A DNA stretch of 64,000 nucleotides from the IMG/VR virus record IMGVR_UViG_3300032007_000014; one strand, given 5' to 3'. The position numbers were made by a program, and so were the translations under genes. This document shows positions 1 through 64,000 of this stretch, piece by piece (position 1 is the stretch's first letter; each line of letters starts with the position of its first letter). The notes below the pieces were generated by a model that was not told where the DNA came from, made no database searches, and was given only the letters and a program-made list of their open reading frames with translations. The DNA comes from a virus (lineage: Duplodnaviria > Caudoviricetes).

Positions 1-488
1 TCCACTCCGAAAGACACGTCGTGATCCTTGAAATATCGACACGCGCGATCGACGAAACGTCTCACTTGTTCCGCCGGAGATCTGAACGGGAACACGTATG
101 CACGGATGATTGGCTTTCCGTTCAGCATGTATCCACGCGAGAACGTGTATTTCCCGGAACTCCACACACGTCCTTCAATGAGTTGTTTGATCATGGGAGT
201 GTGACCGTTCTTCTGCATGTTGATATATTTGAGTGCAAGACCGATCCCACGATCCTGATCGTATGAATCCCTGGCGATGCACCAAGATCCATCCACATAG
301 ATCTGCCCATCCTCACCGAGAGTCGCAACCATGTATCCAACACGGTGCCAACTGCAAGTTGAGAATTCGCGAGATCCACCAGTTGCGTAAACGCGACTCA
401 CCTTGTGGATGAACCCGATGAGACCCTCATCCTCCACCACATTGGCGAAGATGGGTGACCCAATGAAGGGTCGTTTGACTTCTTTCAT
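1..488 (-). CDS. hypothetical early protein (runs off the window edge)
   Basis: ATG at 488 with GGAGG RBS; frame open to the window edge (MKEVKRPFIGSPIFANVV...); ATATATTAC motif at 528-536 upstream. Confidence 0.8.
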   Translation of the reverse strand, partial: MKEVKRPFIGSPIFANVVEDEGLIGFIHKVSRVYATGGSREFSTCSWHRVGYMVATLGEDGQIYVDGSWCIARDSYDQDRGIGLALKYINMQKNGHTPMIKQLIEGRVWSSGKYTFSRGYMLNGKPIIRAYVFPFRSPAEQVRRFVDRACRYFKDHDVSFGV

Positions 489-527
489 TTCGATATCCTC
501 CTGTTAGTTGACTGGGTTATCAACTAA

Positions 528-536
528 GTAATATAT
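528..536 (-). promoter_or_regulatory. phiKZ-type early promoter core ATATATTAC
   Basis: One of 12 identical minus-strand copies; about 40 nt upstream of the ORF starting at 488. Confidence 0.75.
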
Positions 537-545
537 TGTCACTGA

Positions 546-1244
546 TCACTTGAACTTTGGAGGATCTGTTTTGTTGAACAGAGCCATGAATTGACCACCA
601 AGAAGATTACCGACAATCACAAGGAACAAGAAGAAATACTTGTGACATTGGTGATCTCCGAATGTGCTCATGTCGATATAGAATGCGTCTGCAATGGAGT
701 GCTCGAATCCACAAAGGATAAACGATGCTACACACATAATTGTGACAAGCCATCCACACACCTTGCTTTTCTTGTATCCATCGACAGCAATGTACATCAA
801 GATACCGCACATGAATCCAAGTGCAATGTTTTTGAATATGTAGCTAGTCTGAAATACCTCAAGCAAACGAGCACCTCTTGATAAGAGTAGTTCATCTGCT
901 TTAATAGTAAGTTCAGGGTTTGCGATACGAAGAACCCATCCCATTAATTGACATCCTGCGAGATTACCAATCAATGTGATGAACAGTGTTCGTTTTGAAG
1001 GAGTATAGTCTGTTACTCCAAGCAATGACATGAGCATGATTTCTGATGATCTTGTTGGACTGCTGAACCATCTGACATGTCCTGTCAATCCAGTGAACAA
1101 CAGTTTCTCAAAGATGAGAATGGAGAGAAGTCCAAGACTGAACACAAATGCTCCGAGTGTCTTGTCAGGGATGGAGAGATATGCTGCTCCACCTAGCGAG
1201 ATCATGATACCACCAGCAATTGACTTACGTAACATATCACACAT
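546..1244 (-). CDS. formate/nitrite transporter (FNT) family channel
   Basis: About six hydrophobic helices with FNT motifs LFTG, GNLAG, CGILMYIAV, FILCGFEHSIAD, GNLLGG. Confidence 0.85.
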   Translation of the reverse strand: MCDMLRKSIAGGIMISLGGAAYLSIPDKTLGAFVFSLGLLSILIFEKLLFTGLTGHVRWFSSPTRSSEIMLMSLLGVTDYTPSKRTLFITLIGNLAGCQLMGWVLRIANPELTIKADELLLSRGARLLEVFQTSYIFKNIALGFMCGILMYIAVDGYKKSKVCGWLVTIMCVASFILCGFEHSIADAFYIDMSTFGDHQCHKYFFLFLVIVGNLLGGQFMALFNKTDPPKFK

Positions 1245-1311
1245 AAGTGACTTCCTTTTTGTTTAAGGTTGATTTGGCTATATTGTATTATAAGTGTGTA
1301 AAATGATATTT

Positions 1312-1322
1312 GCCATTTTATG
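1312..1322 (+). promoter_or_regulatory. putative late promoter motif GCCATTTTATG
   Basis: Identical 11-mer at 59088; near-identical at 50432 and 35758 (minus); each upstream of a gene start. Confidence 0.5.
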
Positions 1323-1369
1323 AACATTCACTCTCTTAAAACAAACAATTTACCTTGAGGAATCCATAA

Positions 1370-3358
1370 ATGAACGAGATTATCATGGGAACTGGTATGG
1401 AACCTCTCATCATTGAAGTAGGAGATTACCTAGCTTCATCTGAAGGATGGTTTGACCAGATCAATGACAAAGGAAAGTATGTAACCATAAGTGGTTTCCC
1501 TGCAATTTGGTTGCAGAGGAAACTCAAAAGAGAATATGGTACATCCAAGATTCAGAACTTCTTTGAAGTGGTCGGTATCAGGTGGTTTGGAAAGTCCACG
1601 ATTCAAGTTCACAAGTTCTTCCTTCCTGAACTGATCTATCTTCTTGCAAAATTTAGATCTCCTCTTGCTCTCAGAAATGAGATCATTAACAATACATGGA
1701 TCAGATCCATGTATGAAGACACCAAGAGTACAGAGATTGATTTCAAACGAATCGATAAAGACATGAATGTGAGATTACTTCCATTCCAAAGATCTTTCAT
1801 CGAGGAATATGGAATCAAGAAAACAAGATGTCATCTCAGAGGAATGATTCTTTCATTCGATTGCGGTCTTGGTAAAACCATTACATCTCTTTCTCTCATG
1901 AAAGCACTTGGATGTGACAAGGTTGTTATCTTTGCACCAAAGTCCACACTCTTCAACGTGTGGGTTGATCATCTCAACAGGTTCTTCAAGAAAGTTCCGA
2001 AGTATTGGGTTGTCAATCAAGATCACGATCCAAAAGATGCAGAATACTACATCTGCAACTATGAAAGCATGGACAAGATTTATGACATCGTCAACCACAT
2101 CAAGAAGGGATCAAAAGTTGGTATCATCACCGATGAAAGTCACAACTTCTTGAGACTTGGAAGTAAGAGAACTCAGAATTTGATTTCTCTTCGTGATGAT
2201 CTGGATTGTCACGATTGTCTACTTCAAAGCGGCACACCTGTCAAGGCGCTAGGCGTCGAGATCATGCCACTTCTTCGAGTCATTGATGGTTTCTTTGATG
2301 AGGAAGCACAAGTGACTTTTGCCAAAGCATTTGGTGTGAATACTTTGATCGCAACTGACATTCTCCATGCACGTATGGATATGATGATGGTTCGCAAGAC
2401 AAAGGAAGAGGTGATCACACTTCCTGAAAAACATGAGCAAGATCTTCTTGTGAAGATTCGTGGTGGTGAGAGATACACCATCACCAATGTGAAGAAACTT
2501 CTCAAAGTGTATGGTGCGGAACGTTCAGATTTCCACAACAAACACATGAAAGAATATCAGGAAGAGTGGAACACTTGTATCTCGTTCCTTGCAGGACACA
2601 AGACCATTGGTCCTTCCAATGAATTCCGGAGATATCTTGATACTGTGAACTATCTGATCAAACATGGCTACAACAGATATGATCCTCGTCTTGTTGAGGA
2701 TGTTGTCTGGATGAACAAGTATGAGAAAGATGTTCTCATGCCAGCCATGTCAGCAGACATGAAGAAGATGTTCAAGCATTGCAAATCAGCAATCAAGTAT
2801 CTTGACATGAAGATTCAAGGAGAAATCCTTGGATATCTCGGACATCTTCGTGGAGAGATGACAAGCGCATTGCTGGATGCAATCGATCTTGAAGAACTTA
2901 TCAACAGTGCCATCAAGAAAACAATCCTCTTCACGTCATTTGTTGATACGGTGGAGACTGCTGCTGAGAAACTGAAATCTCTTGGATTCAAGCCGTGTCT
3001 CGTATATGGTGAGACATCCAAAGAGGTTCCTCAGTTACTCAAGCAATTCAGAGAGGACAAATCAATCAATCCTCTTGTCGCAACCATGCAAACACTGGCA
3101 ACTGGCGTAACGCTTGTCGAAGCCAATCAAGTCATCTTCATCAACAGACCTTGGCGAGATGCGGACTACAAGCAAAGTTCGGACCGTGTCTGGCGCATAG
3201 GCCAAGATACCGAATGTTACATCTACACACTCACACTTGACACTGGAGAAGAGCCCAACTTGTCCACATCCATGAAAGACATCCTCGACTGGTCGAAGGA
3301 AATGTCTGAAGCAATCGTGGATGGAACACGTGGTTTTGCTTTCAGTGATTTCATGTGA
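1370..3358 (+). CDS. SNF2-family (SF2) helicase/ATPase
   Basis: Walker A DCGLGKT, DESH box, SGTP motif III, C-terminal QSSDRVWRIGQ motif VI. Confidence 0.9.
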   Translation: MNEIIMGTGMEPLIIEVGDYLASSEGWFDQINDKGKYVTISGFPAIWLQRKLKREYGTSKIQNFFEVVGIRWFGKSTIQVHKFFLPELIYLLAKFRSPLALRNEIINNTWIRSMYEDTKSTEIDFKRIDKDMNVRLLPFQRSFIEEYGIKKTRCHLRGMILSFDCGLGKTITSLSLMKALGCDKVVIFAPKSTLFNVWVDHLNRFFKKVPKYWVVNQDHDPKDAEYYICNYESMDKIYDIVNHIKKGSKVGIITDESHNFLRLGSKRTQNLISLRDDLDCHDCLLQSGTPVKALGVEIMPLLRVIDGFFDEEAQVTFAKAFGVNTLIATDILHARMDMMMVRKTKEEVITLPEKHEQDLLVKIRGGERYTITNVKKLLKVYGAERSDFHNKHMKEYQEEWNTCISFLAGHKTIGPSNEFRRYLDTVNYLIKHGYNRYDPRLVEDVVWMNKYEKDVLMPAMSADMKKMFKHCKSAIKYLDMKIQGEILGYLGHLRGEMTSALLDAIDLEELINSAIKKTILFTSFVDTVETAAEKLKSLGFKPCLVYGETSKEVPQLLKQFREDKSINPLVATMQTLATGVTLVEANQVIFINRPWRDADYKQSSDRVWRIGQDTECYIYTLTLDTGEEPNLSTSMKDILDWSKEMSEAIVDGTRGFAFSDFM

Positions 3359-3367
3359 CAATAACAA

Positions 3368-3402
3368 CACTAGAGCACACCTCAATGAGGTGTGCTCTAG
3401 TG
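3368..3402. terminator. bidirectional terminator-like inverted repeat
   Basis: CACTAGAGCACACCTCA-A-TGAGGTGTGCTCTAGTG, 17-bp arms, between convergent genes. Confidence 0.75.
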
Positions 3403-3411
3403 CCTATTTGT

Positions 3412-4848
3412 TTACCAATCAATTGTGCAGTTATACTCTTCAAGAAGGAACTTCTTAAGAGTACTCGCACATCTGTTGATATTGATGTAGAAGGTCTGTT
3501 TGATCACACCCATCCGATTGGCAAGATATGTCTGTGACAGTCCATTGTCGATCAAGAACTTCTTGAATTCAACGGGATTGTGGAATGTCTTTCCATTCAA
3601 TACCTTATAATCATCAGGGTTGTCTGACTTGAGAGGATAATTCGGTGACTGTGCGCTTAGCACATCCTTACCAAGAGCTCTGTTGATCTTCATGATCGTG
3701 TCAATCCTTGGCATCTTGTTCCGATAAATGAAGTTCCTGAAAACTCCATTGAATCTGACAAGAGCAGAACCGTATCCATGCTTGATGACGAATTCACGTA
3801 TCTTGTCAATATCCTTCTCGCACTTCTCGAACATCGCAATGATCTGTTCTGCAGTGAATTCCAACTGCGTTCTTCCACTGGATGTGTCATCTTTCTTTTC
3901 AGAAACCTTACAGTTGACCACATCACATCCGCAGAACTCATTGACTCTTATGACAAAGAGATTTGTGAGTTTCTTGTACCTCTTGATGGCGCTAGCACAT
4001 CTCCCATCGTGACCCAATATATCAGCAAACATCTGAGAAAGCGGAAGCTTGTACTTGTCAAGTATTGACATCACTTTCTCATATGTGTCGACAGGAGCAC
4101 TGTTGATGAAATCCTGCTTGAGTGCATCGAGCATACTTTGTGTAAGTTCGATGTACTGTGAAGGAATCACTTTCTCCTTAACAGGTTCCTCAACAACTGG
4201 TTTCTCTTCAGGAGTAGGAGGTGTCTGTTGTTCTTGCGGTTCTTCCTTTGCAAATTCCTTGCGAAGAACAGAACGTTCCTTCATCTCTTTTGCAAAGTGA
4301 ATCCAGTGCCAATCTGCATCCACATTCTGAAAGTTCCTCTGGAACTGTGTTCTCAGATACGGGTAGATCTCTGAATCTGAACTTGTCAGTAACTTCTGAC
4401 AATCCTTGATGTTCAGTCTCATGGACCAAACAATGCTCTCAAACGGAACACCCGCATCAACAAGACATCCGCACTGATCTTTGATCGGTGCTCTCATCTT
4501 ACCTGCTTCAACGAGGATACGAGAGCATTCTTTCAAGAACTCGAATTTGCTTCTGGTGTAACGGAACGCTCCATTGAACGGAAGGATATAAGGATGGATA
4601 CGTCCATCGTTGTCGAACTCTTCTCCTTCATCATACACTTCGCCAGGATCAGGAACTTCTGTCTCATTGTTGTTCGAGACTTTGATTCGAAGTTGAAGAA
4701 CATCAATCTGTTCTTTCAGATCCTGTATCTTTTTGTCACGCACACCTATCTCATTTTCTATGAGATCCAGCACGTGCTTTGCTGATGATAGATGTTGTCC
4801 CAATGTTTGGACATACCTATCAGCATTGGTCAAATCATACTGTCCCAT
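3412..4848 (-). CDS. hypothetical protein with N-terminal coiled coil and C-terminal XRE-like HTH
   Basis: 478-aa ORF; C-terminus GLSQTYLANRMGVIKQTF is HTH-like. Confidence 0.7.
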   Translation of the reverse strand: MGQYDLTNADRYVQTLGQHLSSAKHVLDLIENEIGVRDKKIQDLKEQIDVLQLRIKVSNNNETEVPDPGEVYDEGEEFDNDGRIHPYILPFNGAFRYTRSKFEFLKECSRILVEAGKMRAPIKDQCGCLVDAGVPFESIVWSMRLNIKDCQKLLTSSDSEIYPYLRTQFQRNFQNVDADWHWIHFAKEMKERSVLRKEFAKEEPQEQQTPPTPEEKPVVEEPVKEKVIPSQYIELTQSMLDALKQDFINSAPVDTYEKVMSILDKYKLPLSQMFADILGHDGRCASAIKRYKKLTNLFVIRVNEFCGCDVVNCKVSEKKDDTSSGRTQLEFTAEQIIAMFEKCEKDIDKIREFVIKHGYGSALVRFNGVFRNFIYRNKMPRIDTIMKINRALGKDVLSAQSPNYPLKSDNPDDYKVLNGKTFHNPVEFKKFLIDNGLSQTYLANRMGVIKQTFYININRCASTLKKFLLEEYNCTIDW

Positions 4849-4880
4849 GGTTAACGCATCTCCAATTTAATGAATTTTAA

Positions 4881-4911
4881 GAAAAAAGAAAGGGTCCTCC
4901 GAAGAGGACCC
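4881..4911 (-). terminator. intrinsic terminator
   Basis: GGGUCCUC-UUCG-GAGGACCC followed by UUUCUUUUUUC on the minus strand. Confidence 0.85.
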
Positions 4912-5150
4912 GTGACAATCTCCACACTAGGCCAATGTGAAGATCATCTACTTGACAAATCTCTGCATATACATGTTCAGTTAATAAGATGCCAACTCAA
5001 GATGTCGGATGATCTATCAACTCTTCATGTAAAGGTGAGGAACTACGGGCATCCCACCAGTCCCAGATCATCAGTCCTATAATGAATCTGGAATACGCGA
5101 AAGCTTCATCAAGTGTTGTACTTTAGGAGGTACTGTTAGGACATCACGCG
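4881..5150 (-). ncRNA. candidate structured sRNA or leader RNA (~270 nt)
   Basis: Bounded by the early promoter at 5152 and the terminator at 4881-4911; no credible ORF; several stems (ACGCG/CGCGU, CCAGAU/AUCUGG, GAUCAUC/GAUGAUC). Confidence 0.5.
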
Positions 5151-5151
5151 T

Positions 5152-5160
5152 GTAATATAT
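5152..5160 (-). promoter_or_regulatory. early promoter core ATATATTAC
   Basis: Exact motif copy, intergenic. Confidence 0.7.
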
Positions 5161-5167
5161 ACACAAA

Positions 5168-5713
5168 TCACTCTTGAAAGCTGAATTCTGGCTGATACAG
5201 ATCAATGGTGAAATCAGTTGACATCTCTGTCAAGACTTCCTTGTCCTGATCATACTCGTACAGTTCAATTCCAGCTTCATGCAGCATGTTGACAGAAGAA
5301 CTGATCTTGTCACGCCATTCGTATTCAGATGCGACACGTCTGACAGCAAGATCTTGTTTCTTGAACACAATGACTTTGATACCGGAATTGATCAAGAGTT
5401 TCGCACATTCTGTACACGGTACAAGTGTGACGAACAGAATCAATCCATCACAAGCGACACCATACTTCGCACATTGTGCGATGCAGTTGGCCTCCGCATG
5501 CACAACATACATGAGTTTGGTGCTTCTGTCTTCATACCGTTCTTTGGAATCATCCACACCACGAGCAAATCCATTGTATCCAGTCGCCATAACTCGACGA
5601 TCTTTCACAAGGACAGCGCCCACTTTGGTGGAAGGATCTTTGGACTGCAAGGCTGTACGTTCAGCAATGTCCATGAAGTAATGGATCCATCGTTTACTGT
5701 ACATCGAAGTCAT
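5168..5713 (-). CDS. dCMP deaminase
   Basis: KVGAVLV, TGYNG, HAEANC and PCTEC zinc-binding motifs; exact start codon uncertain. Confidence 0.92.
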   Translation of the reverse strand: MTSMYSKRWIHYFMDIAERTALQSKDPSTKVGAVLVKDRRVMATGYNGFARGVDDSKERYEDRSTKLMYVVHAEANCIAQCAKYGVACDGLILFVTLVPCTECAKLLINSGIKVIVFKKQDLAVRRVASEYEWRDKISSSVNMLHEAGIELYEYDQDKEVLTEMSTDFTIDLYQPEFSFQE

Positions 5714-6017
5714 CCCTCCCTCCATAGGTGTTCATTCCTTCCACATATCGACGATTCCTGCGATGTTTTCGTCCCGCACGATGTCTTCTCTTTCTGGGAG
5801 CTTCATTGTTCTGAACACTCTGTTCTTGACTGCTTGCCGTCTTCGCGAGCTCAGCAAGCAGACCAATATCGCATTTGATACGTTCGGCAGCACCAGCGAT
5901 GCGATAAAGATCGTGCGCGATCAAACGAAGATAACACGCAAATGACCAAATGAAAACGATGCACGCAAGTGCGATGACGGCGAGACAAGAGACAACTGCA
6001 ATTTGAAACCAATCCAT
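5694..6017 (-). CDS. small membrane protein with Arg-rich C-terminus
   Basis: N-terminal TM helix; RKRRHRAGRKHRRNRR; GGAG RBS. Confidence 0.7.
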   Translation of the reverse strand: MDWFQIAVVSCLAVIALACIVFIWSFACYLRLIAHDLYRIAGAAERIKCDIGLLAELAKTASSQEQSVQNNEAPRKRRHRAGRKHRRNRRYVEGMNTYGGRDDFDVQ

Positions 6018-6577
6018 TATTCTTCTCCTTTGAGATTGAGGTTGAGTCCTTCTCCTTCAGCAGACATGTTTGAAGCATATGTTGCACGAACATGTTGGAT
6101 GTGCTCGCTGAAGTCGTGAATGAATTTTGTGACATGATCGTAATACGCTGGAAGTGACTTGCATTTGAGAGGATCTTCGATCACTTCTCCAGGATGATCT
6201 GCCTCGTACCAACGCATTGCTGTTTCGCAGATGATCATGTCAATGATGGCTTCCGGAAGTTCTTTGTTTCGACAGTACTTGTGGATGAAAGAAGCACCAA
6301 GAATGCATTCTTTCAAGGACTCAAGTTCTTCTTTGGAACGCTCGGATTTCACAACACCGAGCTTCTTTCCTTCTTCGAACCACGTCATCATCCAACTTGG
6401 AGCATTGTCTTCATCTTCAGTGACAACCCACTTTCCTTCTTTGAAAGTGTGCAGCACACCTGCGATAAATCCTTGTGTTCCTTCCTCAACCTCTCCGAGT
6501 TTCATGGCTTCTTCCATACTTGGGGCGGTGATAACTCGGACCCCTTCATCCGTCATAACGTCCAATACATCAGACAT
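6017..6577 (-). CDS. hypothetical protein
   Basis: 186 aa, AAGGAG RBS, overlaps both neighbours in an operon. Confidence 0.75.
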   Translation of the reverse strand: MSDVLDVMTDEGVRVITAPSMEEAMKLGEVEEGTQGFIAGVLHTFKEGKWVVTEDEDNAPSWMMTWFEEGKKLGVVKSERSKEELESLKECILGASFIHKYCRNKELPEAIIDMIICETAMRWYEADHPGEVIEDPLKCKSLPAYYDHVTKFIHDFSEHIQHVRATYASNMSAEGEGLNLNLKGEE

Positions 6578-7121
6578 TGAAATTCTCCTTCCTTAAATCG
6601 TAACCGATTCTTTCGGCGTCGATTACACTGTTGACTGTGAGTGAGAACAATGATGGAACCTTCTGACAGAACTCTTTGTCAAATGCAGAAAACACCACAC
6701 GTACCACAGGACGTATGACTGTTATCTTACGAGTCGATGTGTTCCACTTTTGTGAATAGTACTCCACAAGAACTCCGCCGTAGATCGGCAGTCGTATCTT
6801 GTAGATGGCTCTAGGAAGACCTAACCTATCTTTCGACGTATCGACTGTCTTGATGGATCCACCACAGATGGATGTATTCCCGAGTCTTATCCTATCTCCA
6901 ACCATGGAGTAAAGATGGTTCTCAAGAACAAACCCAAATTGTGTGGCTTTATTTTCATAGTCGAACACATAGGCGTAATCTTTCGAGCACTCTGTTTGTT
7001 CTCCGAAATACCGGCAGGCTTCTTGAACGATGTCCGCCAGGCGTGCATGAATTTTGTCTTCTACGATAGTTCTCTCCGATTGTTTGGCCTTTCTCGAGAA
7101 TGGCCACCGCCACCCTAACAT
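6570..7121 (-). CDS. hypothetical protein
   Basis: 183 aa, AGGAGG RBS. Confidence 0.75.
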   Translation of the reverse strand: MLGWRWPFSRKAKQSERTIVEDKIHARLADIVQEACRYFGEQTECSKDYAYVFDYENKATQFGFVLENHLYSMVGDRIRLGNTSICGGSIKTVDTSKDRLGLPRAIYKIRLPIYGGVLVEYYSQKWNTSTRKITVIRPVVRVVFSAFDKEFCQKVPSLFSLTVNSVIDAERIGYDLRKENFNV

Positions 7122-7167
7122 TGTCGTAACCTCCTAAATTTTAAATTGTGAGATGGCCTAGATGATA

Positions 7168-7197
7168 GATCTCCCTGCTTAACCTAGCAGGGAGATC
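7168..7197. terminator. inverted repeat downstream of gyrA-like gene
   Basis: GATCTCCCTGCT-N6-AGCAGGGAGATC. Confidence 0.6.
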
Positions 7198-7207
7198 CGG
7201 TTGAATG

Positions 7208-9481
7208 TTATTTCACAAGTTTGTAGATGCATCCACGTTTGGAGTAAAGCTGAAGACTTCCCTCATTCTTTCCAACAACCTTGCGATTGAGTTGAATGAT
7301 CACAGTACTATCAGGTTTCACCCATTTCGCGATGTTATCCACATACAGGTGTTTGATCGGACATCTGCTCCTGAATTCCTGAGGAACAGAAATCATGAAC
7401 GGACTGTCTACAAGATAAACTCCGAGAACTTTCCAGTTCCCAACAACAATCTTGGACAATCTACCAGAACCACTTCGTCTGTCAATTCTGACAACATTGG
7501 GTTCTTTGTCGTTCACATGTACGATCACAACATCCTGCATTGGATACTGCGACACAAACGAAACATCACGAAGAGATCCATCGACTGCGGTAGATTTCTT
7601 CGATTTTGCTTTTGCATCAATGTTGAGAAGATATCCTGTCTTTGTTACTCCAATGAAAGAATCACCAACAGGAACACATTTGTCATATCCGTTGACAGAA
7701 CCTACAATTCCCGAAAGAACGCAGATTCCTTTCTTGGACACAGCAACCGTATGCGTTGGTTTCTTGACAAGATACACTCCTGTTGACTTGAACTGCTTGG
7801 GGAGATCCCACACATCACTGTCAACCTTTCCACCCATTTGCAGAAGATGTCCACTTCCTTGGTAGAGATGGAATTCCAACTGCTCTGGATCGAAATGACA
7901 AGTTGGATCGTGTGTAAGAGCATCGAACTCGTCTATTGATTCGATCTGGATAAATCCAGTATCCTTATAACACGCGTATCCCTTATAACTGGGGATCTGT
8001 GTCTTGCGAGGATATTTCATCGAATACTTTTCATCGATCTTCTTCACAGCAGAGATAATCACATCAGGAACATGAGTGAATGTCTGCTGAAGATCGTTGA
8101 TGGATTTCTTGACCTTCTCAATGTCATCAAGAAGATCGGCTCTACCACGTGCCGTCATCTGAGCAAGTGTAAGACCTGCGATGAACTTGGCTTGGAAAGA
8201 GGTGAGTTTGAATCTCTTACAAAGAATCGGAACAGTCTGTTCTTTGGTCTCGGCATTCTTGAAGATCTTGTACACCTCATCAGCATGATCCGCAATGATT
8301 ACAAGTGCCGTCAATTCACGGAATCTTGCAATGAGTTTGTTCAATCTCTGTTTGAGTTCACCGAGAACAGAACGATGTCTCGCGATGTACCAAGCATCCA
8401 ACAATGTGAATGGAGTGTGCTCTTCCTTTTCTCCTTTTTCATTGACATAGAGACGAGATGGTTTCCATGCCATCGTGAACTGACAACGTTTCTTCAGTTC
8501 ATCAAGAAGATCGAAGGGATTCTCTCCACGTCTCACTTTGCAGACGTACTGACCACGCATGATACCTTGTTTCTTACCAGCATGGTCATCCAATTCCTGG
8601 AAGTGCTGATTGATCCAACTGTCTTTCACACGTGTTTGCATACCAGCATCCAACATAACTGGTCCGAAACTCTTCTTGTAAGGAATAGTCTCAAATACAA
8701 TGCGATCTGTTCCGATCTTCAGAACTCCATCTGTTGCGATCGGACAATCGAACACACCTGCTTTATAAGCAGAGATCAATTCGTCTCGATTACGGAGGAG
8801 TCCATATGTTGGAAAGTCAGGAATGAGATATTTTGCAAGACTGGACTGAAGTTTCTTCTCCCATTCAGGATCTGATGTTCTCAACTTCACGTATTCAATG
8901 GTCAACTGACACAGTTCATGAATGCACATCATGGGTGTGTCGGTCTTGAATCCAATTGCGATACCGAATGATCCAATCAAGAGTGTCGTTGGAATCACAG
9001 GTATGAAATTCTCAGGTTCCATACCTTCTTCAGATTCACACGGAACATATGTGAATGTGGATTCTGCAACATCCTTGAAGAAGATATCATTCGCTGCTTC
9101 GGATTCAGACACGTCCACGTACCTTGCAGCAGCGGCTGGTTCTCCAGAATACATACCGATATTGGAGTCTGAGAATACCAAAGGTATGATGTTGGAGAAT
9201 GGTTGTGCAAGATTGGATATCGTGTCATTGATGGAGTTGTCACCATGAGGATGCATCTTCATAACGATACCTGTAAGAGATGCTTCCTTCTGAGTCTTCG
9301 GATGTTCATGAAGTGCCCAGAGAATACGTCGATGAATCATCTTCAATCCATCGATATTATTCGGAAACTTCGATTTGTGAGTATCATTGCCGAAGATCCG
9401 AATATTGTCTTCAATGGCATTGTCTGCAGTCATCTCTGATTTATAATCAGTTGCTGCGAGATGTTCTTTGTCATCAGCCAT
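7208..9481 (-). CDS. gyrA: type IIA DNA topoisomerase/gyrase subunit A
   Basis: DGLKMIHRRIL, HPHGD, AAARY catalytic tyrosine, GIAIG motifs. Confidence 0.9.
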   Translation of the reverse strand: MADDKEHLAATDYKSEMTADNAIEDNIRIFGNDTHKSKFPNNIDGLKMIHRRILWALHEHPKTQKEASLTGIVMKMHPHGDNSINDTISNLAQPFSNIIPLVFSDSNIGMYSGEPAAAARYVDVSESEAANDIFFKDVAESTFTYVPCESEEGMEPENFIPVIPTTLLIGSFGIAIGFKTDTPMMCIHELCQLTIEYVKLRTSDPEWEKKLQSSLAKYLIPDFPTYGLLRNRDELISAYKAGVFDCPIATDGVLKIGTDRIVFETIPYKKSFGPVMLDAGMQTRVKDSWINQHFQELDDHAGKKQGIMRGQYVCKVRRGENPFDLLDELKKRCQFTMAWKPSRLYVNEKGEKEEHTPFTLLDAWYIARHRSVLGELKQRLNKLIARFRELTALVIIADHADEVYKIFKNAETKEQTVPILCKRFKLTSFQAKFIAGLTLAQMTARGRADLLDDIEKVKKSINDLQQTFTHVPDVIISAVKKIDEKYSMKYPRKTQIPSYKGYACYKDTGFIQIESIDEFDALTHDPTCHFDPEQLEFHLYQGSGHLLQMGGKVDSDVWDLPKQFKSTGVYLVKKPTHTVAVSKKGICVLSGIVGSVNGYDKCVPVGDSFIGVTKTGYLLNIDAKAKSKKSTAVDGSLRDVSFVSQYPMQDVVIVHVNDKEPNVVRIDRRSGSGRLSKIVVGNWKVLGVYLVDSPFMISVPQEFRSRCPIKHLYVDNIAKWVKPDSTVIIQLNRKVVGKNEGSLQLYSKRGCIYKLVK

Positions 9482-9576
9482 AATTTTCTCCTTGTATGAA
9501 TTTTTAAGTTACACATAAAGTGTTAAATTATTGTAATGTAATACAGATACATCACAATAACACGGATAACATTAGT

Positions 9577-9585
9577 GTAATATAT
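9577..9585 (-). promoter_or_regulatory. early promoter core ATATATTAC upstream of gyrA
   Basis: Exact motif about 95 nt upstream of the start. Confidence 0.7.
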
Positions 9586-9611
9586 TCACATTGTGTGAAT
9601 GAACAAAAAAA

Positions 9612-9635
9612 TGAGGGACCACGGTGGGTCCCTCA
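9612..9635 (-). terminator. intrinsic terminator
   Basis: TGAGGGACC-N6-GGTCCCTCA with a minus-strand U-tract. Confidence 0.8.
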
Positions 9636-9644
9636 CTACGCGGA

Positions 9645-9767
9645 TTACTCCGCTGTCGTTGAATTGGCTTCGCGAATCGAATCGCGAACCAGATTCATTC
9701 CCCATCCGACTCCGATGAAGACGGCGGAGAACACGACACACTTCACGACAAATTTTACTGCATTCAT
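9645..9767 (-). CDS. 40-aa single-TM peptide
   Basis: MNAVKFVVKCVVFSAVFIGVGWGMNLVRDSIREANSTTAE; GGAGG RBS; ATGA overlap with the upstream small ORF. Confidence 0.65.
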   Translation of the reverse strand: MNAVKFVVKCVVFSAVFIGVGWGMNLVRDSIREANSTTAE

Positions 9768-9868
9768 TTGTCTTTCCTCCGTAAGTGTTTGATGACTTCG
9801 AAAACCATCGCGATGATAAAGATCACCACCACGATGGCTTTCCCAACGATGATCGGAAACGTCCACAT
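9764..9868 (-). CDS. 34-aa single-TM peptide (absent from the ORF track)
   Basis: MWTFPIIVGKAIVVVIFIIAMVFEVIKHLRRKDK; starts 1 nt after the upstream stop; its stop overlaps the next ATG. Confidence 0.6.
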   Translation of the reverse strand: MWTFPIIVGKAIVVVIFIIAMVFEVIKHLRRKDK

Positions 9869-9869
9869 C

Positions 9870-10184
9870 TTAACGCATCTTTTCGGGAACGATCGCTTCG
9901 AGATGAGCGATGTGTTCTTTGAGATGCGCAATCTTCTCGTTCACCCAGTTGAGATGATCGACAAGATTGTAACGCTTGATGAAGTTGTACCAATGAAGAG
10001 CAGCAATCTTCTCGAGCGTTTCGATGCGGTTGCGTTCGAACAGCTGAAGTTCCTCTCTGTCTTTCTTCAAGTTTTTAGCATTGGTGGTATCCAAAGCATA
10101 CTTGATGAAATCCACGATGAGGGCTCCCGTCATTTCGCCGATCGCTTCGCCAATAGCACATTCCTTATTCATGATATCCTCCAT
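9870..10184 (-). CDS. hypothetical coiled-coil protein
   Basis: 104-aa ORF; variant promoter TATATCAT at 10218-10225. Confidence 0.7.
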   Translation of the reverse strand: MEDIMNKECAIGEAIGEMTGALIVDFIKYALDTTNAKNLKKDREELQLFERNRIETLEKIAALHWYNFIKRYNLVDHLNWVNEKIAHLKEHIAHLEAIVPEKMR

Positions 10185-10271
10185 TGTTTAAGGGTTTCGG
10201 TTTGGCTTTCTACCCTAATGATATAGATTTGAATGTATTCCAACTACAATAAAATACAAAAAAGAATAAAC

Positions 10272-10301
10272 GATCCAGAGGGGTGGCCACCCCTCTGGAT
10301 C
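10272..10301 (-). terminator. perfect 30-bp palindrome, terminator-like
   Basis: GATCCAGAGGGGTGG|CCACCCCTCTGGATC with no spacer, followed by a U-rich run on the minus strand. Confidence 0.65.
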
Positions 10302-10322
10302 TTCAAGCGCGCGCTTCAGTCT

Positions 10323-10754
10323 TCATTTAGCGTATTTCTTATACGCGTCCTGTACGGTGAATGTTTTCACATTACCTTCAGGATCACGTATGGTCACAGA
10401 TTGATCAACAATGCTGTAATTCAAAACACGCAAGGCTTCATTGTAACGTTGGTTACTGATGTTGCCTGTTTTCAATGCTCGGATAAGATTACTCCCGGGT
10501 GTGTTGGCTTGTGATGGAAGAAGTCCTAGAACCTCTATCGCATATTTCCTACACTGCTGAGAGAACCACTCCTTGCTGATATTGAATTCCACGAAGATTG
10601 AGCGCAGAAGAATGTCGTCTTCGTGACGACTCTCGAGAACTTCTTCTCTCGAGAACAGAGGTGATCCAGCAGACATCTCGATCTGCAATGGAGTACACTT
10701 CGGTCCATTTAAGAATCGTTCCCGATACTCTTGACTGAGCTCAGGGATTTTCAT
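10323..10754 (-). CDS. hypothetical protein, possibly DNA-binding
   Basis: 143 aa, AAGGA RBS. Confidence 0.75.
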   Translation of the reverse strand: MKIPELSQEYRERFLNGPKCTPLQIEMSAGSPLFSREEVLESRHEDDILLRSIFVEFNISKEWFSQQCRKYAIEVLGLLPSQANTPGSNLIRALKTGNISNQRYNEALRVLNYSIVDQSVTIRDPEGNVKTFTVQDAYKKYAK

Positions 10755-10785
10755 GTTTGTTCCTTTTGGTAAGAGGATTTGAATG

Positions 10786-11649
10786 TTACTTCAAGTCTTT
10801 CTGCTCAACTCTCCTTCTGAATCTGTCGATGCAGAGATCCAACATGTGATCTGCCACATCATGTTCTGTTTCCATACGACAAGTTTTCACCAGTCCGAAG
10901 AACCACATCACAAATGCGACTTCTTTTCGCAATTGTTCATTGGTACGATCAAGTTCCCTTCTTTGGAAAAGAACTTGTATCGTGCGCTTGAGCCACATGA
11001 ATCCTTGAATGGTATCTATGCTGTATTCGGCTCTCACACTTCTTCTCTTGGTCAACGCTGACATGTAGTACAGATCAAGACAGTTGTCACATAACCTGAT
11101 GTCGTCAGGGAATGTTAGACTGTGATCGATCAAGTATCCACATGGAAGTAACGCAGTGAACTGCGGACAATTGTCTACCTTGATATCACTGGTTGATACA
11201 TCAGAGCACAACTGATAGAAGTACATATCTTCCAGAGGTTTGCTGAAGTCCATCAGTCCGTTGACAATGGATTTTCTGCAAGCTGGATGTGATACTTTCC
11301 TTGCAATCTGCTGTTCTTCTCCTTCTGTAGGAACACATGTGATGTTCACCTTTCCTTCACTGCGTAATATATACTCCAATAAGTTGTGGATAGATCGATG
11401 TGCATCTTGGATATGTCCTCCTGTTAACATATGGTAACCTTCCGCAACAATGACAGTGCAGAAGATCTCTTCCAATGTATCAGAAGGTGGTAACACTGTT
11501 GGGTTATTCAACCACTCCAGTGTACCACCTACCCAAGCTGCCACTTCTTTCCTCCACAAACTCTCTTTGATCTGAGCATTGGTTTTGATATCCTCTTTCA
11601 GATAATCAAACATTCTCAGAAGAATTGTGAATGGATTGAATTTTGCCAT
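10786..11649 (-). CDS. hypothetical protein
   Basis: Start revised to MAKFNPF (AAGGAG RBS right after the gyrB stop). Confidence 0.75.
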   Translation of the reverse strand: MAKFNPFTILLRMFDYLKEDIKTNAQIKESLWRKEVAAWVGGTLEWLNNPTVLPPSDTLEEIFCTVIVAEGYHMLTGGHIQDAHRSIHNLLEYILRSEGKVNITCVPTEGEEQQIARKVSHPACRKSIVNGLMDFSKPLEDMYFYQLCSDVSTSDIKVDNCPQFTALLPCGYLIDHSLTFPDDIRLCDNCLDLYYMSALTKRRSVRAEYSIDTIQGFMWLKRTIQVLFQRRELDRTNEQLRKEVAFVMWFFGLVKTCRMETEHDVADHMLDLCIDRFRRRVEQKDLK

Positions 11650-11659
11650 GCATGTCTCC

Positions 11660-14101
11660 TTACTCGATGTAGTTTGCATCCATGAGCTTCTTACGAGCTG
11701 TCGAGTCAACACCAAGCATATCGTAGATCTTCTTCACATCACCGACACCACGAACAACAGAGAAACATCTCGTCTGTGGATCAACGCATGTATAGAAGAT
11801 GGCTTGTTCGGACATTTCGCCGAGACCTTTGAACCTGCGAATACTGTAGCAAGTATCCAGTGTTTCAAAGATGCTGTACAGCATCGTGTAGGTGCATGGT
11901 GCGTGCATGTACAGATCACTGTATTTCGTGGTCACGTACATGTTGAAGTTTCTCCAGAATCCTCTTTCATATTCTGGAAGAACATATGCCTTCATCTCGT
12001 ACTGCAGTCTCTGCAAAGGAACCGGTATTTCAATACCAGAATCGATCAAGATAATGGAATCTGATTCCTTATTGTAAACCACATCATCGATACCAAGTAC
12101 AGACTTGATCTTCTTCACATCCGGATTACCAGAAGTGATATACTCCGAACAATGCAGAAGTTGTTCCAGTATCATGGGATCGATGTTCAAGACGTTAGCC
12201 ACTTTGATGACAGTCTTGCCAATGTGTTTCACAAGATAACAGAAACTCATGAACTGTTCATCATTCAACGTGTATTCACCTTGTTTCGTCTCGATGTAGA
12301 TATCGAGTAACGTACGATAAACACAGTTGATACGAGATTGTTCAAGAGCATCTTGATCTCTCAGATACACAGCTTGATTCTTCATGATGGTTGAGTATAG
12401 AGGAGGATTCGTGATGATCACTCGTCCTTGTTCCAGAATCAATGGATTGATCCTGTAGAATGTACCAACCAACAATGCCACGATGTGACACCCGTCAGCA
12501 TCAGCATCCGTCATGATCACGATCTTGTTAAAGTTCATGTTCGACAGATCTTTGTCGTTGGGTGTGACTCCAATCAACCGTACCATGTCCTGGTAGATCA
12601 GGTTCTGATTCAGTTTCTTGTTATCACCACGGATGGCATTGAATGGTTTGCCTCTTAATTTCAAGATGGCCTGGAACCTGTCATCACGAACTGCTTTCAC
12701 ACGACCACCTGCAGAATCACCTTCTGTGATGAAGAGTTCTGTCATGGATCTGTCTGTGGATGAACAGTTGTAGAACGAACCAATATGGTTCAAGGTATAT
12801 CCAATGCCTTTCAATGACTTGGAGATTTTGTAGGCTGTCTTGGAATACTTGGCATATTCCATCGAGAGATTCTCTTTGATGGCCTCGTAGAGAGTCTCCC
12901 ATTTCGAATCCGGCACCTTATTCAGATACCTTCTCAACATCGACCGATAGAAATCACCAAACCTGCGATTCTCAAACCTTGTTTTGTCCTGACCAATGAA
13001 GTCAACTCCATGAGAATATGTTGCAAGAATATGTCCTGACAATGGAAGCTGATACTTGCTTTCAAAATAAGCGGACAATTCTTCGCCCTCCACATAATCA
13101 AGAAGATGTGTCTTCATGACAGCTTGAAGGACGGCGATGTGAGAACTCTCTGGATGTGTGATCGGGGTTCCATTGATTGCCGCAACAAATCCATTGTGAC
13201 CCGAAGCACTTCCTTCATCCAAGAATACATCGATATCGAAACCGATCGGATCGGAATCGCCCGTAGATTCATGGATCATTCTTCCAAGTTCCCAGATTGG
13301 TTTCTTGAGACCGAATTTCTTCTGAACATATTTTCTGGGACTTACGGTGCTGTCTGTCTTGAACAACACCTTTCCAGAATCATCTCCAGTTATTCGATCG
13401 AATGTCATCCAAGTAGATTTTGGTTTATCCTCAATCACTTCTTTCGGAAGCATTCCATCAATCATCTTTATTCTGACAGTTGTGTTCGTTTTGAACACAG
13501 TGTAGAATTCAGAAAGATCAATGATTTCTTGAAGCCCACCTTCCTTGAAGAAACTCTTCGTGAAGCTGACAATGGACTTGTCCGGACGGAACATAACTAT
13601 AGTACCACATGTGTCAGCATTCTTGTCGAGGGGAGTCTGTGAGATATAGGTGTCCTTAACGTCACCGAATGCAAGTCTGATATATCCAAACCCATCCATT
13701 CGTTTTGACATCACGCAGCATTCTTCACTGAATGCTGCGATCGCCTTCATTGCAATTCCATTGGTTCCTACGGAATTGCCATACGCTGACCCTTCAAACT
13801 TACCAGACGTGAACACTTTGGTGACAGCGTCAATAAGTCTGTCGATAGGTATACCACGACCATGGTCTCGAACAATGACTTGGTAATCATCTTTGTCCTT
13901 GTTGAACAGGAATGTAATCTCAATGAGATAAGACTTATTCTTATCCAGAGATTCATCGATACTGTTATCAAGGATCTCCTTGACCATGAGGACATTGCCT
14001 CGGATATTGCTAAACTGGAAACCCCACATTCCAGGGCGTTTCTTCATATGTGCAAGACCGGATATCGTCTTGATTGACGAATCATTGTAGTCTTCTCTCA
14101 T
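11660..14101 (-). CDS. gyrB: type IIA topoisomerase/gyrase subunit B (own internal start)
   Basis: MREDYNDSSIKTISGLAHMKKRPGMW N-terminus; EILDNSIDE, DHGRGIP, EGDSAGG, LRGKPFN, IMTDADADG, RFKGLGEM; AGGAG RBS 6 nt before the ATG at 14101. Confidence 0.9.
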   Translation of the reverse strand: MREDYNDSSIKTISGLAHMKKRPGMWGFQFSNIRGNVLMVKEILDNSIDESLDKNKSYLIEITFLFNKDKDDYQVIVRDHGRGIPIDRLIDAVTKVFTSGKFEGSAYGNSVGTNGIAMKAIAAFSEECCVMSKRMDGFGYIRLAFGDVKDTYISQTPLDKNADTCGTIVMFRPDKSIVSFTKSFFKEGGLQEIIDLSEFYTVFKTNTTVRIKMIDGMLPKEVIEDKPKSTWMTFDRITGDDSGKVLFKTDSTVSPRKYVQKKFGLKKPIWELGRMIHESTGDSDPIGFDIDVFLDEGSASGHNGFVAAINGTPITHPESSHIAVLQAVMKTHLLDYVEGEELSAYFESKYQLPLSGHILATYSHGVDFIGQDKTRFENRRFGDFYRSMLRRYLNKVPDSKWETLYEAIKENLSMEYAKYSKTAYKISKSLKGIGYTLNHIGSFYNCSSTDRSMTELFITEGDSAGGRVKAVRDDRFQAILKLRGKPFNAIRGDNKKLNQNLIYQDMVRLIGVTPNDKDLSNMNFNKIVIMTDADADGCHIVALLVGTFYRINPLILEQGRVIITNPPLYSTIMKNQAVYLRDQDALEQSRINCVYRTLLDIYIETKQGEYTLNDEQFMSFCYLVKHIGKTVIKVANVLNIDPMILEQLLHCSEYITSGNPDVKKIKSVLGIDDVVYNKESDSIILIDSGIEIPVPLQRLQYEMKAYVLPEYERGFWRNFNMYVTTKYSDLYMHAPCTYTMLYSIFETLDTCYSIRRFKGLGEMSEQAIFYTCVDPQTRCFSVVRGVGDVKKIYDMLGVDSTARKKLMDANYIE

Positions 14102-14959
14102 GCTCTTCTCCTGCAATTGTTTCAATTCTTCTGTTATATCTGGTGTCAGATTCATGAGTTTCACAAATTCCACATCTTTATGTTTATGAAATCTGTGATA
14201 CATGTATTTATAATCAACACCATACATTCTACACCACTCTGCAAGTGTATGAGTCTCATTGTTGTATGTGATGTTTATATTGATCGACCTGTTGTTGGAC
14301 TGATCATATATATCCACCCATCTACAATTCTCTGGACAATAATTTCCATTTGAATTGATTCGATCGATGGATAAATCTTCACGATACCCATGAGTCTCTG
14401 CCCATTCGCGAAATGTTTCGAAATCGTGCCACTCGGGACACACTCGAATACCTCTACCACCGTAACGTTCATAACATGCACGCTGTGGCTGATAGCACCG
14501 TCTTTTCATATCGTACCAAATACGATACAATCTTCCGTCAGAATGTCCGTGTGATAGATTCCTTTCGAATAAGACATCCTTGGCCTTACAACCACACGAT
14601 TGAGTCTTGTGACTCTTAAGTGCCTTAACAGATACGGTACATATCATTCCACAGTCACATTTACATCGCCACATGACTCGTCTATCGGAATTAACTCCAA
14701 CTGGCTTCAATGCAGTTAATTTACCTGATCTGAGTCCAGTGATGTCATCAATTGGTTTGAATGGTGATTTGTAAGGTGGTACGTCACAACAACATGACGT
14801 GTACTTTCCACTTATGATGTCGCTTATTTGATAAGTGACTGTTTCTCCACATTCACAAAGTGCAATTACTTGTGAATGTTCTGTAAACTCACGACCCATC
14901 TTATCGATGATTGTCAGTTTACCATATTTCTTGTTCTTGAAGTCGTTGAAATTAATCAT
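14102..14959 (-). mobile_element. HNH homing-endonuclease-like ORF fused in frame to gyrB
   Basis: Repeated GKLT..C.C.CG..SC.C zinc modules, RLYRIW..MK.RC, YGGRGI.VC.EW, SIDRINSNGNYCPENCRW; no stop codon before gyrB. Confidence 0.8.
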
Positions 14960-14992
14960 GCTTCACCTCCATTGATTTGATTTTACACATTT

Positions 14993-15001
14993 GTAATATA
15001 T
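14993..15001 (-). promoter_or_regulatory. early promoter core ATATATTAC upstream of HNH-gyrB
   Basis: Exact motif 33 nt upstream of the ATG. Confidence 0.75.
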
Positions 15002-15076
15002 GTGTAAGAAGCTCTTGAAGGTGTAAGAACACATATCAAGGATAATAAAAATGAAAAAATAAATAGAAGAAAAGAG

Positions 15077-15110
15077 GAACACCCTACACCAGAGATGGTG
15101 TAGGGTGTTC
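15077..15110 (-). terminator. intrinsic terminator
   Basis: 15-bp arms GAACACCCTACACCA/TGGTGTAGGGTGTTC with U-rich tail on the minus strand. Confidence 0.8.
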
Positions 15111-15116
15111 ATTGAG

Positions 15117-15443
15117 TTAATCGAAAAGATCCGGTCTGGACTCACGATATTCGTTTGCACGATCATACTCTCTTCTTAGCTCATGAATGAATTCATCGAA
15201 AGCTTTTGACGCTTCCGACTTCTTCACCCAAGTGCGACGACCAGCGATCCTTTTCAATCTCTCATTGTAATGCGTAGCATGTATACTCGCCATCACACGC
15301 AAATGAGAATTGAACTCAGGGTCTTCGAACATCGGATCTTGTTCAGAAGTTCCCTCGCGAAGGGTCTCCAAACAAAGTTTCAACCCGATGAGAACTTGGT
15401 AGTGATTCATCGCATCAGCTCCGATACGAACATTGTCAGCCAT
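15117..15443 (-). CDS. hypothetical early protein
   Basis: 108 aa, AAGGAGG RBS, ATATATTAC at 15482-15490. Confidence 0.8.
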   Translation of the reverse strand: MADNVRIGADAMNHYQVLIGLKLCLETLREGTSEQDPMFEDPEFNSHLRVMASIHATHYNERLKRIAGRRTWVKKSEASKAFDEFIHELRREYDRANEYRESRPDLFD

Positions 15444-15525
15444 GATAACCTCCTTTTGGTTTGCTGTTTATATTCACAGAGGTAATATATGCACAATTCA
15501 TCATGATAAACAAAAAAAATAAAAA

Positions 15526-15549
15526 GAGGGATCTCCGAAGAGATCCCTC
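15526..15549 (-). terminator. intrinsic terminator
   Basis: GAGGGAUCUC-UUCG-GAGAUCCCUC followed by a U-tract. Confidence 0.85.
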
Positions 15550-15555
15550 AGTTAT

Positions 15556-16071
15556 TCACTTGTCCCAGAGCTGAGCCAGACGTGCTTGTCTGTTCACCAG
15601 TCCTGCGACAGTCACGTACGTGACTTTTCCATTGACAATCTTCTTCTGTTTAACCCAACGCATCAGCTGGGCTTTAACATTAGAAGAGTTACCGGAATTG
15701 ATCGCCTTGATCAGATCATTGGCATTGTGGATTGCTCCACTGCCAAAATGATAGATCATATCCGCCATAACAGCCTTCTGATTGTCAGTGAGTTTGACAT
15801 TCAGTTTAAGCTGTTCAACAGATCTGAGGCAACTGTCAACATACGTCATCAAGATCTTGTCCGCTTCCGCCTTGCTCATATACTTTTTGGAAGTGTAGAG
15901 CTTGGAAGTGAAACCATATCCGATGGTTTCCTTCCCGGCAGAGCAAAGATATACATTCGATCTGAACCCCTCATTGCGAGCGATGAGATCGAACGTAATC
16001 TTCTGAAGATCACTGGCGTTGACGTTGACGATGGTCACGAGAGTGACAAGTGCGATGATGATACTTTTCAT
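15556..16071 (-). CDS. GH24 (T4-like) lysozyme with N-terminal signal peptide
   Basis: E-x8-C-x5-T triad (EGFRSNVYLCSAGKETIGYG), GLVNR motif, hydrophobic N-terminus ending VNA. Confidence 0.88.
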   Translation of the reverse strand: MKSIIIALVTLVTIVNVNASDLQKITFDLIARNEGFRSNVYLCSAGKETIGYGFTSKLYTSKKYMSKAEADKILMTYVDSCLRSVEQLKLNVKLTDNQKAVMADMIYHFGSGAIHNANDLIKAINSGNSSNVKAQLMRWVKQKKIVNGKVTYVTVAGLVNRQARLAQLWDK

Positions 16072-16115
16072 GTTGAACCTCCTATATTGTTAAGGGTTAT
16101 CATTCATCTACCCGT

Positions 16116-16124
16116 GTAATATAT
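16116..16124 (-). promoter_or_regulatory. early promoter core ATATATTAC upstream of the lysozyme
   Basis: Exact motif 44 nt upstream of the ATG. Confidence 0.75.
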
Positions 16125-16138
16125 AGATAAAATAAGAC

Positions 16139-16179
16139 GGCATACAACAGTGCGCTGACTAGACGCACTGTTGCATACC
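16139..16179 (-). terminator. terminator hairpin closing the ncRNA locus
   Basis: GGUAUGCAACAGUGCG/CGCACUGUUGUAUGCC; its two G-U pairs form only on the minus strand; followed by GUCUUAUUUU. Confidence 0.7.
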
Positions 16180-16203
16180 TTCACAGGAGTTGAATGAAAA
16201 AAA

Positions 16204-16392
16204 GGTTGGCCGAGAGACAGGCAATCAAAGCCAGTCAACAGGAAACGGAGCCTAAGCACGGAAGTAATGCAAGTCCCCTCAGCAAATCCACTCCGCGTGG
16301 CTTCCGGAAAGGAGCCCAAGAGTATTGTGCGAATAACACTCACTGCGAAAAGACGGAATGTTCGCATATCGCCAATATCTCTCGGTCCAACC
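16204..16392 (-). ncRNA. candidate 189-nt multibranch structured RNA
   Basis: Ends pair: GGUUGG(A)CCGAGAGAUA..GGCGAU with AUUGCC-UGUCUCUCGG-CCAACC, followed by U7; 4-5 internal hairpins. Confidence 0.6.
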
Positions 16393-16403
16393 AAAATATA
16401 ATT

Positions 16404-16711
16404 AAGTCTTCCACACGAACAAACTTGTGCAACAACTGTTAGGTGCCGGGATCACCAACTTTCATTGCAAGAACACCAGATCTTCTACTGATCCATCAAC
16501 ATGCATTACTTGTTTGAATATTGTGTGTTTGAAGTAACCCTCGCAACATCTCTACTTTCAGCATGAGTGGTCTTGTATATGAATCTGATATTCTCATTTC
16601 GTTCGCATGTAGCGCGACGGATGATCAGATGTAGATCACAAAGTTTCCCTAACTACACCACACTTTATCAATGGCGCAATTGAATGCAGTGTGATATAGT
16701 GTGGAAGACTT
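16404..16711 (-). ncRNA. candidate 308-nt pseudoknotted RNA
   Basis: Perfect 13-bp terminal stem AAGUCUUCCACAC/GUGUGGAAGACUU; long internal helices; GAAA loops on the minus strand; no ORF. Confidence 0.6.
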
Positions 16712-16839
16712 GAAATTCGTTTCTATAGCATAGACACGTATGTATCTTATTACAACGATGAAAAACACTAGGGTTTCCCACATAATATGTATAAGGTATA
16801 GGATTTGCCTATCATTTATAACATAAGGAGATATACACC

Positions 16840-17337
16840 ATGTCGATGTCACCGATTGATCAAGCCTTTCATAATTTTGAAGAGGCTATACAAGGGACTC
16901 GTTCCATCCGTCAGGGGTTGATCCATGATCTGAAGAACAAGATCAACATCGTTGAGATGGATCCCAATAATGAATCACCGAGAACTATCGAAGTGAAAGT
17001 TCAGTTGATCAACACACTTGCCGGACTTCTCAAAGATGAAGAATCTGTGATGGAGCGCAATGTGAAACTCAATCTTTCTCGCAAAGAGAGTGAAGATAAT
17101 ACACAGGTTGCTGCATCTATTGGTGCACTTCTCAAAGCCATCAATCTCAATGGGAACAATGGTGGTTCTGGAGAACCTGCTAACATGAGCGCAGCAGGTG
17201 CTGGTGTGGAAGAAGCATTCCAAAAATCCGGACAAGAAATCACAGAAGGTGAACTCCAGGAATGTCAGGGTGGTCCGACCACATCCGCTCCCGTTGATGA
17301 CAAGAAGATCCTCGAAGAACCAAAGAAAGAAGACTGA
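16840..17337 (+). CDS. hypothetical protein
   Basis: 165 aa, AAGGAG RBS. Confidence 0.8.
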   Translation: MSMSPIDQAFHNFEEAIQGTRSIRQGLIHDLKNKINIVEMDPNNESPRTIEVKVQLINTLAGLLKDEESVMERNVKLNLSRKESEDNTQVAASIGALLKAINLNGNNGGSGEPANMSAAGAGVEEAFQKSGQEITEGELQECQGGPTTSAPVDDKKILEEPKKED

Positions 17338-17347
17338 TTTACAAATA

Positions 17348-17383
17348 GATCTATCTCCCTGGTGTTATCCAGGGAGATAGATC
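17348..17383. terminator. bidirectional terminator-like inverted repeat
   Basis: 15-bp arms GATCTATCTCCCTGG/CCAGGGAGATAGATC between convergent genes. Confidence 0.8.
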
Positions 17384-17400
17384 ATTATTGCCGTTGGTGA

Positions 17401-18159
17401 TCAGTTGAAACGAGAACGAATGGAGCGGATAGCCGCCATCACTGACTCGTTCTTCAGCACATCACGAAGCACGTCCATGTTGAACGTGATCTTCGCACCA
17501 CGCAGTCTGGCGTTGACAAGCTGAAGCAGTGCACTGTAGAATGCTTCGAACTTGACCGCATCCTGCGGTGGCAGCGAGTAGGTGAGACGGAAGATGTAAC
17601 CATCGCTGAAGATGGTACCGGATCCTTCAACCATGCGGTTGAACAGAGTCTCAACCAGCTCGCGGGTGCTGTACTTGATGGACGTGGAGGAACTGCTCGG
17701 AGCAACGAGGCGAACGATGCTGAAAAGCACGCGCATGCGCTCACGCAGTTTGGCCGGATTCATGGTGCGGATTTTGCACATATCGCGATACATATCGAGC
17801 ATCTTGGTGAGCTCGATGAGTTCGCGGGATTTCGGCGCCGCGGGTTTCACAGTTGCTTTCTTGGGAGCCTCCGCTGGAGCAGCCGGTTCCTTCAGATCAG
17901 CAGGCGTTGAAAGATTGAGTTTCTCTTCTTTCTTGGGAGTCACATCGATCTCGAGCTCCTCTTCCTTCTCAGGTTCAGCCGGAGTTTCCGTCACAGGAGT
18001 ACTTTCCTGTTCAGCAGGTGCTGATTCCTGCACAGGTGCAGCCTGTTCAGTGGCGGGAGCCTGATTCACAGAAGCATCCGTCGTTTCGACTTCCGGTGCC
18101 ATCTGTTCTTCTGCAGGTTGTTCACTCTGCTGATACTGATGATTGCGTTTCTTTGCCAT
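17401..18159 (-). CDS. hypothetical protein with acidic Pro/Ala/Glu-rich N-terminus (probably virion-associated)
   Basis: 252 aa, AGGAG RBS, co-oriented directly downstream of the RNAP subunit. Confidence 0.8.
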   Translation of the reverse strand: MAKKRNHQYQQSEQPAEEQMAPEVETTDASVNQAPATEQAAPVQESAPAEQESTPVTETPAEPEKEEELEIDVTPKKEEKLNLSTPADLKEPAAPAEAPKKATVKPAAPKSRELIELTKMLDMYRDMCKIRTMNPAKLRERMRVLFSIVRLVAPSSSSTSIKYSTRELVETLFNRMVEGSGTIFSDGYIFRLTYSLPPQDAVKFEAFYSALLQLVNARLRGAKITFNMDVLRDVLKNESVMAAIRSIRSRFN

Positions 18160-18187
18160 TTTGCAAATCTCCTATTTGATTTTGCGA

Positions 18188-19567
18188 TTACAACAGGATG
18201 GATGCGAGATCAACATTGTTGACTTTCAGAACTGTACCATGCATGTTCTTCATAGCCAGGTTCATGAAGGTTGATGTGATCTTGACTGTTTGGATGCCGA
18301 TAAACTTTGCACCAAGTGCTTTCGCACGTTCACCACAACACTTGTAACAAAAGTCTCTCTTGGTTTCACAAGTGAGTGGCGAATACATGTGTTGAATCTG
18401 ATGATCGTACTGACCGATATTCTCCGGAGTGAGAACAACATCAACATCTCCAACACGCAGTGTTCTTCCAAGGAATTTCTTGATATCAATCTCATTGAAA
18501 TTGATTTCAATGGTTCTCTTGGTACCACAGTCATCGTTGGAGATAGCAAGGTCTTGGAACACTCGCATCACCAGCTTGGTTTCAGCACCACCTTTCGCAG
18601 TTTCCTTACCACGAGAATACGAACCTTTTCGAATCTCGTTACAGATTACAGGAAACGCTTCTTTCGTCCATCCTTCCATCAGTGAATTCGGGATGAAATC
18701 AAATTCACCTGCACTGTCAGAGAATGCATCGATACATCCAACCGTAAGGAAAAGTTTCTTACGATGGAGATCCCATGACTTACTCCCAAGTCCATTGAAG
18801 AACCTTGCAGATGGGTCATCTCCGATGTACTCTTTGTCCATTGCTTTGAGTTTGTCTTCCAGTTCTTTTGCAACCAAAGGATTGTTGAGTTCTCCTTTAT
18901 GTTGTTCGATGAACTCACGTTTCACCTTCTGGATATCAGGATGTGATGAAAGTGATTTCAAGGTAAGAGTTGGAACACAAAGTTCTGTCATGTGGTTGAT
19001 GAAGAATGCATTGTTCAATGCTTCTTCCAATTGCCACACTTCAATCTTCTTGTTGGTAGCCAAAGAAGAAAGAGTTCCCATGATGTCACTGTCTTTCAAG
19101 ACTTTGTTCATATATGGGAACTGATACATGGTTGGATAACCAAAGATGAGAGTATTCTCCAACAGTCTACCAACTGTTGTTAATTCAGGTTTCACCTGAA
19201 CATAAGGAACATTCCCAAAATACTGGCTATCCAGAGGACCAAAGTCAAAGGTATCCAATCGATGATACGGAGGAATCTTCAGATCATCATGGAAATGCTC
19301 AAAGACATAAGCAGTGTGATCTTCATTGTCTCCAGTCACCATAGCAAGACCATTCTTGATCTGAACGATATCACCAGGTGTAAACGTTCCTTTCACATCT
19401 GCTTTCAGCACATTGGCTGATGCACCAGGATCGATGCTGACGTCAAGTTGCTTATGAGTGTATTCACTGACAACTGTCATAGCTTCAAGAAGCCATGCTC
19501 TCTCAGTGAACTTCTTTCCAACAGCCGCAACCATAAGCAACCGTTTCTTGAAATTAGACAGTCTCAT
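18188..19567 (-). CDS. RNA polymerase beta-prime C-terminal fragment (phiKZ virion-RNAP-like)
   Basis: Bridge-helix-like RKGSYSRGKETAKGG, DDCGT, SPLTC...FCYKCCG zinc site, truncated trigger loop AMKNMHG. Confidence 0.85.
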   Translation of the reverse strand: MRLSNFKKRLLMVAAVGKKFTERAWLLEAMTVVSEYTHKQLDVSIDPGASANVLKADVKGTFTPGDIVQIKNGLAMVTGDNEDHTAYVFEHFHDDLKIPPYHRLDTFDFGPLDSQYFGNVPYVQVKPELTTVGRLLENTLIFGYPTMYQFPYMNKVLKDSDIMGTLSSLATNKKIEVWQLEEALNNAFFINHMTELCVPTLTLKSLSSHPDIQKVKREFIEQHKGELNNPLVAKELEDKLKAMDKEYIGDDPSARFFNGLGSKSWDLHRKKLFLTVGCIDAFSDSAGEFDFIPNSLMEGWTKEAFPVICNEIRKGSYSRGKETAKGGAETKLVMRVFQDLAISNDDCGTKRTIEINFNEIDIKKFLGRTLRVGDVDVVLTPENIGQYDHQIQHMYSPLTCETKRDFCYKCCGERAKALGAKFIGIQTVKITSTFMNLAMKNMHGTVLKVNNVDLASILL

Positions 19568-20654
19568 TGGTTACGGTCTCCTCTGCTGGTATCACCATGC
19601 GATCCAAACAAGTCTGGAACTTACCGTGAAGTTCACTTCCTTCTGGATACTCATCGATGAAGTCATTCAATGTCTTCAGGAATGCTTGTCTCAGTTGACC
19701 ATTCGTCATACCAATCTGATAATGTGATGCGACAATCAATGCAATCATAGCATCTGTCATGATGGCTTTCAACTTGGTACCATCTTCTCTCCGACTGAAA
19801 TAACGAATGTCATGTTTCCACACATATTTGTACTTGTCACGAAGTTTGTTGAACTTAGCAACTTTCTGATCATCAGTCAGTTCCGTATCATGAAAAATGC
19901 GTACGCACTGAATGAGATCATCACCTCGTAAGAGTTGCTTCTCGTAACTTTCCATGTAGTGACGAATCATGTATTGTTTCTGACTGTCAGATGTAATCAC
20001 AGCAGTGGATTGTGGATCCTTGACAGTAACAGGAAAACATGAACATGCCATCTTCTCAATGATGGCATTACGTTTTTCAACATACTGCAGATAAGCAACC
20101 ATCTCTTCAGTTGTCATAGTTGACTCGTAAGATGGATCACCATAACTGTCGATTTTGTCGAAAATGGATTGCATGAACTCAACGAATGTATCATCTGAAC
20201 CAATCACAACTCCTCTGTTTGCAAGGTATTCCCAACCTTCATCCAAAGGAAATGTTTCATTCATGGTGCTGATAACAGCAGTGATACAATCAGTTCCTGA
20301 ACTTGCTTCTTTCAACAGCTCTACGAGCTGTTCGTTGTTGTGAATCAGTTCGAACAATTTGTCATTGTCAAACTTTGAACACAGGAAGAAGATAGCTTGA
20401 TGCATGATAACATCATCCAACAAGTCATCAGTTTCTCGATTGAAGAAGATTCCAATTTCATTGAGATCATCCAAAAGAATACGCAATACTCGATTACGAA
20501 TCCATAATGGTGATAATGCTTCTTCATCAACTTCAACAAGATAGCGTTCTTCTGTCAGATAGTTCTTCACTTCTTCAGACAGTTCAGATGCTTTTGTGAT
20601 AACTTCTTGAGAATAGCGATCTTCTATGGTAAGTTCTTGTTGAACGATACTCAT
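19554..20654 (-). CDS. hypothetical acidic protein
   Basis: 366 aa, overlaps the RNAP subunit start. Confidence 0.8.
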   Translation of the reverse strand: MSIVQQELTIEDRYSQEVITKASELSEEVKNYLTEERYLVEVDEEALSPLWIRNRVLRILLDDLNEIGIFFNRETDDLLDDVIMHQAIFFLCSKFDNDKLFELIHNNEQLVELLKEASSGTDCITAVISTMNETFPLDEGWEYLANRGVVIGSDDTFVEFMQSIFDKIDSYGDPSYESTMTTEEMVAYLQYVEKRNAIIEKMACSCFPVTVKDPQSTAVITSDSQKQYMIRHYMESYEKQLLRGDDLIQCVRIFHDTELTDDQKVAKFNKLRDKYKYVWKHDIRYFSRREDGTKLKAIMTDAMIALIVASHYQIGMTNGQLRQAFLKTLNDFIDEYPEGSELHGKFQTCLDRMVIPAEETVTNETV

Positions 20655-20989
20655 ATCAAAGACCTCTTGTGTAAAAAATAATTGAATCTAGGCTTATACA
20701 AAGTATGGTCTTTACGTGTGAAATCCTAGGTATTTCCTAACACATTACATATTTTACCCAACACATGTTGAGTCCAATTAACCTCAGAATATCATTGTTG
20801 ACTTAGTTTTGACTTATTGCTTTTATACTTATACTCTTTCTAAAAACCACCTTTTGAATATGGCTTAAAACCTAGAGTATGATAATTATTATCCCTGTTT
20901 TTCTTGGTATTTTGAGATGTGATATTTTCCGAATTAGTTCACATTTTCAGTTACAACCATTTTCAACTCATTCAATCCATCATTTCGAT

Positions 20990-21033
20990 CAAGAGAAGAA
21001 GATACTCTCTTAAGAGAGTATCTTCTTCTCTTG
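20990..21033. repeat. perfect 44-bp palindrome
   Basis: CAAGAGAAGAAGATACTCTCTT|AAGAGAGTATCTTCTTCTCTTG with no spacer. Confidence 0.95.
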
Positions 21034-21081
21034 CACCCCTATGGGGGAATAGGGGGTAAATCAGTACTTAAGAAAAAAGAA

Positions 21082-21200
21082 AATGTTATTTTTGTTATTT
21101 TGTTAAGAATAGATTTTGTTTAATATTCTTTTTTGTTAAGAAATGATTTTGTAATAATGTTTATTTGTTAAGAAATATAAAGTGTTTTGTTATAACAAAC
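21082..21200 (+). repeat. AT-rich periodic direct repeats (iteron-like)
   Basis: TTTGT at 21099, 21115, 21132, 21148, 21164; TTTGTTAAGAA at 21099, 21132, 21164. Confidence 0.75.
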
Positions 21201-21329
21201 GTTAAGTTTTATTATATATATTAAAAGTACCTTAGATTCTTAGGAAGGATTGTTAAGGAACCTTTCTTAAAATTTCGATGAGTGTGAAATTTTACATTCG
21301 AAGCAATCTTATGTGATTGCAATATCTTC

Positions 21330-21405
21330 GCCGAGTTAGCTGAGTCCGGTTTAGCAAATCCCTTGTAAGGATTAGACGTGGGTTCGAATCCCGCACTCGG
21401 CTCCA
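21330..21405 (+). tRNA. tRNA-Thr(UGU)
   Basis: Cloverleaf GCCGAGT/ACTCGGC, anticodon arm AATCC-CTTGTAA-GGATT, TTCGAAT T-loop, CCA. Confidence 0.93.
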
Positions 21406-21784
21406 ATTTTGAAATGAACGAACCATTGTTGTAAAAATTTACAACATGACTCGATCATATGTCTCAATGACAATTGATTCTTTCACACAACGTGACAGTG
21501 AGCACATTGAACCACGCATGGAACAATTCTACCAAATATGGGTTAGCGATAGGTGATCTTCCAATTGCTTTAACTATCGTTAACTTGTTGATGGAATATC
21601 AAATTCATTCGTTGCACTAACTCACAAGTGTGAAGCTTTTGAAATTGGGATCATACGTTGATGTTTGGTCTGATTGACAATCGATGACAGTGTTAGTTTG
21701 CTCCTTACATTGTCGGTTGCCAATTGGACCAGATGTCTTCCTTTTCTTTCGCTTTCAACCATCCAATAGGGAGATGACACTCAT

Positions 21785-22237
21785 ATGTCAATGCCAACTG
21801 TTCTACTGACAACGGATGGATCATTCAAAGCATCCGTGCAAGCTGGTGGATATGCTGGCGTGCTCCAAATGGGTGATCATTTTCTAGCAACGATAGGTAA
21901 CGACAGTCCAACAACCATCAACCGTATGGAATTATCTGCAGTGATTGCAAGCTTGAATCAGCTTACAGTTCCTTGTAGAGTCCATATTGTGAGTGATAGC
22001 CAGTATGTGGTTAAAGGTATCAACAGTTGGTTGACTGGTTGGGTAGCCAATGCTTGGATCACATCCACAAGACAACCTGTAGGGAATCAAGACCTTTGGG
22101 AACAAATGTGGAATCTCATGCAAGTGCATGTGATCACAGCTGAATGGGTGAAAGGTCATAGAGGTCATGCGACGAATGAGTTGTGTGATCAATTGGCTGG
22201 ATGGGCTGCGTTCTCGCAAGAGGATTACAACTTTTAA
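21785..22237 (+). CDS. rnhA: ribonuclease HI
   Basis: TDGS, TINRMEL, SDSQYV, NQDLW, WVKGH, NELCDQLA motifs. Confidence 0.93.
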   Translation: MSMPTVLLTTDGSFKASVQAGGYAGVLQMGDHFLATIGNDSPTTINRMELSAVIASLNQLTVPCRVHIVSDSQYVVKGINSWLTGWVANAWITSTRQPVGNQDLWEQMWNLMQVHVITAEWVKGHRGHATNELCDQLAGWAAFSQEDYNF

Positions 22238-22252
22238 AACAGAGGGTCTCAA

Positions 22253-22351
22253 ATGACGAAAGATCAAAAGAAAGCATGGACCATGCTTATTGTTGGAGCG
22301 ATCGTTGGATCAGCTCTTACGATCTTCTGCCAGATCATGGGCTGGCTGTGA
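22253..22351 (+). CDS. 32-aa single-TM peptide
   Basis: MTKDQKKAWTMLIVGAIVGSALTIFCQIMGWL; GAGG RBS. Confidence 0.55.
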   Translation: MTKDQKKAWTMLIVGAIVGSALTIFCQIMGWL

Positions 22352-22363
22352 GATGAATAACTT

Positions 22364-22451
22364 GGAGAGATGGTCGAGTGGTTTAAGGCAGCGGTCTTGA
22401 AAACCGCAGACGGGAAACTGTCCGCGAGTCCGAATCTCGCTCTCTCCGCCA
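22364..22451 (+). tRNA. tRNA-Ser(UGA)
   Basis: GGAGAGA/TCTCTCC acceptor, GCGGT-CTTGAAA-ACCGC, long variable arm, GCCA end; T-loop TCCGAAT. Confidence 0.92.
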
Positions 22452-22457
22452 TTTCTA

Positions 22458-22534
22458 GGCCTCGTAGCACAATTGGTTAATGCCCCACCCTGTCACGGTG
22501 GTTATTGCCCGTTCAAATCGGGTCGAGGTCGCCA
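22458..22534 (+). tRNA. tRNA-Asp(GUC)
   Basis: CCACC-CTGTCAC-GGTGG anticodon arm, TTCAAAT T-loop, GCCA end. Confidence 0.92.
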
Positions 22535-22537
22535 TAT

Positions 22538-22612
22538 TCCAGCATAGCTCAGCGGTAGAGTAGGTGGCTGTTAACCACTTGGTCGCTGGTCCGAATCCAG
22601 CTGCTGGAGCCA
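22538..22612 (+). tRNA. tRNA-Asn(GUU)
   Basis: TCCAGCA/TGCTGGA acceptor, CTGTTAA anticodon loop, GCCA end; T-loop TCCGAAT. Confidence 0.92.
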
Positions 22613-22622
22613 TACATTTCAT

Positions 22623-22696
22623 GGGGTCTTAGCTCAGTTGGCTAGAGCACCTGCTTTGCAAGCAGGATGTCACGAGTTCGAATCTCGTAGGCTCCA
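22623..22696 (+). tRNA. tRNA-Ala(UGC), CCA not encoded
   Basis: G3:U70 pair, CCTGC-TTTGCAA-GCAGG anticodon arm, TTCGAAT T-loop. Confidence 0.92.
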
Positions 22697-22820
22697 AATT
22701 CAGTGTACACCACGAATCCGGTGGAACTCCGTACATCACCGCTATCTCCATCAGTAGCGTGTTCCCACCTTTCAAAGATTCCGTTATAGTCGGATGATGG
22801 TTTTCAAAAAAAAGAACAAG

Positions 22821-22850
22821 GGGAACAGGTCCTTTGCAGGACCTGTTCCC
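22821..22850. terminator. bidirectional terminator
   Basis: GGGAACAGGTCCT-TTGC-AGGACCTGTTCCC flanked by A- and T-rich runs. Confidence 0.85.
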
Positions 22851-22877
22851 TTATGTTCTTTATTGACGTTTGGTGGA

Positions 22878-23855
22878 TCAGTTGATACCACCGACGAAAG
22901 TACCTGGTATGCAGTTACCCCATCCAGCATTGCTGAAGAACGATCTCGTTCCGACGCACTGTGACACATCGGCGATGAACATCCAACGATTAGGTACATT
23001 GCGAGATGCAAGGAACGAAGGTTCTTCATCATCGTTGGTGACTTTGACCAAGATGCGATAGAACTGTCCTTCGTTCATTTTGATGATGGAGAAGGTATAG
23101 TCGTCAAACACGACCACATGTTCCACTGGAGTGGATCCAGTGAGATGAAAATTGCTCCCGGATGCCTGATCCCCGATGACGAAACGTTTGACATCGAGGT
23201 AGTTTGGGAACGGACATCCGATAAGCATCTGAAGATACTGATCCGGAGTGTGGGCGTTGATATCCGCGAGGACTTTCTTTTCAGATTCCGGTTCTTGTTC
23301 GAGTTTGGTCTCGATGTGGATGTCCGGAATGGTTGCTTTGCCGACCACCTCAGGAACATCGGATTCTTCCTGAACAACAGGCTGCTGTTCTTCATGAACT
23401 GGAGTTTCGTCTTTCACTTCGACTTCGGGTTTGACTTCCGTTTCATTGTTGGTTTCCATGAGTTCCTCCTGTATGGATTCTTGGGTTGTTTCTTCTGGTT
23501 GTTCGCTCTTGATGATCACACCATTTGCAGGATGTGGTCCGTTCTCAGGAACTTCGATGATTTCGATTTCAGCGAGTTCCTTGCTGTTCTCTGTGTACGT
23601 ACACAGATGACGAAAACGTTTTCTGTACTCCGCATCAACGATGAGTTTACCATCAACACGACTTACGATGTAGTGAATTCCATCGTACTCCGTGAAGTAG
23701 TTCTTCCCGTTGAAAGGTTCGTCGAGTTCTTTTTCATCGAACTCGTACTCTCTGCGGAGCGCATATAACGCATCTTTGCTGTTACAGGTCATTGCATCCA
23801 TCAGTAGATCCACGAGCACTGCTGATGGTGCAGTTTGGAACTGTTCTAAGTTCAT
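22878..23855 (-). CDS. hypothetical protein with acidic linker
   Basis: 325 aa, AGGAGG RBS. Confidence 0.8.
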   Translation of the reverse strand: MNLEQFQTAPSAVLVDLLMDAMTCNSKDALYALRREYEFDEKELDEPFNGKNYFTEYDGIHYIVSRVDGKLIVDAEYRKRFRHLCTYTENSKELAEIEIIEVPENGPHPANGVIIKSEQPEETTQESIQEELMETNNETEVKPEVEVKDETPVHEEQQPVVQEESDVPEVVGKATIPDIHIETKLEQEPESEKKVLADINAHTPDQYLQMLIGCPFPNYLDVKRFVIGDQASGSNFHLTGSTPVEHVVVFDDYTFSIIKMNEGQFYRILVKVTNDDEEPSFLASRNVPNRWMFIADVSQCVGTRSFFSNAGWGNCIPGTFVGGIN

Positions 23856-23927
23856 GTTACCTCCTGTTGTAATGGGTTAAGATAAACAACTGTGTGTGGT
23901 ATTATCCACACACAGTTGTCTACCAAG

Positions 23928-26009
23928 TTAAAATCGATACATTTCACCAAGCAATAACTCATCCTTACTGAACGGTATGGAGATACCGATCTGTGATAAG
24001 ATAAGGTATGCTGGTTTGATGTTGTGGTAGATGATGGCCCGTGTGTCAATGATCGGAACAAGTTCTTGAGGAACTCTTCCAGTCACTGGGTTGATCGCGA
24101 CATATGTGGAAAGTCTTCCATATCTTTCAATGAACTTAAGCATCCTGTTACAGATACCTTTGTTCTTTGAACCTAACCACTCGATATATTGAGGAGTTGG
24201 TTTGAAGATTGGAACAACTGGTGCTTTGGTTGGAAGCATCAGAGTACCGTACTTGTCAGCAAATATCTCTTCCCACGCCATGTAGTAGAAGTAATTGCTT
24301 GACGTTGGTACAGCATAGTAGTTCTTTGTTCTGATTGACAAGGATTTATACCATTCGGTACTTCCATCCTTAATCTCATCTTCCATCTTCTTCTCAAATG
24401 CAACAACTTCTTTGATCAAGTCAATAGCTGAGAATTTCCCTTCCATTGATTTCATCAGGATCTTATTGATGATGAAGTTCTCTGCGAATTTGGTTGCAGA
24501 TTTACAGATGTCAGAACCTTTGAACTGGACTCCTTTTATGTCTGGATCTGGTTTTGGGAGAACAACTCCTTCCTGAATTGTAACCACACCTGCATAATGT
24601 TTCTTGATATCTGCAAGAATCATGGTTGGGTACAGGAATTCATTCTTCATCGCCATGGTTGTCTCATATTCACCTCTCGCTCCATGTGCTCTGGAATACA
24701 GGAGTAATGAATGAGCTACTGCTTTGGTCAACCAATAGATTGCACAACTTGAAATCTGATATGTTGCATCAGAGATCTTGTATACATCATGGGTGTACCA
24801 GTCAATCCAATCTTTTACAGTGAAGATCACTGAATCTGTATCGGATATGACAGCAGTGTTTCGTTTCATGAACTTTCTGGTATCCACACACGGAGTGCAG
24901 AGTTTGGTGAAGATGAAACAATTGAAGATGTCTTGAATCTTCTTGAATTGATCAACGACGTGATTCGCGATTGTCACGAATTTCCTGGCGATATCAGGCG
25001 CTTTGTCAGGAAGATCGTAGACCTGCCAACTTGGATCAGGTGGTCTCAACACACTTGCAAATGATACATTCACAAGGTTGACGATATCACCTTCCAGTTT
25101 GAACAGATCTTGAGGATTGTCATTTGCGTCCATCTGAATCTTGGTTAGATCAAATGTGTCATTCGTCCATTTCCTGAAATACTCATCATTACCCCACATG
25201 ATGTGACGAAGGTTCTGAAAGTAATAGAAGAATTGAACTTCTTCAGGAGACAGACTGTCAACCAATTTCCGAACAAGATGTAGTTCAGCCTTCTTCTTGT
25301 ACAGTCTTACCTCTTTGAGATAGAACTGCATAAGAGTTTCTTTGTCGACAGTCTTCAGTCCGTGATTGATGATGACACGTTTGACTTCATCTTTGTCGAT
25401 GATGCCAGGAGTAAGGTGAATGGTGATATGATTGATCAGATCCTCTTCACTGAACCATGCAAAGTTTCCTCCAAGCACAGCTTCTGCTGTCGAATACGCA
25501 TATCCAATCAATGCTCTCGCGTTGGAAGTGATTGCGTTATACAGATCCTTTGCATAATTCAGATTATACGGAGATCCATAAGATCCTGGAAGAGAGTTGA
25601 TGTTGATCTTGATCAGAGTCTGTCCATAATAGCACTGAAGTGCCATATTCTCATCACCAACAGCTTTTGCTTTCAGCATGTTCTTCTTCAGAACTTTACG
25701 CTGAGCAAGCTTTTCTTTCACCATCTGTGCGGTGATACCAAGTTTGGTTTCATGTTGTTTGAACACACAACCATTTGCAGATATCACTTTATCAGCTTGT
25801 GATTCGAAGAATGTTGCAAGATCAGTGCCGACTATCTTTGGTTCCCCATAGAGCTGAGTGTCCAAAAGAACAGCAGTCTTTGGTTGATATCTCGCAACCA
25901 TGATCTCTCTCACGAGCTGTTCTGCTTGTGCATAAGGAATGTTGTTCACTCGACTTATGTAAGTCGCCATGTTTTCCTTATATGTTTTCAAAAGAGGTGG
26001 TCTACTCAT
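23928..26009 (-). CDS. family B DNA polymerase, polymerase domain (phiKZ-type split PolB)
   Basis: K.NINSLPG (motif B), SDTDS (motif C), KKHYA, IKGV; no evident exonuclease motifs; early promoter at 26087. Confidence 0.85.
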   Translation of the reverse strand: MSRPPLLKTYKENMATYISRVNNIPYAQAEQLVREIMVARYQPKTAVLLDTQLYGEPKIVGTDLATFFESQADKVISANGCVFKQHETKLGITAQMVKEKLAQRKVLKKNMLKAKAVGDENMALQCYYGQTLIKININSLPGSYGSPYNLNYAKDLYNAITSNARALIGYAYSTAEAVLGGNFAWFSEEDLINHITIHLTPGIIDKDEVKRVIINHGLKTVDKETLMQFYLKEVRLYKKKAELHLVRKLVDSLSPEEVQFFYYFQNLRHIMWGNDEYFRKWTNDTFDLTKIQMDANDNPQDLFKLEGDIVNLVNVSFASVLRPPDPSWQVYDLPDKAPDIARKFVTIANHVVDQFKKIQDIFNCFIFTKLCTPCVDTRKFMKRNTAVISDTDSVIFTVKDWIDWYTHDVYKISDATYQISSCAIYWLTKAVAHSLLLYSRAHGARGEYETTMAMKNEFLYPTMILADIKKHYAGVVTIQEGVVLPKPDPDIKGVQFKGSDICKSATKFAENFIINKILMKSMEGKFSAIDLIKEVVAFEKKMEDEIKDGSTEWYKSLSIRTKNYYAVPTSSNYFYYMAWEEIFADKYGTLMLPTKAPVVPIFKPTPQYIEWLGSKNKGICNRMLKFIERYGRLSTYVAINPVTGRVPQELVPIIDTRAIIYHNIKPAYLILSQIGISIPFSKDELLLGEMYRF

Positions 26010-26086
26010 TGGAATTTCCTTATATGTTGTGATGTGACACATAAAGTGTCACACTGTTTTACTTTAGTAAATGCTTTCACATATTT

Positions 26087-26095
26087 GTAATATAT
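26087..26095 (-). promoter_or_regulatory. early promoter core ATATATTAC upstream of the DNA polymerase
   Basis: Exact motif copy. Confidence 0.75.
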
Positions 26096-26197
26096 GCATA
26101 ATTTAAACATGAGGAAAAACCTTTAAAGACTATCCTATGGTTGCACCCACGTTTGTATATTTCTACAAAAATCGAATTCAACTCAAGGAGAAGACCA

Positions 26198-26806
26198 ATG
26201 TTTCTGAAGGTTCGTAATAACCTTGGTGCTGAAGGCGTTACTCCCGGCGAAGGTATTCCTGCGCCTGAAGATATTGCAGGTCCCGTTGCTGAACAACCAG
26301 CTGCTATCAGTCCAGCTGCTCAGTCGTTCATCGCACGGCATGCTGCAATGACAGTCCTCGTCTCGTATGCAAAGTACCTGATGAAAACAGGTCGTGTGGA
26401 CGGGAAAGATGCAGTTGCTTCCGAAATCGGGAAGATTGCTTCAGCTGCCATGGATGCAGGCTACTGCACCGCAGATTGCTTGGAAAGACTTCTCGACAAG
26501 ATCAAATATTGTCGAGTGGATTCTCCGTCGGAACTTGGAAACAAGATCCGTTGCAAGATGCGTGAACACATTCTCGAAAACCTGCTTTGCAATGTCTCTT
26601 ATGACAAAGCAATCCTTGAAACACTGACCGATGAAGAACGTGAAGTGATCTCTGCTGGAATCGAAGCATGGGATAACTACATGAAGTGTCAGTGGAAGGT
26701 TGTCGAAAAATTCCAGCCGGCGATCGAAGAAGCCATTTGCAAGTTCATCGATACGTTCAAAGACAAATTCGATGAAGGCTTCGTTCAGATCATCTGTAAA
26801 AAATAA
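26198..26806 (+). CDS. hypothetical protein (probably late/virion)
   Basis: Start revised to MFLKVRN with AAGGAG RBS; late-type motif ACTATCCTATG at 26129. Confidence 0.8.
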   Translation: MFLKVRNNLGAEGVTPGEGIPAPEDIAGPVAEQPAAISPAAQSFIARHAAMTVLVSYAKYLMKTGRVDGKDAVASEIGKIASAAMDAGYCTADCLERLLDKIKYCRVDSPSELGNKIRCKMREHILENLLCNVSYDKAILETLTDEEREVISAGIEAWDNYMKCQWKVVEKFQPAIEEAICKFIDTFKDKFDEGFVQIICKK

Positions 26807-26837
26807 CATCTCATCAACTTCATATGTGAGCCCCAAA

Positions 26838-27044
26838 ATGGAAACAAAACCCGAGATTGCCAACCGTAATGTCAGCGGAATGAGCAAGATCGATGCCAAT
26901 TTGGATGCCGCGATGAGGATGACTGGAGAGATCGCTTCGACTCTCGTGAAGCTCGTGTGTCCGCAAGGACAACGACTTGGTAAGACACCAAGACCGAGAG
27001 TCTCGGTCATTCCTTCATACGACCACGTGTTACAAATGAAGTAA
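26838..27044 (+). CDS. small hypothetical protein
   Basis: 68-aa ORF filling the operon gap; weak RBS. Confidence 0.4.
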   Translation: METKPEIANRNVSGMSKIDANLDAAMRMTGEIASTLVKLVCPQGQRLGKTPRPRVSVIPSYDHVLQMK

Positions 27045-27064
27045 ATGACTGAGGTTAACCAACT

Positions 27065-27844
27065 ATGCCTATAAAACTCAAAAGTCCTGAAGATGCGGTG
27101 AAGTTGTTCTTCTCTTCATTGTTCGCACGCAAGATGCCGTATTTGATACTCGGCAATGTCGAGCGAATCAATACTTGGTATATGACGAACATATCTCTTG
27201 ATGAGATAACGATCTATTCACCGAATGTGGATCAAGCGATTCACGAGATCGTGTTTGTTGACACTGAACCACTCACTATGATCACATCGAGATTTCCAGT
27301 TCTCACGAAAATGTGTGGATGTATCAATGTGGCTGATGTGTGTGGATCAATCAACAAGTACAAAGGTCATGAACCACTTCGTATGGAGGTGGATGAATCG
27401 ACCAAAACAGTCGTCATGACTGGAGAAGATTTTAGATGGACAGTTGGTGTTCTCTCCAGCCCAGAGATAGTAAGTTCTTATACTTACATTTTCGACAGGC
27501 ACGTTGATAGAGGCAAACCATCCGAGTCGCCAAGAGAACTCAAATTTCCAGTTGATTTGACATCGATCGATAAGAATGCGATCACAAAGGTTCGAGTGAA
27601 TTCTGATTTTTGTGATTCACTCAAAGCCATCTGGAGTGTAAACATTCCGTTGAAAGATGGATTCAACATGGTTTCGATTTATGAATATTGGAGAAAAGCG
27701 AAGCAGGAGAATGCACGTATGGATGTATGTGTTTGCCAGAATACTGGCAAGACAATCTGTACGTTGTGTCGTTATGTGGACGACTGGATAAAGGTCATCT
27801 CCATACAACCTGCTGCACTTTGGTTTCCAATGAAACATGAATGA
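27065..27844 (+). CDS. hypothetical protein
   Basis: 259 aa, GAGG RBS; terminator-like repeat at 27885-27916. Confidence 0.8.
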   Translation: MPIKLKSPEDAVKLFFSSLFARKMPYLILGNVERINTWYMTNISLDEITIYSPNVDQAIHEIVFVDTEPLTMITSRFPVLTKMCGCINVADVCGSINKYKGHEPLRMEVDESTKTVVMTGEDFRWTVGVLSSPEIVSSYTYIFDRHVDRGKPSESPRELKFPVDLTSIDKNAITKVRVNSDFCDSLKAIWSVNIPLKDGFNMVSIYEYWRKAKQENARMDVCVCQNTGKTICTLCRYVDDWIKVISIQPAALWFPMKHE

Positions 27845-28019
27845 TGTTTAGCATTCCTTTGGTAAGAGGTATATGCTCGACTAGCATCCATCCACGGGAT
27901 GTCCCGTGGATGGATGTTTCTTTATTTGTTTATTTATATCAGGACACCATAACATAGAAGCTTATAAACAATATTCTTCATTGATCAACATCAAATTGTT
28001 AAACAAAGGAACTACCACA

Positions 28020-29807
28020 ATGAATGAGACCAATCTCAATCTTGGTTCCACTCCACTGAATCTTGGTGGAGAAAGCAAACCTGCTGAAACAGCGCAAACT
28101 GTTGTTGTTTCACAACCTGTCGAAGACAAGAAGGACGTTGCGATTCCGCAGACTCCGCAACCTGAACCAACTGTCGATCACACAGAAGATCCACAGGAAC
28201 ATGAAATGGAATCCATCGTGGACGATGATGCACCGGAGGCTCCGCTTCCTCCTGAGAAAGAAACACCTCCCACGGAGAACATCACGATCATTCCTGATCG
28301 TGAGCCTCAGCAAGTTTCTGCCAAAATACAGGTGGAAAAAGAAGCTCCGAAAAAAGAAGAACCTGTCAGTGAACCAGAAGAACAGGTCGATCCTTCTGAA
28401 GGAGAACTTCGTCGCGAATTCGCTGGTCTGTTCAACATCGAACGCCAGAAAGAAACGAAGACAAGTGAGGATGCTGGCATCGACACTATGCTAAACGCAG
28501 TGTCAACTGGAACAAAAGAGGACAATGACAAAGTCATGGATCAGTTCTCTTCGGATGCCGCTCTGCGTAAAGCAGTCGCTGTTCCAGGATCATTCATGCA
28601 GATCCTGTCTGAAGTGATCCAGTACGGGTGGGGAAGTTCCACCATTCAGGCGGATCTTCGTGAGATCCTTGAACACAGCGAGACCTACAAGAAACTAACA
28701 AAACAACCGGATCTCGTTCGTGACTTCTTCACACATGGTGCCAAGTACAACAGCGATGCTCCGACATCTCTGTCTGGAAAGAAGGCACGCATTGCTGTCA
28801 TGGCTCGTATGCGCGGACTTCAGAAAGTCAATTTCCTGAATTCCGGATTCTATGTGATTCTTCGTGCTCCTCAGATGGCGGAACTCCAGGAGTTTGCTTC
28901 TTCTGTCGAAATCGAAGCCACAGAGCTCGGTCACGAACTCGGCAATCATTTCGGTCTGGTGACAGATGTATTCATCAAAGAGAAGTTCATCGAACTCCTC
29001 CAGGATTACAATCTCATCGTGGATTCGAACTTCGCCGACATCAATAAGAAAGGAGCTCTTGCTGAGAACCTTTCGTACTTCGACTATGATGTCGCAATGT
29101 GGGCGTTGGTCAGTCTGATGTATCGCAAGGGTCTTCACACGAAGATTGCTTGCACGCATTGCAAGACTGTGTCGCCGGATGTGTTGATTGACGTTCTTTC
29201 CACCAAGTGGATCAACAATGATCTGTACACGGAAGAGATGATCAACTACTGGTCTCAGAAGACCGATGAGAATGGTCGTCCTGTCATGCGTCAGGTCAAG
29301 GATCTGCAGAACTACCGGAACAACATCGTGAACAGAACCAAGCGCATCATCCAGAAACAGGATGATTACACTCTGGCAATCACGCTCCGCGATCCCACAA
29401 TGGCGAAGTTCATTTCTGTCGGAACGAATCTCGTCAATGATCTGAACAAGACACTGCATGGTCCTTCCAGACTGCGTGAAGATCAGATCAAGATGAAGAG
29501 TATCATCCATCTGTTCCAGATGTACGCACCGTGGGTTGCGAAGATCGAGTTCCTGGATGACAACGGCAAGGTCATGTTCGAAACCGATGACACGCAGTCG
29601 ATCATGGATGCTCTGGATATCAGCAACCAGAAGTACCACGATCTGCTCACGAACATCAGTGAGTACATCTCTGAAGCCAAGATCAACCACATCGGAACCT
29701 TCACGATCGAATGTCCGAATTGCGGCGCCAAGCCCGAGACGAAGTTGGACAACTTCTATCCGCTTGATGTCGAGACAATTTTTTTCGCCCTGTCCTGCCG
29801 GCCATAG
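28020..29807 (+). CDS. baseplate hub/tail assembly chaperone-like protein (T4 gp26-like pattern, two CxxC pairs)
   Basis: Start MNETN with AAGGA RBS; VILRAP, CTHC, ITLRDPT, IECPNCG and terminal FF. Confidence 0.6.
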   Translation: MNETNLNLGSTPLNLGGESKPAETAQTVVVSQPVEDKKDVAIPQTPQPEPTVDHTEDPQEHEMESIVDDDAPEAPLPPEKETPPTENITIIPDREPQQVSAKIQVEKEAPKKEEPVSEPEEQVDPSEGELRREFAGLFNIERQKETKTSEDAGIDTMLNAVSTGTKEDNDKVMDQFSSDAALRKAVAVPGSFMQILSEVIQYGWGSSTIQADLREILEHSETYKKLTKQPDLVRDFFTHGAKYNSDAPTSLSGKKARIAVMARMRGLQKVNFLNSGFYVILRAPQMAELQEFASSVEIEATELGHELGNHFGLVTDVFIKEKFIELLQDYNLIVDSNFADINKKGALAENLSYFDYDVAMWALVSLMYRKGLHTKIACTHCKTVSPDVLIDVLSTKWINNDLYTEEMINYWSQKTDENGRPVMRQVKDLQNYRNNIVNRTKRIIQKQDDYTLAITLRDPTMAKFISVGTNLVNDLNKTLHGPSRLREDQIKMKSIIHLFQMYAPWVAKIEFLDDNGKVMFETDDTQSIMDALDISNQKYHDLLTNISEYISEAKINHIGTFTIECPNCGAKPETKLDNFYPLDVETIFFALSCRP

Positions 29808-29817
29808 TTGGCAGGGC
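29780..29817 (+). promoter_or_regulatory. programmed -1 ribosomal frameshift signal
   Basis: In-frame slippery heptamer T TTT TTC (29780-29786), 5-nt spacer, 11-bp hairpin GUCCUGCCGGC-CAUA-GUUGGCAGGGC; -1 frame open into ORF 29819-30247. Confidence 0.75.
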
Positions 29818-30247
29818 TGTGATAGACGAGCATTACGACGAGTACTATCGCAACGAGATGATTGTCAAGTTCGAGAAGAACTTCAAAGAGCTTGTTAAAG
29901 TCAAAGGTGTTATACGAGATTTCGTATTTCGAGTGTTGTCTAAACAACACTCCATCTGGTGGCAAGGAGATATGTCACCGTATAAGGTGAACCTATGGCA
30001 TTCTCCTGTTCCAGATGGTTATAATAAGCCAACTGCATACATGGATCGTGCATTGGATCTGTGCGAATACGAGATGACACATGACAATTATGGACTCACT
30101 TTCAAAGATCTGATGGAGTTGGATCTTACAACTTTTGAAGAGATTGAACAGCGAGTCCATGAACAAGCTAAAGCTCGTCAAGGAAAGATTGAACAACTCA
30201 CATCTTTTGAAGATGTAGAAAAGAAGTCGAAGAAACAACATGGATGA
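29783..30247 (+). CDS. frameshift-accessed C-terminal extension (G-T type tail chaperone second ORF)
   Basis: Only a GTG start without a clear RBS; lies in the -1 frame of the upstream gene; YGLTFKDLMELDLTTFEEI motif. Confidence 0.65.
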   Translation, partial: FRPVLPAIVGRAVIDEHYDEYYRNEMIVKFEKNFKELVKVKGVIRDFVFRVLSKQHSIWWQGDMSPYKVNLWHSPVPDGYNKPTAYMDRALDLCEYEMTHDNYGLTFKDLMELDLTTFEEIEQRVHEQAKARQGKIEQLTSFEDVEKKSKKQHG

Positions 30248-32111
30248 ATACAGGACCAAAGCTGTCATTGATGCTAACAAGGGAGTGACGAACGTTCTCG
30301 AATCAGAGACCATTCACACGGATCTTGCGAATGTCTATGACAAGATTTACAACACACTGAAGGCTCATTTTGGACCTTACAGTAAGTTCGCGGTTCTGAT
30401 TGACCCTTCTGACGTACTTGCTGATCCCGTCTTTACCAAAGACGGGATCAACATTGTCAGAGCTATTGAATTTGCTTCCCCTATGGAAGAGGAAGTGAAG
30501 AAAATGGTGGCATATATTGGGACGCGAATGGAAACCGCAGTTGGTGACGGTACAACTTCTGCGATGATGTTCACTTGTGCCGTACTCAAGAAACTCATGA
30601 CACACTTGTACTCTAATGAGTATGAGCATTTCTCTCTGAATGAACTCAGACGAGAATATGACAACATCGTTGCTCACATTGAGAGATACATTGATGATCA
30701 CAAGATCACTTGGCAATCTCTTATGGAAAGAGAACATCTTTCCAGACAGGATGCAGTGTATCGTCTCGTGTTTGCACAGGCTTATTCATCGTCACATGGT
30801 GATGTTGAGTTGGCGGATGCTGTTGCAAAGATCTTCTCTGGAACACCTCCTGAATCATGGAAGTGCATGACATTCCAGAGAAGAACATATGAGTCAGAGA
30901 ACAGATTCGATATTGAAGAATCTGAAGGACAATTCGAACTGAAGTGCGATCCAATCGTGAAATCTGTTTTCAATATGGAAATGGGAACGTGGTTGGAATA
31001 TGACGATGCAATTCTTTGCATTGTGAATGATTCTGTCAGATTTGAATCACCAGCGTATGATTCACTGAAGATGATCTATCAGTACGGATTGTCCAAATCT
31101 GATGATGCAAAACGTGACAAACCGATGGTTCTCATCTGTCACAACAGGATCGATGGAACGACATACAACGAACTGATTGAAATGGTGAAGGAATCTCACG
31201 ATACGAAATATCCTTTCACTGTATTCACAGCTGATGTGGAACATCCAACTTGCAATGAGATCACTGTTCTCAAAGCAGTTGCTGGGTTTGATCCATCGAT
31301 CGATAAGGAAGGTTTGTCCTTTGTTGACAACGTGTATGTCAAGTACAAAGGTGACAAACTTGTTCTCGACAGATTGTACGACGAACCAGTTTATGAAGAC
31401 GGTGAGTATGCCATGGAACATCCTTACATCAAGGATCCCAACTATGACTACTACACACATCTTCTGGAGATCTTTGATGAACTTCAATCTGGTTATGATC
31501 GGTTGAAGATGTCTCCAAAAGAGAAGAAAGATCAAGCGAACTATCGAAGACTGTACAACAAACTTCGTTATACGAAGCAGAAGTATCTTGTCATTGGTGG
31601 TTCTTCGTATGACAACCTCGCCATGTTTGACGTCGTTGATGATGTCATTACAGCATGCAGTATCGCATTACAAGAGGGAGTTGTTCCTGCTTGTAATCGT
31701 ATGATCTTCTTTGCTGTGGACAACATGCGAGAATCTTTCTCTGAAGGATTGAGTGAACGAAGATATCATATCTTCAATTCCATTGCCACTTCTGTGCAGA
31801 AAGCCATTATTGAAATGGCGAAAACATCCATTTCCTATGCACCGAAAGGTATATGTAAGATGGATAATCAAGACGGGTTGACTGAACACTACTGGATCAC
31901 GCACTGCGTTGACATCATTGATTTCGATGGAAAAGCAGTTGCGTTGAACGAGATGTTCAAGGGGGACGATAATATGTGTAAACTTATCGTACAACCCGCC
32001 AATGCAGATGTGGCTTTGATGAAGCGGTTCGGTGAACTTGCTCTCAAGTTTGTTCTTGCTGAACGTATTATCATGCGTGGTGGTGCATATCTTGGAGGAG
32101 CGAAGAAATGA
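30240..32111 (+). CDS. divergent GroEL-like chaperonin
   Basis: FGPY, TKDGINIV, VGDGTTSA ATP-binding motif, DDVITA...EGVVP. Confidence 0.8.
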   Translation: MDEYRTKAVIDANKGVTNVLESETIHTDLANVYDKIYNTLKAHFGPYSKFAVLIDPSDVLADPVFTKDGINIVRAIEFASPMEEEVKKMVAYIGTRMETAVGDGTTSAMMFTCAVLKKLMTHLYSNEYEHFSLNELRREYDNIVAHIERYIDDHKITWQSLMEREHLSRQDAVYRLVFAQAYSSSHGDVELADAVAKIFSGTPPESWKCMTFQRRTYESENRFDIEESEGQFELKCDPIVKSVFNMEMGTWLEYDDAILCIVNDSVRFESPAYDSLKMIYQYGLSKSDDAKRDKPMVLICHNRIDGTTYNELIEMVKESHDTKYPFTVFTADVEHPTCNEITVLKAVAGFDPSIDKEGLSFVDNVYVKYKGDKLVLDRLYDEPVYEDGEYAMEHPYIKDPNYDYYTHLLEIFDELQSGYDRLKMSPKEKKDQANYRRLYNKLRYTKQKYLVIGGSSYDNLAMFDVVDDVITACSIALQEGVVPACNRMIFFAVDNMRESFSEGLSERRYHIFNSIATSVQKAIIEMAKTSISYAPKGICKMDNQDGLTEHYWITHCVDIIDFDGKAVALNEMFKGDDNMCKLIVQPANADVALMKRFGELALKFVLAERIIMRGGAYLGGAKK

Positions 32112-32500
32112 GTACAAGTATCAATGGACTTTCCATTGTCAATGGCATGGAAGTGAAATTCTCTACATACAACAGGGTTGATGTGCAGACTTATCGTGGT
32201 ACTGTGGTCGGACTTGTTGGGTTTGATGTGGCGAGAGTTCATGATGATATCATTGCCATTCACAACAACATGGAATCTGAAATTGCGAAGTTGCAGATTG
32301 TCGCACAGCAATTCATTCTGCTCAAAACAGCAGATGGTGCGATCAGACCATTTGCAACCTGTTGGATCAAAGCATCATCATTCGAACGCACTGACAATAC
32401 TGCAGATTGCAGAATGGTCATCTACGGTGTGACTGAATATGAAGCTGCTAAGATCATGACATACATTCGTGATCTCGGATTCGAATGTGAGAAGATCTGA
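32108..32500 (+). CDS. hypothetical beta-rich protein
   Basis: 130 aa, ATGA overlap with the chaperonin, GGAGG RBS. Confidence 0.75.
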   Translation: MSTSINGLSIVNGMEVKFSTYNRVDVQTYRGTVVGLVGFDVARVHDDIIAIHNNMESEIAKLQIVAQQFILLKTADGAIRPFATCWIKASSFERTDNTADCRMVIYGVTEYEAAKIMTYIRDLGFECEKI

Positions 32501-32510
32501 AACAATAGAA

Positions 32511-32544
32511 CATCTACCCTCCGGATTCCTCCGGAGGGTAGATG
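32511..32544. terminator. bidirectional terminator-like inverted repeat
   Basis: CATCTACCCTCCGGA-N4-TCCGGAGGGTAGATG between convergent genes. Confidence 0.8.
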
Positions 32545-32562
32545 CTTATTTGTTTGTTTTGA

Positions 32563-33075
32563 TTACTGGACTTTCATGACGCCCAGTTTGAAGACATTGG
32601 GACTCATCTTCATGATGTCGTTAAACGAACGCTGCATGACGATGCCTGGGTCCGCACCTTCCGGAGTTGCATGTGATGCTGTGCTCTTTGATCCTTCGAC
32701 TTTCGGATCATAATCGATGTTGACATCGACAGTGCGTGCAGCAGTATCGATCCAGATCCACATGATGTTCCACTTGCGTCCAAGGTAATACAGACGGATT
32801 TCCTGGACGTAGCGGAGAATCATGAAGTATGCTTTGTCGTCGATCGCGTTGCGGACATACGTGTACTTTTCACCATCTTCGGAGGTGTAGAACGGCGTTG
32901 CCGCTGCCCATGCAACAGGGCACTCGATGTAGATCAGACCTTTGGTGAAACCAAGTCTCTTGAGCATACTGAATGCCCATGAGGTGACAGGTTCAATATT
33001 CGGTTCTTTCGGAGCATTGTTGTTTCCGAATAACCATCCTTCCTGTGAAGGATCGATTTTCTTTTTGAACTTCAT
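32563..33075 (-). CDS. putative head protein
   Basis: 170 aa; SQE-G putative prohead protease site near the N-terminus. Confidence 0.65.
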   Translation of the reverse strand: MKFKKKIDPSQEGWLFGNNNAPKEPNIEPVTSWAFSMLKRLGFTKGLIYIECPVAWAAATPFYTSEDGEKYTYVRNAIDDKAYFMILRYVQEIRLYYLGRKWNIMWIWIDTAARTVDVNIDYDPKVEGSKSTASHATPEGADPGIVMQRSFNDIMKMSPNVFKLGVMKVQ

Positions 33076-33083
33076 GGTTTACC

Positions 33084-34169
33084 TCACTTGAACTGAGAAA
33101 GCCACTGTGCGACTTCCTGCAGGCGTTGGTTGTAGACATTGCAGAAATTCGAAACGATCGAAACCTGCGTGATCAGGATATTGACGATATTCAGAATCGA
33201 CTGACAACGTGTTGCCCTTTCGGAAGACACGGTCATCTGATTCATATCTTTCTTCTTCTTGGCGGCATTGTACTCAGCCTTTGCAGTGCGAAGAAGAGTA
33301 TCAACTGCAGTCTCGAGAGACGAGATGATGTTCTGTCCAGCTGTGATGCTGGTCATGACACCAGCAATGTTGGCGTCAACGCCGCTCTGCGAGAGATTCA
33401 GCCAATCACGAAGTTCAAGACGTTCGAGTTGGAATTCACCGAACTGGATCTTTCCTGTTTCGTGATCGATGGTGCATCCATGGTTCGCATTGAGGAACGT
33501 TCCTGTGATCACCTGTGCAACTGCATCGGTGACTTGGATTCGACCCATGAGGATGTCCTGCTGAATGACACCATTGCTGAGCTTCACAGCAATCGCACTG
33601 ATGACATCAACGCGCTGTTTGAGATGATCCCAGCGAGGAACTTCAGATGCGAATTTGTGTTCAGGAACTTTGAGAATGGCATCTTCGAAGTTGTTGGCGA
33701 ACTTCATGATCATGCTGCTCGATGCACGTGCCTTGTCGATGTCCTCTTTCTTGATGAATCCGACTTTCTTGAGGAAAGCGAACAGTCTCGTGAGAGCATT
33801 GACGATGAATTCCCAGATCTTGAGAGCCCACTCTTGCAGAGTGTCAATCAGTCCCTGCATGCACACATCTTTCTTGTGCGCAACTGTTCCGATCAGATCG
33901 GAAGGAGTGATACCGATGAACTCCATGAAGTTGCCATCGGAGTTGACGATGTCAAGCCAGGTGTCGCTGTAACCAGCGGCTTCGAGTGATGCGATACACT
34001 GATCGCAATCCTTGATAACGGACAGCGCCATTTCAACCTTGTCAAGACAAGGACGCATGATCTCACTGTACGACCCGATACCAAGTGCGATGTTCTGAAT
34101 GTCAGATGCTGCATCAACTGCAGATTTGACAGGTTCAGATTTCTTCGCGTAGTTCGATGTCAGTTGCAT
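33084..34169 (-). CDS. putative internal head (inner-body-like) protein
   Basis: ASLEA site, amphipathic W..KIWEFI..L..LF segment, helical C-terminus typical of phiKZ head proteins. Confidence 0.65.
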   Translation of the reverse strand: MQLTSNYAKKSEPVKSAVDAASDIQNIALGIGSYSEIMRPCLDKVEMALSVIKDCDQCIASLEAAGYSDTWLDIVNSDGNFMEFIGITPSDLIGTVAHKKDVCMQGLIDTLQEWALKIWEFIVNALTRLFAFLKKVGFIKKEDIDKARASSSMIMKFANNFEDAILKVPEHKFASEVPRWDHLKQRVDVISAIAVKLSNGVIQQDILMGRIQVTDAVAQVITGTFLNANHGCTIDHETGKIQFGEFQLERLELRDWLNLSQSGVDANIAGVMTSITAGQNIISSLETAVDTLLRTAKAEYNAAKKKKDMNQMTVSSERATRCQSILNIVNILITQVSIVSNFCNVYNQRLQEVAQWLSQFK

Positions 34170-34175
34170 TGTGAT

Positions 34176-35711
34176 TTATCCTTTTGCCAATTGTTGGAAT
34201 TTTTCGCCATAGAAGCTGATGAGATTGTTCGACAGATTGTCAAGTTGATTGATCAGCTCTTCGATTTCCGGAACAACACGTCCGTGGACAATAATGTCGA
34301 TCCAAGATGTAATACTCAGATATTTGAGAATGATCTTGTATCTGGCATATTGTTTCGCACGGTATCCACTTCGTTCATCATAGTTCTCGATGGACTTGAT
34401 GATCTGTTCGATGTCATTGATGTACTTGTGGATGAATTCAGGATTCGCGTTGTTTGCTTTCAGTCCTTGGATGCTGACTTTCATGATCTCTTTGAATCTA
34501 TCCGCACCATTCGGGTACAGACTGTATGATTTGCTTTTTGCCAAATATGGCATATAAGAGATGATGTGAAGTTTCTCAAATAAGGACATTTGAGTCCGGA
34601 ATTTCCCTGCCTTTATCATACTCATCAGGGCTTCTTTTGAGTACCCAAAGTAGGTGTACATGCGATGCATTTTCTCAAGTCCGGAGACAAGTTCTTTACC
34701 GTATCCATGACGTGTGGCATATGCATCAGCTTCACGTTCCATGAATGTCATGTCACGTTCTGAAGAAAGAACATCACTGTACTTGGTATACTGCGCATCG
34801 CTCATGTATTTGTTGTAGTAAGGATTGTTGAAGAAGTTCTTCGTTCCCTGCCACATACCACGACAGATGTCTTTTGCCATTCCGAACATTGGACTGACGA
34901 ATGTGTTGATTCTCTCAGGATCAGCATTGCTGAAATTGGCACATTCCTTCTCGAAGTTCAACGCTGCTGTTTTGAGTTGCTTCGCATCAGATGCACCCAT
35001 CTTGATTGCTTCATCAGCAATAGCTTCAACAAACTTCATCTTCTCAACAGTTGACGCTTGCTTGTTGAAAGAGTCGAGAAGATTGTCATATTCTGCAACA
35101 TGACAGAATGTGTCTGCCGCATACTCCAGGAGAGAAAGAGTATGTCCTATCTCGTGTAGCATAATGCCTGAGATTTCGCGAGCTGTAAAATTCTCAACAG
35201 GTGTTCCAGCTGGGAAGTTGTCAGTGATGCAGAAAGCCATCTCAAAGTCAAAGAACATTTGACAATGAACCAACTCTTTGAGTTTGTTCCTGACACTTGT
35301 CTTGATACCACCAGTTTTCGGATCAAATGCTTTCACGATGGCGATGAGTTCATCTGCCGTGACAGGAAGTTTGTTTGGAAAACTTCCTCTCGTTCCTGCA
35401 GATTTCACATATTCGATGAATGTTGCTCCCCAGTTTCCAATAAACATGCAAGTAGCGAAATCCGTATCGAAGTTCTGCATGAACTCCATCTCATCAACCC
35501 AGAAGCCAGCATACTTCCAGACTACATCGAAGAACTTCTTCACAGATTTTGTTCTGAAGTAATCGTGTAGTTTGTTTCTGCGATCTGTGGGAGTAAGATC
35601 TTTCAACTTGGTATCACGGTAATCAATCACATCTTGCCAAATGGCATCCAGTTGTTCACCCAACTTGGTGTTGATCTGGAAATCCATGGCTTCCATTGCT
35701 TTTGAAAACAT
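34176..35711 (-). CDS. virion-associated zinc metallopeptidase-like protein
   Basis: MLHEIGH (HExxH), downstream EREADAYA..HGYG, YP..R (M48-like); AMEA site at the N-terminus. Confidence 0.7.
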   Translation of the reverse strand: MFSKAMEAMDFQINTKLGEQLDAIWQDVIDYRDTKLKDLTPTDRRNKLHDYFRTKSVKKFFDVVWKYAGFWVDEMEFMQNFDTDFATCMFIGNWGATFIEYVKSAGTRGSFPNKLPVTADELIAIVKAFDPKTGGIKTSVRNKLKELVHCQMFFDFEMAFCITDNFPAGTPVENFTAREISGIMLHEIGHTLSLLEYAADTFCHVAEYDNLLDSFNKQASTVEKMKFVEAIADEAIKMGASDAKQLKTAALNFEKECANFSNADPERINTFVSPMFGMAKDICRGMWQGTKNFFNNPYYNKYMSDAQYTKYSDVLSSERDMTFMEREADAYATRHGYGKELVSGLEKMHRMYTYFGYSKEALMSMIKAGKFRTQMSLFEKLHIISYMPYLAKSKSYSLYPNGADRFKEIMKVSIQGLKANNANPEFIHKYINDIEQIIKSIENYDERSGYRAKQYARYKIILKYLSITSWIDIIVHGRVVPEIEELINQLDNLSNNLISFYGEKFQQLAKG

Positions 35712-35757
35712 GATATCTCCCTAAGTTATAATGAGTAATTTCCTCTATAAAATTACG

Positions 35758-35768
35758 CATAATATGGC
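35758..35768 (-). promoter_or_regulatory. putative late promoter GCCATATTATG
   Basis: Matches the motif at 1312/59088; upstream of a head-protein operon. Confidence 0.5.
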
Positions 35769-35809
35769 TCAACGCCTGGCTTAGACAAAAAATAAAAGAT
35801 ATTAAAATG

Positions 35810-35843
35810 CAACCCATCCGGACTGTGATGTCCGGATGGGTTG
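35810..35843 (-). terminator. intrinsic terminator
   Basis: CAACCCATCCGGAC-N6-GTCCGGATGGGTTG followed by a U-rich run on the minus strand. Confidence 0.75.
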
Positions 35844-35920
35844 TTTCAGATTGGCGGAACGTGGAATCATTCTGCTCTCGGTGAGCATTACTTTGTTTTG
35901 GTTGATTTTTTTTGAAAAAC

Positions 35921-35971
35921 TTATTTGCCGATCCCGCCACCAAATCCGATGAGAATTGCTACAACGTTCAT
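35921..35971 (-). CDS. 16-aa micropeptide MNVVAILIGFGGGIGK
   Basis: AAGGAGGT RBS and its own early promoter core at 36003-36011. Confidence 0.45.
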   Translation of the reverse strand: MNVVAILIGFGGGIGK

Positions 35972-36038
35972 AGCACCTCCTTATCGGTTTGGTTCTACAT
36001 TTGTAATATATTTCCAAATCGATATGGAGTTCATGACG

Positions 36039-36989
36039 TCATTTCTTATTCTTCTGGATCGCTCTCATGAGATCAATCAGTTCTGAGAAGTATTTGTCCA
36101 TCCACGCAATGCGTGTTGCAACAATCACAAGACCTGATTTGGTGAACTCATAGATCTGATTCTGTGAACTCATCTGTTCCTGAAGTTCAGTCACAACTGC
36201 AGAACTTGCATTGTTACTGATGTTCTTCTCGATCTTGCTTTTCAGCTCTTTCGATTTGTCAAGAACATATTTGTTCAGCTGTTTCAGAGTGGTGGAATCG
36301 TGAGTCGTTGTTAACAGCTCACCAACTGTCGTGTACATCTTGTCGTAATCCCACCCAAGTGCTTTAAGCACTCCAGTTGCTTCCAACGTGGTGAGATCAA
36401 CAATGTTGACGAGTTGAAGGGTATTCTCAATCCTGCAACCAAGTTCAACTTCGCAGTTTGCGAAGAGTTTGTTCGCATGACTGAATTCAACAACTCGTGT
36501 ACTCGACTGAAGAATCAAAACAAGTTTCTTCACTTGTTCGTTGAAACTGTGGAAATCGTTGTAACGAATTGTCAACATTGTGGAGTTGGCAAATTCCTCA
36601 CGCATCTTTTCATCAACGAACTGAAGAATGAATGCTTGTTGTGCGACGAGTTTGCGTTGTGCTCTGAAGTAGATATCGAAGATCAATCTGAACAGATGAA
36701 CGATCTGTTCAATAACCCAAGTGATTGCATTCATCAGACCTTTGAGAATGGCCTTCAGTGAATCACCAATTGGGTTCTTGATCTCGATGAGTGCTTCAGT
36801 GGAAATGATACCTGCTTTTGAGATGTCCTCCAAATAGCACTCAACAGACACCGGAAGTGTCTGTCGATCCATATCAGCAGAGCATGCATTGAACAAAGCA
36901 CAGCCTCGTTCATACAATTTGATCGCACAAGAAAGCTGATCATTCGTATCCAGGAACTCCTGGTAAAGTTGTTCGACTGTCATGATCAA
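36039..36989 (-). CDS. putative internal head protein (paralog-like of 33084-34169)
   Basis: ISTEA site followed by amphipathic L..AITWVIEQI..LF segment. Confidence 0.65.
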   Translation of the reverse strand: MIMTVEQLYQEFLDTNDQLSCAIKLYERGCALFNACSADMDRQTLPVSVECYLEDISKAGIISTEALIEIKNPIGDSLKAILKGLMNAITWVIEQIVHLFRLIFDIYFRAQRKLVAQQAFILQFVDEKMREEFANSTMLTIRYNDFHSFNEQVKKLVLILQSSTRVVEFSHANKLFANCEVELGCRIENTLQLVNIVDLTTLEATGVLKALGWDYDKMYTTVGELLTTTHDSTTLKQLNKYVLDKSKELKSKIEKNISNNASSAVVTELQEQMSSQNQIYEFTKSGLVIVATRIAWMDKYFSELIDLMRAIQKNKK

Positions 36990-37918
36990 GCCTCCCTACA
37001 GCATCCAACTTCATTACATTCTTCACTCTTCTTCATCTTTCTCTTTTCGATGAGACGAAGATGAATGAGAAGGTAGCGAAACTCTGGTGTATCTTCCGGA
37101 ACTTGTTTGTAGGATCTTGCATAATAATCTCTCCAATCATTCTTGGATTTGAGATCATCGAGATCCATTGCAACGATAGCATCCGGGCTGAACGTACTGT
37201 ATTTCACAGCCCTGTTCACCAGGTACTTGTATTCCGGAGAATTACAACGTTCCGTGTGAGTCAAGTGGGAAGTCCATTTGACAATATTGCTCACATCGAA
37301 TGTGTTCATTGTTGGATTGACATAAACACTCAGAAGCATGATGTTGCAAAGTGTATCGATGTTGTTGATGATCGTTTGTTCATCAGCATCCCAGAACTTG
37401 ATAGATTCCAGGAATGTGTACTGAAGTTCGTAGATTTTCCAAACTTCAGACATGGGGATCGAAACACTTACACGAGGTCTGTGTCTCCAACATGCTTCAG
37501 CCTCTTCATGAGAAGAGATGAGAGAACTTGCAAGTCCTGAAATCATCTCTGCCAACATCTTGGATGTTGCAAACTGAATGGAGTTCTTTGGAATTCCTTG
37601 CAGTGCTGCAGCAAAAGAAGGAGTTGACTTACAGAATCCATCCCCGTAGTTACGGTTCTGGATTCTGATAAGACAACTTTTCCAAGCATCAAGAAGATAT
37701 TTCTTGACATATGGTTCGTACAGTTTCTTGATCCTGGGAAAATCATCACATGCTTTGCAGCATTCTGCTGCTGACCTGTATTCCGCAGGACCCATGAAAC
37801 TGTCTTGATAAGTGTTGACAGAGTACACGCTTAATGCACCATCATCGACGATGAATTTGCATTTACGCATGACTTCAATCAAAGCAAGATCTCTGATAAT
37901 ACATTCTGGATCGAACAT
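36986..37918 (-). CDS. hypothetical virion protein
   Basis: 310 aa in the head-protein operon, AAGGAGG RBS. Confidence 0.7.
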   Translation of the reverse strand: MFDPECIIRDLALIEVMRKCKFIVDDGALSVYSVNTYQDSFMGPAEYRSAAECCKACDDFPRIKKLYEPYVKKYLLDAWKSCLIRIQNRNYGDGFCKSTPSFAAALQGIPKNSIQFATSKMLAEMISGLASSLISSHEEAEACWRHRPRVSVSIPMSEVWKIYELQYTFLESIKFWDADEQTIINNIDTLCNIMLLSVYVNPTMNTFDVSNIVKWTSHLTHTERCNSPEYKYLVNRAVKYSTFSPDAIVAMDLDDLKSKNDWRDYYARSYKQVPEDTPEFRYLLIHLRLIEKRKMKKSEECNEVGCCREA

Positions 37919-37938
37919 AACAGAGATCCTCCTTGATA

Positions 37939-38910
37939 TCAGGAATTGTAGTACTTGTCGAGCTTCTGATCAATACGCGCGATGATCGCGGTGTAGTTTT
38001 CGATGATCTTGAGCTGTTTCTTGTATTCCGGAGATTCCGGATCAACTCCATCCAGCTCAAGTTTCAGAAGCTGAACGCGTGCTTGCATGAGATCACGTTC
38101 TGATCTCAGACGACGCATTTTCTCATCCTTGATCGTGACGAACCAGTCGCCAATTTTCTTGAAGATTCCGATTCCTCGGGCACCTGCCTCGATGTCAGCA
38201 TCTGTGACACCGCCAGCAACCTTGGCGAATTTGGCGTTCGACTGATTGTTGCCATTCACCAGAAGCACATCACTTCCACCGTTCTTGTAGTTGAGAACGT
38301 TGTTGATGAAGTTGCTTCCACTGCGTCCGTTGATGATGCGATTGATCATAGCAGGAACAACCTTCACTGCTTCTTCCAGATATTTCATCTGGTAGGGCAG
38401 AAGTCTCGGAAGACCTGCGACCACTTCGGACATGAACAGAGTGATGTACCAGTCGATGAACTTGCCAAACATCTCTGCATCAACGATCATTCCAATCACA
38501 GCAGCGTGGCTGACTTTGGAGTTGAAGAGATTGATGCTCTTGTTCTGGAAGATCTCGTCAACGTTCTTGGCGATCTCATCCAGGATCACAGCGAAGCTTG
38601 CGAGTGTATCCGCAAATGCACCGAGGAATCTTTCATCCATGGCTTTCTTTGCAGCATACTGCATTTCCTTGTAGATCGCATTGTAGAACGCGACGGACTT
38701 GCGCTGATCACCAGGTTTGGCTTTCAGATATTCCTTCATCTTCTTCTCGGAAGGACCGAGTTCAGTGAAGAATTTCAGATTGTTCTTGACAGCTCCGGAG
38801 ACCACATCGATGTAGTCGAGGAACTGATCCTTGGTCATGCTCCCGATGGAGCCACCGCCTTTCAGCTGTTCACTGATCGCGGCATCGAGTTTATCAATAG
38901 GGTTTGCCAT
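37939..38910 (-). CDS. putative head structural protein
   Basis: 323 aa with C-terminal coiled coil; strong codon bias; resembles phiKZ gp90-like proteins (tentative). Confidence 0.65.
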   Translation of the reverse strand: MANPIDKLDAAISEQLKGGGSIGSMTKDQFLDYIDVVSGAVKNNLKFFTELGPSEKKMKEYLKAKPGDQRKSVAFYNAIYKEMQYAAKKAMDERFLGAFADTLASFAVILDEIAKNVDEIFQNKSINLFNSKVSHAAVIGMIVDAEMFGKFIDWYITLFMSEVVAGLPRLLPYQMKYLEEAVKVVPAMINRIINGRSGSNFINNVLNYKNGGSDVLLVNGNNQSNAKFAKVAGGVTDADIEAGARGIGIFKKIGDWFVTIKDEKMRRLRSERDLMQARVQLLKLELDGVDPESPEYKKQLKIIENYTAIIARIDQKLDKYYNS

Positions 38911-38935
38911 GATTCGATTCCTTGTTCAGTGTTGC

Positions 38936-40030
38936 TTAGAAGCGGGGTGCGTTGCCATTGTTCAGGAGCTGGAGCAGGGTCTTCATGTCGATACCATCCG
39001 ACTTCTTGCCGGCTTTTTCGATCATGTCGACCGTGTATTCTCCGCGGGATTCGATGCCGTTGAAGTACATGTCGATCGTGTTGTACATGTTGTCGTACAC
39101 ACTGATGATCATGCTCATCGTATCGTTGAACAGATTCTGACGTTGGTCATAGCGTTTGATGTCGAAACCGACATCTTTGCTGACGCGGTCGAGGGTCTGT
39201 TTGCTGATAATGATCAGACTGTTCGCAGCGTTGCGTGTCTGGTTGGCGCCGGGTGAATAGTTCTTCGCGGCTTTCGCTGTGTTGGCGACTTTGCGGAGTT
39301 CCATCTCACGGAGGATGCCGTCTTTGTCAGCTTGCAGTGCTTTCTTGCGTTTTGCGACGCGGTCGCATTCGAAGATGAAATCCTTCCAGAAAGAAATCTC
39401 GCCGGCTTTATAAGCCCACCAGCGACGGGACACAGGAGGCGTGAAGTTCAGGTTGATGAAACCTTCGAGAACCGGACCAGGTGTCAGATAAGGAAGCAAC
39501 TGCACATAGAAGTACAGGTGAATCTTGTCATCGTTGGACTTGCTTCCGGGAACCGTGACTTCGAGAATACGACCGCAGTACAGGTTGGCAGAAGCAGACT
39601 CCATGTCTTTCCATTCGGCTTTCCTGTCATCTTTCTTCTGACCATTGTCTTCCATGGAGACTTCGTTGATCGTGACTTTGTCTTCGCCGAATTCAGCTTT
39701 GGCGAGATCAACGATCGAGTGGAATTCTTCCGTGGAAACGACGCTCATGAGATCGCGGACAGTCTTTCCAGACTCAACGAGACCATTCATGCCGATGGCA
39801 TTGAAGACATATGCACAGTAGATCTGGTTCAGCATCTTCATCAGAGGATGAATCGCAGATTCCTGAGCAAGGGTGTCTTCGATGTAGACACGACTCATGA
39901 TGTTCGTCTTCTTCGTGAACTCAGTCAAAGAGTTCACTCCGCGGTCCTTGCAGCTGTTGAGAAAGGCCATGAGTTCAGCGATCGTCGCTGTTCCGCCTTT
40001 CGCCATTGCAATTGCAGTAGCAGGATCCAT
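38936..40030 (-). CDS. putative inner-body/head structural protein
   Basis: SLTEFTK..., STEE and SMED putative cleavage sites, GEISFWKDFIF; resembles phiKZ gp89-like proteins (tentative). Confidence 0.65.
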   Translation of the reverse strand: MDPATAIAMAKGGTATIAELMAFLNSCKDRGVNSLTEFTKKTNIMSRVYIEDTLAQESAIHPLMKMLNQIYCAYVFNAIGMNGLVESGKTVRDLMSVVSTEEFHSIVDLAKAEFGEDKVTINEVSMEDNGQKKDDRKAEWKDMESASANLYCGRILEVTVPGSKSNDDKIHLYFYVQLLPYLTPGPVLEGFINLNFTPPVSRRWWAYKAGEISFWKDFIFECDRVAKRKKALQADKDGILREMELRKVANTAKAAKNYSPGANQTRNAANSLIIISKQTLDRVSKDVGFDIKRYDQRQNLFNDTMSMIISVYDNMYNTIDMYFNGIESRGEYTVDMIEKAGKKSDGIDMKTLLQLLNNGNAPRF

Positions 40031-40247
40031 TTTCTTCTCCTTGAATTTTATATTGATGTGGGTGAAAATTTGTGCTATAACAAGTTAATTTTTGGTGGAT
40101 TTAGCCCCGATTTAGGACGGTCGTCCATAGTATAGTTGGTGGTCCTCCCAGCTAAAACCCATTAGTGACATACGTTTTCGAGGGCCATTTAAAAGCCAAT
40201 TACCTCGATTTCGAATGTCATAAATACGTGTTATACAAGGAGTAATT

Positions 40248-41786
40248 ATGGCTAGTCAAATGTCATATACAGTCAGAGGACGAACGTTTATCGTGACTGT
40301 GAAAGATCCTGACAATGCAAAGATACAACAACTTGCAAATGACTTAAAAGCAAAGAATCCCGGATGGTCAAAATCTCTGTGTCTCTCCACCGCTAGAGCG
40401 AAAGAGCGTCAGGAACGTGGACGTGAAGCATATGAGAAAGCACTCAAAGCTGGAACTCTCTACGAGGTTCAACAGAATCCTCAACGTCAAGCACCGAATG
40501 GTGGAATGACAAAAGGTGAACCTGGTATCTCACAGAGATCAGATGATCGAATCTCTAAGCAAAAAGATGCGAACAAGAATCTGTATGATGCATTGAATGC
40601 AGAGATTGCCCATCTCAACGAAGAGCGTTCAAAGAAGGGACGAATTGATGTTGCCATTGCGAAACCGAAAGATGGTGACACTTTGCTTGAGTACTTGACG
40701 AATGTTGCTTTCCAAGCTGGAGGCAAAGGCGACTTCAATACTCAATTTGCAAACTTCTTCTCCAGACAGGATCGTTTTGGAAACAGCATGCTTCCGAGAA
40801 ATTCGGAATTTGCAGGATATACATTCATCACGAGACCTCGCCTCAATTTGACATCCGCGAATCTCATTGCTGACAGAAACTTTGCAGCACTCGATACTCT
40901 CAGTCCGAACACTGTTCCATTCATGATCAGATGTCTTCTGGACACGCAGTTCTGCAAAGATCAGTACGACATTGCAGCAAGATGTCAATTGCTTGATTAT
41001 TTTTCACCGTTCAACACCCTCTTATGCAATGCAATGCAATCTTGCACAGGATTTAACGATCCCATTCTTCAGACAGAAACTACAGAAGGTGGTTTCTTCT
41101 CGGAAGACCAGACCTTTGCAATTGGATATGATCGTATGGCGAAAACCTATGATATCAACATCCAGTTCAGAGATGTGCAAGGTGGACCCGTGCTTGCATT
41201 GATGGATTATTGGACGAGATATATTGCCAATTTGACAGATGGTACTTTCATTCAGTATCCAGATGCAATCGATTGCAATCGACTTGATTACACGGTCTCC
41301 ATTTACAGATTTGTTCTTGACAGATCGAAGAGATTCGTAACCAAGTGGGCAAAGTGTACAGGTTGTTTCCCAAGAACAGCACCTATCGGTGTTCCGTTCA
41401 ACAAGAATCAAGGAGAACACTTTGTCACAGCATCTGGTGAGTTTGCAATTCCTTTCGTATGTAACCACATTGGTTACAATGACCCAATCATCTTGAAGGA
41501 ATTCAACATGTTGGTTGAAAGGTATGCTGCTCCTGTCATGACTGGCAAGATCTTCAATGCAAAAGCAGAAAACAACTTCAATGGAGTTCCCTATATCCTT
41601 GCAAATTCACCATCTGGTGTAGAACTTGCTTGGGCACAATTGAATCTGTCAGATCAGAGAATCGCAGATGTGTCCGAGTTCTACAAGTATGGTAAACTGG
41701 GTGGACTTCCGTCTGCATCTGGCAATACAAGGTACTATGGAACAACAAGTTCACCTGCCCTTCAAAGAACAAGTTCTCAAGATTAA
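40248..41786 (+). CDS. baseplate/tail-tube-initiator-like structural protein
   Basis: YTFITRPRLNL; tube-fold-like INIQFRD..G.PV..LMDYW; IYRFVLD; GCFP. Confidence 0.6.
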   Translation: MASQMSYTVRGRTFIVTVKDPDNAKIQQLANDLKAKNPGWSKSLCLSTARAKERQERGREAYEKALKAGTLYEVQQNPQRQAPNGGMTKGEPGISQRSDDRISKQKDANKNLYDALNAEIAHLNEERSKKGRIDVAIAKPKDGDTLLEYLTNVAFQAGGKGDFNTQFANFFSRQDRFGNSMLPRNSEFAGYTFITRPRLNLTSANLIADRNFAALDTLSPNTVPFMIRCLLDTQFCKDQYDIAARCQLLDYFSPFNTLLCNAMQSCTGFNDPILQTETTEGGFFSEDQTFAIGYDRMAKTYDINIQFRDVQGGPVLALMDYWTRYIANLTDGTFIQYPDAIDCNRLDYTVSIYRFVLDRSKRFVTKWAKCTGCFPRTAPIGVPFNKNQGEHFVTASGEFAIPFVCNHIGYNDPIILKEFNMLVERYAAPVMTGKIFNAKAENNFNGVPYILANSPSGVELAWAQLNLSDQRIADVSEFYKYGKLGGLPSASGNTRYYGTTSSPALQRTSSQD

Positions 41787-41800
41787 GGAGTTGACCACAC

Positions 41801-44800
41801 ATGAGCACACGCTCTCCAAACTGGTCACTTGAGTTTGCGAACAATCCTCTCAACATTCAACAGAGAATGCTGGAGAGATTCGAAGAATACGCTGATGGTG
41901 ATTTCATTGCAGACCCGAACAATGTCGTGAGTTTCGTGATGGAAATGTTCTCGGAACTCACGGCAGATGCCACCAGCGAGATGGATAAGACCATGCAAAC
42001 CATCTATCCATCCAGAGCGCAGAACACAAGTGATCTTTACAAACACATGTCGGATTACGACTATGTGAATTTGTTCAGCTCTCCCGCATCAGCTATCTTG
42101 CAGATCAGTCTTGACAAGACCTATCTGATGCGGAATGCGATCAGCTTCGGTAACTACAAGAAAGTGGTTATCCCGAAGTCAACCAAAATCACGATCGGAT
42201 CTCACACCTTTGGATTGTACTATCCTGTTGAAATCAGGATCAATCCTGTCAGTGAGACATTCTCCATCGTGTACGACACCACAACTTCAAATCCTCTCTA
42301 TCCAATTCAGAACAATGTATTGGAGCACAGTTTCAGACAATATGAGAACTTGAAGCTTCTCTACATTCAGCTTCCTGTATGGCAATTCGAAACGAAAGTT
42401 CACACTGAAGAACTGATCTCTGGAACGGGTTTCAATAAGACTCTGTCTTACACAAACAAGTTCTATGCGATTCGTTGTTTCGCAGAGACTTATGAGAAAG
42501 ATGATGGAGCTGAAGAACCAACTTGGGATATTCGTGAACTGTCACTTGCTCTGAACAATCAGACGTATGACCACACGAAACCAACTGCTGTATTCACAGT
42601 TCTTCCAGAATCTCAGACATGTAAGGTGAACATTCCTTACGTGTACTTCACTGAGAATCTGATCAGAGGTGCTCTGAAGATTGAGATCTACACGACAGAA
42701 GGTGAACTCAACTTCACCATCCCAACAAATACGACGGAGTATTGTGCACTTGGATTCTTCACGGATGATATCTCTGATGAAGAAGCTATCTATGCAGAAC
42801 CACTCCGTACCATTCCTGCAATTGCTGCTGTTCCGATGAACACAGTGATCAAAGGTGGATCAAACGGAATGTCGTATTCCAAACTTCGCGATTGTGTCAT
42901 CCACGATACATTCAGTGATAAACCTCTTCAAACTCCTGATGATATCGATGCCTACTGGAACAAGAAGGATTATGTCACAACTTTGTATCGTGACGGAATC
43001 ACGGACCGTATCTTCCTGACTCATGCAAAATTGACAGATGCATCCGGTGCGATCATTGGTGCCGCGACCATCGGAACACAGTTCAATGTTGGGAAGCTGG
43101 AAAATTACAGTACCATACAGAAGAACAGTTCTGTTGCAGACACTTACACGATCCTTCCGAAAACCATCTATCGTTTCGATGAGGAGTCTGGGACTTGTAT
43201 TCCTCTGACGACAGCAGAAATGTCAGACTTAGAGAAGATGACACCTTCTGAGAAGGTGAATGCTTATAACTCCAACAACTACACGATCTCTCCATATCAC
43301 CTGCAGATCTGTGTGAAGGGAAAATATCCAACAACAATTACGTACGATCTGCGTGATCCGAAGATCTTGTCAAGGGAATTCATTGGTGAAAACCAATCCA
43401 CTGCAACGCAGTTGACAGTGTACGGATCGAAGTTCTCTCACGACCTGGAGGCCAAACATTATGAACTTGACATTGCTGTCGGAAGAACAGACGATCTCAA
43501 GGATATCGAAGCAGTTGTTGAAGCCACGGATGATGACAACAAAACATATGTTGCATCTGAGAACTTCATCGTTGTGATCGAAGCTGACACCATCTACGAC
43601 AAACAGACATTTGCGAAAGCAAAGTATCTCGGTCGTTCGGGTGATCTCGATCTCTTCACGCTTCAGATCGATACTCTGTATGAACTGTATCAAGTCTCGA
43701 ACAAACACGGTCTTGGAATTGTCAAGACCTTCAAAGATGTTGATGGAACATTGACTCATGTGTTTGCACTTGACACGAGTTTCAGGATCCTGCTCTGTTG
43801 CAAGAAGAGCATCATCAGTGAATCGGAGTATCAGATCACCAAAGTTGACACGGAACTTCCAGTCGAATATTCCGACTACACTGTTCTCTCGGAACACAAG
43901 TTGACTGTTCGTTTTGGAGAAGTGATCAATGAGTTGGATCAGCGCATGTCCTTGTCTTACGACAAGTCGATCTATGACACATATCAGACAACCAAGTTCA
44001 ATGTTCTTGAATACCCGATCTACGAACGAGATGAGAAGGGTGCAATTGTTATCGAACGAGATGAAGAAACCGGGCTTCCTGTCCTCGATTCGAATGGTCA
44101 TTTGCAGCTTAAAGAATTGTATGCTGCAGGTACTATCACGATGATAACAGAAGAAGTTCCTGTAGAAGTGACGTTGAATGAAGACAACATCACATCTTAT
44201 TATAACAGGACTTTTGTGTATGAGGATGCCACAGGATCACGTGTTGCTAAAATCTCTCAAGAGAATGCAGATTCTTTGAAAGGAAAGCATGGGTTCGTTA
44301 AAGCACAGAGAACTCCTAGATTCAATATCACGAGTGCATTTTCGGACACCTCTGATGATGCTGGTGTAATTGGATCGTATGAATGTCTCAACCCAACTGA
44401 ACTTGGTGCTCTTTCAGGATCTCATGATGTCTGGAAGATGAACAAGACAACAGATGCGAACGTGACAGACTTGTATGATGAGTATCAAGTCAAAGCAGTT
44501 GATGCTGCATTACTTGCACTCAAACTTGCAACTGTTATCACGAACCATGCCGATCTTCCAACAACAGGATTACCAGGTACGTTCATCTTCGTCACGAATG
44601 ATGGAACGGATGCCACTGTTCCTGTGTACGGATTCTTGAAATCCAGCGGAGTTGATGATAGCAGTTGTCGTGCGAGATTGTACACGTGGACTTCTACTGG
44701 TTGGACTGCGTTGCTCGGTGGTGAAAACATCACAACGATGCGCAACACCATCAAAGTACTCAATCGCGGTTATACTGCGCAAGACAACGATGGACCCGAG

Positions 44801-45841
44801 ATTCCAACTTTCTGTGGATATGCGTATGTGCTCGAGATGTCGTACAATCATCTTGAGACCAACCACAACAGAATCTCGGAGATCGATAACATCGGTGATG
44901 TTGTCTATGTGTCTTGGTTGACAACAGGCACACTTCCTGGTATCAAGGGAGATGTTACCAAATATGTGTCATTTGCTCAGTGCAAAACTGTTGAAATTGA
45001 AAACGGTAAAGTTTCTGGGTCTGACCTGTACTGGAAGAACAACATCAACCAATGGCCTTGGGATGTGACGAATTGGTTGAGGATCAGAACTGCTGCTCTT
45101 TATAAAGCATCAGATTCCACCAATCCAATTCAAGTCAAACAACTTCTCACTGATGAAGTATTCGGTATTTCATTCGATGCTCAAGGATCGAGTAAATATT
45201 GCCAGTACATTACTGGTCAATTGAAACTTGATTCCAACGGACAACCGATCGAAACCAATACTCGTGACATCGTGTATCTGATCGATATGCTTCAGTTGGA
45301 TGCAAAACTGGCAATCGCCACTACATCCAATTACAACAATTATCCTTCCAGTGTCTGCGATATCATGAGGACTTACTTCGATGACATCGGTGAAGCAAAA
45401 CCGAAGTTGTTCCCGAACTCCAGGATCTTCTTCGAACCTCTCAAGTCGTTCGGATATGGAACTTTCACTGTCAATGGATCAACGGAAGATTATCCTCTGG
45501 ATATTACCATGGGATTCCGTCTCCACGTCAGTAAGGTTGCTGCTGAAGATCTGACCATGCTCGATGTCTTGAAACAGCAAGTCATTGCAATTATCGATGC
45601 AAAACTTTCACAAGGAATTGTGAACTGCGCTGACATTGCAAACGAGATCACATCAACAATAAGTGATTCTGTTTTGCATGTTGACGTGCTCGGTATCAAT
45701 GGAGATCAAAATCTTCAGACAATGACATGCACTGACACCAATGTTCGTCCACATCTCAAACACATTCTCAAGTTGCTTGATGATGGGACAACGATTGACG
45801 TTGAACGTGGTCTCGATCTTGAGATCGTTGTTTCTGATTAA
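41801..45841 (+). CDS. large baseplate wedge-like structural protein
   Basis: YPSRAQ...LYKHMSDYDY, SSPA, KGGSNG...LR pattern resembling T4 gp6/baseplate J; 1346 aa. Confidence 0.65.
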   Translation: MSTRSPNWSLEFANNPLNIQQRMLERFEEYADGDFIADPNNVVSFVMEMFSELTADATSEMDKTMQTIYPSRAQNTSDLYKHMSDYDYVNLFSSPASAILQISLDKTYLMRNAISFGNYKKVVIPKSTKITIGSHTFGLYYPVEIRINPVSETFSIVYDTTTSNPLYPIQNNVLEHSFRQYENLKLLYIQLPVWQFETKVHTEELISGTGFNKTLSYTNKFYAIRCFAETYEKDDGAEEPTWDIRELSLALNNQTYDHTKPTAVFTVLPESQTCKVNIPYVYFTENLIRGALKIEIYTTEGELNFTIPTNTTEYCALGFFTDDISDEEAIYAEPLRTIPAIAAVPMNTVIKGGSNGMSYSKLRDCVIHDTFSDKPLQTPDDIDAYWNKKDYVTTLYRDGITDRIFLTHAKLTDASGAIIGAATIGTQFNVGKLENYSTIQKNSSVADTYTILPKTIYRFDEESGTCIPLTTAEMSDLEKMTPSEKVNAYNSNNYTISPYHLQICVKGKYPTTITYDLRDPKILSREFIGENQSTATQLTVYGSKFSHDLEAKHYELDIAVGRTDDLKDIEAVVEATDDDNKTYVASENFIVVIEADTIYDKQTFAKAKYLGRSGDLDLFTLQIDTLYELYQVSNKHGLGIVKTFKDVDGTLTHVFALDTSFRILLCCKKSIISESEYQITKVDTELPVEYSDYTVLSEHKLTVRFGEVINELDQRMSLSYDKSIYDTYQTTKFNVLEYPIYERDEKGAIVIERDEETGLPVLDSNGHLQLKELYAAGTITMITEEVPVEVTLNEDNITSYYNRTFVYEDATGSRVAKISQENADSLKGKHGFVKAQRTPRFNITSAFSDTSDDAGVIGSYECLNPTELGALSGSHDVWKMNKTTDANVTDLYDEYQVKAVDAALLALKLATVITNHADLPTTGLPGTFIFVTNDGTDATVPVYGFLKSSGVDDSSCRARLYTWTSTGWTALLGGENITTMRNTIKVLNRGYTAQDNDGPEIPTFCGYAYVLEMSYNHLETNHNRISEIDNIGDVVYVSWLTTGTLPGIKGDVTKYVSFAQCKTVEIENGKVSGSDLYWKNNINQWPWDVTNWLRIRTAALYKASDSTNPIQVKQLLTDEVFGISFDAQGSSKYCQYITGQLKLDSNGQPIETNTRDIVYLIDMLQLDAKLAIATTSNYNNYPSSVCDIMRTYFDDIGEAKPKLFPNSRIFFEPLKSFGYGTFTVNGSTEDYPLDITMGFRLHVSKVAAEDLTMLDVLKQQVIAIIDAKLSQGIVNCADIANEITSTISDSVLHVDVLGINGDQNLQTMTCTDTNVRPHLKHILKLLDDGTTIDVERGLDLEIVVSD

Positions 45842-45849
45842 CACCACAC

Positions 45850-45886
45850 AACCTACAAGAGGTGCATTGAGCACCTCTTGTAGGTT
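45850..45886 (+). terminator. intrinsic terminator
   Basis: AACCTACAAGAGGTGC/GCACCTCTTGTAGGTT followed by TTT. Confidence 0.8.
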
Positions 45887-45936
45887 TTTAATAATAATTG
45901 ATATTATTTGTATTGATAACTTAGGAGGATACTAGA

Positions 45937-46335
45937 TTGACAAAAAAGAATTTATCACCGGTTCAGTGCGAACGACAACTTGAACAATGTGATCCGTTGA
46001 GGATGCGATATCAAGAACATCTATCTCGTAGAGAGAAGGCATCAGCTATGCGTCATTATGCACGCAACAATGCAGCAATGCCAAAGGCAACTCTCGTCAA
46101 GATCATTCTTCAGAAGTTCGATGTTTCGAAAGAAGAGCTTGCTCGATTACTCGAACTGCAAGTGAGCGATATCTCATTGATCCTTGAAGGAAAATGGTAT
46201 CCGTATATGAATAATGCATGGATACGCATCATGAATGAACCGGATGATTTTTCACGTACAAAATTGTCAGCAGATGACAGACTCTCACCAGATGAAAAGT
46301 GGGAACTTCTTTTGAAAAGAACAAAGAATTCTTAA
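45937..46335 (+). CDS. XRE-like HTH protein
   Basis: SKEELARLLELQVSDISLILEGK; AGGAGG RBS with TTG start. Confidence 0.65.
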   Translation: MTKKNLSPVQCERQLEQCDPLRMRYQEHLSRREKASAMRHYARNNAAMPKATLVKIILQKFDVSKEELARLLELQVSDISLILEGKWYPYMNNAWIRIMNEPDDFSRTKLSADDRLSPDEKWELLLKRTKNS

Positions 46336-46351
46336 CATAAACGAGGACCAA

Positions 46352-46930
46352 ATGCACGAAGGTTTAGCTATTATAGGATTCACTGGAAAGGCTAAGAGTG
46401 GTAAAGATACCGCTGCTGAAGTCTTCAGAGAATTGGCTGGACACGATAACTGTGAAATTATGTCGTTTGCACAGCCACTGAAAGAGATTGCAATGATCTT
46501 TGGTTTCACCAGAGAACAGTGCTACAATCAAGAACTGAAAGAAGTTGTGGATGAATTTTGGGGAATTACTCCTCGTAAGTTCCTTCAGCTTACTGGAACT
46601 GAAATGTTCAGAAATCATTTTCGTGAGGATTGCTGGACTAAGTTGTTCACACGTCGTATCATCGATCTTCAAAAAAAGATGACTGGACCAAAGTTTGTCC
46701 TCGTTACGGATGTGAGATTTCCGAACGAAGTTGATTGTATCAGACAACTTGGTGGATTCATCTTCAAGATCCAACGTCCAAGTTTGTCCACTTCATCAAA
46801 CATGTACAAACATCCAAGTGAAATCTACATCGATGAACTGCAAGCAGATCTTATCATCACGAATGATTGCAAAAATCTCGATGATTATAAGTTACGCTGC
46901 AAAAACATTTTCATGGAATGGATTGATTGA
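46352..46930 (+). CDS. deoxynucleoside monophosphate kinase (T4 gp1-like)
   Basis: GFTGKAKSGKDT, SFAQPLK, TPRKFLQ..GTE, VTDVRFPNE, HPSE. Confidence 0.92.
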   Translation: MHEGLAIIGFTGKAKSGKDTAAEVFRELAGHDNCEIMSFAQPLKEIAMIFGFTREQCYNQELKEVVDEFWGITPRKFLQLTGTEMFRNHFREDCWTKLFTRRIIDLQKKMTGPKFVLVTDVRFPNEVDCIRQLGGFIFKIQRPSLSTSSNMYKHPSEIYIDELQADLIITNDCKNLDDYKLRCKNIFMEWID

Positions 46931-47072
46931 AATTGTTTACATAACCAAGAACCAGTAAACACTGGTTCTTGGTTCTTATTTCATTTAGTAAAGAAACCAA
47001 ATATCTCGTACAAACCATCGTATAGATATTCCCAATATAACTCTCATTAACAATTAACAAGGAGAAACTCTC

Positions 47073-47255
47073 ATGGGAGCTATCACCAAAAGACAGGTGG
47101 CTGCGCTGACAATCGGTTATGCCATCGTTCGTGGGGTGGTGGAAAAGGTGAAACCTGAATCACCCGCAGAGGAAGCGAACATTGACAATGTTGCTTTCAA
47201 TCAACTCATGTCGACAGTCAAGTGTTGCTGCGACAAAATCAAGGGAGGAAATTGA
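47073..47255 (+). CDS. small hypothetical protein
   Basis: 60 aa, AAGGAG RBS. Confidence 0.7.
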   Translation: MGAITKRQVAALTIGYAIVRGVVEKVKPESPAEEANIDNVAFNQLMSTVKCCCDKIKGGN

Positions 47256-47257
47256 TC

Positions 47258-48940
47258 ATGGCTGACCTTATCAATTTCAAACAGGCTCTGATGGCTGAAG
47301 CTGAGAAGACTCAGGAGCTGCCTCCCGTTGTCATGTCCGAATCCACTGATCTCGGACAGATGGTCTCTCGTATCACTGGTGTCGACAATCGTGGCGAAGG
47401 CGAAAGCGCTGCCGCTCTTGTCGGTCGTTATGTCGACGAGTTCACTCGCGCTCTGAATGAAGAGGCGAATGCTGATGTTCTCAAGATCTATCAGGAAGTC
47501 GTTGATGTGATTTCTGACAAGATCCTCCACGTGTTCGGCGAAATCTCAGCCGCCAAGACACACGCCGAAGAAAAAGCCGGCGAAATGGAGAAGATCAAGA
47601 ACGATATTCTCGCTCGCGATCCTTACGTTGCCGCACACATCAAGGCACCGGAACTCAACATCGATTTCCCGATGTTTGACTGGAGTGCGATCAGCGTGGT
47701 CGGGTCTAAGGCTTACATCATCGGTCGCGTGAATGGATCCGTGACTGTTGATGAACAGGAAGTTCCGGAATCCTTCTCGATGCATCACTTCAATCTCGCT
47801 GTTGAAGAGATGAAGAAAATGGAAGGAATCAAGGATGTGGAATTCACGCCTGAAACTTCCGGAGTCATCATCGACACGATCGCCGAAAACTGCACGATGC
47901 CGAAAGAAGACATCATTGTCGGCTTCCAGTATCTGAAGACAGCTACGGCTTTCAATCAGGTGATCAATCTGCTCGCTGAGAAAGATCTCGATCCTTCCAA
48001 GATCTTCAGCAACATCCTGTATTTCTCAGGAACGATCGAGAAAGTGTCCTGTGTCATCACAGCGATCACTTCCGATATCGTCGATCTTGGCGCCGCCAAT
48101 CGAAAACTGATCGATGACAACATCAGCGTTGCTCGCGTCTATCTCGAACTGATGGCGTACTACATCGCCATGCATCGTGAGACGTCTTATGCAGACGCAC
48201 TGCTTCTTCCGAACGGTGCTCTGAACAAAGACACCTATGATGCATTCGTCGCAGAAGGTGGTAAGAACATCATGATCGCGCATTACATCCGCGCCATGTT
48301 CAAAGATGATCTGTCCGCCATCCCTGTCCGTGGCGTTCCTGCTTCCAGCATCATCAAGAGTGCAACTGCTCTTGAAGAGCGTGTGAAGAGAGATATTGCG
48401 AACGTCGAACAGCGCATCCAGATCGCAACCAACCAGGCCCGCATCGCGGCATTCAAACACATTGCTGGTCAGTATATCAACAGTGCTATTGCACAGCTGA
48501 TTCCCGATGCAGATGATGTGCAGAAGGCTGCCGCCGCAAACAAGGTCTTCGTTGCAGTTGCACCTGCAATCGTTCACGCGATCAACATGTACGACATCTC
48601 GTTCATGGATGCAGCACTTTCACTCATCATGGAAGTCAGCTATCCGAACACCTTTGTGTTCGCCATGTTCAAGAAACTCGGCGCCGCCTATGTCAACCGC
48701 GTTGACCTTGGTGGAAATGTTGATCAAGCGGCGATCGACATCGCAGAAACAGGCGTCATTGCTGACATCGTCAGCGAGTTCGTTGTGAAGAAACTGTACT
48801 GCTATGAGGAGTGCAAAGACATGACTCCGAAAGCACCGGTTGTCCCACAGCAACCCGCTCCTGCTCCAGCACCTGCAGAAGGTGAGCCATCCGAACAACC
48901 GGATGCTGATCCGAATGCAGCACCTGCTCAGGAAAACTGA
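47258..48940 (+). CDS. hypothetical, probably abundant virion protein
   Basis: Start revised to MADLINF with GGAGG RBS; strong codon bias; Pro/Ala-rich tail. Confidence 0.75.
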   Translation: MADLINFKQALMAEAEKTQELPPVVMSESTDLGQMVSRITGVDNRGEGESAAALVGRYVDEFTRALNEEANADVLKIYQEVVDVISDKILHVFGEISAAKTHAEEKAGEMEKIKNDILARDPYVAAHIKAPELNIDFPMFDWSAISVVGSKAYIIGRVNGSVTVDEQEVPESFSMHHFNLAVEEMKKMEGIKDVEFTPETSGVIIDTIAENCTMPKEDIIVGFQYLKTATAFNQVINLLAEKDLDPSKIFSNILYFSGTIEKVSCVITAITSDIVDLGAANRKLIDDNISVARVYLELMAYYIAMHRETSYADALLLPNGALNKDTYDAFVAEGGKNIMIAHYIRAMFKDDLSAIPVRGVPASSIIKSATALEERVKRDIANVEQRIQIATNQARIAAFKHIAGQYINSAIAQLIPDADDVQKAAAANKVFVAVAPAIVHAINMYDISFMDAALSLIMEVSYPNTFVFAMFKKLGAAYVNRVDLGGNVDQAAIDIAETGVIADIVSEFVVKKLYCYEECKDMTPKAPVVPQQPAPAPAPAEGEPSEQPDADPNAAPAQEN

Positions 48941-48957
48941 CACAAAAAAAGAATAAG

Positions 48958-48991
48958 CATCTAAGGTGTGGATTACTCCACACCTTAGATG
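48958..48991. terminator. bidirectional terminator
   Basis: CATCTAAGGTGTGGA-N4-TCCACACCTTAGATG flanked by A- and T-tracts between convergent genes. Confidence 0.85.
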
Positions 48992-49000
48992 TTCTTTTGT

Positions 49001-50332
49001 TCAGTTTCTGATTTGTGCTTGCAATTGAACAGGCAGATCATCAGAGTAATACCAAACAGTGTTGTGCTTGTCATCCTTGAAGATCTGATCTTCGCTGATA
49101 GCGAGATTGGTATGCTTCACCATCGAGTAGATCTCATCAAGAGACCTGTTCCCATCGATAGGTGATACACCAACTCTCCAATGACCGTGATTCGTCATGA
49201 CAAATCCAACCAATACTTCAGAGCATGCTCCGGTGATCGGATGGATCGCATCGAAACAGTAAGGAAGAGCTGATTTGATGACGGGAATGTACGGATGATT
49301 GATCGCGATGCATTTGACAGGAACACTCTCTCCCCAAACAGAGAGGAATGCTTGTGCACGCAGTGCAATCGAATCTGTCTTTGACGCGCACTGATTGATC
49401 GTGAAGTTCGAATCTCTCATGGATTCGTAGGTCTCATATCCTTTGATAACATCCTCAAGTTTTGTCTTGATTTCCTGTTTCTCCGGATAATGAACAGGCC
49501 ATTCAGGTGCATTGAATCCAGCGGCTTTTGGATGACCACCGCCACTGAACTTCTGAGCGATGTCGATGACCTCTTTGATATCATCTGGTGAATACACCGA
49601 ACAACGAAATCTTCCGAAATCACCGAACCAGTTGATCAGCATGAGTGCATCGATTCCTGTCTTGTCAACAGAATCAAAGAACATACTGTTCGCTTGCTTA
49701 TTGTTCGCGACGATAATCTGTCGTCCATCCAATTCCGTTCTGTAACACAGTTCATCAGCCATGGTTTTATTCCTGAGTTTGATATACTCAGAAATAGGTT
49801 TACCGTGATCGATGATCTGATCCAGTTTGAATTTCTCATTGTTGAGAAGATCTGCCCACATTCCAGCAGATTTGGTTCCAGGACGAACATCGAAGAGATC
49901 CATACCGTAGATGAACGGACCAGTGTTCTCGTATTTCCATTTCCATAGGTCGAAGTCACCGATGAGTTTGATGCACTCTGGCATTGGTTCTTCTGGGAAG
50001 AAGAATGTCCATGCCAATTCCGCACCACTCATGTCATCTCTGCGAACACCATCGATGGTGTTGAGACCAGCAGATTCGAGTTTGTCGTAGTTGTTCTTGT
50101 GATGATCGATCCAGATGATCTTGTTTCCTCTGGACTGAAGATTGCGGAATTCCTCATATGTCAATGAGAAATCCGTAACAACCACAGTTGCTCCAGGTTG
50201 GATCTTCCAGAATGGAATGGGTTTTCCATAGTTGGTTACGATACATTCCGCATTCGGGAATCGTCTTTTGACTATGGCACCAGCGCCATATCCATCGATA
50301 TCACAGTGCGTGATACAGGTTACTGGGATCAT
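49001..50332 (-). CDS. DHH/DHHA1 phosphoesterase (NrnB-like)
   Basis: HCDIDG, TDFS, WIDHH, DLW, GGGHPKAAG; early promoter at 50378. Confidence 0.88.
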   Translation of the reverse strand: MIPVTCITHCDIDGYGAGAIVKRRFPNAECIVTNYGKPIPFWKIQPGATVVVTDFSLTYEEFRNLQSRGNKIIWIDHHKNNYDKLESAGLNTIDGVRRDDMSGAELAWTFFFPEEPMPECIKLIGDFDLWKWKYENTGPFIYGMDLFDVRPGTKSAGMWADLLNNEKFKLDQIIDHGKPISEYIKLRNKTMADELCYRTELDGRQIIVANNKQANSMFFDSVDKTGIDALMLINWFGDFGRFRCSVYSPDDIKEVIDIAQKFSGGGHPKAAGFNAPEWPVHYPEKQEIKTKLEDVIKGYETYESMRDSNFTINQCASKTDSIALRAQAFLSVWGESVPVKCIAINHPYIPVIKSALPYCFDAIHPITGACSEVLVGFVMTNHGHWRVGVSPIDGNRSLDEIYSMVKHTNLAISEDQIFKDDKHNTVWYYSDDLPVQLQAQIRN

Positions 50333-50519
50333 AATGAGACTCCTTTCATTTGTTGAAGATTAACTCATACCATTTATGTAATATATACTTTAAAACATGC
50401 TGGCAAAATCAACGATTTAGCACAAGCCAACGCCATTTTATACATATTTTGAAAAAGGAAAACATTATCTTTTCCAAGAACAATTAAGGCAATTGTTTTA
50501 ACTAACAGGAGAAACAATC

Positions 50520-53500
50520 ATGGCTGGAACCCTGATTTACGATGCGTCAGCTGGTAGGTACCAGTACGTCATCGGAGGAAGCAGTTCCCAAGCGAAGTCC
50601 GTCAAAAAGGTTGTGACTATCGCTGAGCGTGATGCGCTCAAAGACAAGACAACTGATGTGATGGTGATGGAAGCGTACCGTGATGATCCAACTGTCGAAA
50701 CAGGGTGGGCTATTTACACGTACGTTGAATCGTCCGGTACATGGGTGAAGATAGGTGAACAGGAGTCGATGGACATCACTGTGTCACTTACCGGACTTGG
50801 CTTCACAAAAACTGCTCAAGAGTACAATGCTGCAGTCGACAACAGTCACTCCCATGTGACCGTTGGCAACGTGAAGAACACTTCTGTTCTTTATGCGGCT
50901 TATGAAGGAAACGTGGACTTCACCGCATTCACGCAGGTGTCGCTCCCTACATTCGATGAAGTGAGTGAGTTCCGTGCACTGTATCAGAAAGCAGTGTACA
51001 TCGGTGATGGTGAACCCTACTACATCGAGTCGTCTTCATTCACGAACAACTCCAATAAGTTTACTGGTATTTCCATCTCTGTAAATGACAGTATCATTGA
51101 TGAAAACACAAGACTTACGAACGTGACACAGATTACTGGTTCTATCGATACTCTTGCAGTGATCGATTCCGGCAAACTGTATGTCGTTGCCATCCCCAAT
51201 AGAGGTGGATCTTCGGTGATGTATCCGAAGAAGACAACTGATGCCACGTTCCAGGCAGGAAAACTGTACTACACACGTACTTCATTCAATGGAACCACTT
51301 CGTATATCTATACGAGGGCTTATGTCACCGCAGGTGAAACCAGAACTGGTGATTACTATGAAGGTGGTATCGCCAAGTGCGGCACTCTGCTCGGGGACAA
51401 TCAGTACAGTATTCCTGGTACTGCCTACACTCAGGTTGGAACGGATTCCAACTGGGAACAGATTGGTGCACTGCATCTCGCGTGGGCTGCCATCAAAGGT
51501 GACGGAAACAACGGACACGTTCTCTACATGGCTGGTATTAACGTCAGCTATCAGCTCGGTACTGCTGCGTATCCGAACACAACTGATCTTGTTCAAACAG
51601 CAAAGATCGACAATGAACTTTCTGGTTTCTCCACTGCATATTTCGAGAAAGTTCCGTACTATCTGAACGAGTTCAAACCGATCACAGTTGTTGAAAACAA
51701 CACACGTGTTATTCCTACTGACTGGTTGGATTTCTCGCTTGGTGGTTATTACACCATGGCACGTCGTGGTAACGGTACTACAGTGACTTACAATGGAGTC
51801 ACCTTCAAGAAGGGTACTCTGTGGCTCTGGGGTCAGAACCATGATGGTTGCTTGGGTGACGGTTACCACACCATGCATGATATGACATCGAGTGACATTC
51901 AGAATTTCAAGGATCCTGATGGAAACAACTATCCGTCTGAAATCACTCCTTGCGAAGTCGGTCGTGCAGAACCCAAACCTTTGGCTTGCATTGTCGACAA
52001 CAGTGAAGTTGTTTATGACGACTGGGTGGATTATTCTGCTGGTTGGTACCATGCAGTTGCACTCCGTTATGTCAACAAAGGCAACGGTGTTTATGAATCC
52101 GAAGTTTACCTTTGGGGTTCGAATGAATACGGATGCCTCGGCAACGGTAACTATCTGAACTATCGTCTGCAGGAAGATGGCACGTATGAAGTATCGGAAG
52201 ACGGTATCGAATATGTTGACAGACCTCGTCTGCTCACGACTGCTGAATTCCCATACAAGGATGTTGTTGCAGTTCGTGCCAACCATTACGCGGTGATTTT
52301 GGTTCGTGCCAATGGTGAAGCTTACTATGCTGGTTGCAACAAACGCAATCAGTTGGGTATCACTGCAGCAGGTGGAGATGCCGTCAATCTGGCAACCTTC
52401 ACCAAGATGTCTTCCTTCTTCAAGGATGCATATTGGGATGCTGAGACTTACGGTGGATTCGTCCTCCGTGATGTTCCGTATCTCACGAATGCCGCAGATC
52501 CGATCTACAAGAACATCTTCACCGGTGACATGTCTCTGAACAAGATCGCAAATGCTGTGACCAACAGTCATACGCACGTTGCGTCAACAGATGACATTGA
52601 TGCTGTTGTGCTGTCCGCAAAACAGTTCCTCAATAACTACGAAGCAGTTCTTTCGAATTTGCACTCGAATCCGGCAACTGGTTGGCACACCAACATGTCC
52701 GTGCTGAACAAGCTGAGTGCCTCTGGCAATACTCTGCTGTTCAATGGCAACCCGATCGAAGGAAGTGGCGGTGGATCTGGAACTGGTGTCGTCGTGGATG
52801 CTTCGAACGAACGTCTTGATGACACTGTTGATATCACCGGATTCAACAACATCGCTGGTGGTATGCCTCTGGAAGTCATCAGTTACAATGCCACGATGTC
52901 TCCTGTTGGATACATTCTGCGCGTTGCACCATCCGGTGGTCAGTACCATCGCACATCCCGTTGGGAATCCGTCGGAACTCTCAATGCTGCGGGCACTTAC
53001 ACCGAACTGCTGACAGTTGAAGCACAGTCGAAGGGACTTATCGCTGTCATGTCGGGCAGTCCCACGATCAACAAGATCGTGAACAGCACAGGTGACATCA
53101 AGTCACTGCTTACCACCATCAGAGATGCATCCTCGAATCCGCAAACTCTTACTCTCTACTACATTGCTTTCAATGATCAGGGAGAGATGATCAGGAGTTC
53201 TCAAGCGTATACGACTATCCAGCAGAACAATCTGAAGGGCGGTACGATCAGCAGTCTGGTCTACAAGTCCGCGGATGATGGAGAGTATCTCCCGATTGAC
53301 GACATGCAGAGTTCCGGACTCAACGAGAACTACGATGAAACAGAGCAGTGGATTGACCTCTATGACAGCAATCATGTTCTGAAGTTTGATGGAGCGGATG
53401 CGGAAGCTGCTGCAACAGCAGGAACTCCGTATTACTTCAACAACGGAACTCAGAACACAACGGAAGTCAAATCGTCCGCTGAGATCTGCATTCCGAAGGG

Positions 53501-55295
53501 TCATGAAGGCACGACTCCGATCTATCACTCTGTGGTGGATTCCAACGGAGATGTTGTCATCAGTGCGGCAACTATCGCGGAAGGTCTGTACAAGAAGGAA
53601 GGTTCTTCCTACAACAGCATCACAGAACGCGATATTCCTGAAACGTTCAATGAGTCTCTGTTCACATCCGGTGAGATCTACATTCATCCATCGAAGTCGG
53701 ATTTCACCGCACTTGCGAATCAGAAGTACGCATACAATCCAGTTCGCAACACGTACCAGTACAAGTACAAGGTCACAACGGATGCGACATTCCAGGCCAA
53801 CAAGAACTACTATCAGCTGAATTCCACGCTGAATGTGTACACGAAGGCCACTGTGACTCCAGGAAACACAAGGTCCGGTACGTACTACGAAGAAGACGGC
53901 ATTGAGTCCGTCATTCTTCTGCTGACAGGTCCTGTCGGATCGGATGCCAATTCTTCAACATCTGAGAATTTCGCTCCTGGTTCTGTCGAAGATCCCATGA
54001 TGGCGGTCATTCCTTCTGATTATCGCGGATATTCTGCGAGCGTCAGTGGTGAATATAACTCCGCAATCGGATTCAACTCAACAGTCGCTGGTAACTCCAA
54101 CGATGTGTTCGGTCACTTCTCGCAGACAACTGGTCTCGCCAACATCATCGTTGGTATGAGCTCTGTTGCGTATGGTGATAGCAACACAGTTGCGGCAGAT
54201 GAATCCTTCGCCATGGGAAGCGGTAACGTCGTCGGTGGTGATCGTAACTATGTGTTTGGTTCAGCGAACCACACCTATGGTTACTACGGATTCGTCTACG
54301 GTACTCGCAACTTCACCTATGGTGTTGATGCGTTTGTCGTGGGTAACTCCAACCACACCATGGGATCCAGGTCCTATGTGATCGGTCAGCAAGTGAAGGT
54401 CATGAAAGGTGCGAACGATTCAATGGTCGTCGGCTATGGCATTGATGTCTATGCTGAGAAAGCCATTGTGTTCGGACGCAATGCGAGTGTTCCGAAGTTT
54501 GTCGGCAACTATGTTGACGAAAACTCCGATACCATCAAGTCGATGTCTCTTGCCTCCTATGTGGCAAGTTACGACCAAATCTTCATCAGCAACAAGGAAG
54601 GTCTCTTCATTGGTGATGGTCTGAAGAATGGTCAGAATCTGACAACGATCTTCCCTGCATCTCTGACGAAATACAGATGCCGTCCGAATCCGGAATACTT
54701 CGATGCATCGACAAGTGCGAGAACATCAAAAGATCCGTATCTGTATGAACCTTATCTGCAGTGGAACTTCGTCGGCGCCATGCACATGTATTTCTCAGAT
54801 CCCACACAGGTTGGCAACACAACTAACTACACGTATTCACAGCGTGATGGTGGTCGTGTCAAGACCTTTGATAAGGGTCTGGAGATCGGCAGTCCTTCAA
54901 GTGAGTCGACAGTTCTTCTTGACTTCGACAAAGCCACTCGTTGGAAACTTGGAGAGATTGGCGCTGCAAGCGACAGCGGACTTATCAAAGTGGAAGCACA
55001 CAACTTTGTTGATGGTGCTGAAGCTTACATCGTTCTCTATGCGAAGGCAAATGTGTCTTGGTCTCTGCTTACCGGGACAACCAGTACGGCATATGGAACG
55101 AACAAATTCGCTGCTGTCAAATGGGTCAACGAAACTCAAGTCATTGATGGAGTTGAAGTGGTTACTCCTGTCAACGGACAGGGCATGACCAGCGGATACG
55201 CTCTCTTGAAACTCATGGTTGTCAAGTCCGGTGTTTCCAATGGTGTTGATCAGCTTGATCTCATCATCGAAACCGTGGTTAACACCTTGAGCTGA
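50520..55295 (+). CDS. tail fibre/adhesin with RCC1-like repeats and YadA-head-like beta-roll
   Basis: LWLWGQNHDGCLG, YLWGSNEYGCLG, SAGWYHAVAL repeats; 14-residue G..N/S repeats (SAIGFNSTVAGNSN...); HxH motifs. Confidence 0.75.
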   Translation: MAGTLIYDASAGRYQYVIGGSSSQAKSVKKVVTIAERDALKDKTTDVMVMEAYRDDPTVETGWAIYTYVESSGTWVKIGEQESMDITVSLTGLGFTKTAQEYNAAVDNSHSHVTVGNVKNTSVLYAAYEGNVDFTAFTQVSLPTFDEVSEFRALYQKAVYIGDGEPYYIESSSFTNNSNKFTGISISVNDSIIDENTRLTNVTQITGSIDTLAVIDSGKLYVVAIPNRGGSSVMYPKKTTDATFQAGKLYYTRTSFNGTTSYIYTRAYVTAGETRTGDYYEGGIAKCGTLLGDNQYSIPGTAYTQVGTDSNWEQIGALHLAWAAIKGDGNNGHVLYMAGINVSYQLGTAAYPNTTDLVQTAKIDNELSGFSTAYFEKVPYYLNEFKPITVVENNTRVIPTDWLDFSLGGYYTMARRGNGTTVTYNGVTFKKGTLWLWGQNHDGCLGDGYHTMHDMTSSDIQNFKDPDGNNYPSEITPCEVGRAEPKPLACIVDNSEVVYDDWVDYSAGWYHAVALRYVNKGNGVYESEVYLWGSNEYGCLGNGNYLNYRLQEDGTYEVSEDGIEYVDRPRLLTTAEFPYKDVVAVRANHYAVILVRANGEAYYAGCNKRNQLGITAAGGDAVNLATFTKMSSFFKDAYWDAETYGGFVLRDVPYLTNAADPIYKNIFTGDMSLNKIANAVTNSHTHVASTDDIDAVVLSAKQFLNNYEAVLSNLHSNPATGWHTNMSVLNKLSASGNTLLFNGNPIEGSGGGSGTGVVVDASNERLDDTVDITGFNNIAGGMPLEVISYNATMSPVGYILRVAPSGGQYHRTSRWESVGTLNAAGTYTELLTVEAQSKGLIAVMSGSPTINKIVNSTGDIKSLLTTIRDASSNPQTLTLYYIAFNDQGEMIRSSQAYTTIQQNNLKGGTISSLVYKSADDGEYLPIDDMQSSGLNENYDETEQWIDLYDSNHVLKFDGADAEAAATAGTPYYFNNGTQNTTEVKSSAEICIPKGHEGTTPIYHSVVDSNGDVVISAATIAEGLYKKEGSSYNSITERDIPETFNESLFTSGEIYIHPSKSDFTALANQKYAYNPVRNTYQYKYKVTTDATFQANKNYYQLNSTLNVYTKATVTPGNTRSGTYYEEDGIESVILLLTGPVGSDANSSTSENFAPGSVEDPMMAVIPSDYRGYSASVSGEYNSAIGFNSTVAGNSNDVFGHFSQTTGLANIIVGMSSVAYGDSNTVAADESFAMGSGNVVGGDRNYVFGSANHTYGYYGFVYGTRNFTYGVDAFVVGNSNHTMGSRSYVIGQQVKVMKGANDSMVVGYGIDVYAEKAIVFGRNASVPKFVGNYVDENSDTIKSMSLASYVASYDQIFISNKEGLFIGDGLKNGQNLTTIFPASLTKYRCRPNPEYFDASTSARTSKDPYLYEPYLQWNFVGAMHMYFSDPTQVGNTTNYTYSQRDGGRVKTFDKGLEIGSPSSESTVLLDFDKATRWKLGEIGAASDSGLIKVEAHNFVDGAEAYIVLYAKANVSWSLLTGTTSTAYGTNKFAAVKWVNETQVIDGVEVVTPVNGQGMTSGYALLKLMVVKSGVSNGVDQLDLIIETVVNTLS

Positions 55296-55374
55296 CCACA
55301 TCAGTATCAACTAAGAGAGTGATGCGTGAGCAACACTCCACATCACTCTCTTGTAACTCATTGAACTTATAAGG

Positions 55375-56016
55375 GTGACTATCATGTCAGAATTCGTGTT
55401 TGTAAGAAACGGTGAAGAGATTCCCTACTCCACCCAGTCAGTGACTGTGAAAGAACAGGTGACTGTTGATGTGCAGAAAGCACTGTGGAGCGGAGCTCAG
55501 CGCCTGTCTGTTGAAGCTCTCAATGCTCTCGGCATTGATCTGAAATTCAAGCCGACACAGACAGAAGCAAGAATCATGTTCGAGAAAGTCTCGTTCATGT
55601 ACGGTGCGATTCCTGAATTCGCAACTCGTGTTCAGGAAATGAAGGACATGTACGATTTCCTTGAAATCGCATACGACGCCAAGACGGAAGATGTCGAAGC
55701 AGCTCTCAAGGCGAAATTCGAGAACGCGGACGATCGTGCAGAATACTATGCCCAGTTCCAGGGCGCTCTGCAGAATGTCAAGATCAACTACCAGGCGGGC
55801 AATCGTGCTATGTATGAGTACGATAATGAAATCATCGGCGAAGGCGAAGCATTCGACCCAGTTGATGACTTCATCGTCTGGATGCATCTTCCCATTCTCA
55901 TCAAGTGGCTTCCTGGCACTTATGAGGAGAACGAGATTCCGGAGAAACGTCAGGAAGAAATCGTGACATCTTCGGAACGCGAATCCGTTCTTCGCGGCCA
56001 GATGGCGAACGACTGA
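55375..56016 (+). CDS. hypothetical protein downstream of the tail fibre (possible fibre chaperone)
   Basis: About 210-aa acidic ORF, co-oriented with the fibre gene. Confidence 0.7.
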   Translation: MTIMSEFVFVRNGEEIPYSTQSVTVKEQVTVDVQKALWSGAQRLSVEALNALGIDLKFKPTQTEARIMFEKVSFMYGAIPEFATRVQEMKDMYDFLEIAYDAKTEDVEAALKAKFENADDRAEYYAQFQGALQNVKINYQAGNRAMYEYDNEIIGEGEAFDPVDDFIVWMHLPILIKWLPGTYEENEIPEKRQEEIVTSSERESVLRGQMAND

Positions 56017-56093
56017 TTCTCTATCACAACAACTTAGATCTGATAGGGAGTCTTCATTGACTCCCTATCAGATTCTTTATTTGGAGTTCCATC

Positions 56094-57206
56094 ATGGACA
56101 GTGAAGAAAAAGATATTGAACCGAAGATCAATGAAGAAACACACAATGATGAGTTTCTTCCACCGAGTGATGGTGACGAATATTACGGTGAACCAGTCAC
56201 TCTGAAAGAGAAGATCATCGGTCTCTTGAAAAGTGCTCTCAATTATACAGCATTGGGTTCTCTGTTACCAGGAGCAACAAGAGAGTTCAACGAATTCGAA
56301 TACAAACTCATTCGACATCTCTTCAAGTGCTTTTCGGATTACGAACAAAACATCTCATCATGGTTGTTCGAATATATCGATGTGAATGATGTCAAGTTCG
56401 TTTGGAATATGAATTTGCATACGTCTGGAATCATGGGATCATTCAACCCCCTGCATCCAAAGCAAATTCAAGTGAGTGACATTGCTCATTTCACAACAAG
56501 AATTCTACACAATAAGGGATTCGAAGAAGATGATCCAGATGGAATCATTGGTTATTCACCAATGGCAAACGAATTCAAACCAAGATGGAATGATGTGAAC
56601 ACTGCAGTGTGTGGAATCATGATCAATAACTTTGCAACAATTGTTCATGAAATGACTCACATGTTCCAGTTTGGCATTGCTTGCAAAGTGAAAGAAAATG
56701 CTTCATTCTGGGAGATCTTCCGACTGAAAGTTGTGCTTCCTGTTGGATATGTCTTCAACAGATTGTACACAGCATTTGTTGACAATCCTCTTGTTGACGC
56801 GATTGTCATAAAAGTTCATGAATTTCTTCATCCGAACGAGTTGGAGTACAATACAGACGATGCACATCTTCCATTCTTCTACAAGTTCACACTCGAGTAT
56901 GATGTCGATGAGACAATCGAAAAGAGTGTGAAATTGAAGGAGTTTGTTGAGAAACTCGATCGTGCACTTACCTCCGTGTGTTTCAAATACAGACAAGATC
57001 CAACGGATCCTGAGAACGCACATGTCCACATTGGCTGCACACCAGAAGAACTTGCGGAGATGAAAAAATCACACGAATTGACAGTCCAGATGGCTATGGA
57101 AGAAAACGGTCCCAAGATCTGGAAATATGCTGAAGAATTGTATCAGATGCATGTTGAAGAACGTGATCGTATCCTTGCCAAACATGGATACAAAAAAGAA
57201 AAATAA
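56094..57206 (+). CDS. HExxH zinc metallopeptidase-like protein
   Basis: TIVHEMTHMFQ motif preceded by G.F. Confidence 0.65.
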   Translation: MDSEEKDIEPKINEETHNDEFLPPSDGDEYYGEPVTLKEKIIGLLKSALNYTALGSLLPGATREFNEFEYKLIRHLFKCFSDYEQNISSWLFEYIDVNDVKFVWNMNLHTSGIMGSFNPLHPKQIQVSDIAHFTTRILHNKGFEEDDPDGIIGYSPMANEFKPRWNDVNTAVCGIMINNFATIVHEMTHMFQFGIACKVKENASFWEIFRLKVVLPVGYVFNRLYTAFVDNPLVDAIVIKVHEFLHPNELEYNTDDAHLPFFYKFTLEYDVDETIEKSVKLKEFVEKLDRALTSVCFKYRQDPTDPENAHVHIGCTPEELAEMKKSHELTVQMAMEENGPKIWKYAEELYQMHVEERDRILAKHGYKKEK

Positions 57207-57259
57207 GTCATCTATCATCTCTGGTGCGGAGAACATCCGCACCAGAGTGATGATGATTT

Positions 57260-57496
57260 TCAATTCAGACCCATTTCTAAATATGAAGAACGAATCTCTT
57301 TCATTACTCTCAATCTCTCTTGGAGAATCGCGGTACGTTCCTCATCGAATAGGACGCTTACAAGAATCTCCGAAGAAAGTTTTTCGATTGTTGATTGTAA
57401 CAATTCTTCGAGAACGTACCCGTCTCGTTCGAACGATTTGAGAATTGAGCGGATCCGACGAGAAAGATGTTTCTGTTTTGGGGCGGGTGTGGACAT
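57260..57496 (-). CDS. small early protein
   Basis: 78 aa, GGAGG RBS, ATATATTAC at 57583-57591. Confidence 0.7.
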   Translation of the reverse strand: MSTPAPKQKHLSRRIRSILKSFERDGYVLEELLQSTIEKLSSEILVSVLFDEERTAILQERLRVMKEIRSSYLEMGLN

Positions 57497-57634
57497 TGTG
57501 TACCTCCATTGTGTTATTTTTTACGTGACTTGATCATCTAATACAAGAGATGATTGCCTACAAGTCACACGACTTCACGTGAGTAATATATAGACATTTT
57601 CTTATAAACTACACCCAACAACAAGGAGTTCAAC

Positions 57635-59035
57635 ATGGAACAAATCATCAAGAAGGAGTTCGAGTCGTATCCAGATCGCGACGCACTCCCGATCAAACTC
57701 GTCGATCGCACGGTCGGTGTTGTCGACATTCATGAACCCGATAAGAAGATCGAGAGATTCGCTCGCATCTGTTATCGGTCTGAAGACAAGATCAGTGAGA
57801 ATTCTTCCGAAAAACTGATCAAGTTCTGCATCGCACATGATCACGGGAGCATTCTCGAACACTACTACATCTCTGTCTTCTTTCCGCGAGAAGGACATTA
57901 CAAAGATGTCCTCGGTGATGATCGCATGACTCCTGGTTACATCTGGGATGCTTGTGATTCCACCGCGAAACGCAAGTTCACGGCTCTCTACTGGGATCGT
58001 TATCTCAAAGTGAACAAGGACATTCCTGACGGACAGCCTCTCATTTGGAGATGCACCAGTGGAACAGTCCGTGTCTGGAGAGACATTGTGAAATCCGGTA
58101 TTGAAGCATCTATCAAACAGGACATTCGTCCCGCAGTCGTGTTCCATCTGGCTCTGCTGAAAGAACTTTATAAGTTCGCCCCGATCTTCTTCCAGGATAT
58201 CGTGGATTGGGTCGATGGAATCGTCTCGTTCAGTGCAACGCAGTCCAAGAGTATCAGTTATCTCACGGAAGGCGTAGATCCCTCTGAAATCAAATTCAAA
58301 TCCATTCCGGATGAGAAGCTGAATATCGGCATCGTTGTCGGAGAATCCATCGGTGCGTACGTCTCATTCATCTGCACCACGGAACGTGCGACTTCGCATC
58401 AGTTGGTCCGTCATCGCGTCGAGTGCTCCTACTCTCAGGAATCCCAACGCTATGTCAACTACGCCAACAAGGGAATCAACGTTGTTGCTCCTCTCGCTGA
58501 ACAGAAGTTCGCTGATGAAGCCACTGCAACCCGTGCGGCGCGCACTTGGATCGATGCAATGATCGATGCAGGAAACGCGTATCTCGATCTCATCGAAGAT
58601 GGTGTCAAGCCTGAATCCGCGAGATCTGTCCTCCCGAATGCCTGTGCAACCACCATTGGTGTCACGATGACTTTCGGATCTCTCGAGCACTTCTTCAACA
58701 AACGTTTGGCATCCGATGCGCAATTCGAGATTCGTGACATGGCTGCCAACATGTTGAAGATCCTCATCGATGGAGGTCATCCGATTCTGTACAATATCAA
58801 TCCTTACAGCATCATTCGTTGGGCGAAGTGGATGGTTGAACAGAAACAGAAGTTCGGCATCGAATACTGGACTGGTGTGATCGAGAAATGGAAAGACATC
58901 ATCGTTCAGACCAAGAAAGCACACGAAGCAGAGGCAAAGCGTCAGGCGGAACTTGCAGCGAAAGCGCAGGAACTCGCTAACTCCAAGAAGGAAGAAGACG
59001 CCAAGCCTGCTGAAGAAGTCAAAGAAGAAAAGTAA
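57635..59035 (+). CDS. thyX: flavin-dependent thymidylate synthase
   Basis: ARICY.S, HGSILEH, HQLVRHR, SYSQESQRYV, ARSVLPNA, AQFEIR. Confidence 0.9.
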   Translation: MEQIIKKEFESYPDRDALPIKLVDRTVGVVDIHEPDKKIERFARICYRSEDKISENSSEKLIKFCIAHDHGSILEHYYISVFFPREGHYKDVLGDDRMTPGYIWDACDSTAKRKFTALYWDRYLKVNKDIPDGQPLIWRCTSGTVRVWRDIVKSGIEASIKQDIRPAVVFHLALLKELYKFAPIFFQDIVDWVDGIVSFSATQSKSISYLTEGVDPSEIKFKSIPDEKLNIGIVVGESIGAYVSFICTTERATSHQLVRHRVECSYSQESQRYVNYANKGINVVAPLAEQKFADEATATRAARTWIDAMIDAGNAYLDLIEDGVKPESARSVLPNACATTIGVTMTFGSLEHFFNKRLASDAQFEIRDMAANMLKILIDGGHPILYNINPYSIIRWAKWMVEQKQKFGIEYWTGVIEKWKDIIVQTKKAHEAEAKRQAELAAKAQELANSKKEEDAKPAEEVKEEK

Positions 59036-59130
59036 CCACCCTCATCCCTCATAGGTGATCGTACGGAGGATAGTCCTCCGTACGATCGCCATTTTATGCA
59101 CATAACATTCAACCACAAGGAGATTGTACT

Positions 59131-59616
59131 ATGGCAAAGAAACTTATCAACGTCACAGCGAAGATGGGTCGTCTCATTCCTGTTCAGAATCTGAACAAGA
59201 AATGGAATGAAGGGGAGACTTACAACAGCGTCAAGATCGAGAATGATGATGGAAAGACGGAGCGTTGTCTCCTGCTCACCAAGAGCGAGATCAACAGATG
59301 CAAGTTTGTCACCACATCAGAACTCCCGAAATTCACCTTCTTCTCCGATGACAATGTTGAGACGAAGAAACCCAATGGTGAAAAGATGTTCGATCAGATG
59401 AAGTCTGGTCGTCTCTATGTCACCAAGATCGAGAGCAACAAACTCCGTGGATCGATCACTTCATACCTGCTCGCCCTCGACATCTATGAGAACAAGAAGT
59501 TCGAAAAGATCGTCATTCGTATTCCGATGTCCGTTATCAAACGTGCGACCGCACGTGCACAGCGGAATCCTGAAGATATCGCCACAGTTGGTTGGTTCCA
59601 CGATCTGCTCGACTAA
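59131..59616 (+). CDS. hypothetical protein with internal tandem duplication
   Basis: Two GRL-starting halves; ends RAQRNPED; late motif at 59088. Confidence 0.75.
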   Translation: MAKKLINVTAKMGRLIPVQNLNKKWNEGETYNSVKIENDDGKTERCLLLTKSEINRCKFVTTSELPKFTFFSDDNVETKKPNGEKMFDQMKSGRLYVTKIESNKLRGSITSYLLALDIYENKKFEKIVIRIPMSVIKRATARAQRNPEDIATVGWFHDLLD

Positions 59617-59637
59617 CATACAAAGGAGAGTGACTCA

Positions 59638-60492
59638 ATGCTCACTTACAAATCATTGACACCGGATATTGAGAATCAAGTCCTTGTGTCAATTTCAGGA
59701 GGTGGCGTTGCGATGGTTGAGACAGCAACTGGTGTCTTGAAAGCCATCAATGAACGCTACGGAAAAATCATCACCAACATGTGTGGTGGTTCTGCTGGAG
59801 GACTTGTCTCATCCATTTACATGTCATGGGGTCAAGATCCACAGAGAATGATCGATCTCATCCACAACACCTCGATCGATGACTGGTTCAAACTTTGTCC
59901 GTTCCAAGCATTCAAATCTGTGTTTGGATTGTCCAACTATGTCATGGACAATACAGCACTGTATGAGTTCTTGAAGAAGGAACTCACGATTGCTGCATAT
60001 GACAGAGTCCAGGTGTCTCTTACTGAAATGGTTGATGGTGGAAAGATCGGCAAGAGTTTTATGGCTCAAGCCACACCTGCAACCACAACCGGAACTATGT
60101 CCATCCAGCATGTGTTTCCACCCGTTGATCTTGGTGATGGACTGCTTGTTGGAGATGGTGGGGTGAAGAACCTCATTCCTATTCCAAGGATTGTGGACAT
60201 TCCGAAATACAAGCATATCTTCTTTGTGCTTGCTCCTGAATCAGAGATGGGTTTTGCCAACTGTGGATGGAGATTCCTTCGCAATGTTGTGTCTCTTTTG
60301 AATGGAGCACTTGAACGTGAAATGTCTCAAGTTGCAGAAATGCACTTTGAAGATCTTCCGAATGTCACAGTGCTTCGTCCCGAGAGTTACGTACCATCTG
60401 CTGGATTGCTAAATTGGTCTGACAAATATGATCAGATCGACAAAGCATATGACTTTGCAATGAAACAACTGGAACACGAGAAGGACATCTAA
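59638..60492 (+). CDS. patatin-like phospholipase
   Basis: ISGGG oxyanion loop, GGSAG nucleophile, DGG catalytic aspartate. Confidence 0.88.
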   Translation: MLTYKSLTPDIENQVLVSISGGGVAMVETATGVLKAINERYGKIITNMCGGSAGGLVSSIYMSWGQDPQRMIDLIHNTSIDDWFKLCPFQAFKSVFGLSNYVMDNTALYEFLKKELTIAAYDRVQVSLTEMVDGGKIGKSFMAQATPATTTGTMSIQHVFPPVDLGDGLLVGDGGVKNLIPIPRIVDIPKYKHIFFVLAPESEMGFANCGWRFLRNVVSLLNGALEREMSQVAEMHFEDLPNVTVLRPESYVPSAGLLNWSDKYDQIDKAYDFAMKQLEHEKDI

Positions 60493-60493
60493 C

Positions 60494-60709
60494 ATGAAGA
60501 AGATATTGGTTGTATTCGCTTGTGTTGGATGCATCTGTTTCACTGGTTGCAACACCAGCAAGGTTCACATTTCTGATGATGAACAATGGTACATCCAACA
60601 GATAGAGAAGGAAAAAAGAGATCCTTCCAAGACAATTCACAATTGTCCGTACTGCAGATGTCTCAAAAGAGATGCTGTCAGTATACCTGTACAGGAAATA
60701 CAAAAATAA
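60494..60709 (+). CDS. small lipoprotein
   Basis: MKK + hydrophobic core + FTGC lipobox; CPYC. Confidence 0.7.
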   Translation: MKKILVVFACVGCICFTGCNTSKVHISDDEQWYIQQIEKEKRDPSKTIHNCPYCRCLKRDAVSIPVQEIQK

Positions 60710-60720
60710 AAGAATGTTGA

Positions 60721-60755
60721 CATCTGAACCCCAGGAAAATCCTGGGGTTCAGATG
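60721..60755. terminator. bidirectional terminator-like inverted repeat
   Basis: CATCTGAACCCCAGGA-N3-TCCTGGGGTTCAGATG between convergent genes. Confidence 0.8.
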
Positions 60756-60797
60756 CCTTAATCAAGATTGTTTCGAATGCAGAACTTGTACGTTGAA

Positions 60798-61799
60798 TTA
60801 CTTCAACGTGATGTTGCCGTCGGCATCGACATTGAGACAATCGAACGCAGTCGTGTTCAACTGACGACGTTCTTTCTCCTCAAAGCGATTCTCTCTCTTG
60901 AACTTCTTCTTTCCGCCCTTGTACTTGCTCGGATCGAACTTCTCACGGTTCTTGTTGTTGAACTGACGACGAGGAGCGTCCTTGTGCGGTGCATCGGGAA
61001 CAAATTCCCCTGCGGATTCGTGAAGATCGACATTCGCCTTGCGGTCGAATTTCTTGTTCACAAACTTGCCGTTCTCATCACGGCATTCCTCACACTCCGG
61101 GTTGCGACAATCCCAGAATCCCTTGCTGTTCTGAACGAGTTCGCTCTTGCAGACTCTGCATTTGTGGACGCGCGGATGATTGGGATCATCCATGGGTTCC
61201 TCATGATAGAACGCCGCGAAAGTATCGGCATTCGTCACGAGAAGTTCGATGACCGCCTCACAGAGGTAGTGCAGACGGTTGGCTTTGGAACCGGGACCGA
61301 AGTCCTTGCGTCCGGTCTTGGCTTCGTCGATAGGTTCACAACGATGTCCGAGCGCATACATGAGACGACCTTCCGTGGTTTTCGGAGTCGTGTACGCATC
61401 GATCAGACTTTCGACAGTGACCTTGTTGCCGTCATCATCGACGAGTTCTTCACCTTTGTCGAGGCGAGCGAGACTGTCGAGGAACGCAAGGCAGTTCCCG
61501 TTCAGTTTCATCACCTCTTCCTTGGTGAATTTGCGAAGCTTGAATTTGAACCCATATACAATACCGGTCATGGCATTGACCAGCCAGTCACCACCGTGAC
61601 GACCGTCTTTGGGTCCGTAGCCGCGGTGCTGCTTCGCATACGCGACAATGTTGTTGGCGATCTCTTCCGTGTAACCGGCTTCGATCAGTTTGGTTTTCCG
61701 AGTCTCGTTCTTCTTCTGGATGAACGCTTCACGTTCTTCCTTGGTGAACTGTTTCTTCGGGGCGGGAGTGGAGTTGGTGTTCGCAGCGTCGTTCTGCAT
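60798..61799 (-). CDS. hypothetical protein with C4 zinc ribbon and basic disordered tail
   Basis: CRVC...WDCRNPEC; K/R-rich C-terminus; AAGGA RBS. Confidence 0.8.
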   Translation of the reverse strand: MQNDAANTNSTPAPKKQFTKEEREAFIQKKNETRKTKLIEAGYTEEIANNIVAYAKQHRGYGPKDGRHGGDWLVNAMTGIVYGFKFKLRKFTKEEVMKLNGNCLAFLDSLARLDKGEELVDDDGNKVTVESLIDAYTTPKTTEGRLMYALGHRCEPIDEAKTGRKDFGPGSKANRLHYLCEAVIELLVTNADTFAAFYHEEPMDDPNHPRVHKCRVCKSELVQNSKGFWDCRNPECEECRDENGKFVNKKFDRKANVDLHESAGEFVPDAPHKDAPRRQFNNKNREKFDPSKYKGGKKKFKRENRFEEKERRQLNTTAFDCLNVDADGNITLK

Positions 61800-61811
61800 T
61801 CTGGCATTCCT

Positions 61812-62294
61812 TCATGGTTGTTTGGTGAAAAGATCTCTTCTATACCTACGGACCAAATCCATATGGTGTATGAGATCGGTTAAGATTCGCTCATGTAGTT
61901 CTGGAGTGTCACCATATTCGATCAGTTCGAATAACAGATCTGGTATGACAACATATCCGAGTTCCACATATTTCCTGTTGAGTATGTCGAATCTACCCAT
62001 ACTCAACATGGGTTGATAAACAGCAAGTTGTTGAAACAGCATCGTTGTGAAATACTGAACCATCTCCAATCTTGTTTTGAATACAATCTCAGGGATGTTA
62101 TACTTCTCACGATACTTGACCAGAACATCGGATTTGAATGTCTGGACCAACACTCTTGTTGCTATCTCGTCACACTTCTCACGATCAACTAGATCGTCGA
62201 GCATAGTAATGGTATCTCTTAACCTTTCATTACGAATGACAACGCATTGCTTAGATGTCAAGCGATACCATATGTTCTTTATCCACTTGAACAT
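61812..62294 (-). CDS. hypothetical protein
   Basis: 160 aa, AGGAGG RBS. Confidence 0.75.
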   Translation of the reverse strand: MFKWIKNIWYRLTSKQCVVIRNERLRDTITMLDDLVDREKCDEIATRVLVQTFKSDVLVKYREKYNIPEIVFKTRLEMVQYFTTMLFQQLAVYQPMLSMGRFDILNRKYVELGYVVIPDLLFELIEYGDTPELHERILTDLIHHMDLVRRYRRDLFTKQP

Positions 62295-62318
62295 AGACCC
62301 TCCTGGGTCTTAGGGTGA

Positions 62319-63395
62319 TCAAGCGATAACGCCGGTTGACGAAGTCTCGCCTTCCTTGGCTTGGAGCTGCTCTGCAGCATCGGATTTTGCTTTGAAACTC
62401 GCAGCGCGTTCGTACCGAGCTTCCTTGTCATTCAGCATCTCGATGATATCCTGACTGATCGGGATACCGACATTGACGGTGAACGGAAGGTTGAAGTACT
62501 TGGTAAGTGATTCTGTGTCCTCGACGATGCCGAGGTACATGACACCAGTGATGATGTCAGGTGCGATGCCATCCTCGGAAACAGTAAAGGTTGCGTGAAC
62601 CGGAGTTCCATTGTCAAGACGAACAGAATCTTCACCAGGGAGACCGTAGCATTCGCCAGTCGAGGAATCAATGGCGTTGATCGACATATTGTACAGACCG
62701 TACTTCACAGCAGGCACGATGCCGACAGGAGAAAGAAAATTCATCTTGTCGGTGAAATCCACTTCTTCTATCCAGGCGCAGGTGAAAAGACCTTCGAGCT
62801 GATGCAGACGATCGATGATGGAAAGGTTGACTTTCACACGACCGACTTCCACATTGTTGAAGATCATGGACGGGATATAGATCTTCTCATCCTTGGCGAA
62901 TGCCTCGAGAGTGCGGATGGTGTTGATGCTGTTGAAACAATCCGTCTCGGAGCACGCATCCACGATGCCGATGGCGATGATCCGTTTCTTGCGCTTGCCA
63001 GCTTCGCGGATCAAGAGAGGTGCGATGACGGATCCGGAACCGCCGCTCATGGAGAAGATGAAAATGTTGACATCACCGAAGTCATCGTACACTCCGGATT
63101 TGTCGAGTTTCCACTGGATGTCCTTGAGCAATGACGCGCGGTTTTTACCGGCACCCGCTTCCGCGATCACGTGGGTCTTGACCGGGATGTAGGCTTCGGA
63201 TTCGTCACCTTCGCGACGATCATGGAATCCGGCTTTGTCGATGTTGGACGTGGAGGTATCGATCACAACGTGACTGATACCGTTGTCACCGCAGATGTCC
63301 AATTTGTGAGTGCCGTAATTCTCACGATACTTGCGGAGAATGTTGCAAGCGGCACCTCCTGCGGCGATGATTGAGAGATTGATGTTTCGTTCCAT
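62319..63395 (-). CDS. phuZ: phage tubulin (PhuZ/TubZ family)
   Basis: GGAACNI, IDTS, GAGKNR, SMSGGSGS tubulin signature, NSINT, VDFTD T7-loop-like. Confidence 0.88.
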   Translation of the reverse strand: MERNINLSIIAAGGAACNILRKYRENYGTHKLDICGDNGISHVVIDTSTSNIDKAGFHDRREGDESEAYIPVKTHVIAEAGAGKNRASLLKDIQWKLDKSGVYDDFGDVNIFIFSMSGGSGSVIAPLLIREAGKRKKRIIAIGIVDACSETDCFNSINTIRTLEAFAKDEKIYIPSMIFNNVEVGRVKVNLSIIDRLHQLEGLFTCAWIEEVDFTDKMNFLSPVGIVPAVKYGLYNMSINAIDSSTGECYGLPGEDSVRLDNGTPVHATFTVSEDGIAPDIITGVMYLGIVEDTESLTKYFNLPFTVNVGIPISQDIIEMLNDKEARYERAASFKAKSDAAEQLQAKEGETSSTGVIA

Positions 63396-63420
63396 TTGAG
63401 AACTCCTTCCTGTTGATTGG

Positions 63421-63657
63421 TTAAGCGAACATATTGTTCTTTGTGAGTTTTTCTTTCAAAGATTTGTTTTCTTCCATGGATGGCTGAACGTCTGGCATGC
63501 ACTTAGCACAGATAGGTGGAAGATCCTTCGACATTCCAGCGTCACATTCGAAGCAAATGGGTTGACCGCAGACAGAACAAGTTGCGAATGGTGTAACCAG
63601 TCCACGGATGGGAGGTGGTAAATTTCTCCCACAAGATGCACATTTTGTCATATTCAC
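63421..63657 (-). CDS. small Cys-rich zinc-finger protein
   Basis: CASC, CSVC, CFEC, CAKC; AAGGAG RBS with GTG start; early promoter at 63705. Confidence 0.7.
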   Translation of the reverse strand: MNMTKCASCGRNLPPPIRGLVTPFATCSVCGQPICFECDAGMSKDLPPICAKCMPDVQPSMEENKSLKEKLTKNNMFA

Positions 63658-63765
63658 TTTAACTCCTTTTGTTAAAATTGCTTCGCGAATATCCTTACTC
63701 TAATGTAATATATTCTCATACAACCCATGAACATTGTGCATGTAATGATGCTAAAAAATAAAGAG

Positions 63766-63798
63766 ATACAGTAGGGTCCGTACAAGACCCTACTGTAT
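63766..63798 (-). terminator. intrinsic terminator
   Basis: ATACAGTAGGGTC-N7-GACCCTACTGTAT with a U-rich tail on the minus strand. Confidence 0.75.
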
Positions 63799-63810
63799 AC
63801 AAAGTTGTGA

Positions 63811-64000
63811 TTAAGGAGACATTTCTACATTGACAAGTTTTCCTTTGTAGAAACGAGCATCAAATCCTCTTCCAGAATCATTGTAGTTCATGAACCAAAT
63901 GACAGTATCGTAAGTGTACAACTTCCCTTCATTATTATACGTAGCTCTTGCTAGAGTCTCGTCCTGTGAGATCCAGATCTGTCTCAGATCGAAGTCTTTT
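63811..64000 (-). CDS. hypothetical protein, C-terminal part only
   Basis: Open frame from the window edge to TAA at 63811 (...GRGFDARFYKGKLVNVEMSP). Confidence 0.6.
   Translation of the reverse strand, partial: KDFDLRQIWISQDETLARATYNNEGKLYTYDTVIWFMNYNDSGRGFDARFYKGKLVNVEMSP

Follow-up and report, generated by a model that had tools for sequence, protein, structure and literature searches.

A conserved structured non-coding RNA in a putative late transcription cassette of uncultured phiKZ-like jumbo phages

Introduction

Non-coding RNAs of phiKZ-like jumbo phages take up one sentence in a 2026 review (PMC13282480). A 308-nt stretch between two divergent genes of such a phage raised the question of what a large intergenic RNA might do there. 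The stretch lies in a 64,000-nucleotide piece of phage DNA (IMG/VR record IMGVR_UViG_3300032007_000014), the whole of which is called the window here. The initial annotation drew on its minus strand a closing stem, a first hairpin and two long-range helices in pseudoknotted order, and proposed either a highly diverged RNase P-like ribozyme or a new class of structured non-coding RNA. We asked whether the stretch specifies a real RNA, hereafter RNA1, whether the drawn helices are kept in related phages, and which function its conserved parts would suit.

Results

The phage and the RNA1 locus

The window (44% GC) is part of an uncultured phiKZ-like jumbo phage of the ruminant gut. We classed the phage as phiKZ-like because it encodes a multisubunit RNA-polymerase subunit (phrog_2962, E=2e-92) and tubulin, and because related phages measure 235-268 kb. 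A split-type DNA polymerase, topoisomerase subunits and five tRNAs are also encoded, and the closest cultured relatives are phiKZ-like jumbo phages at <32% identity. Genes identical to the neighbours of RNA1 were found as well on contigs of up to 238 kb. Where a source was recorded, the sequencing runs holding the window came from bovine, sheep or unspecified gut.

RNA1 occupies the minus strand between the divergent gene of a 165-aa protein and the phage lysozyme (endolysin) gene (Table 1), with genes for lysozyme, topoisomerase, an RNA polymerase subunit and RNase H as the neighbours of the locus. Two other genes deserve a remark. The gene of the topoisomerase II large subunit (11660-14959, minus strand) has an HNH endonuclease region within its first 290 residues, and its orthologues in the related loci L009 and L011 are shorter by about 280 aa, a difference that suggests a mobile insertion. 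Near the DNA polymerase gene, a 633-aa protein (27906-29807, plus strand) with no Pfam match would fit a nuclear shell protein (chimallin) by its size and place.

Table 1. Features of the RNA1 cassette and its flanking genes in the window
Feature	Position	Strand	Evidence or remark
165-aa helical-hairpin protein gene	16840-17337	+	Divergent neighbour in all loci examined; weak small-terminase lead
Palindromic CATA-N-TATG, putative back-to-back phiKZ-type late promoters	16781-16789	both	Motif match in related loci
Additional TATG 18 nt ahead of the closing stem, possible alternative start	16729-16732	-	Present in most close homologues, not in L011
RNA1, structured ncRNA, 308 nt (complete homologues 229-308 nt)	16404-16711	-	Fold, homologues, model, descriptor, RNA-library contigs
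Closing stem P1, 5' strand (partner 16404-16414)	16701-16711	-	Almost constant in the close homologues and in L032; L040 and L045 have it shifted or replaced
Hairpin A, CGCC loop at 16673-16676, stem freely variable	16652-16700	-	Loop exposure, strand swaps, double changes
Connecting helix P2, 5' strand (partner 16417-16429), the P4-like helix of the initial annotation	16637-16649	-	Nested reading
Small hairpin C	16603-16617	-	Constant in the close group; replaced in the distant homologues
Long irregular arm D, RAGYAG at 16552-16557, terminal loop GGUUAY at 16534-16539	16469-16595	-	Motifs in 8/8 homologues
Hairpin E, GCAA/UUGC base, includes the locally paired CCUAAC strand	16428-16469	-
RNA2, second closed RNA (135-342 nt in homologues)	16204-16392	-	After a U-rich spacer; absent in L032
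CUCCUGU (anti-Shine-Dalgarno-like), then long perfect hairpin and U-rich tail	16139-16189	-	Probable cassette terminator
TATATTAC box, probable early promoter of the endolysin gene	16116-16123	-	Downstream of the terminator
Phage lysozyme (endolysin) gene	15556-16071	-	PF00959 E=2e-23; phrog_7

RNA1 as a conserved non-coding RNA

The description of the stretch as free of open reading frames held up: just two short frames of at least 40 aa were found, overlapping its ends, and the gene caller placed none inside it on related contigs. RNA1 has a folding energy of -99.8 kcal/mol (z = -5.08), with 0/100 shuffles as good, and its minus strand is more stable than the plus strand by 20 kcal. The z-scores of all eight homologues described below range from -2.8 to -7.7.

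RNA sequencing, one of the checks suggested in the initial annotation, gave a partial answer. Part of the RNA1 region is contained in eighteen RNA runs, and contigs from ruminant RNA libraries of four independent studies cover RNA1; these contigs give neither strand, ends nor level, and DNA carry-over is possible. RNA2, the second closed RNA of the locus, is likewise covered in four studies, and single contigs bridge RNA1 and RNA2 in two (16257-16699 and 16208-16702). No contig runs across about 16703-16863 and those of three studies end at 16199-16214, gaps that are unusable as evidence; the same applies to contig depth, which in one run was 107 over RNA1 and 12-15 on adjacent contigs.

Homologues were reached by walking in from the neighbouring proteins. 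RNA1 was found at the same site, between the 165-aa gene and the endolysin gene, in eight distinct phage lineages, across which the neighbouring RNA-polymerase subunit is 45-100% identical. Near-identical phages share 95-98% of the RNA1 sequence and L009, L011 and L012 about 60-64%, the arms of these close homologues being rebuilt from different sequence. A covariance model made from this close group (near-identical phages plus L009, L011 and L012) detected L032 unaided (E=4e-10). The sister clade, at about 45% polymerase identity, comprises L040, L045 and the truncated L094/L095, and has RNAs at the same site with the same motif order. The model gave no significant score on L040 or L095 (3.9 bits for L040, although its ends are exact), and the proposed homology of L040, L045 and L095 to RNA1 rests on position and motif order.

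A three-motif descriptor with spacing, fitted after L040, L045 and L095 had been seen, gave 24 matches in 2.55 Mb of loci, all at the RNA1 site, against about 1.2 expected. With a looser descriptor, five whole records yielded two extra sites, one in the L040 genome and one in the L045 genome; the reversed control gave 2 matches. A third, larger clade keeps the promoter, a hairpin whose loop is YGCC in most members, a long arm and the terminal hairpin, but does not keep the full RNA1. Closed or multi-hairpin RNAs at this locus in the third clade differ from one another (L042 13081-13222; L092 12870-13190; L033 13002-13290), and the RNAs of that clade may be reduced relatives or separate families.

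Scans of the window, L032 and L040 against Rfam 15, at the gathering score and at E <= 10, gave no match, so that neither RNase P nor a known non-catalytic family was recovered; ROOL, GOLLD, OLE, raiA, 6S, SRP and tmRNA models were without a match in the window and the homologues, and ARAGORN found no tmRNA in the window. BLAST of RNA1 and of its L040 homologue against cultured phages returned nothing meaningful, and RNA1 has no sequence similarity to cultured phage records. Exact patterns searched in IMG/VR and GTDB gave chance matches only, 15 of which were tested and rejected by the covariance model. In GTDB, no genome carried the conserved 3' block with surroundings that matched, and hence this search gave no cellular homologue and no clue to the host. 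Our literature search found no paper describing RNA1; the supplement of a catalogue of viral structured RNAs (PMC10690425) lay outside that search and may list it. By eye we also noted likenesses to T-box and cobalamin leaders, tRNA D-loops, 5S loop E and the 16S 3' end, all of which we discarded as chance agreements between short words. The octamer AUGCGAAC, present in RNA1, RNA2 and two relatives, has 6 copies in the window and no clear enrichment.

Taken as a whole, we regard RNA1 as almost certainly a real conserved non-coding RNA. It is an uncatalogued, new family of phage structured RNA, and the second proposal of the initial annotation, a new structured class, finds support in the homologues, the helix-level covariation, the late promoter and the presence in RNA libraries.

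The fold of RNA1

Every strand named in the initial annotation was found where it had been placed. The eight homologues, however, share a plan that differs from the pseudoknotted drawing: P1 and hairpin A are followed by a connecting helix, which in turn surrounds two small hairpins, arm D and, in most cases, hairpin E. The fold of RNA1 is nested, with closing stem P1, the CGCC-loop hairpin A, the connecting helix and a junction from which the long GGUUAY-tipped arm extends. Fixed across the homologues are CGCC in loop A, RAGYAG in arm D, GGUUAY at the arm D tip and most of P1, while the stems turn over.

Covariation over all eight homologues was assessed by strand swapping. For hairpin A, the native partner was best in 8/8 (mean -14.7 vs -4.1 kcal), and for arm D in 7/8 (mean -31.7 vs -14.2 kcal). 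Homologues collected from related phages, as the initial annotation had advised, gave helix-level covariation of these two arms in a family of eight lineages. Within the close group, RNAalifold found six pairs with double changes, and hairpin A has 4 such pairs. The two conserved loops are predicted to be exposed: CGCC of loop A has an unpaired probability of 0.91-1.0 in 8/8 homologues, and GGUUAY at the arm D tip one of 0.77-0.94 in seven and 0.43 in L009.

Several of the helices first drawn were retained in part. The complementarity of the 13-bp closing stem exists at the termini, but C16699 was used twice, being also part of the 11-bp first hairpin, and the homologues keep an 11-bp stem. 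That first hairpin is present where it was drawn, although it shares C16699 with the 13-bp stem and G16653 with the GUUAGG helix. The AAAC-U-UUGUG/CACAA-GUUU helix is plausible, with 97% of cells paired in the close homologues, two L009 changes that fit the pairing and a cost of 0.5-3.5 kcal when forced, but it is nested and its bulged U is not kept. We placed it as the nested connecting helix P2 by analogy with the helix found after hairpin A in L040, L045 and L095. A rival pairing of the hairpin C strand (16598-16606) with the same 3' segment (16415-16423) was slightly favoured over P2 by RNAfold, and the core of the close group may therefore adopt two conformers of near-equal folding energy.

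Other parts of the drawing were lost in the comparison. The P2-like pseudoknot GUUAGG/CCUAAC has both strands in the window and no conservation: it is worth -7.9 kcal in the window, against -3.2 in L009, -4.7 in L011 and -1.4 in L012, forcing it costs 6.3 kcal, and it has no counterpart in the four distant homologues. The CCUAAC strand is predicted to pair instead within hairpin E, with a probability of 0.95-1.0 in the window, L009, L011 and L012. In L009 and L011, 5 bp of the pseudoknot are still formable with one double change, which 230/500 shuffles equal, and the pairing could still form as an alternative in part of the close group. Pair counts for the GUUAGG/CCUAAC and P4-like helices were no better than those of shuffles. 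In the 95%-identical L002, the long GAUCU..GAUCAUC helix breaks, its 3' strand being altered and its 5' strand unaltered; the helix that is conserved is arm D. Nor does the GAAA-tetraloop hairpin stay intact in L011 and L032, in which the GCAA/UUGC pairing is retained.

Promoter and cassette organization

An exact or one-off copy of the CATA-N-TATG palindrome lies upstream of RNA1 in 14 of 15 related loci. The late promoter of phiKZ is TATG, with the G as +1 (PMC4666361), which would place the start of the RNA cassette at 16781 (minus strand) and that of the 165-aa gene at 16789 (plus strand). The G of TATG coincides with the first base of P1 in L040 and L045; this suggests that transcription yields the closed RNA itself and that the other face of the palindrome serves the 165-aa gene. 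In the L012 lineage, a 193-aa gene (L012 6724-7305) is inserted between the palindrome and the 165-aa gene.

RNA2 has a long closing stem of completely different sequence in each of six lineages and a variable interior. Strand swapping found the native partner best in 6/6, at -18 to -30 vs -1 to -17 kcal. A G-rich loop occurs in the RNA2 interior of the window, L040 and L045. The CUCCUGU element and the perfect hairpin after it form the probable terminator of the cassette and may also make a small anti-Shine-Dalgarno RNA of their own; the loop mostly contains GUC, and CUCC plus hairpin occurs in all three clades, including L032 despite its different following gene. Between the cassette and the lysozyme gene, L032 has an HNH gene (13494-14069) preceded by a tRNA-like 3' end, and RNA2 is missing. 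Beyond the terminator lies the TATATTAC box, which we take to be the phiKZ early promoter motif. The window holds 12 copies of it between 528 and 63712, every one of them on the minus strand, in agreement with phiKZ-like early promoters confined to one strand.

Discussion

A proposed scaffold or decoy held by a loop-loop contact

Stems that turn over around two distant fixed loops and one fixed arm motif argue for an RNA conserved in shape and surface, rather than for an enzyme or an antisense regulator. We give an even chance to the reading that RNA1 is a late, non-catalytic scaffold or decoy held by a GCC/GGU contact between the loops of hairpin A and arm D. RNA1 would then be the first module of a late non-coding cassette that also contains RNA2 and the terminator hairpin. 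The phage's own RNA polymerase would start the cassette at the TATG shared back-to-back with the 165-aa gene, and processing would yield the separate RNAs, with P1 protecting the ends of RNA1. The CGCC and GGUUAY loops most likely dock by GCC/GGU pairing, either inside a single molecule or from copy to copy, and the compact body would bind a protein partner late in infection. GCC/GGU pairing is possible in 8/8 homologues, with a fourth pair in the three whose next base is not A, and the loops of L033 are complementary over 5 bp. No compensatory change inside GCC/GGU occurs among the eight homologues; a contact of three pairs is weak, and either loop could bind something else.

A possible packaging RNA

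A three-way junction with two complementary loops recalls the phi29 pRNA, which forms multimers by interlocking its left and right loops (PMC2366019). By analogy, RNA1 could be a packaging or assembly RNA whose loops link copies into a ring, with the 165-aa neighbour, which shares the late promoter, as small terminase. We consider this unlikely. The 165-aa protein, a candidate small terminase, is a two-helix hairpin with weak leads to the T4-type small terminase (Atlas PF11053 score 0.88; Foldseek to 3TXS/3TXQ at probability 0.75-0.84, but with E > 1). HHalign to T4 gp16, however, gave a probability of 0.4%; the protein aligns to gp16 over a short length without significance; PF11053 was among the top hits of 0 members of the protein's 81-sequence family; and generic helical hairpins rank as high as the T4-type terminase. 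The protein belongs to a viral family of 365 representatives with no Pfam or PHROG name, and it is kept in the third clade, where RNA1 is much reduced. Moreover, pRNA has been described from phi29-like phages alone (PMC11476376), and the phage of the window has phiKZ-like features instead. The pRNA and RNA1 are alike as phage-encoded non-catalytic RNAs with a three-way junction and two possibly interlocking loops, but the former has 174 nt and serves small phi29-like phages, whereas RNA1 has 229-308 nt in phiKZ-like phages of 235-265 kb, a further multi-way junction and a loop pairing that is predicted.

Possible decoy, leader and antisense functions

Rather improbable, in our estimate, is a tRNA or translation decoy or adaptor, in which the GGU of arm D would capture the RCCA ends of tRNAs and loop A would mimic such an end. 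GGU is exposed in 8/8 homologues, loop A reads GCCA in 5/8, five CCA-ending phage tRNAs lie 5-6 kb from RNA1, and RCCA-GGU pairing is established for RNase P L15 (PMC4919922). The match is of three bases only, however; the last base of loop A is C or U in three of the homologues, and no T-loop platform motif was recognised.

We find it equally hard to favour a cis-acting leader that would control the endolysin through read-through and the anti-Shine-Dalgarno CUCCU. In most loci RNA1 does precede the lysozyme gene, and CUCCUGU can pair with the lysozyme ribosome-binding site, but a terminator-like hairpin and the separate TATATTAC promoter intervene. In L032, where a homing-endonuclease gene stands in between, RNA1 and CUCCUGU are kept all the same, and such a leader would account for the last hairpin, not for RNA1.

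Many bacterial sRNAs expose a short C-rich loop. RNA1 has one too, and could act in trans on mRNAs of the phage or the host, as an antisense RNA that starts to pair at its loops. That this is its function seems quite doubtful to us: across 13 orthologous neighbouring genes (about 20 kb), neither loop favours start regions of its own phage over those of other phages.

RNase P and other known RNAs

It is very improbable that RNA1 is a highly diverged RNase P-like ribozyme that would mature the phage tRNAs. RNA1 resembles RNase P RNA (RF00010 and related; PMC4919922) in its length of about 300 nt, terminal closing stem and exposed GGU, and in an early hairpin after which come a GGAAA-like run rich in purines and a long-range helix. 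GGGAAAC-U-UUGUG of the close group has a P4-like 3+bulge+5 geometry after a hairpin and inside the closing stem; GCAA recalls J5/15, and the tRNA cluster is nearby.

RNase P has five conserved regions, of which CR-I and CR-V, in P4, carry 11 of the 21 universal nucleotides, and A50, G51 and U52 bind metal (PMC4919922). The A-G before the bulged U that marks CR-I is absent at that position in 8/8 homologues; the window reads A-C-U, with C as the G51 equivalent. The CR-V pattern was found in 0/8 and the CR-IV pattern in 1/8, at a non-equivalent place. The bulged U, present in the window and L012 types, is a symmetric U-U mismatch in L009 and L011, and the GGGAAAC block occurs in 4/8, being missing or of other sequence in L032, L040, L045 and L095. 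The P2-like strand follows the first hairpin instead of preceding it, and neither P2 nor a pseudoknot is conserved. Of the parts that are conserved, RAGYAG and GGUUAY of arm D fit by eye no CR-II/CR-III T-loop words, and the GGU exposed in 8/8 sits at the arm D tip, outside a P15 context. No RNase P model matched at E <= 10 in the window, L032 or L040, and RF00010 was without a hit in three related genomes, with 11/14 controls positive.

RNA1 thus differs from RNase P RNA in being nested, in lacking CR-I, CR-IV, CR-V, a conserved bulged U and a conserved P2/P4 pseudoknot, in matching no model, and in having its P4-like block as a replaceable part. The RNase P reading of the initial annotation is unsupported because the most conserved part of RNase P (PMC4919922) is among the parts that RNA1 replaces: the block is absent in half of the homologues, in addition to the missing regions, the lost bulge and the negative Rfam result.

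A retron ncRNA was not supported: the terminal inverted repeat is present (P1), but a match to the reverse transcriptase family PF00078 is missing from three near-complete related genomes, two of them with a full RNA1.

The orphan RNAs ROOL, GOLLD, OLE and raiA are often carried by phages, GOLLD also near tRNA genes. RNA1 is like ROOL (RF03087), GOLLD (RF01998), OLE and raiA in being intergenic, with its own promoter and terminator, a fixed shape and variable stems. It is smaller than ROOL and GOLLD, and differs from all four in having no Rfam match or proven pseudoknots, in being found so far in one clade of rumen jumbo phages and in belonging to a cassette of several RNAs. The phiKZ ncRNA candidates (PMC10914365) are likewise discrete non-coding transcripts of large lytic phages; they are mostly UTR-derived, whereas RNA1 follows a late promoter of its own and persists over deep branches of the phages.

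Significance for jumbo-phage biology

The importance of RNA1 would be much greater if the packaging or the catalytic reading were true, the catalytic one being unlikely on the evidence. A packaging function would mean a pRNA-like role outside the phi29 family, and a multimer-forming RNA in the DNA packaging or virion assembly of jumbo phages. A series of closed RNAs in one cassette, with closing stems that change freely, is unusual in itself. With its defined ends, promoter, covarying fold and two fixed loops, RNA1 can be tested directly with no need for a phage culture. So far the RNA biology of phiKZ-like jumbo phages has hardly been charted, and RNA1 adds to it an uncatalogued family that spans deep branches of the rumen clade.
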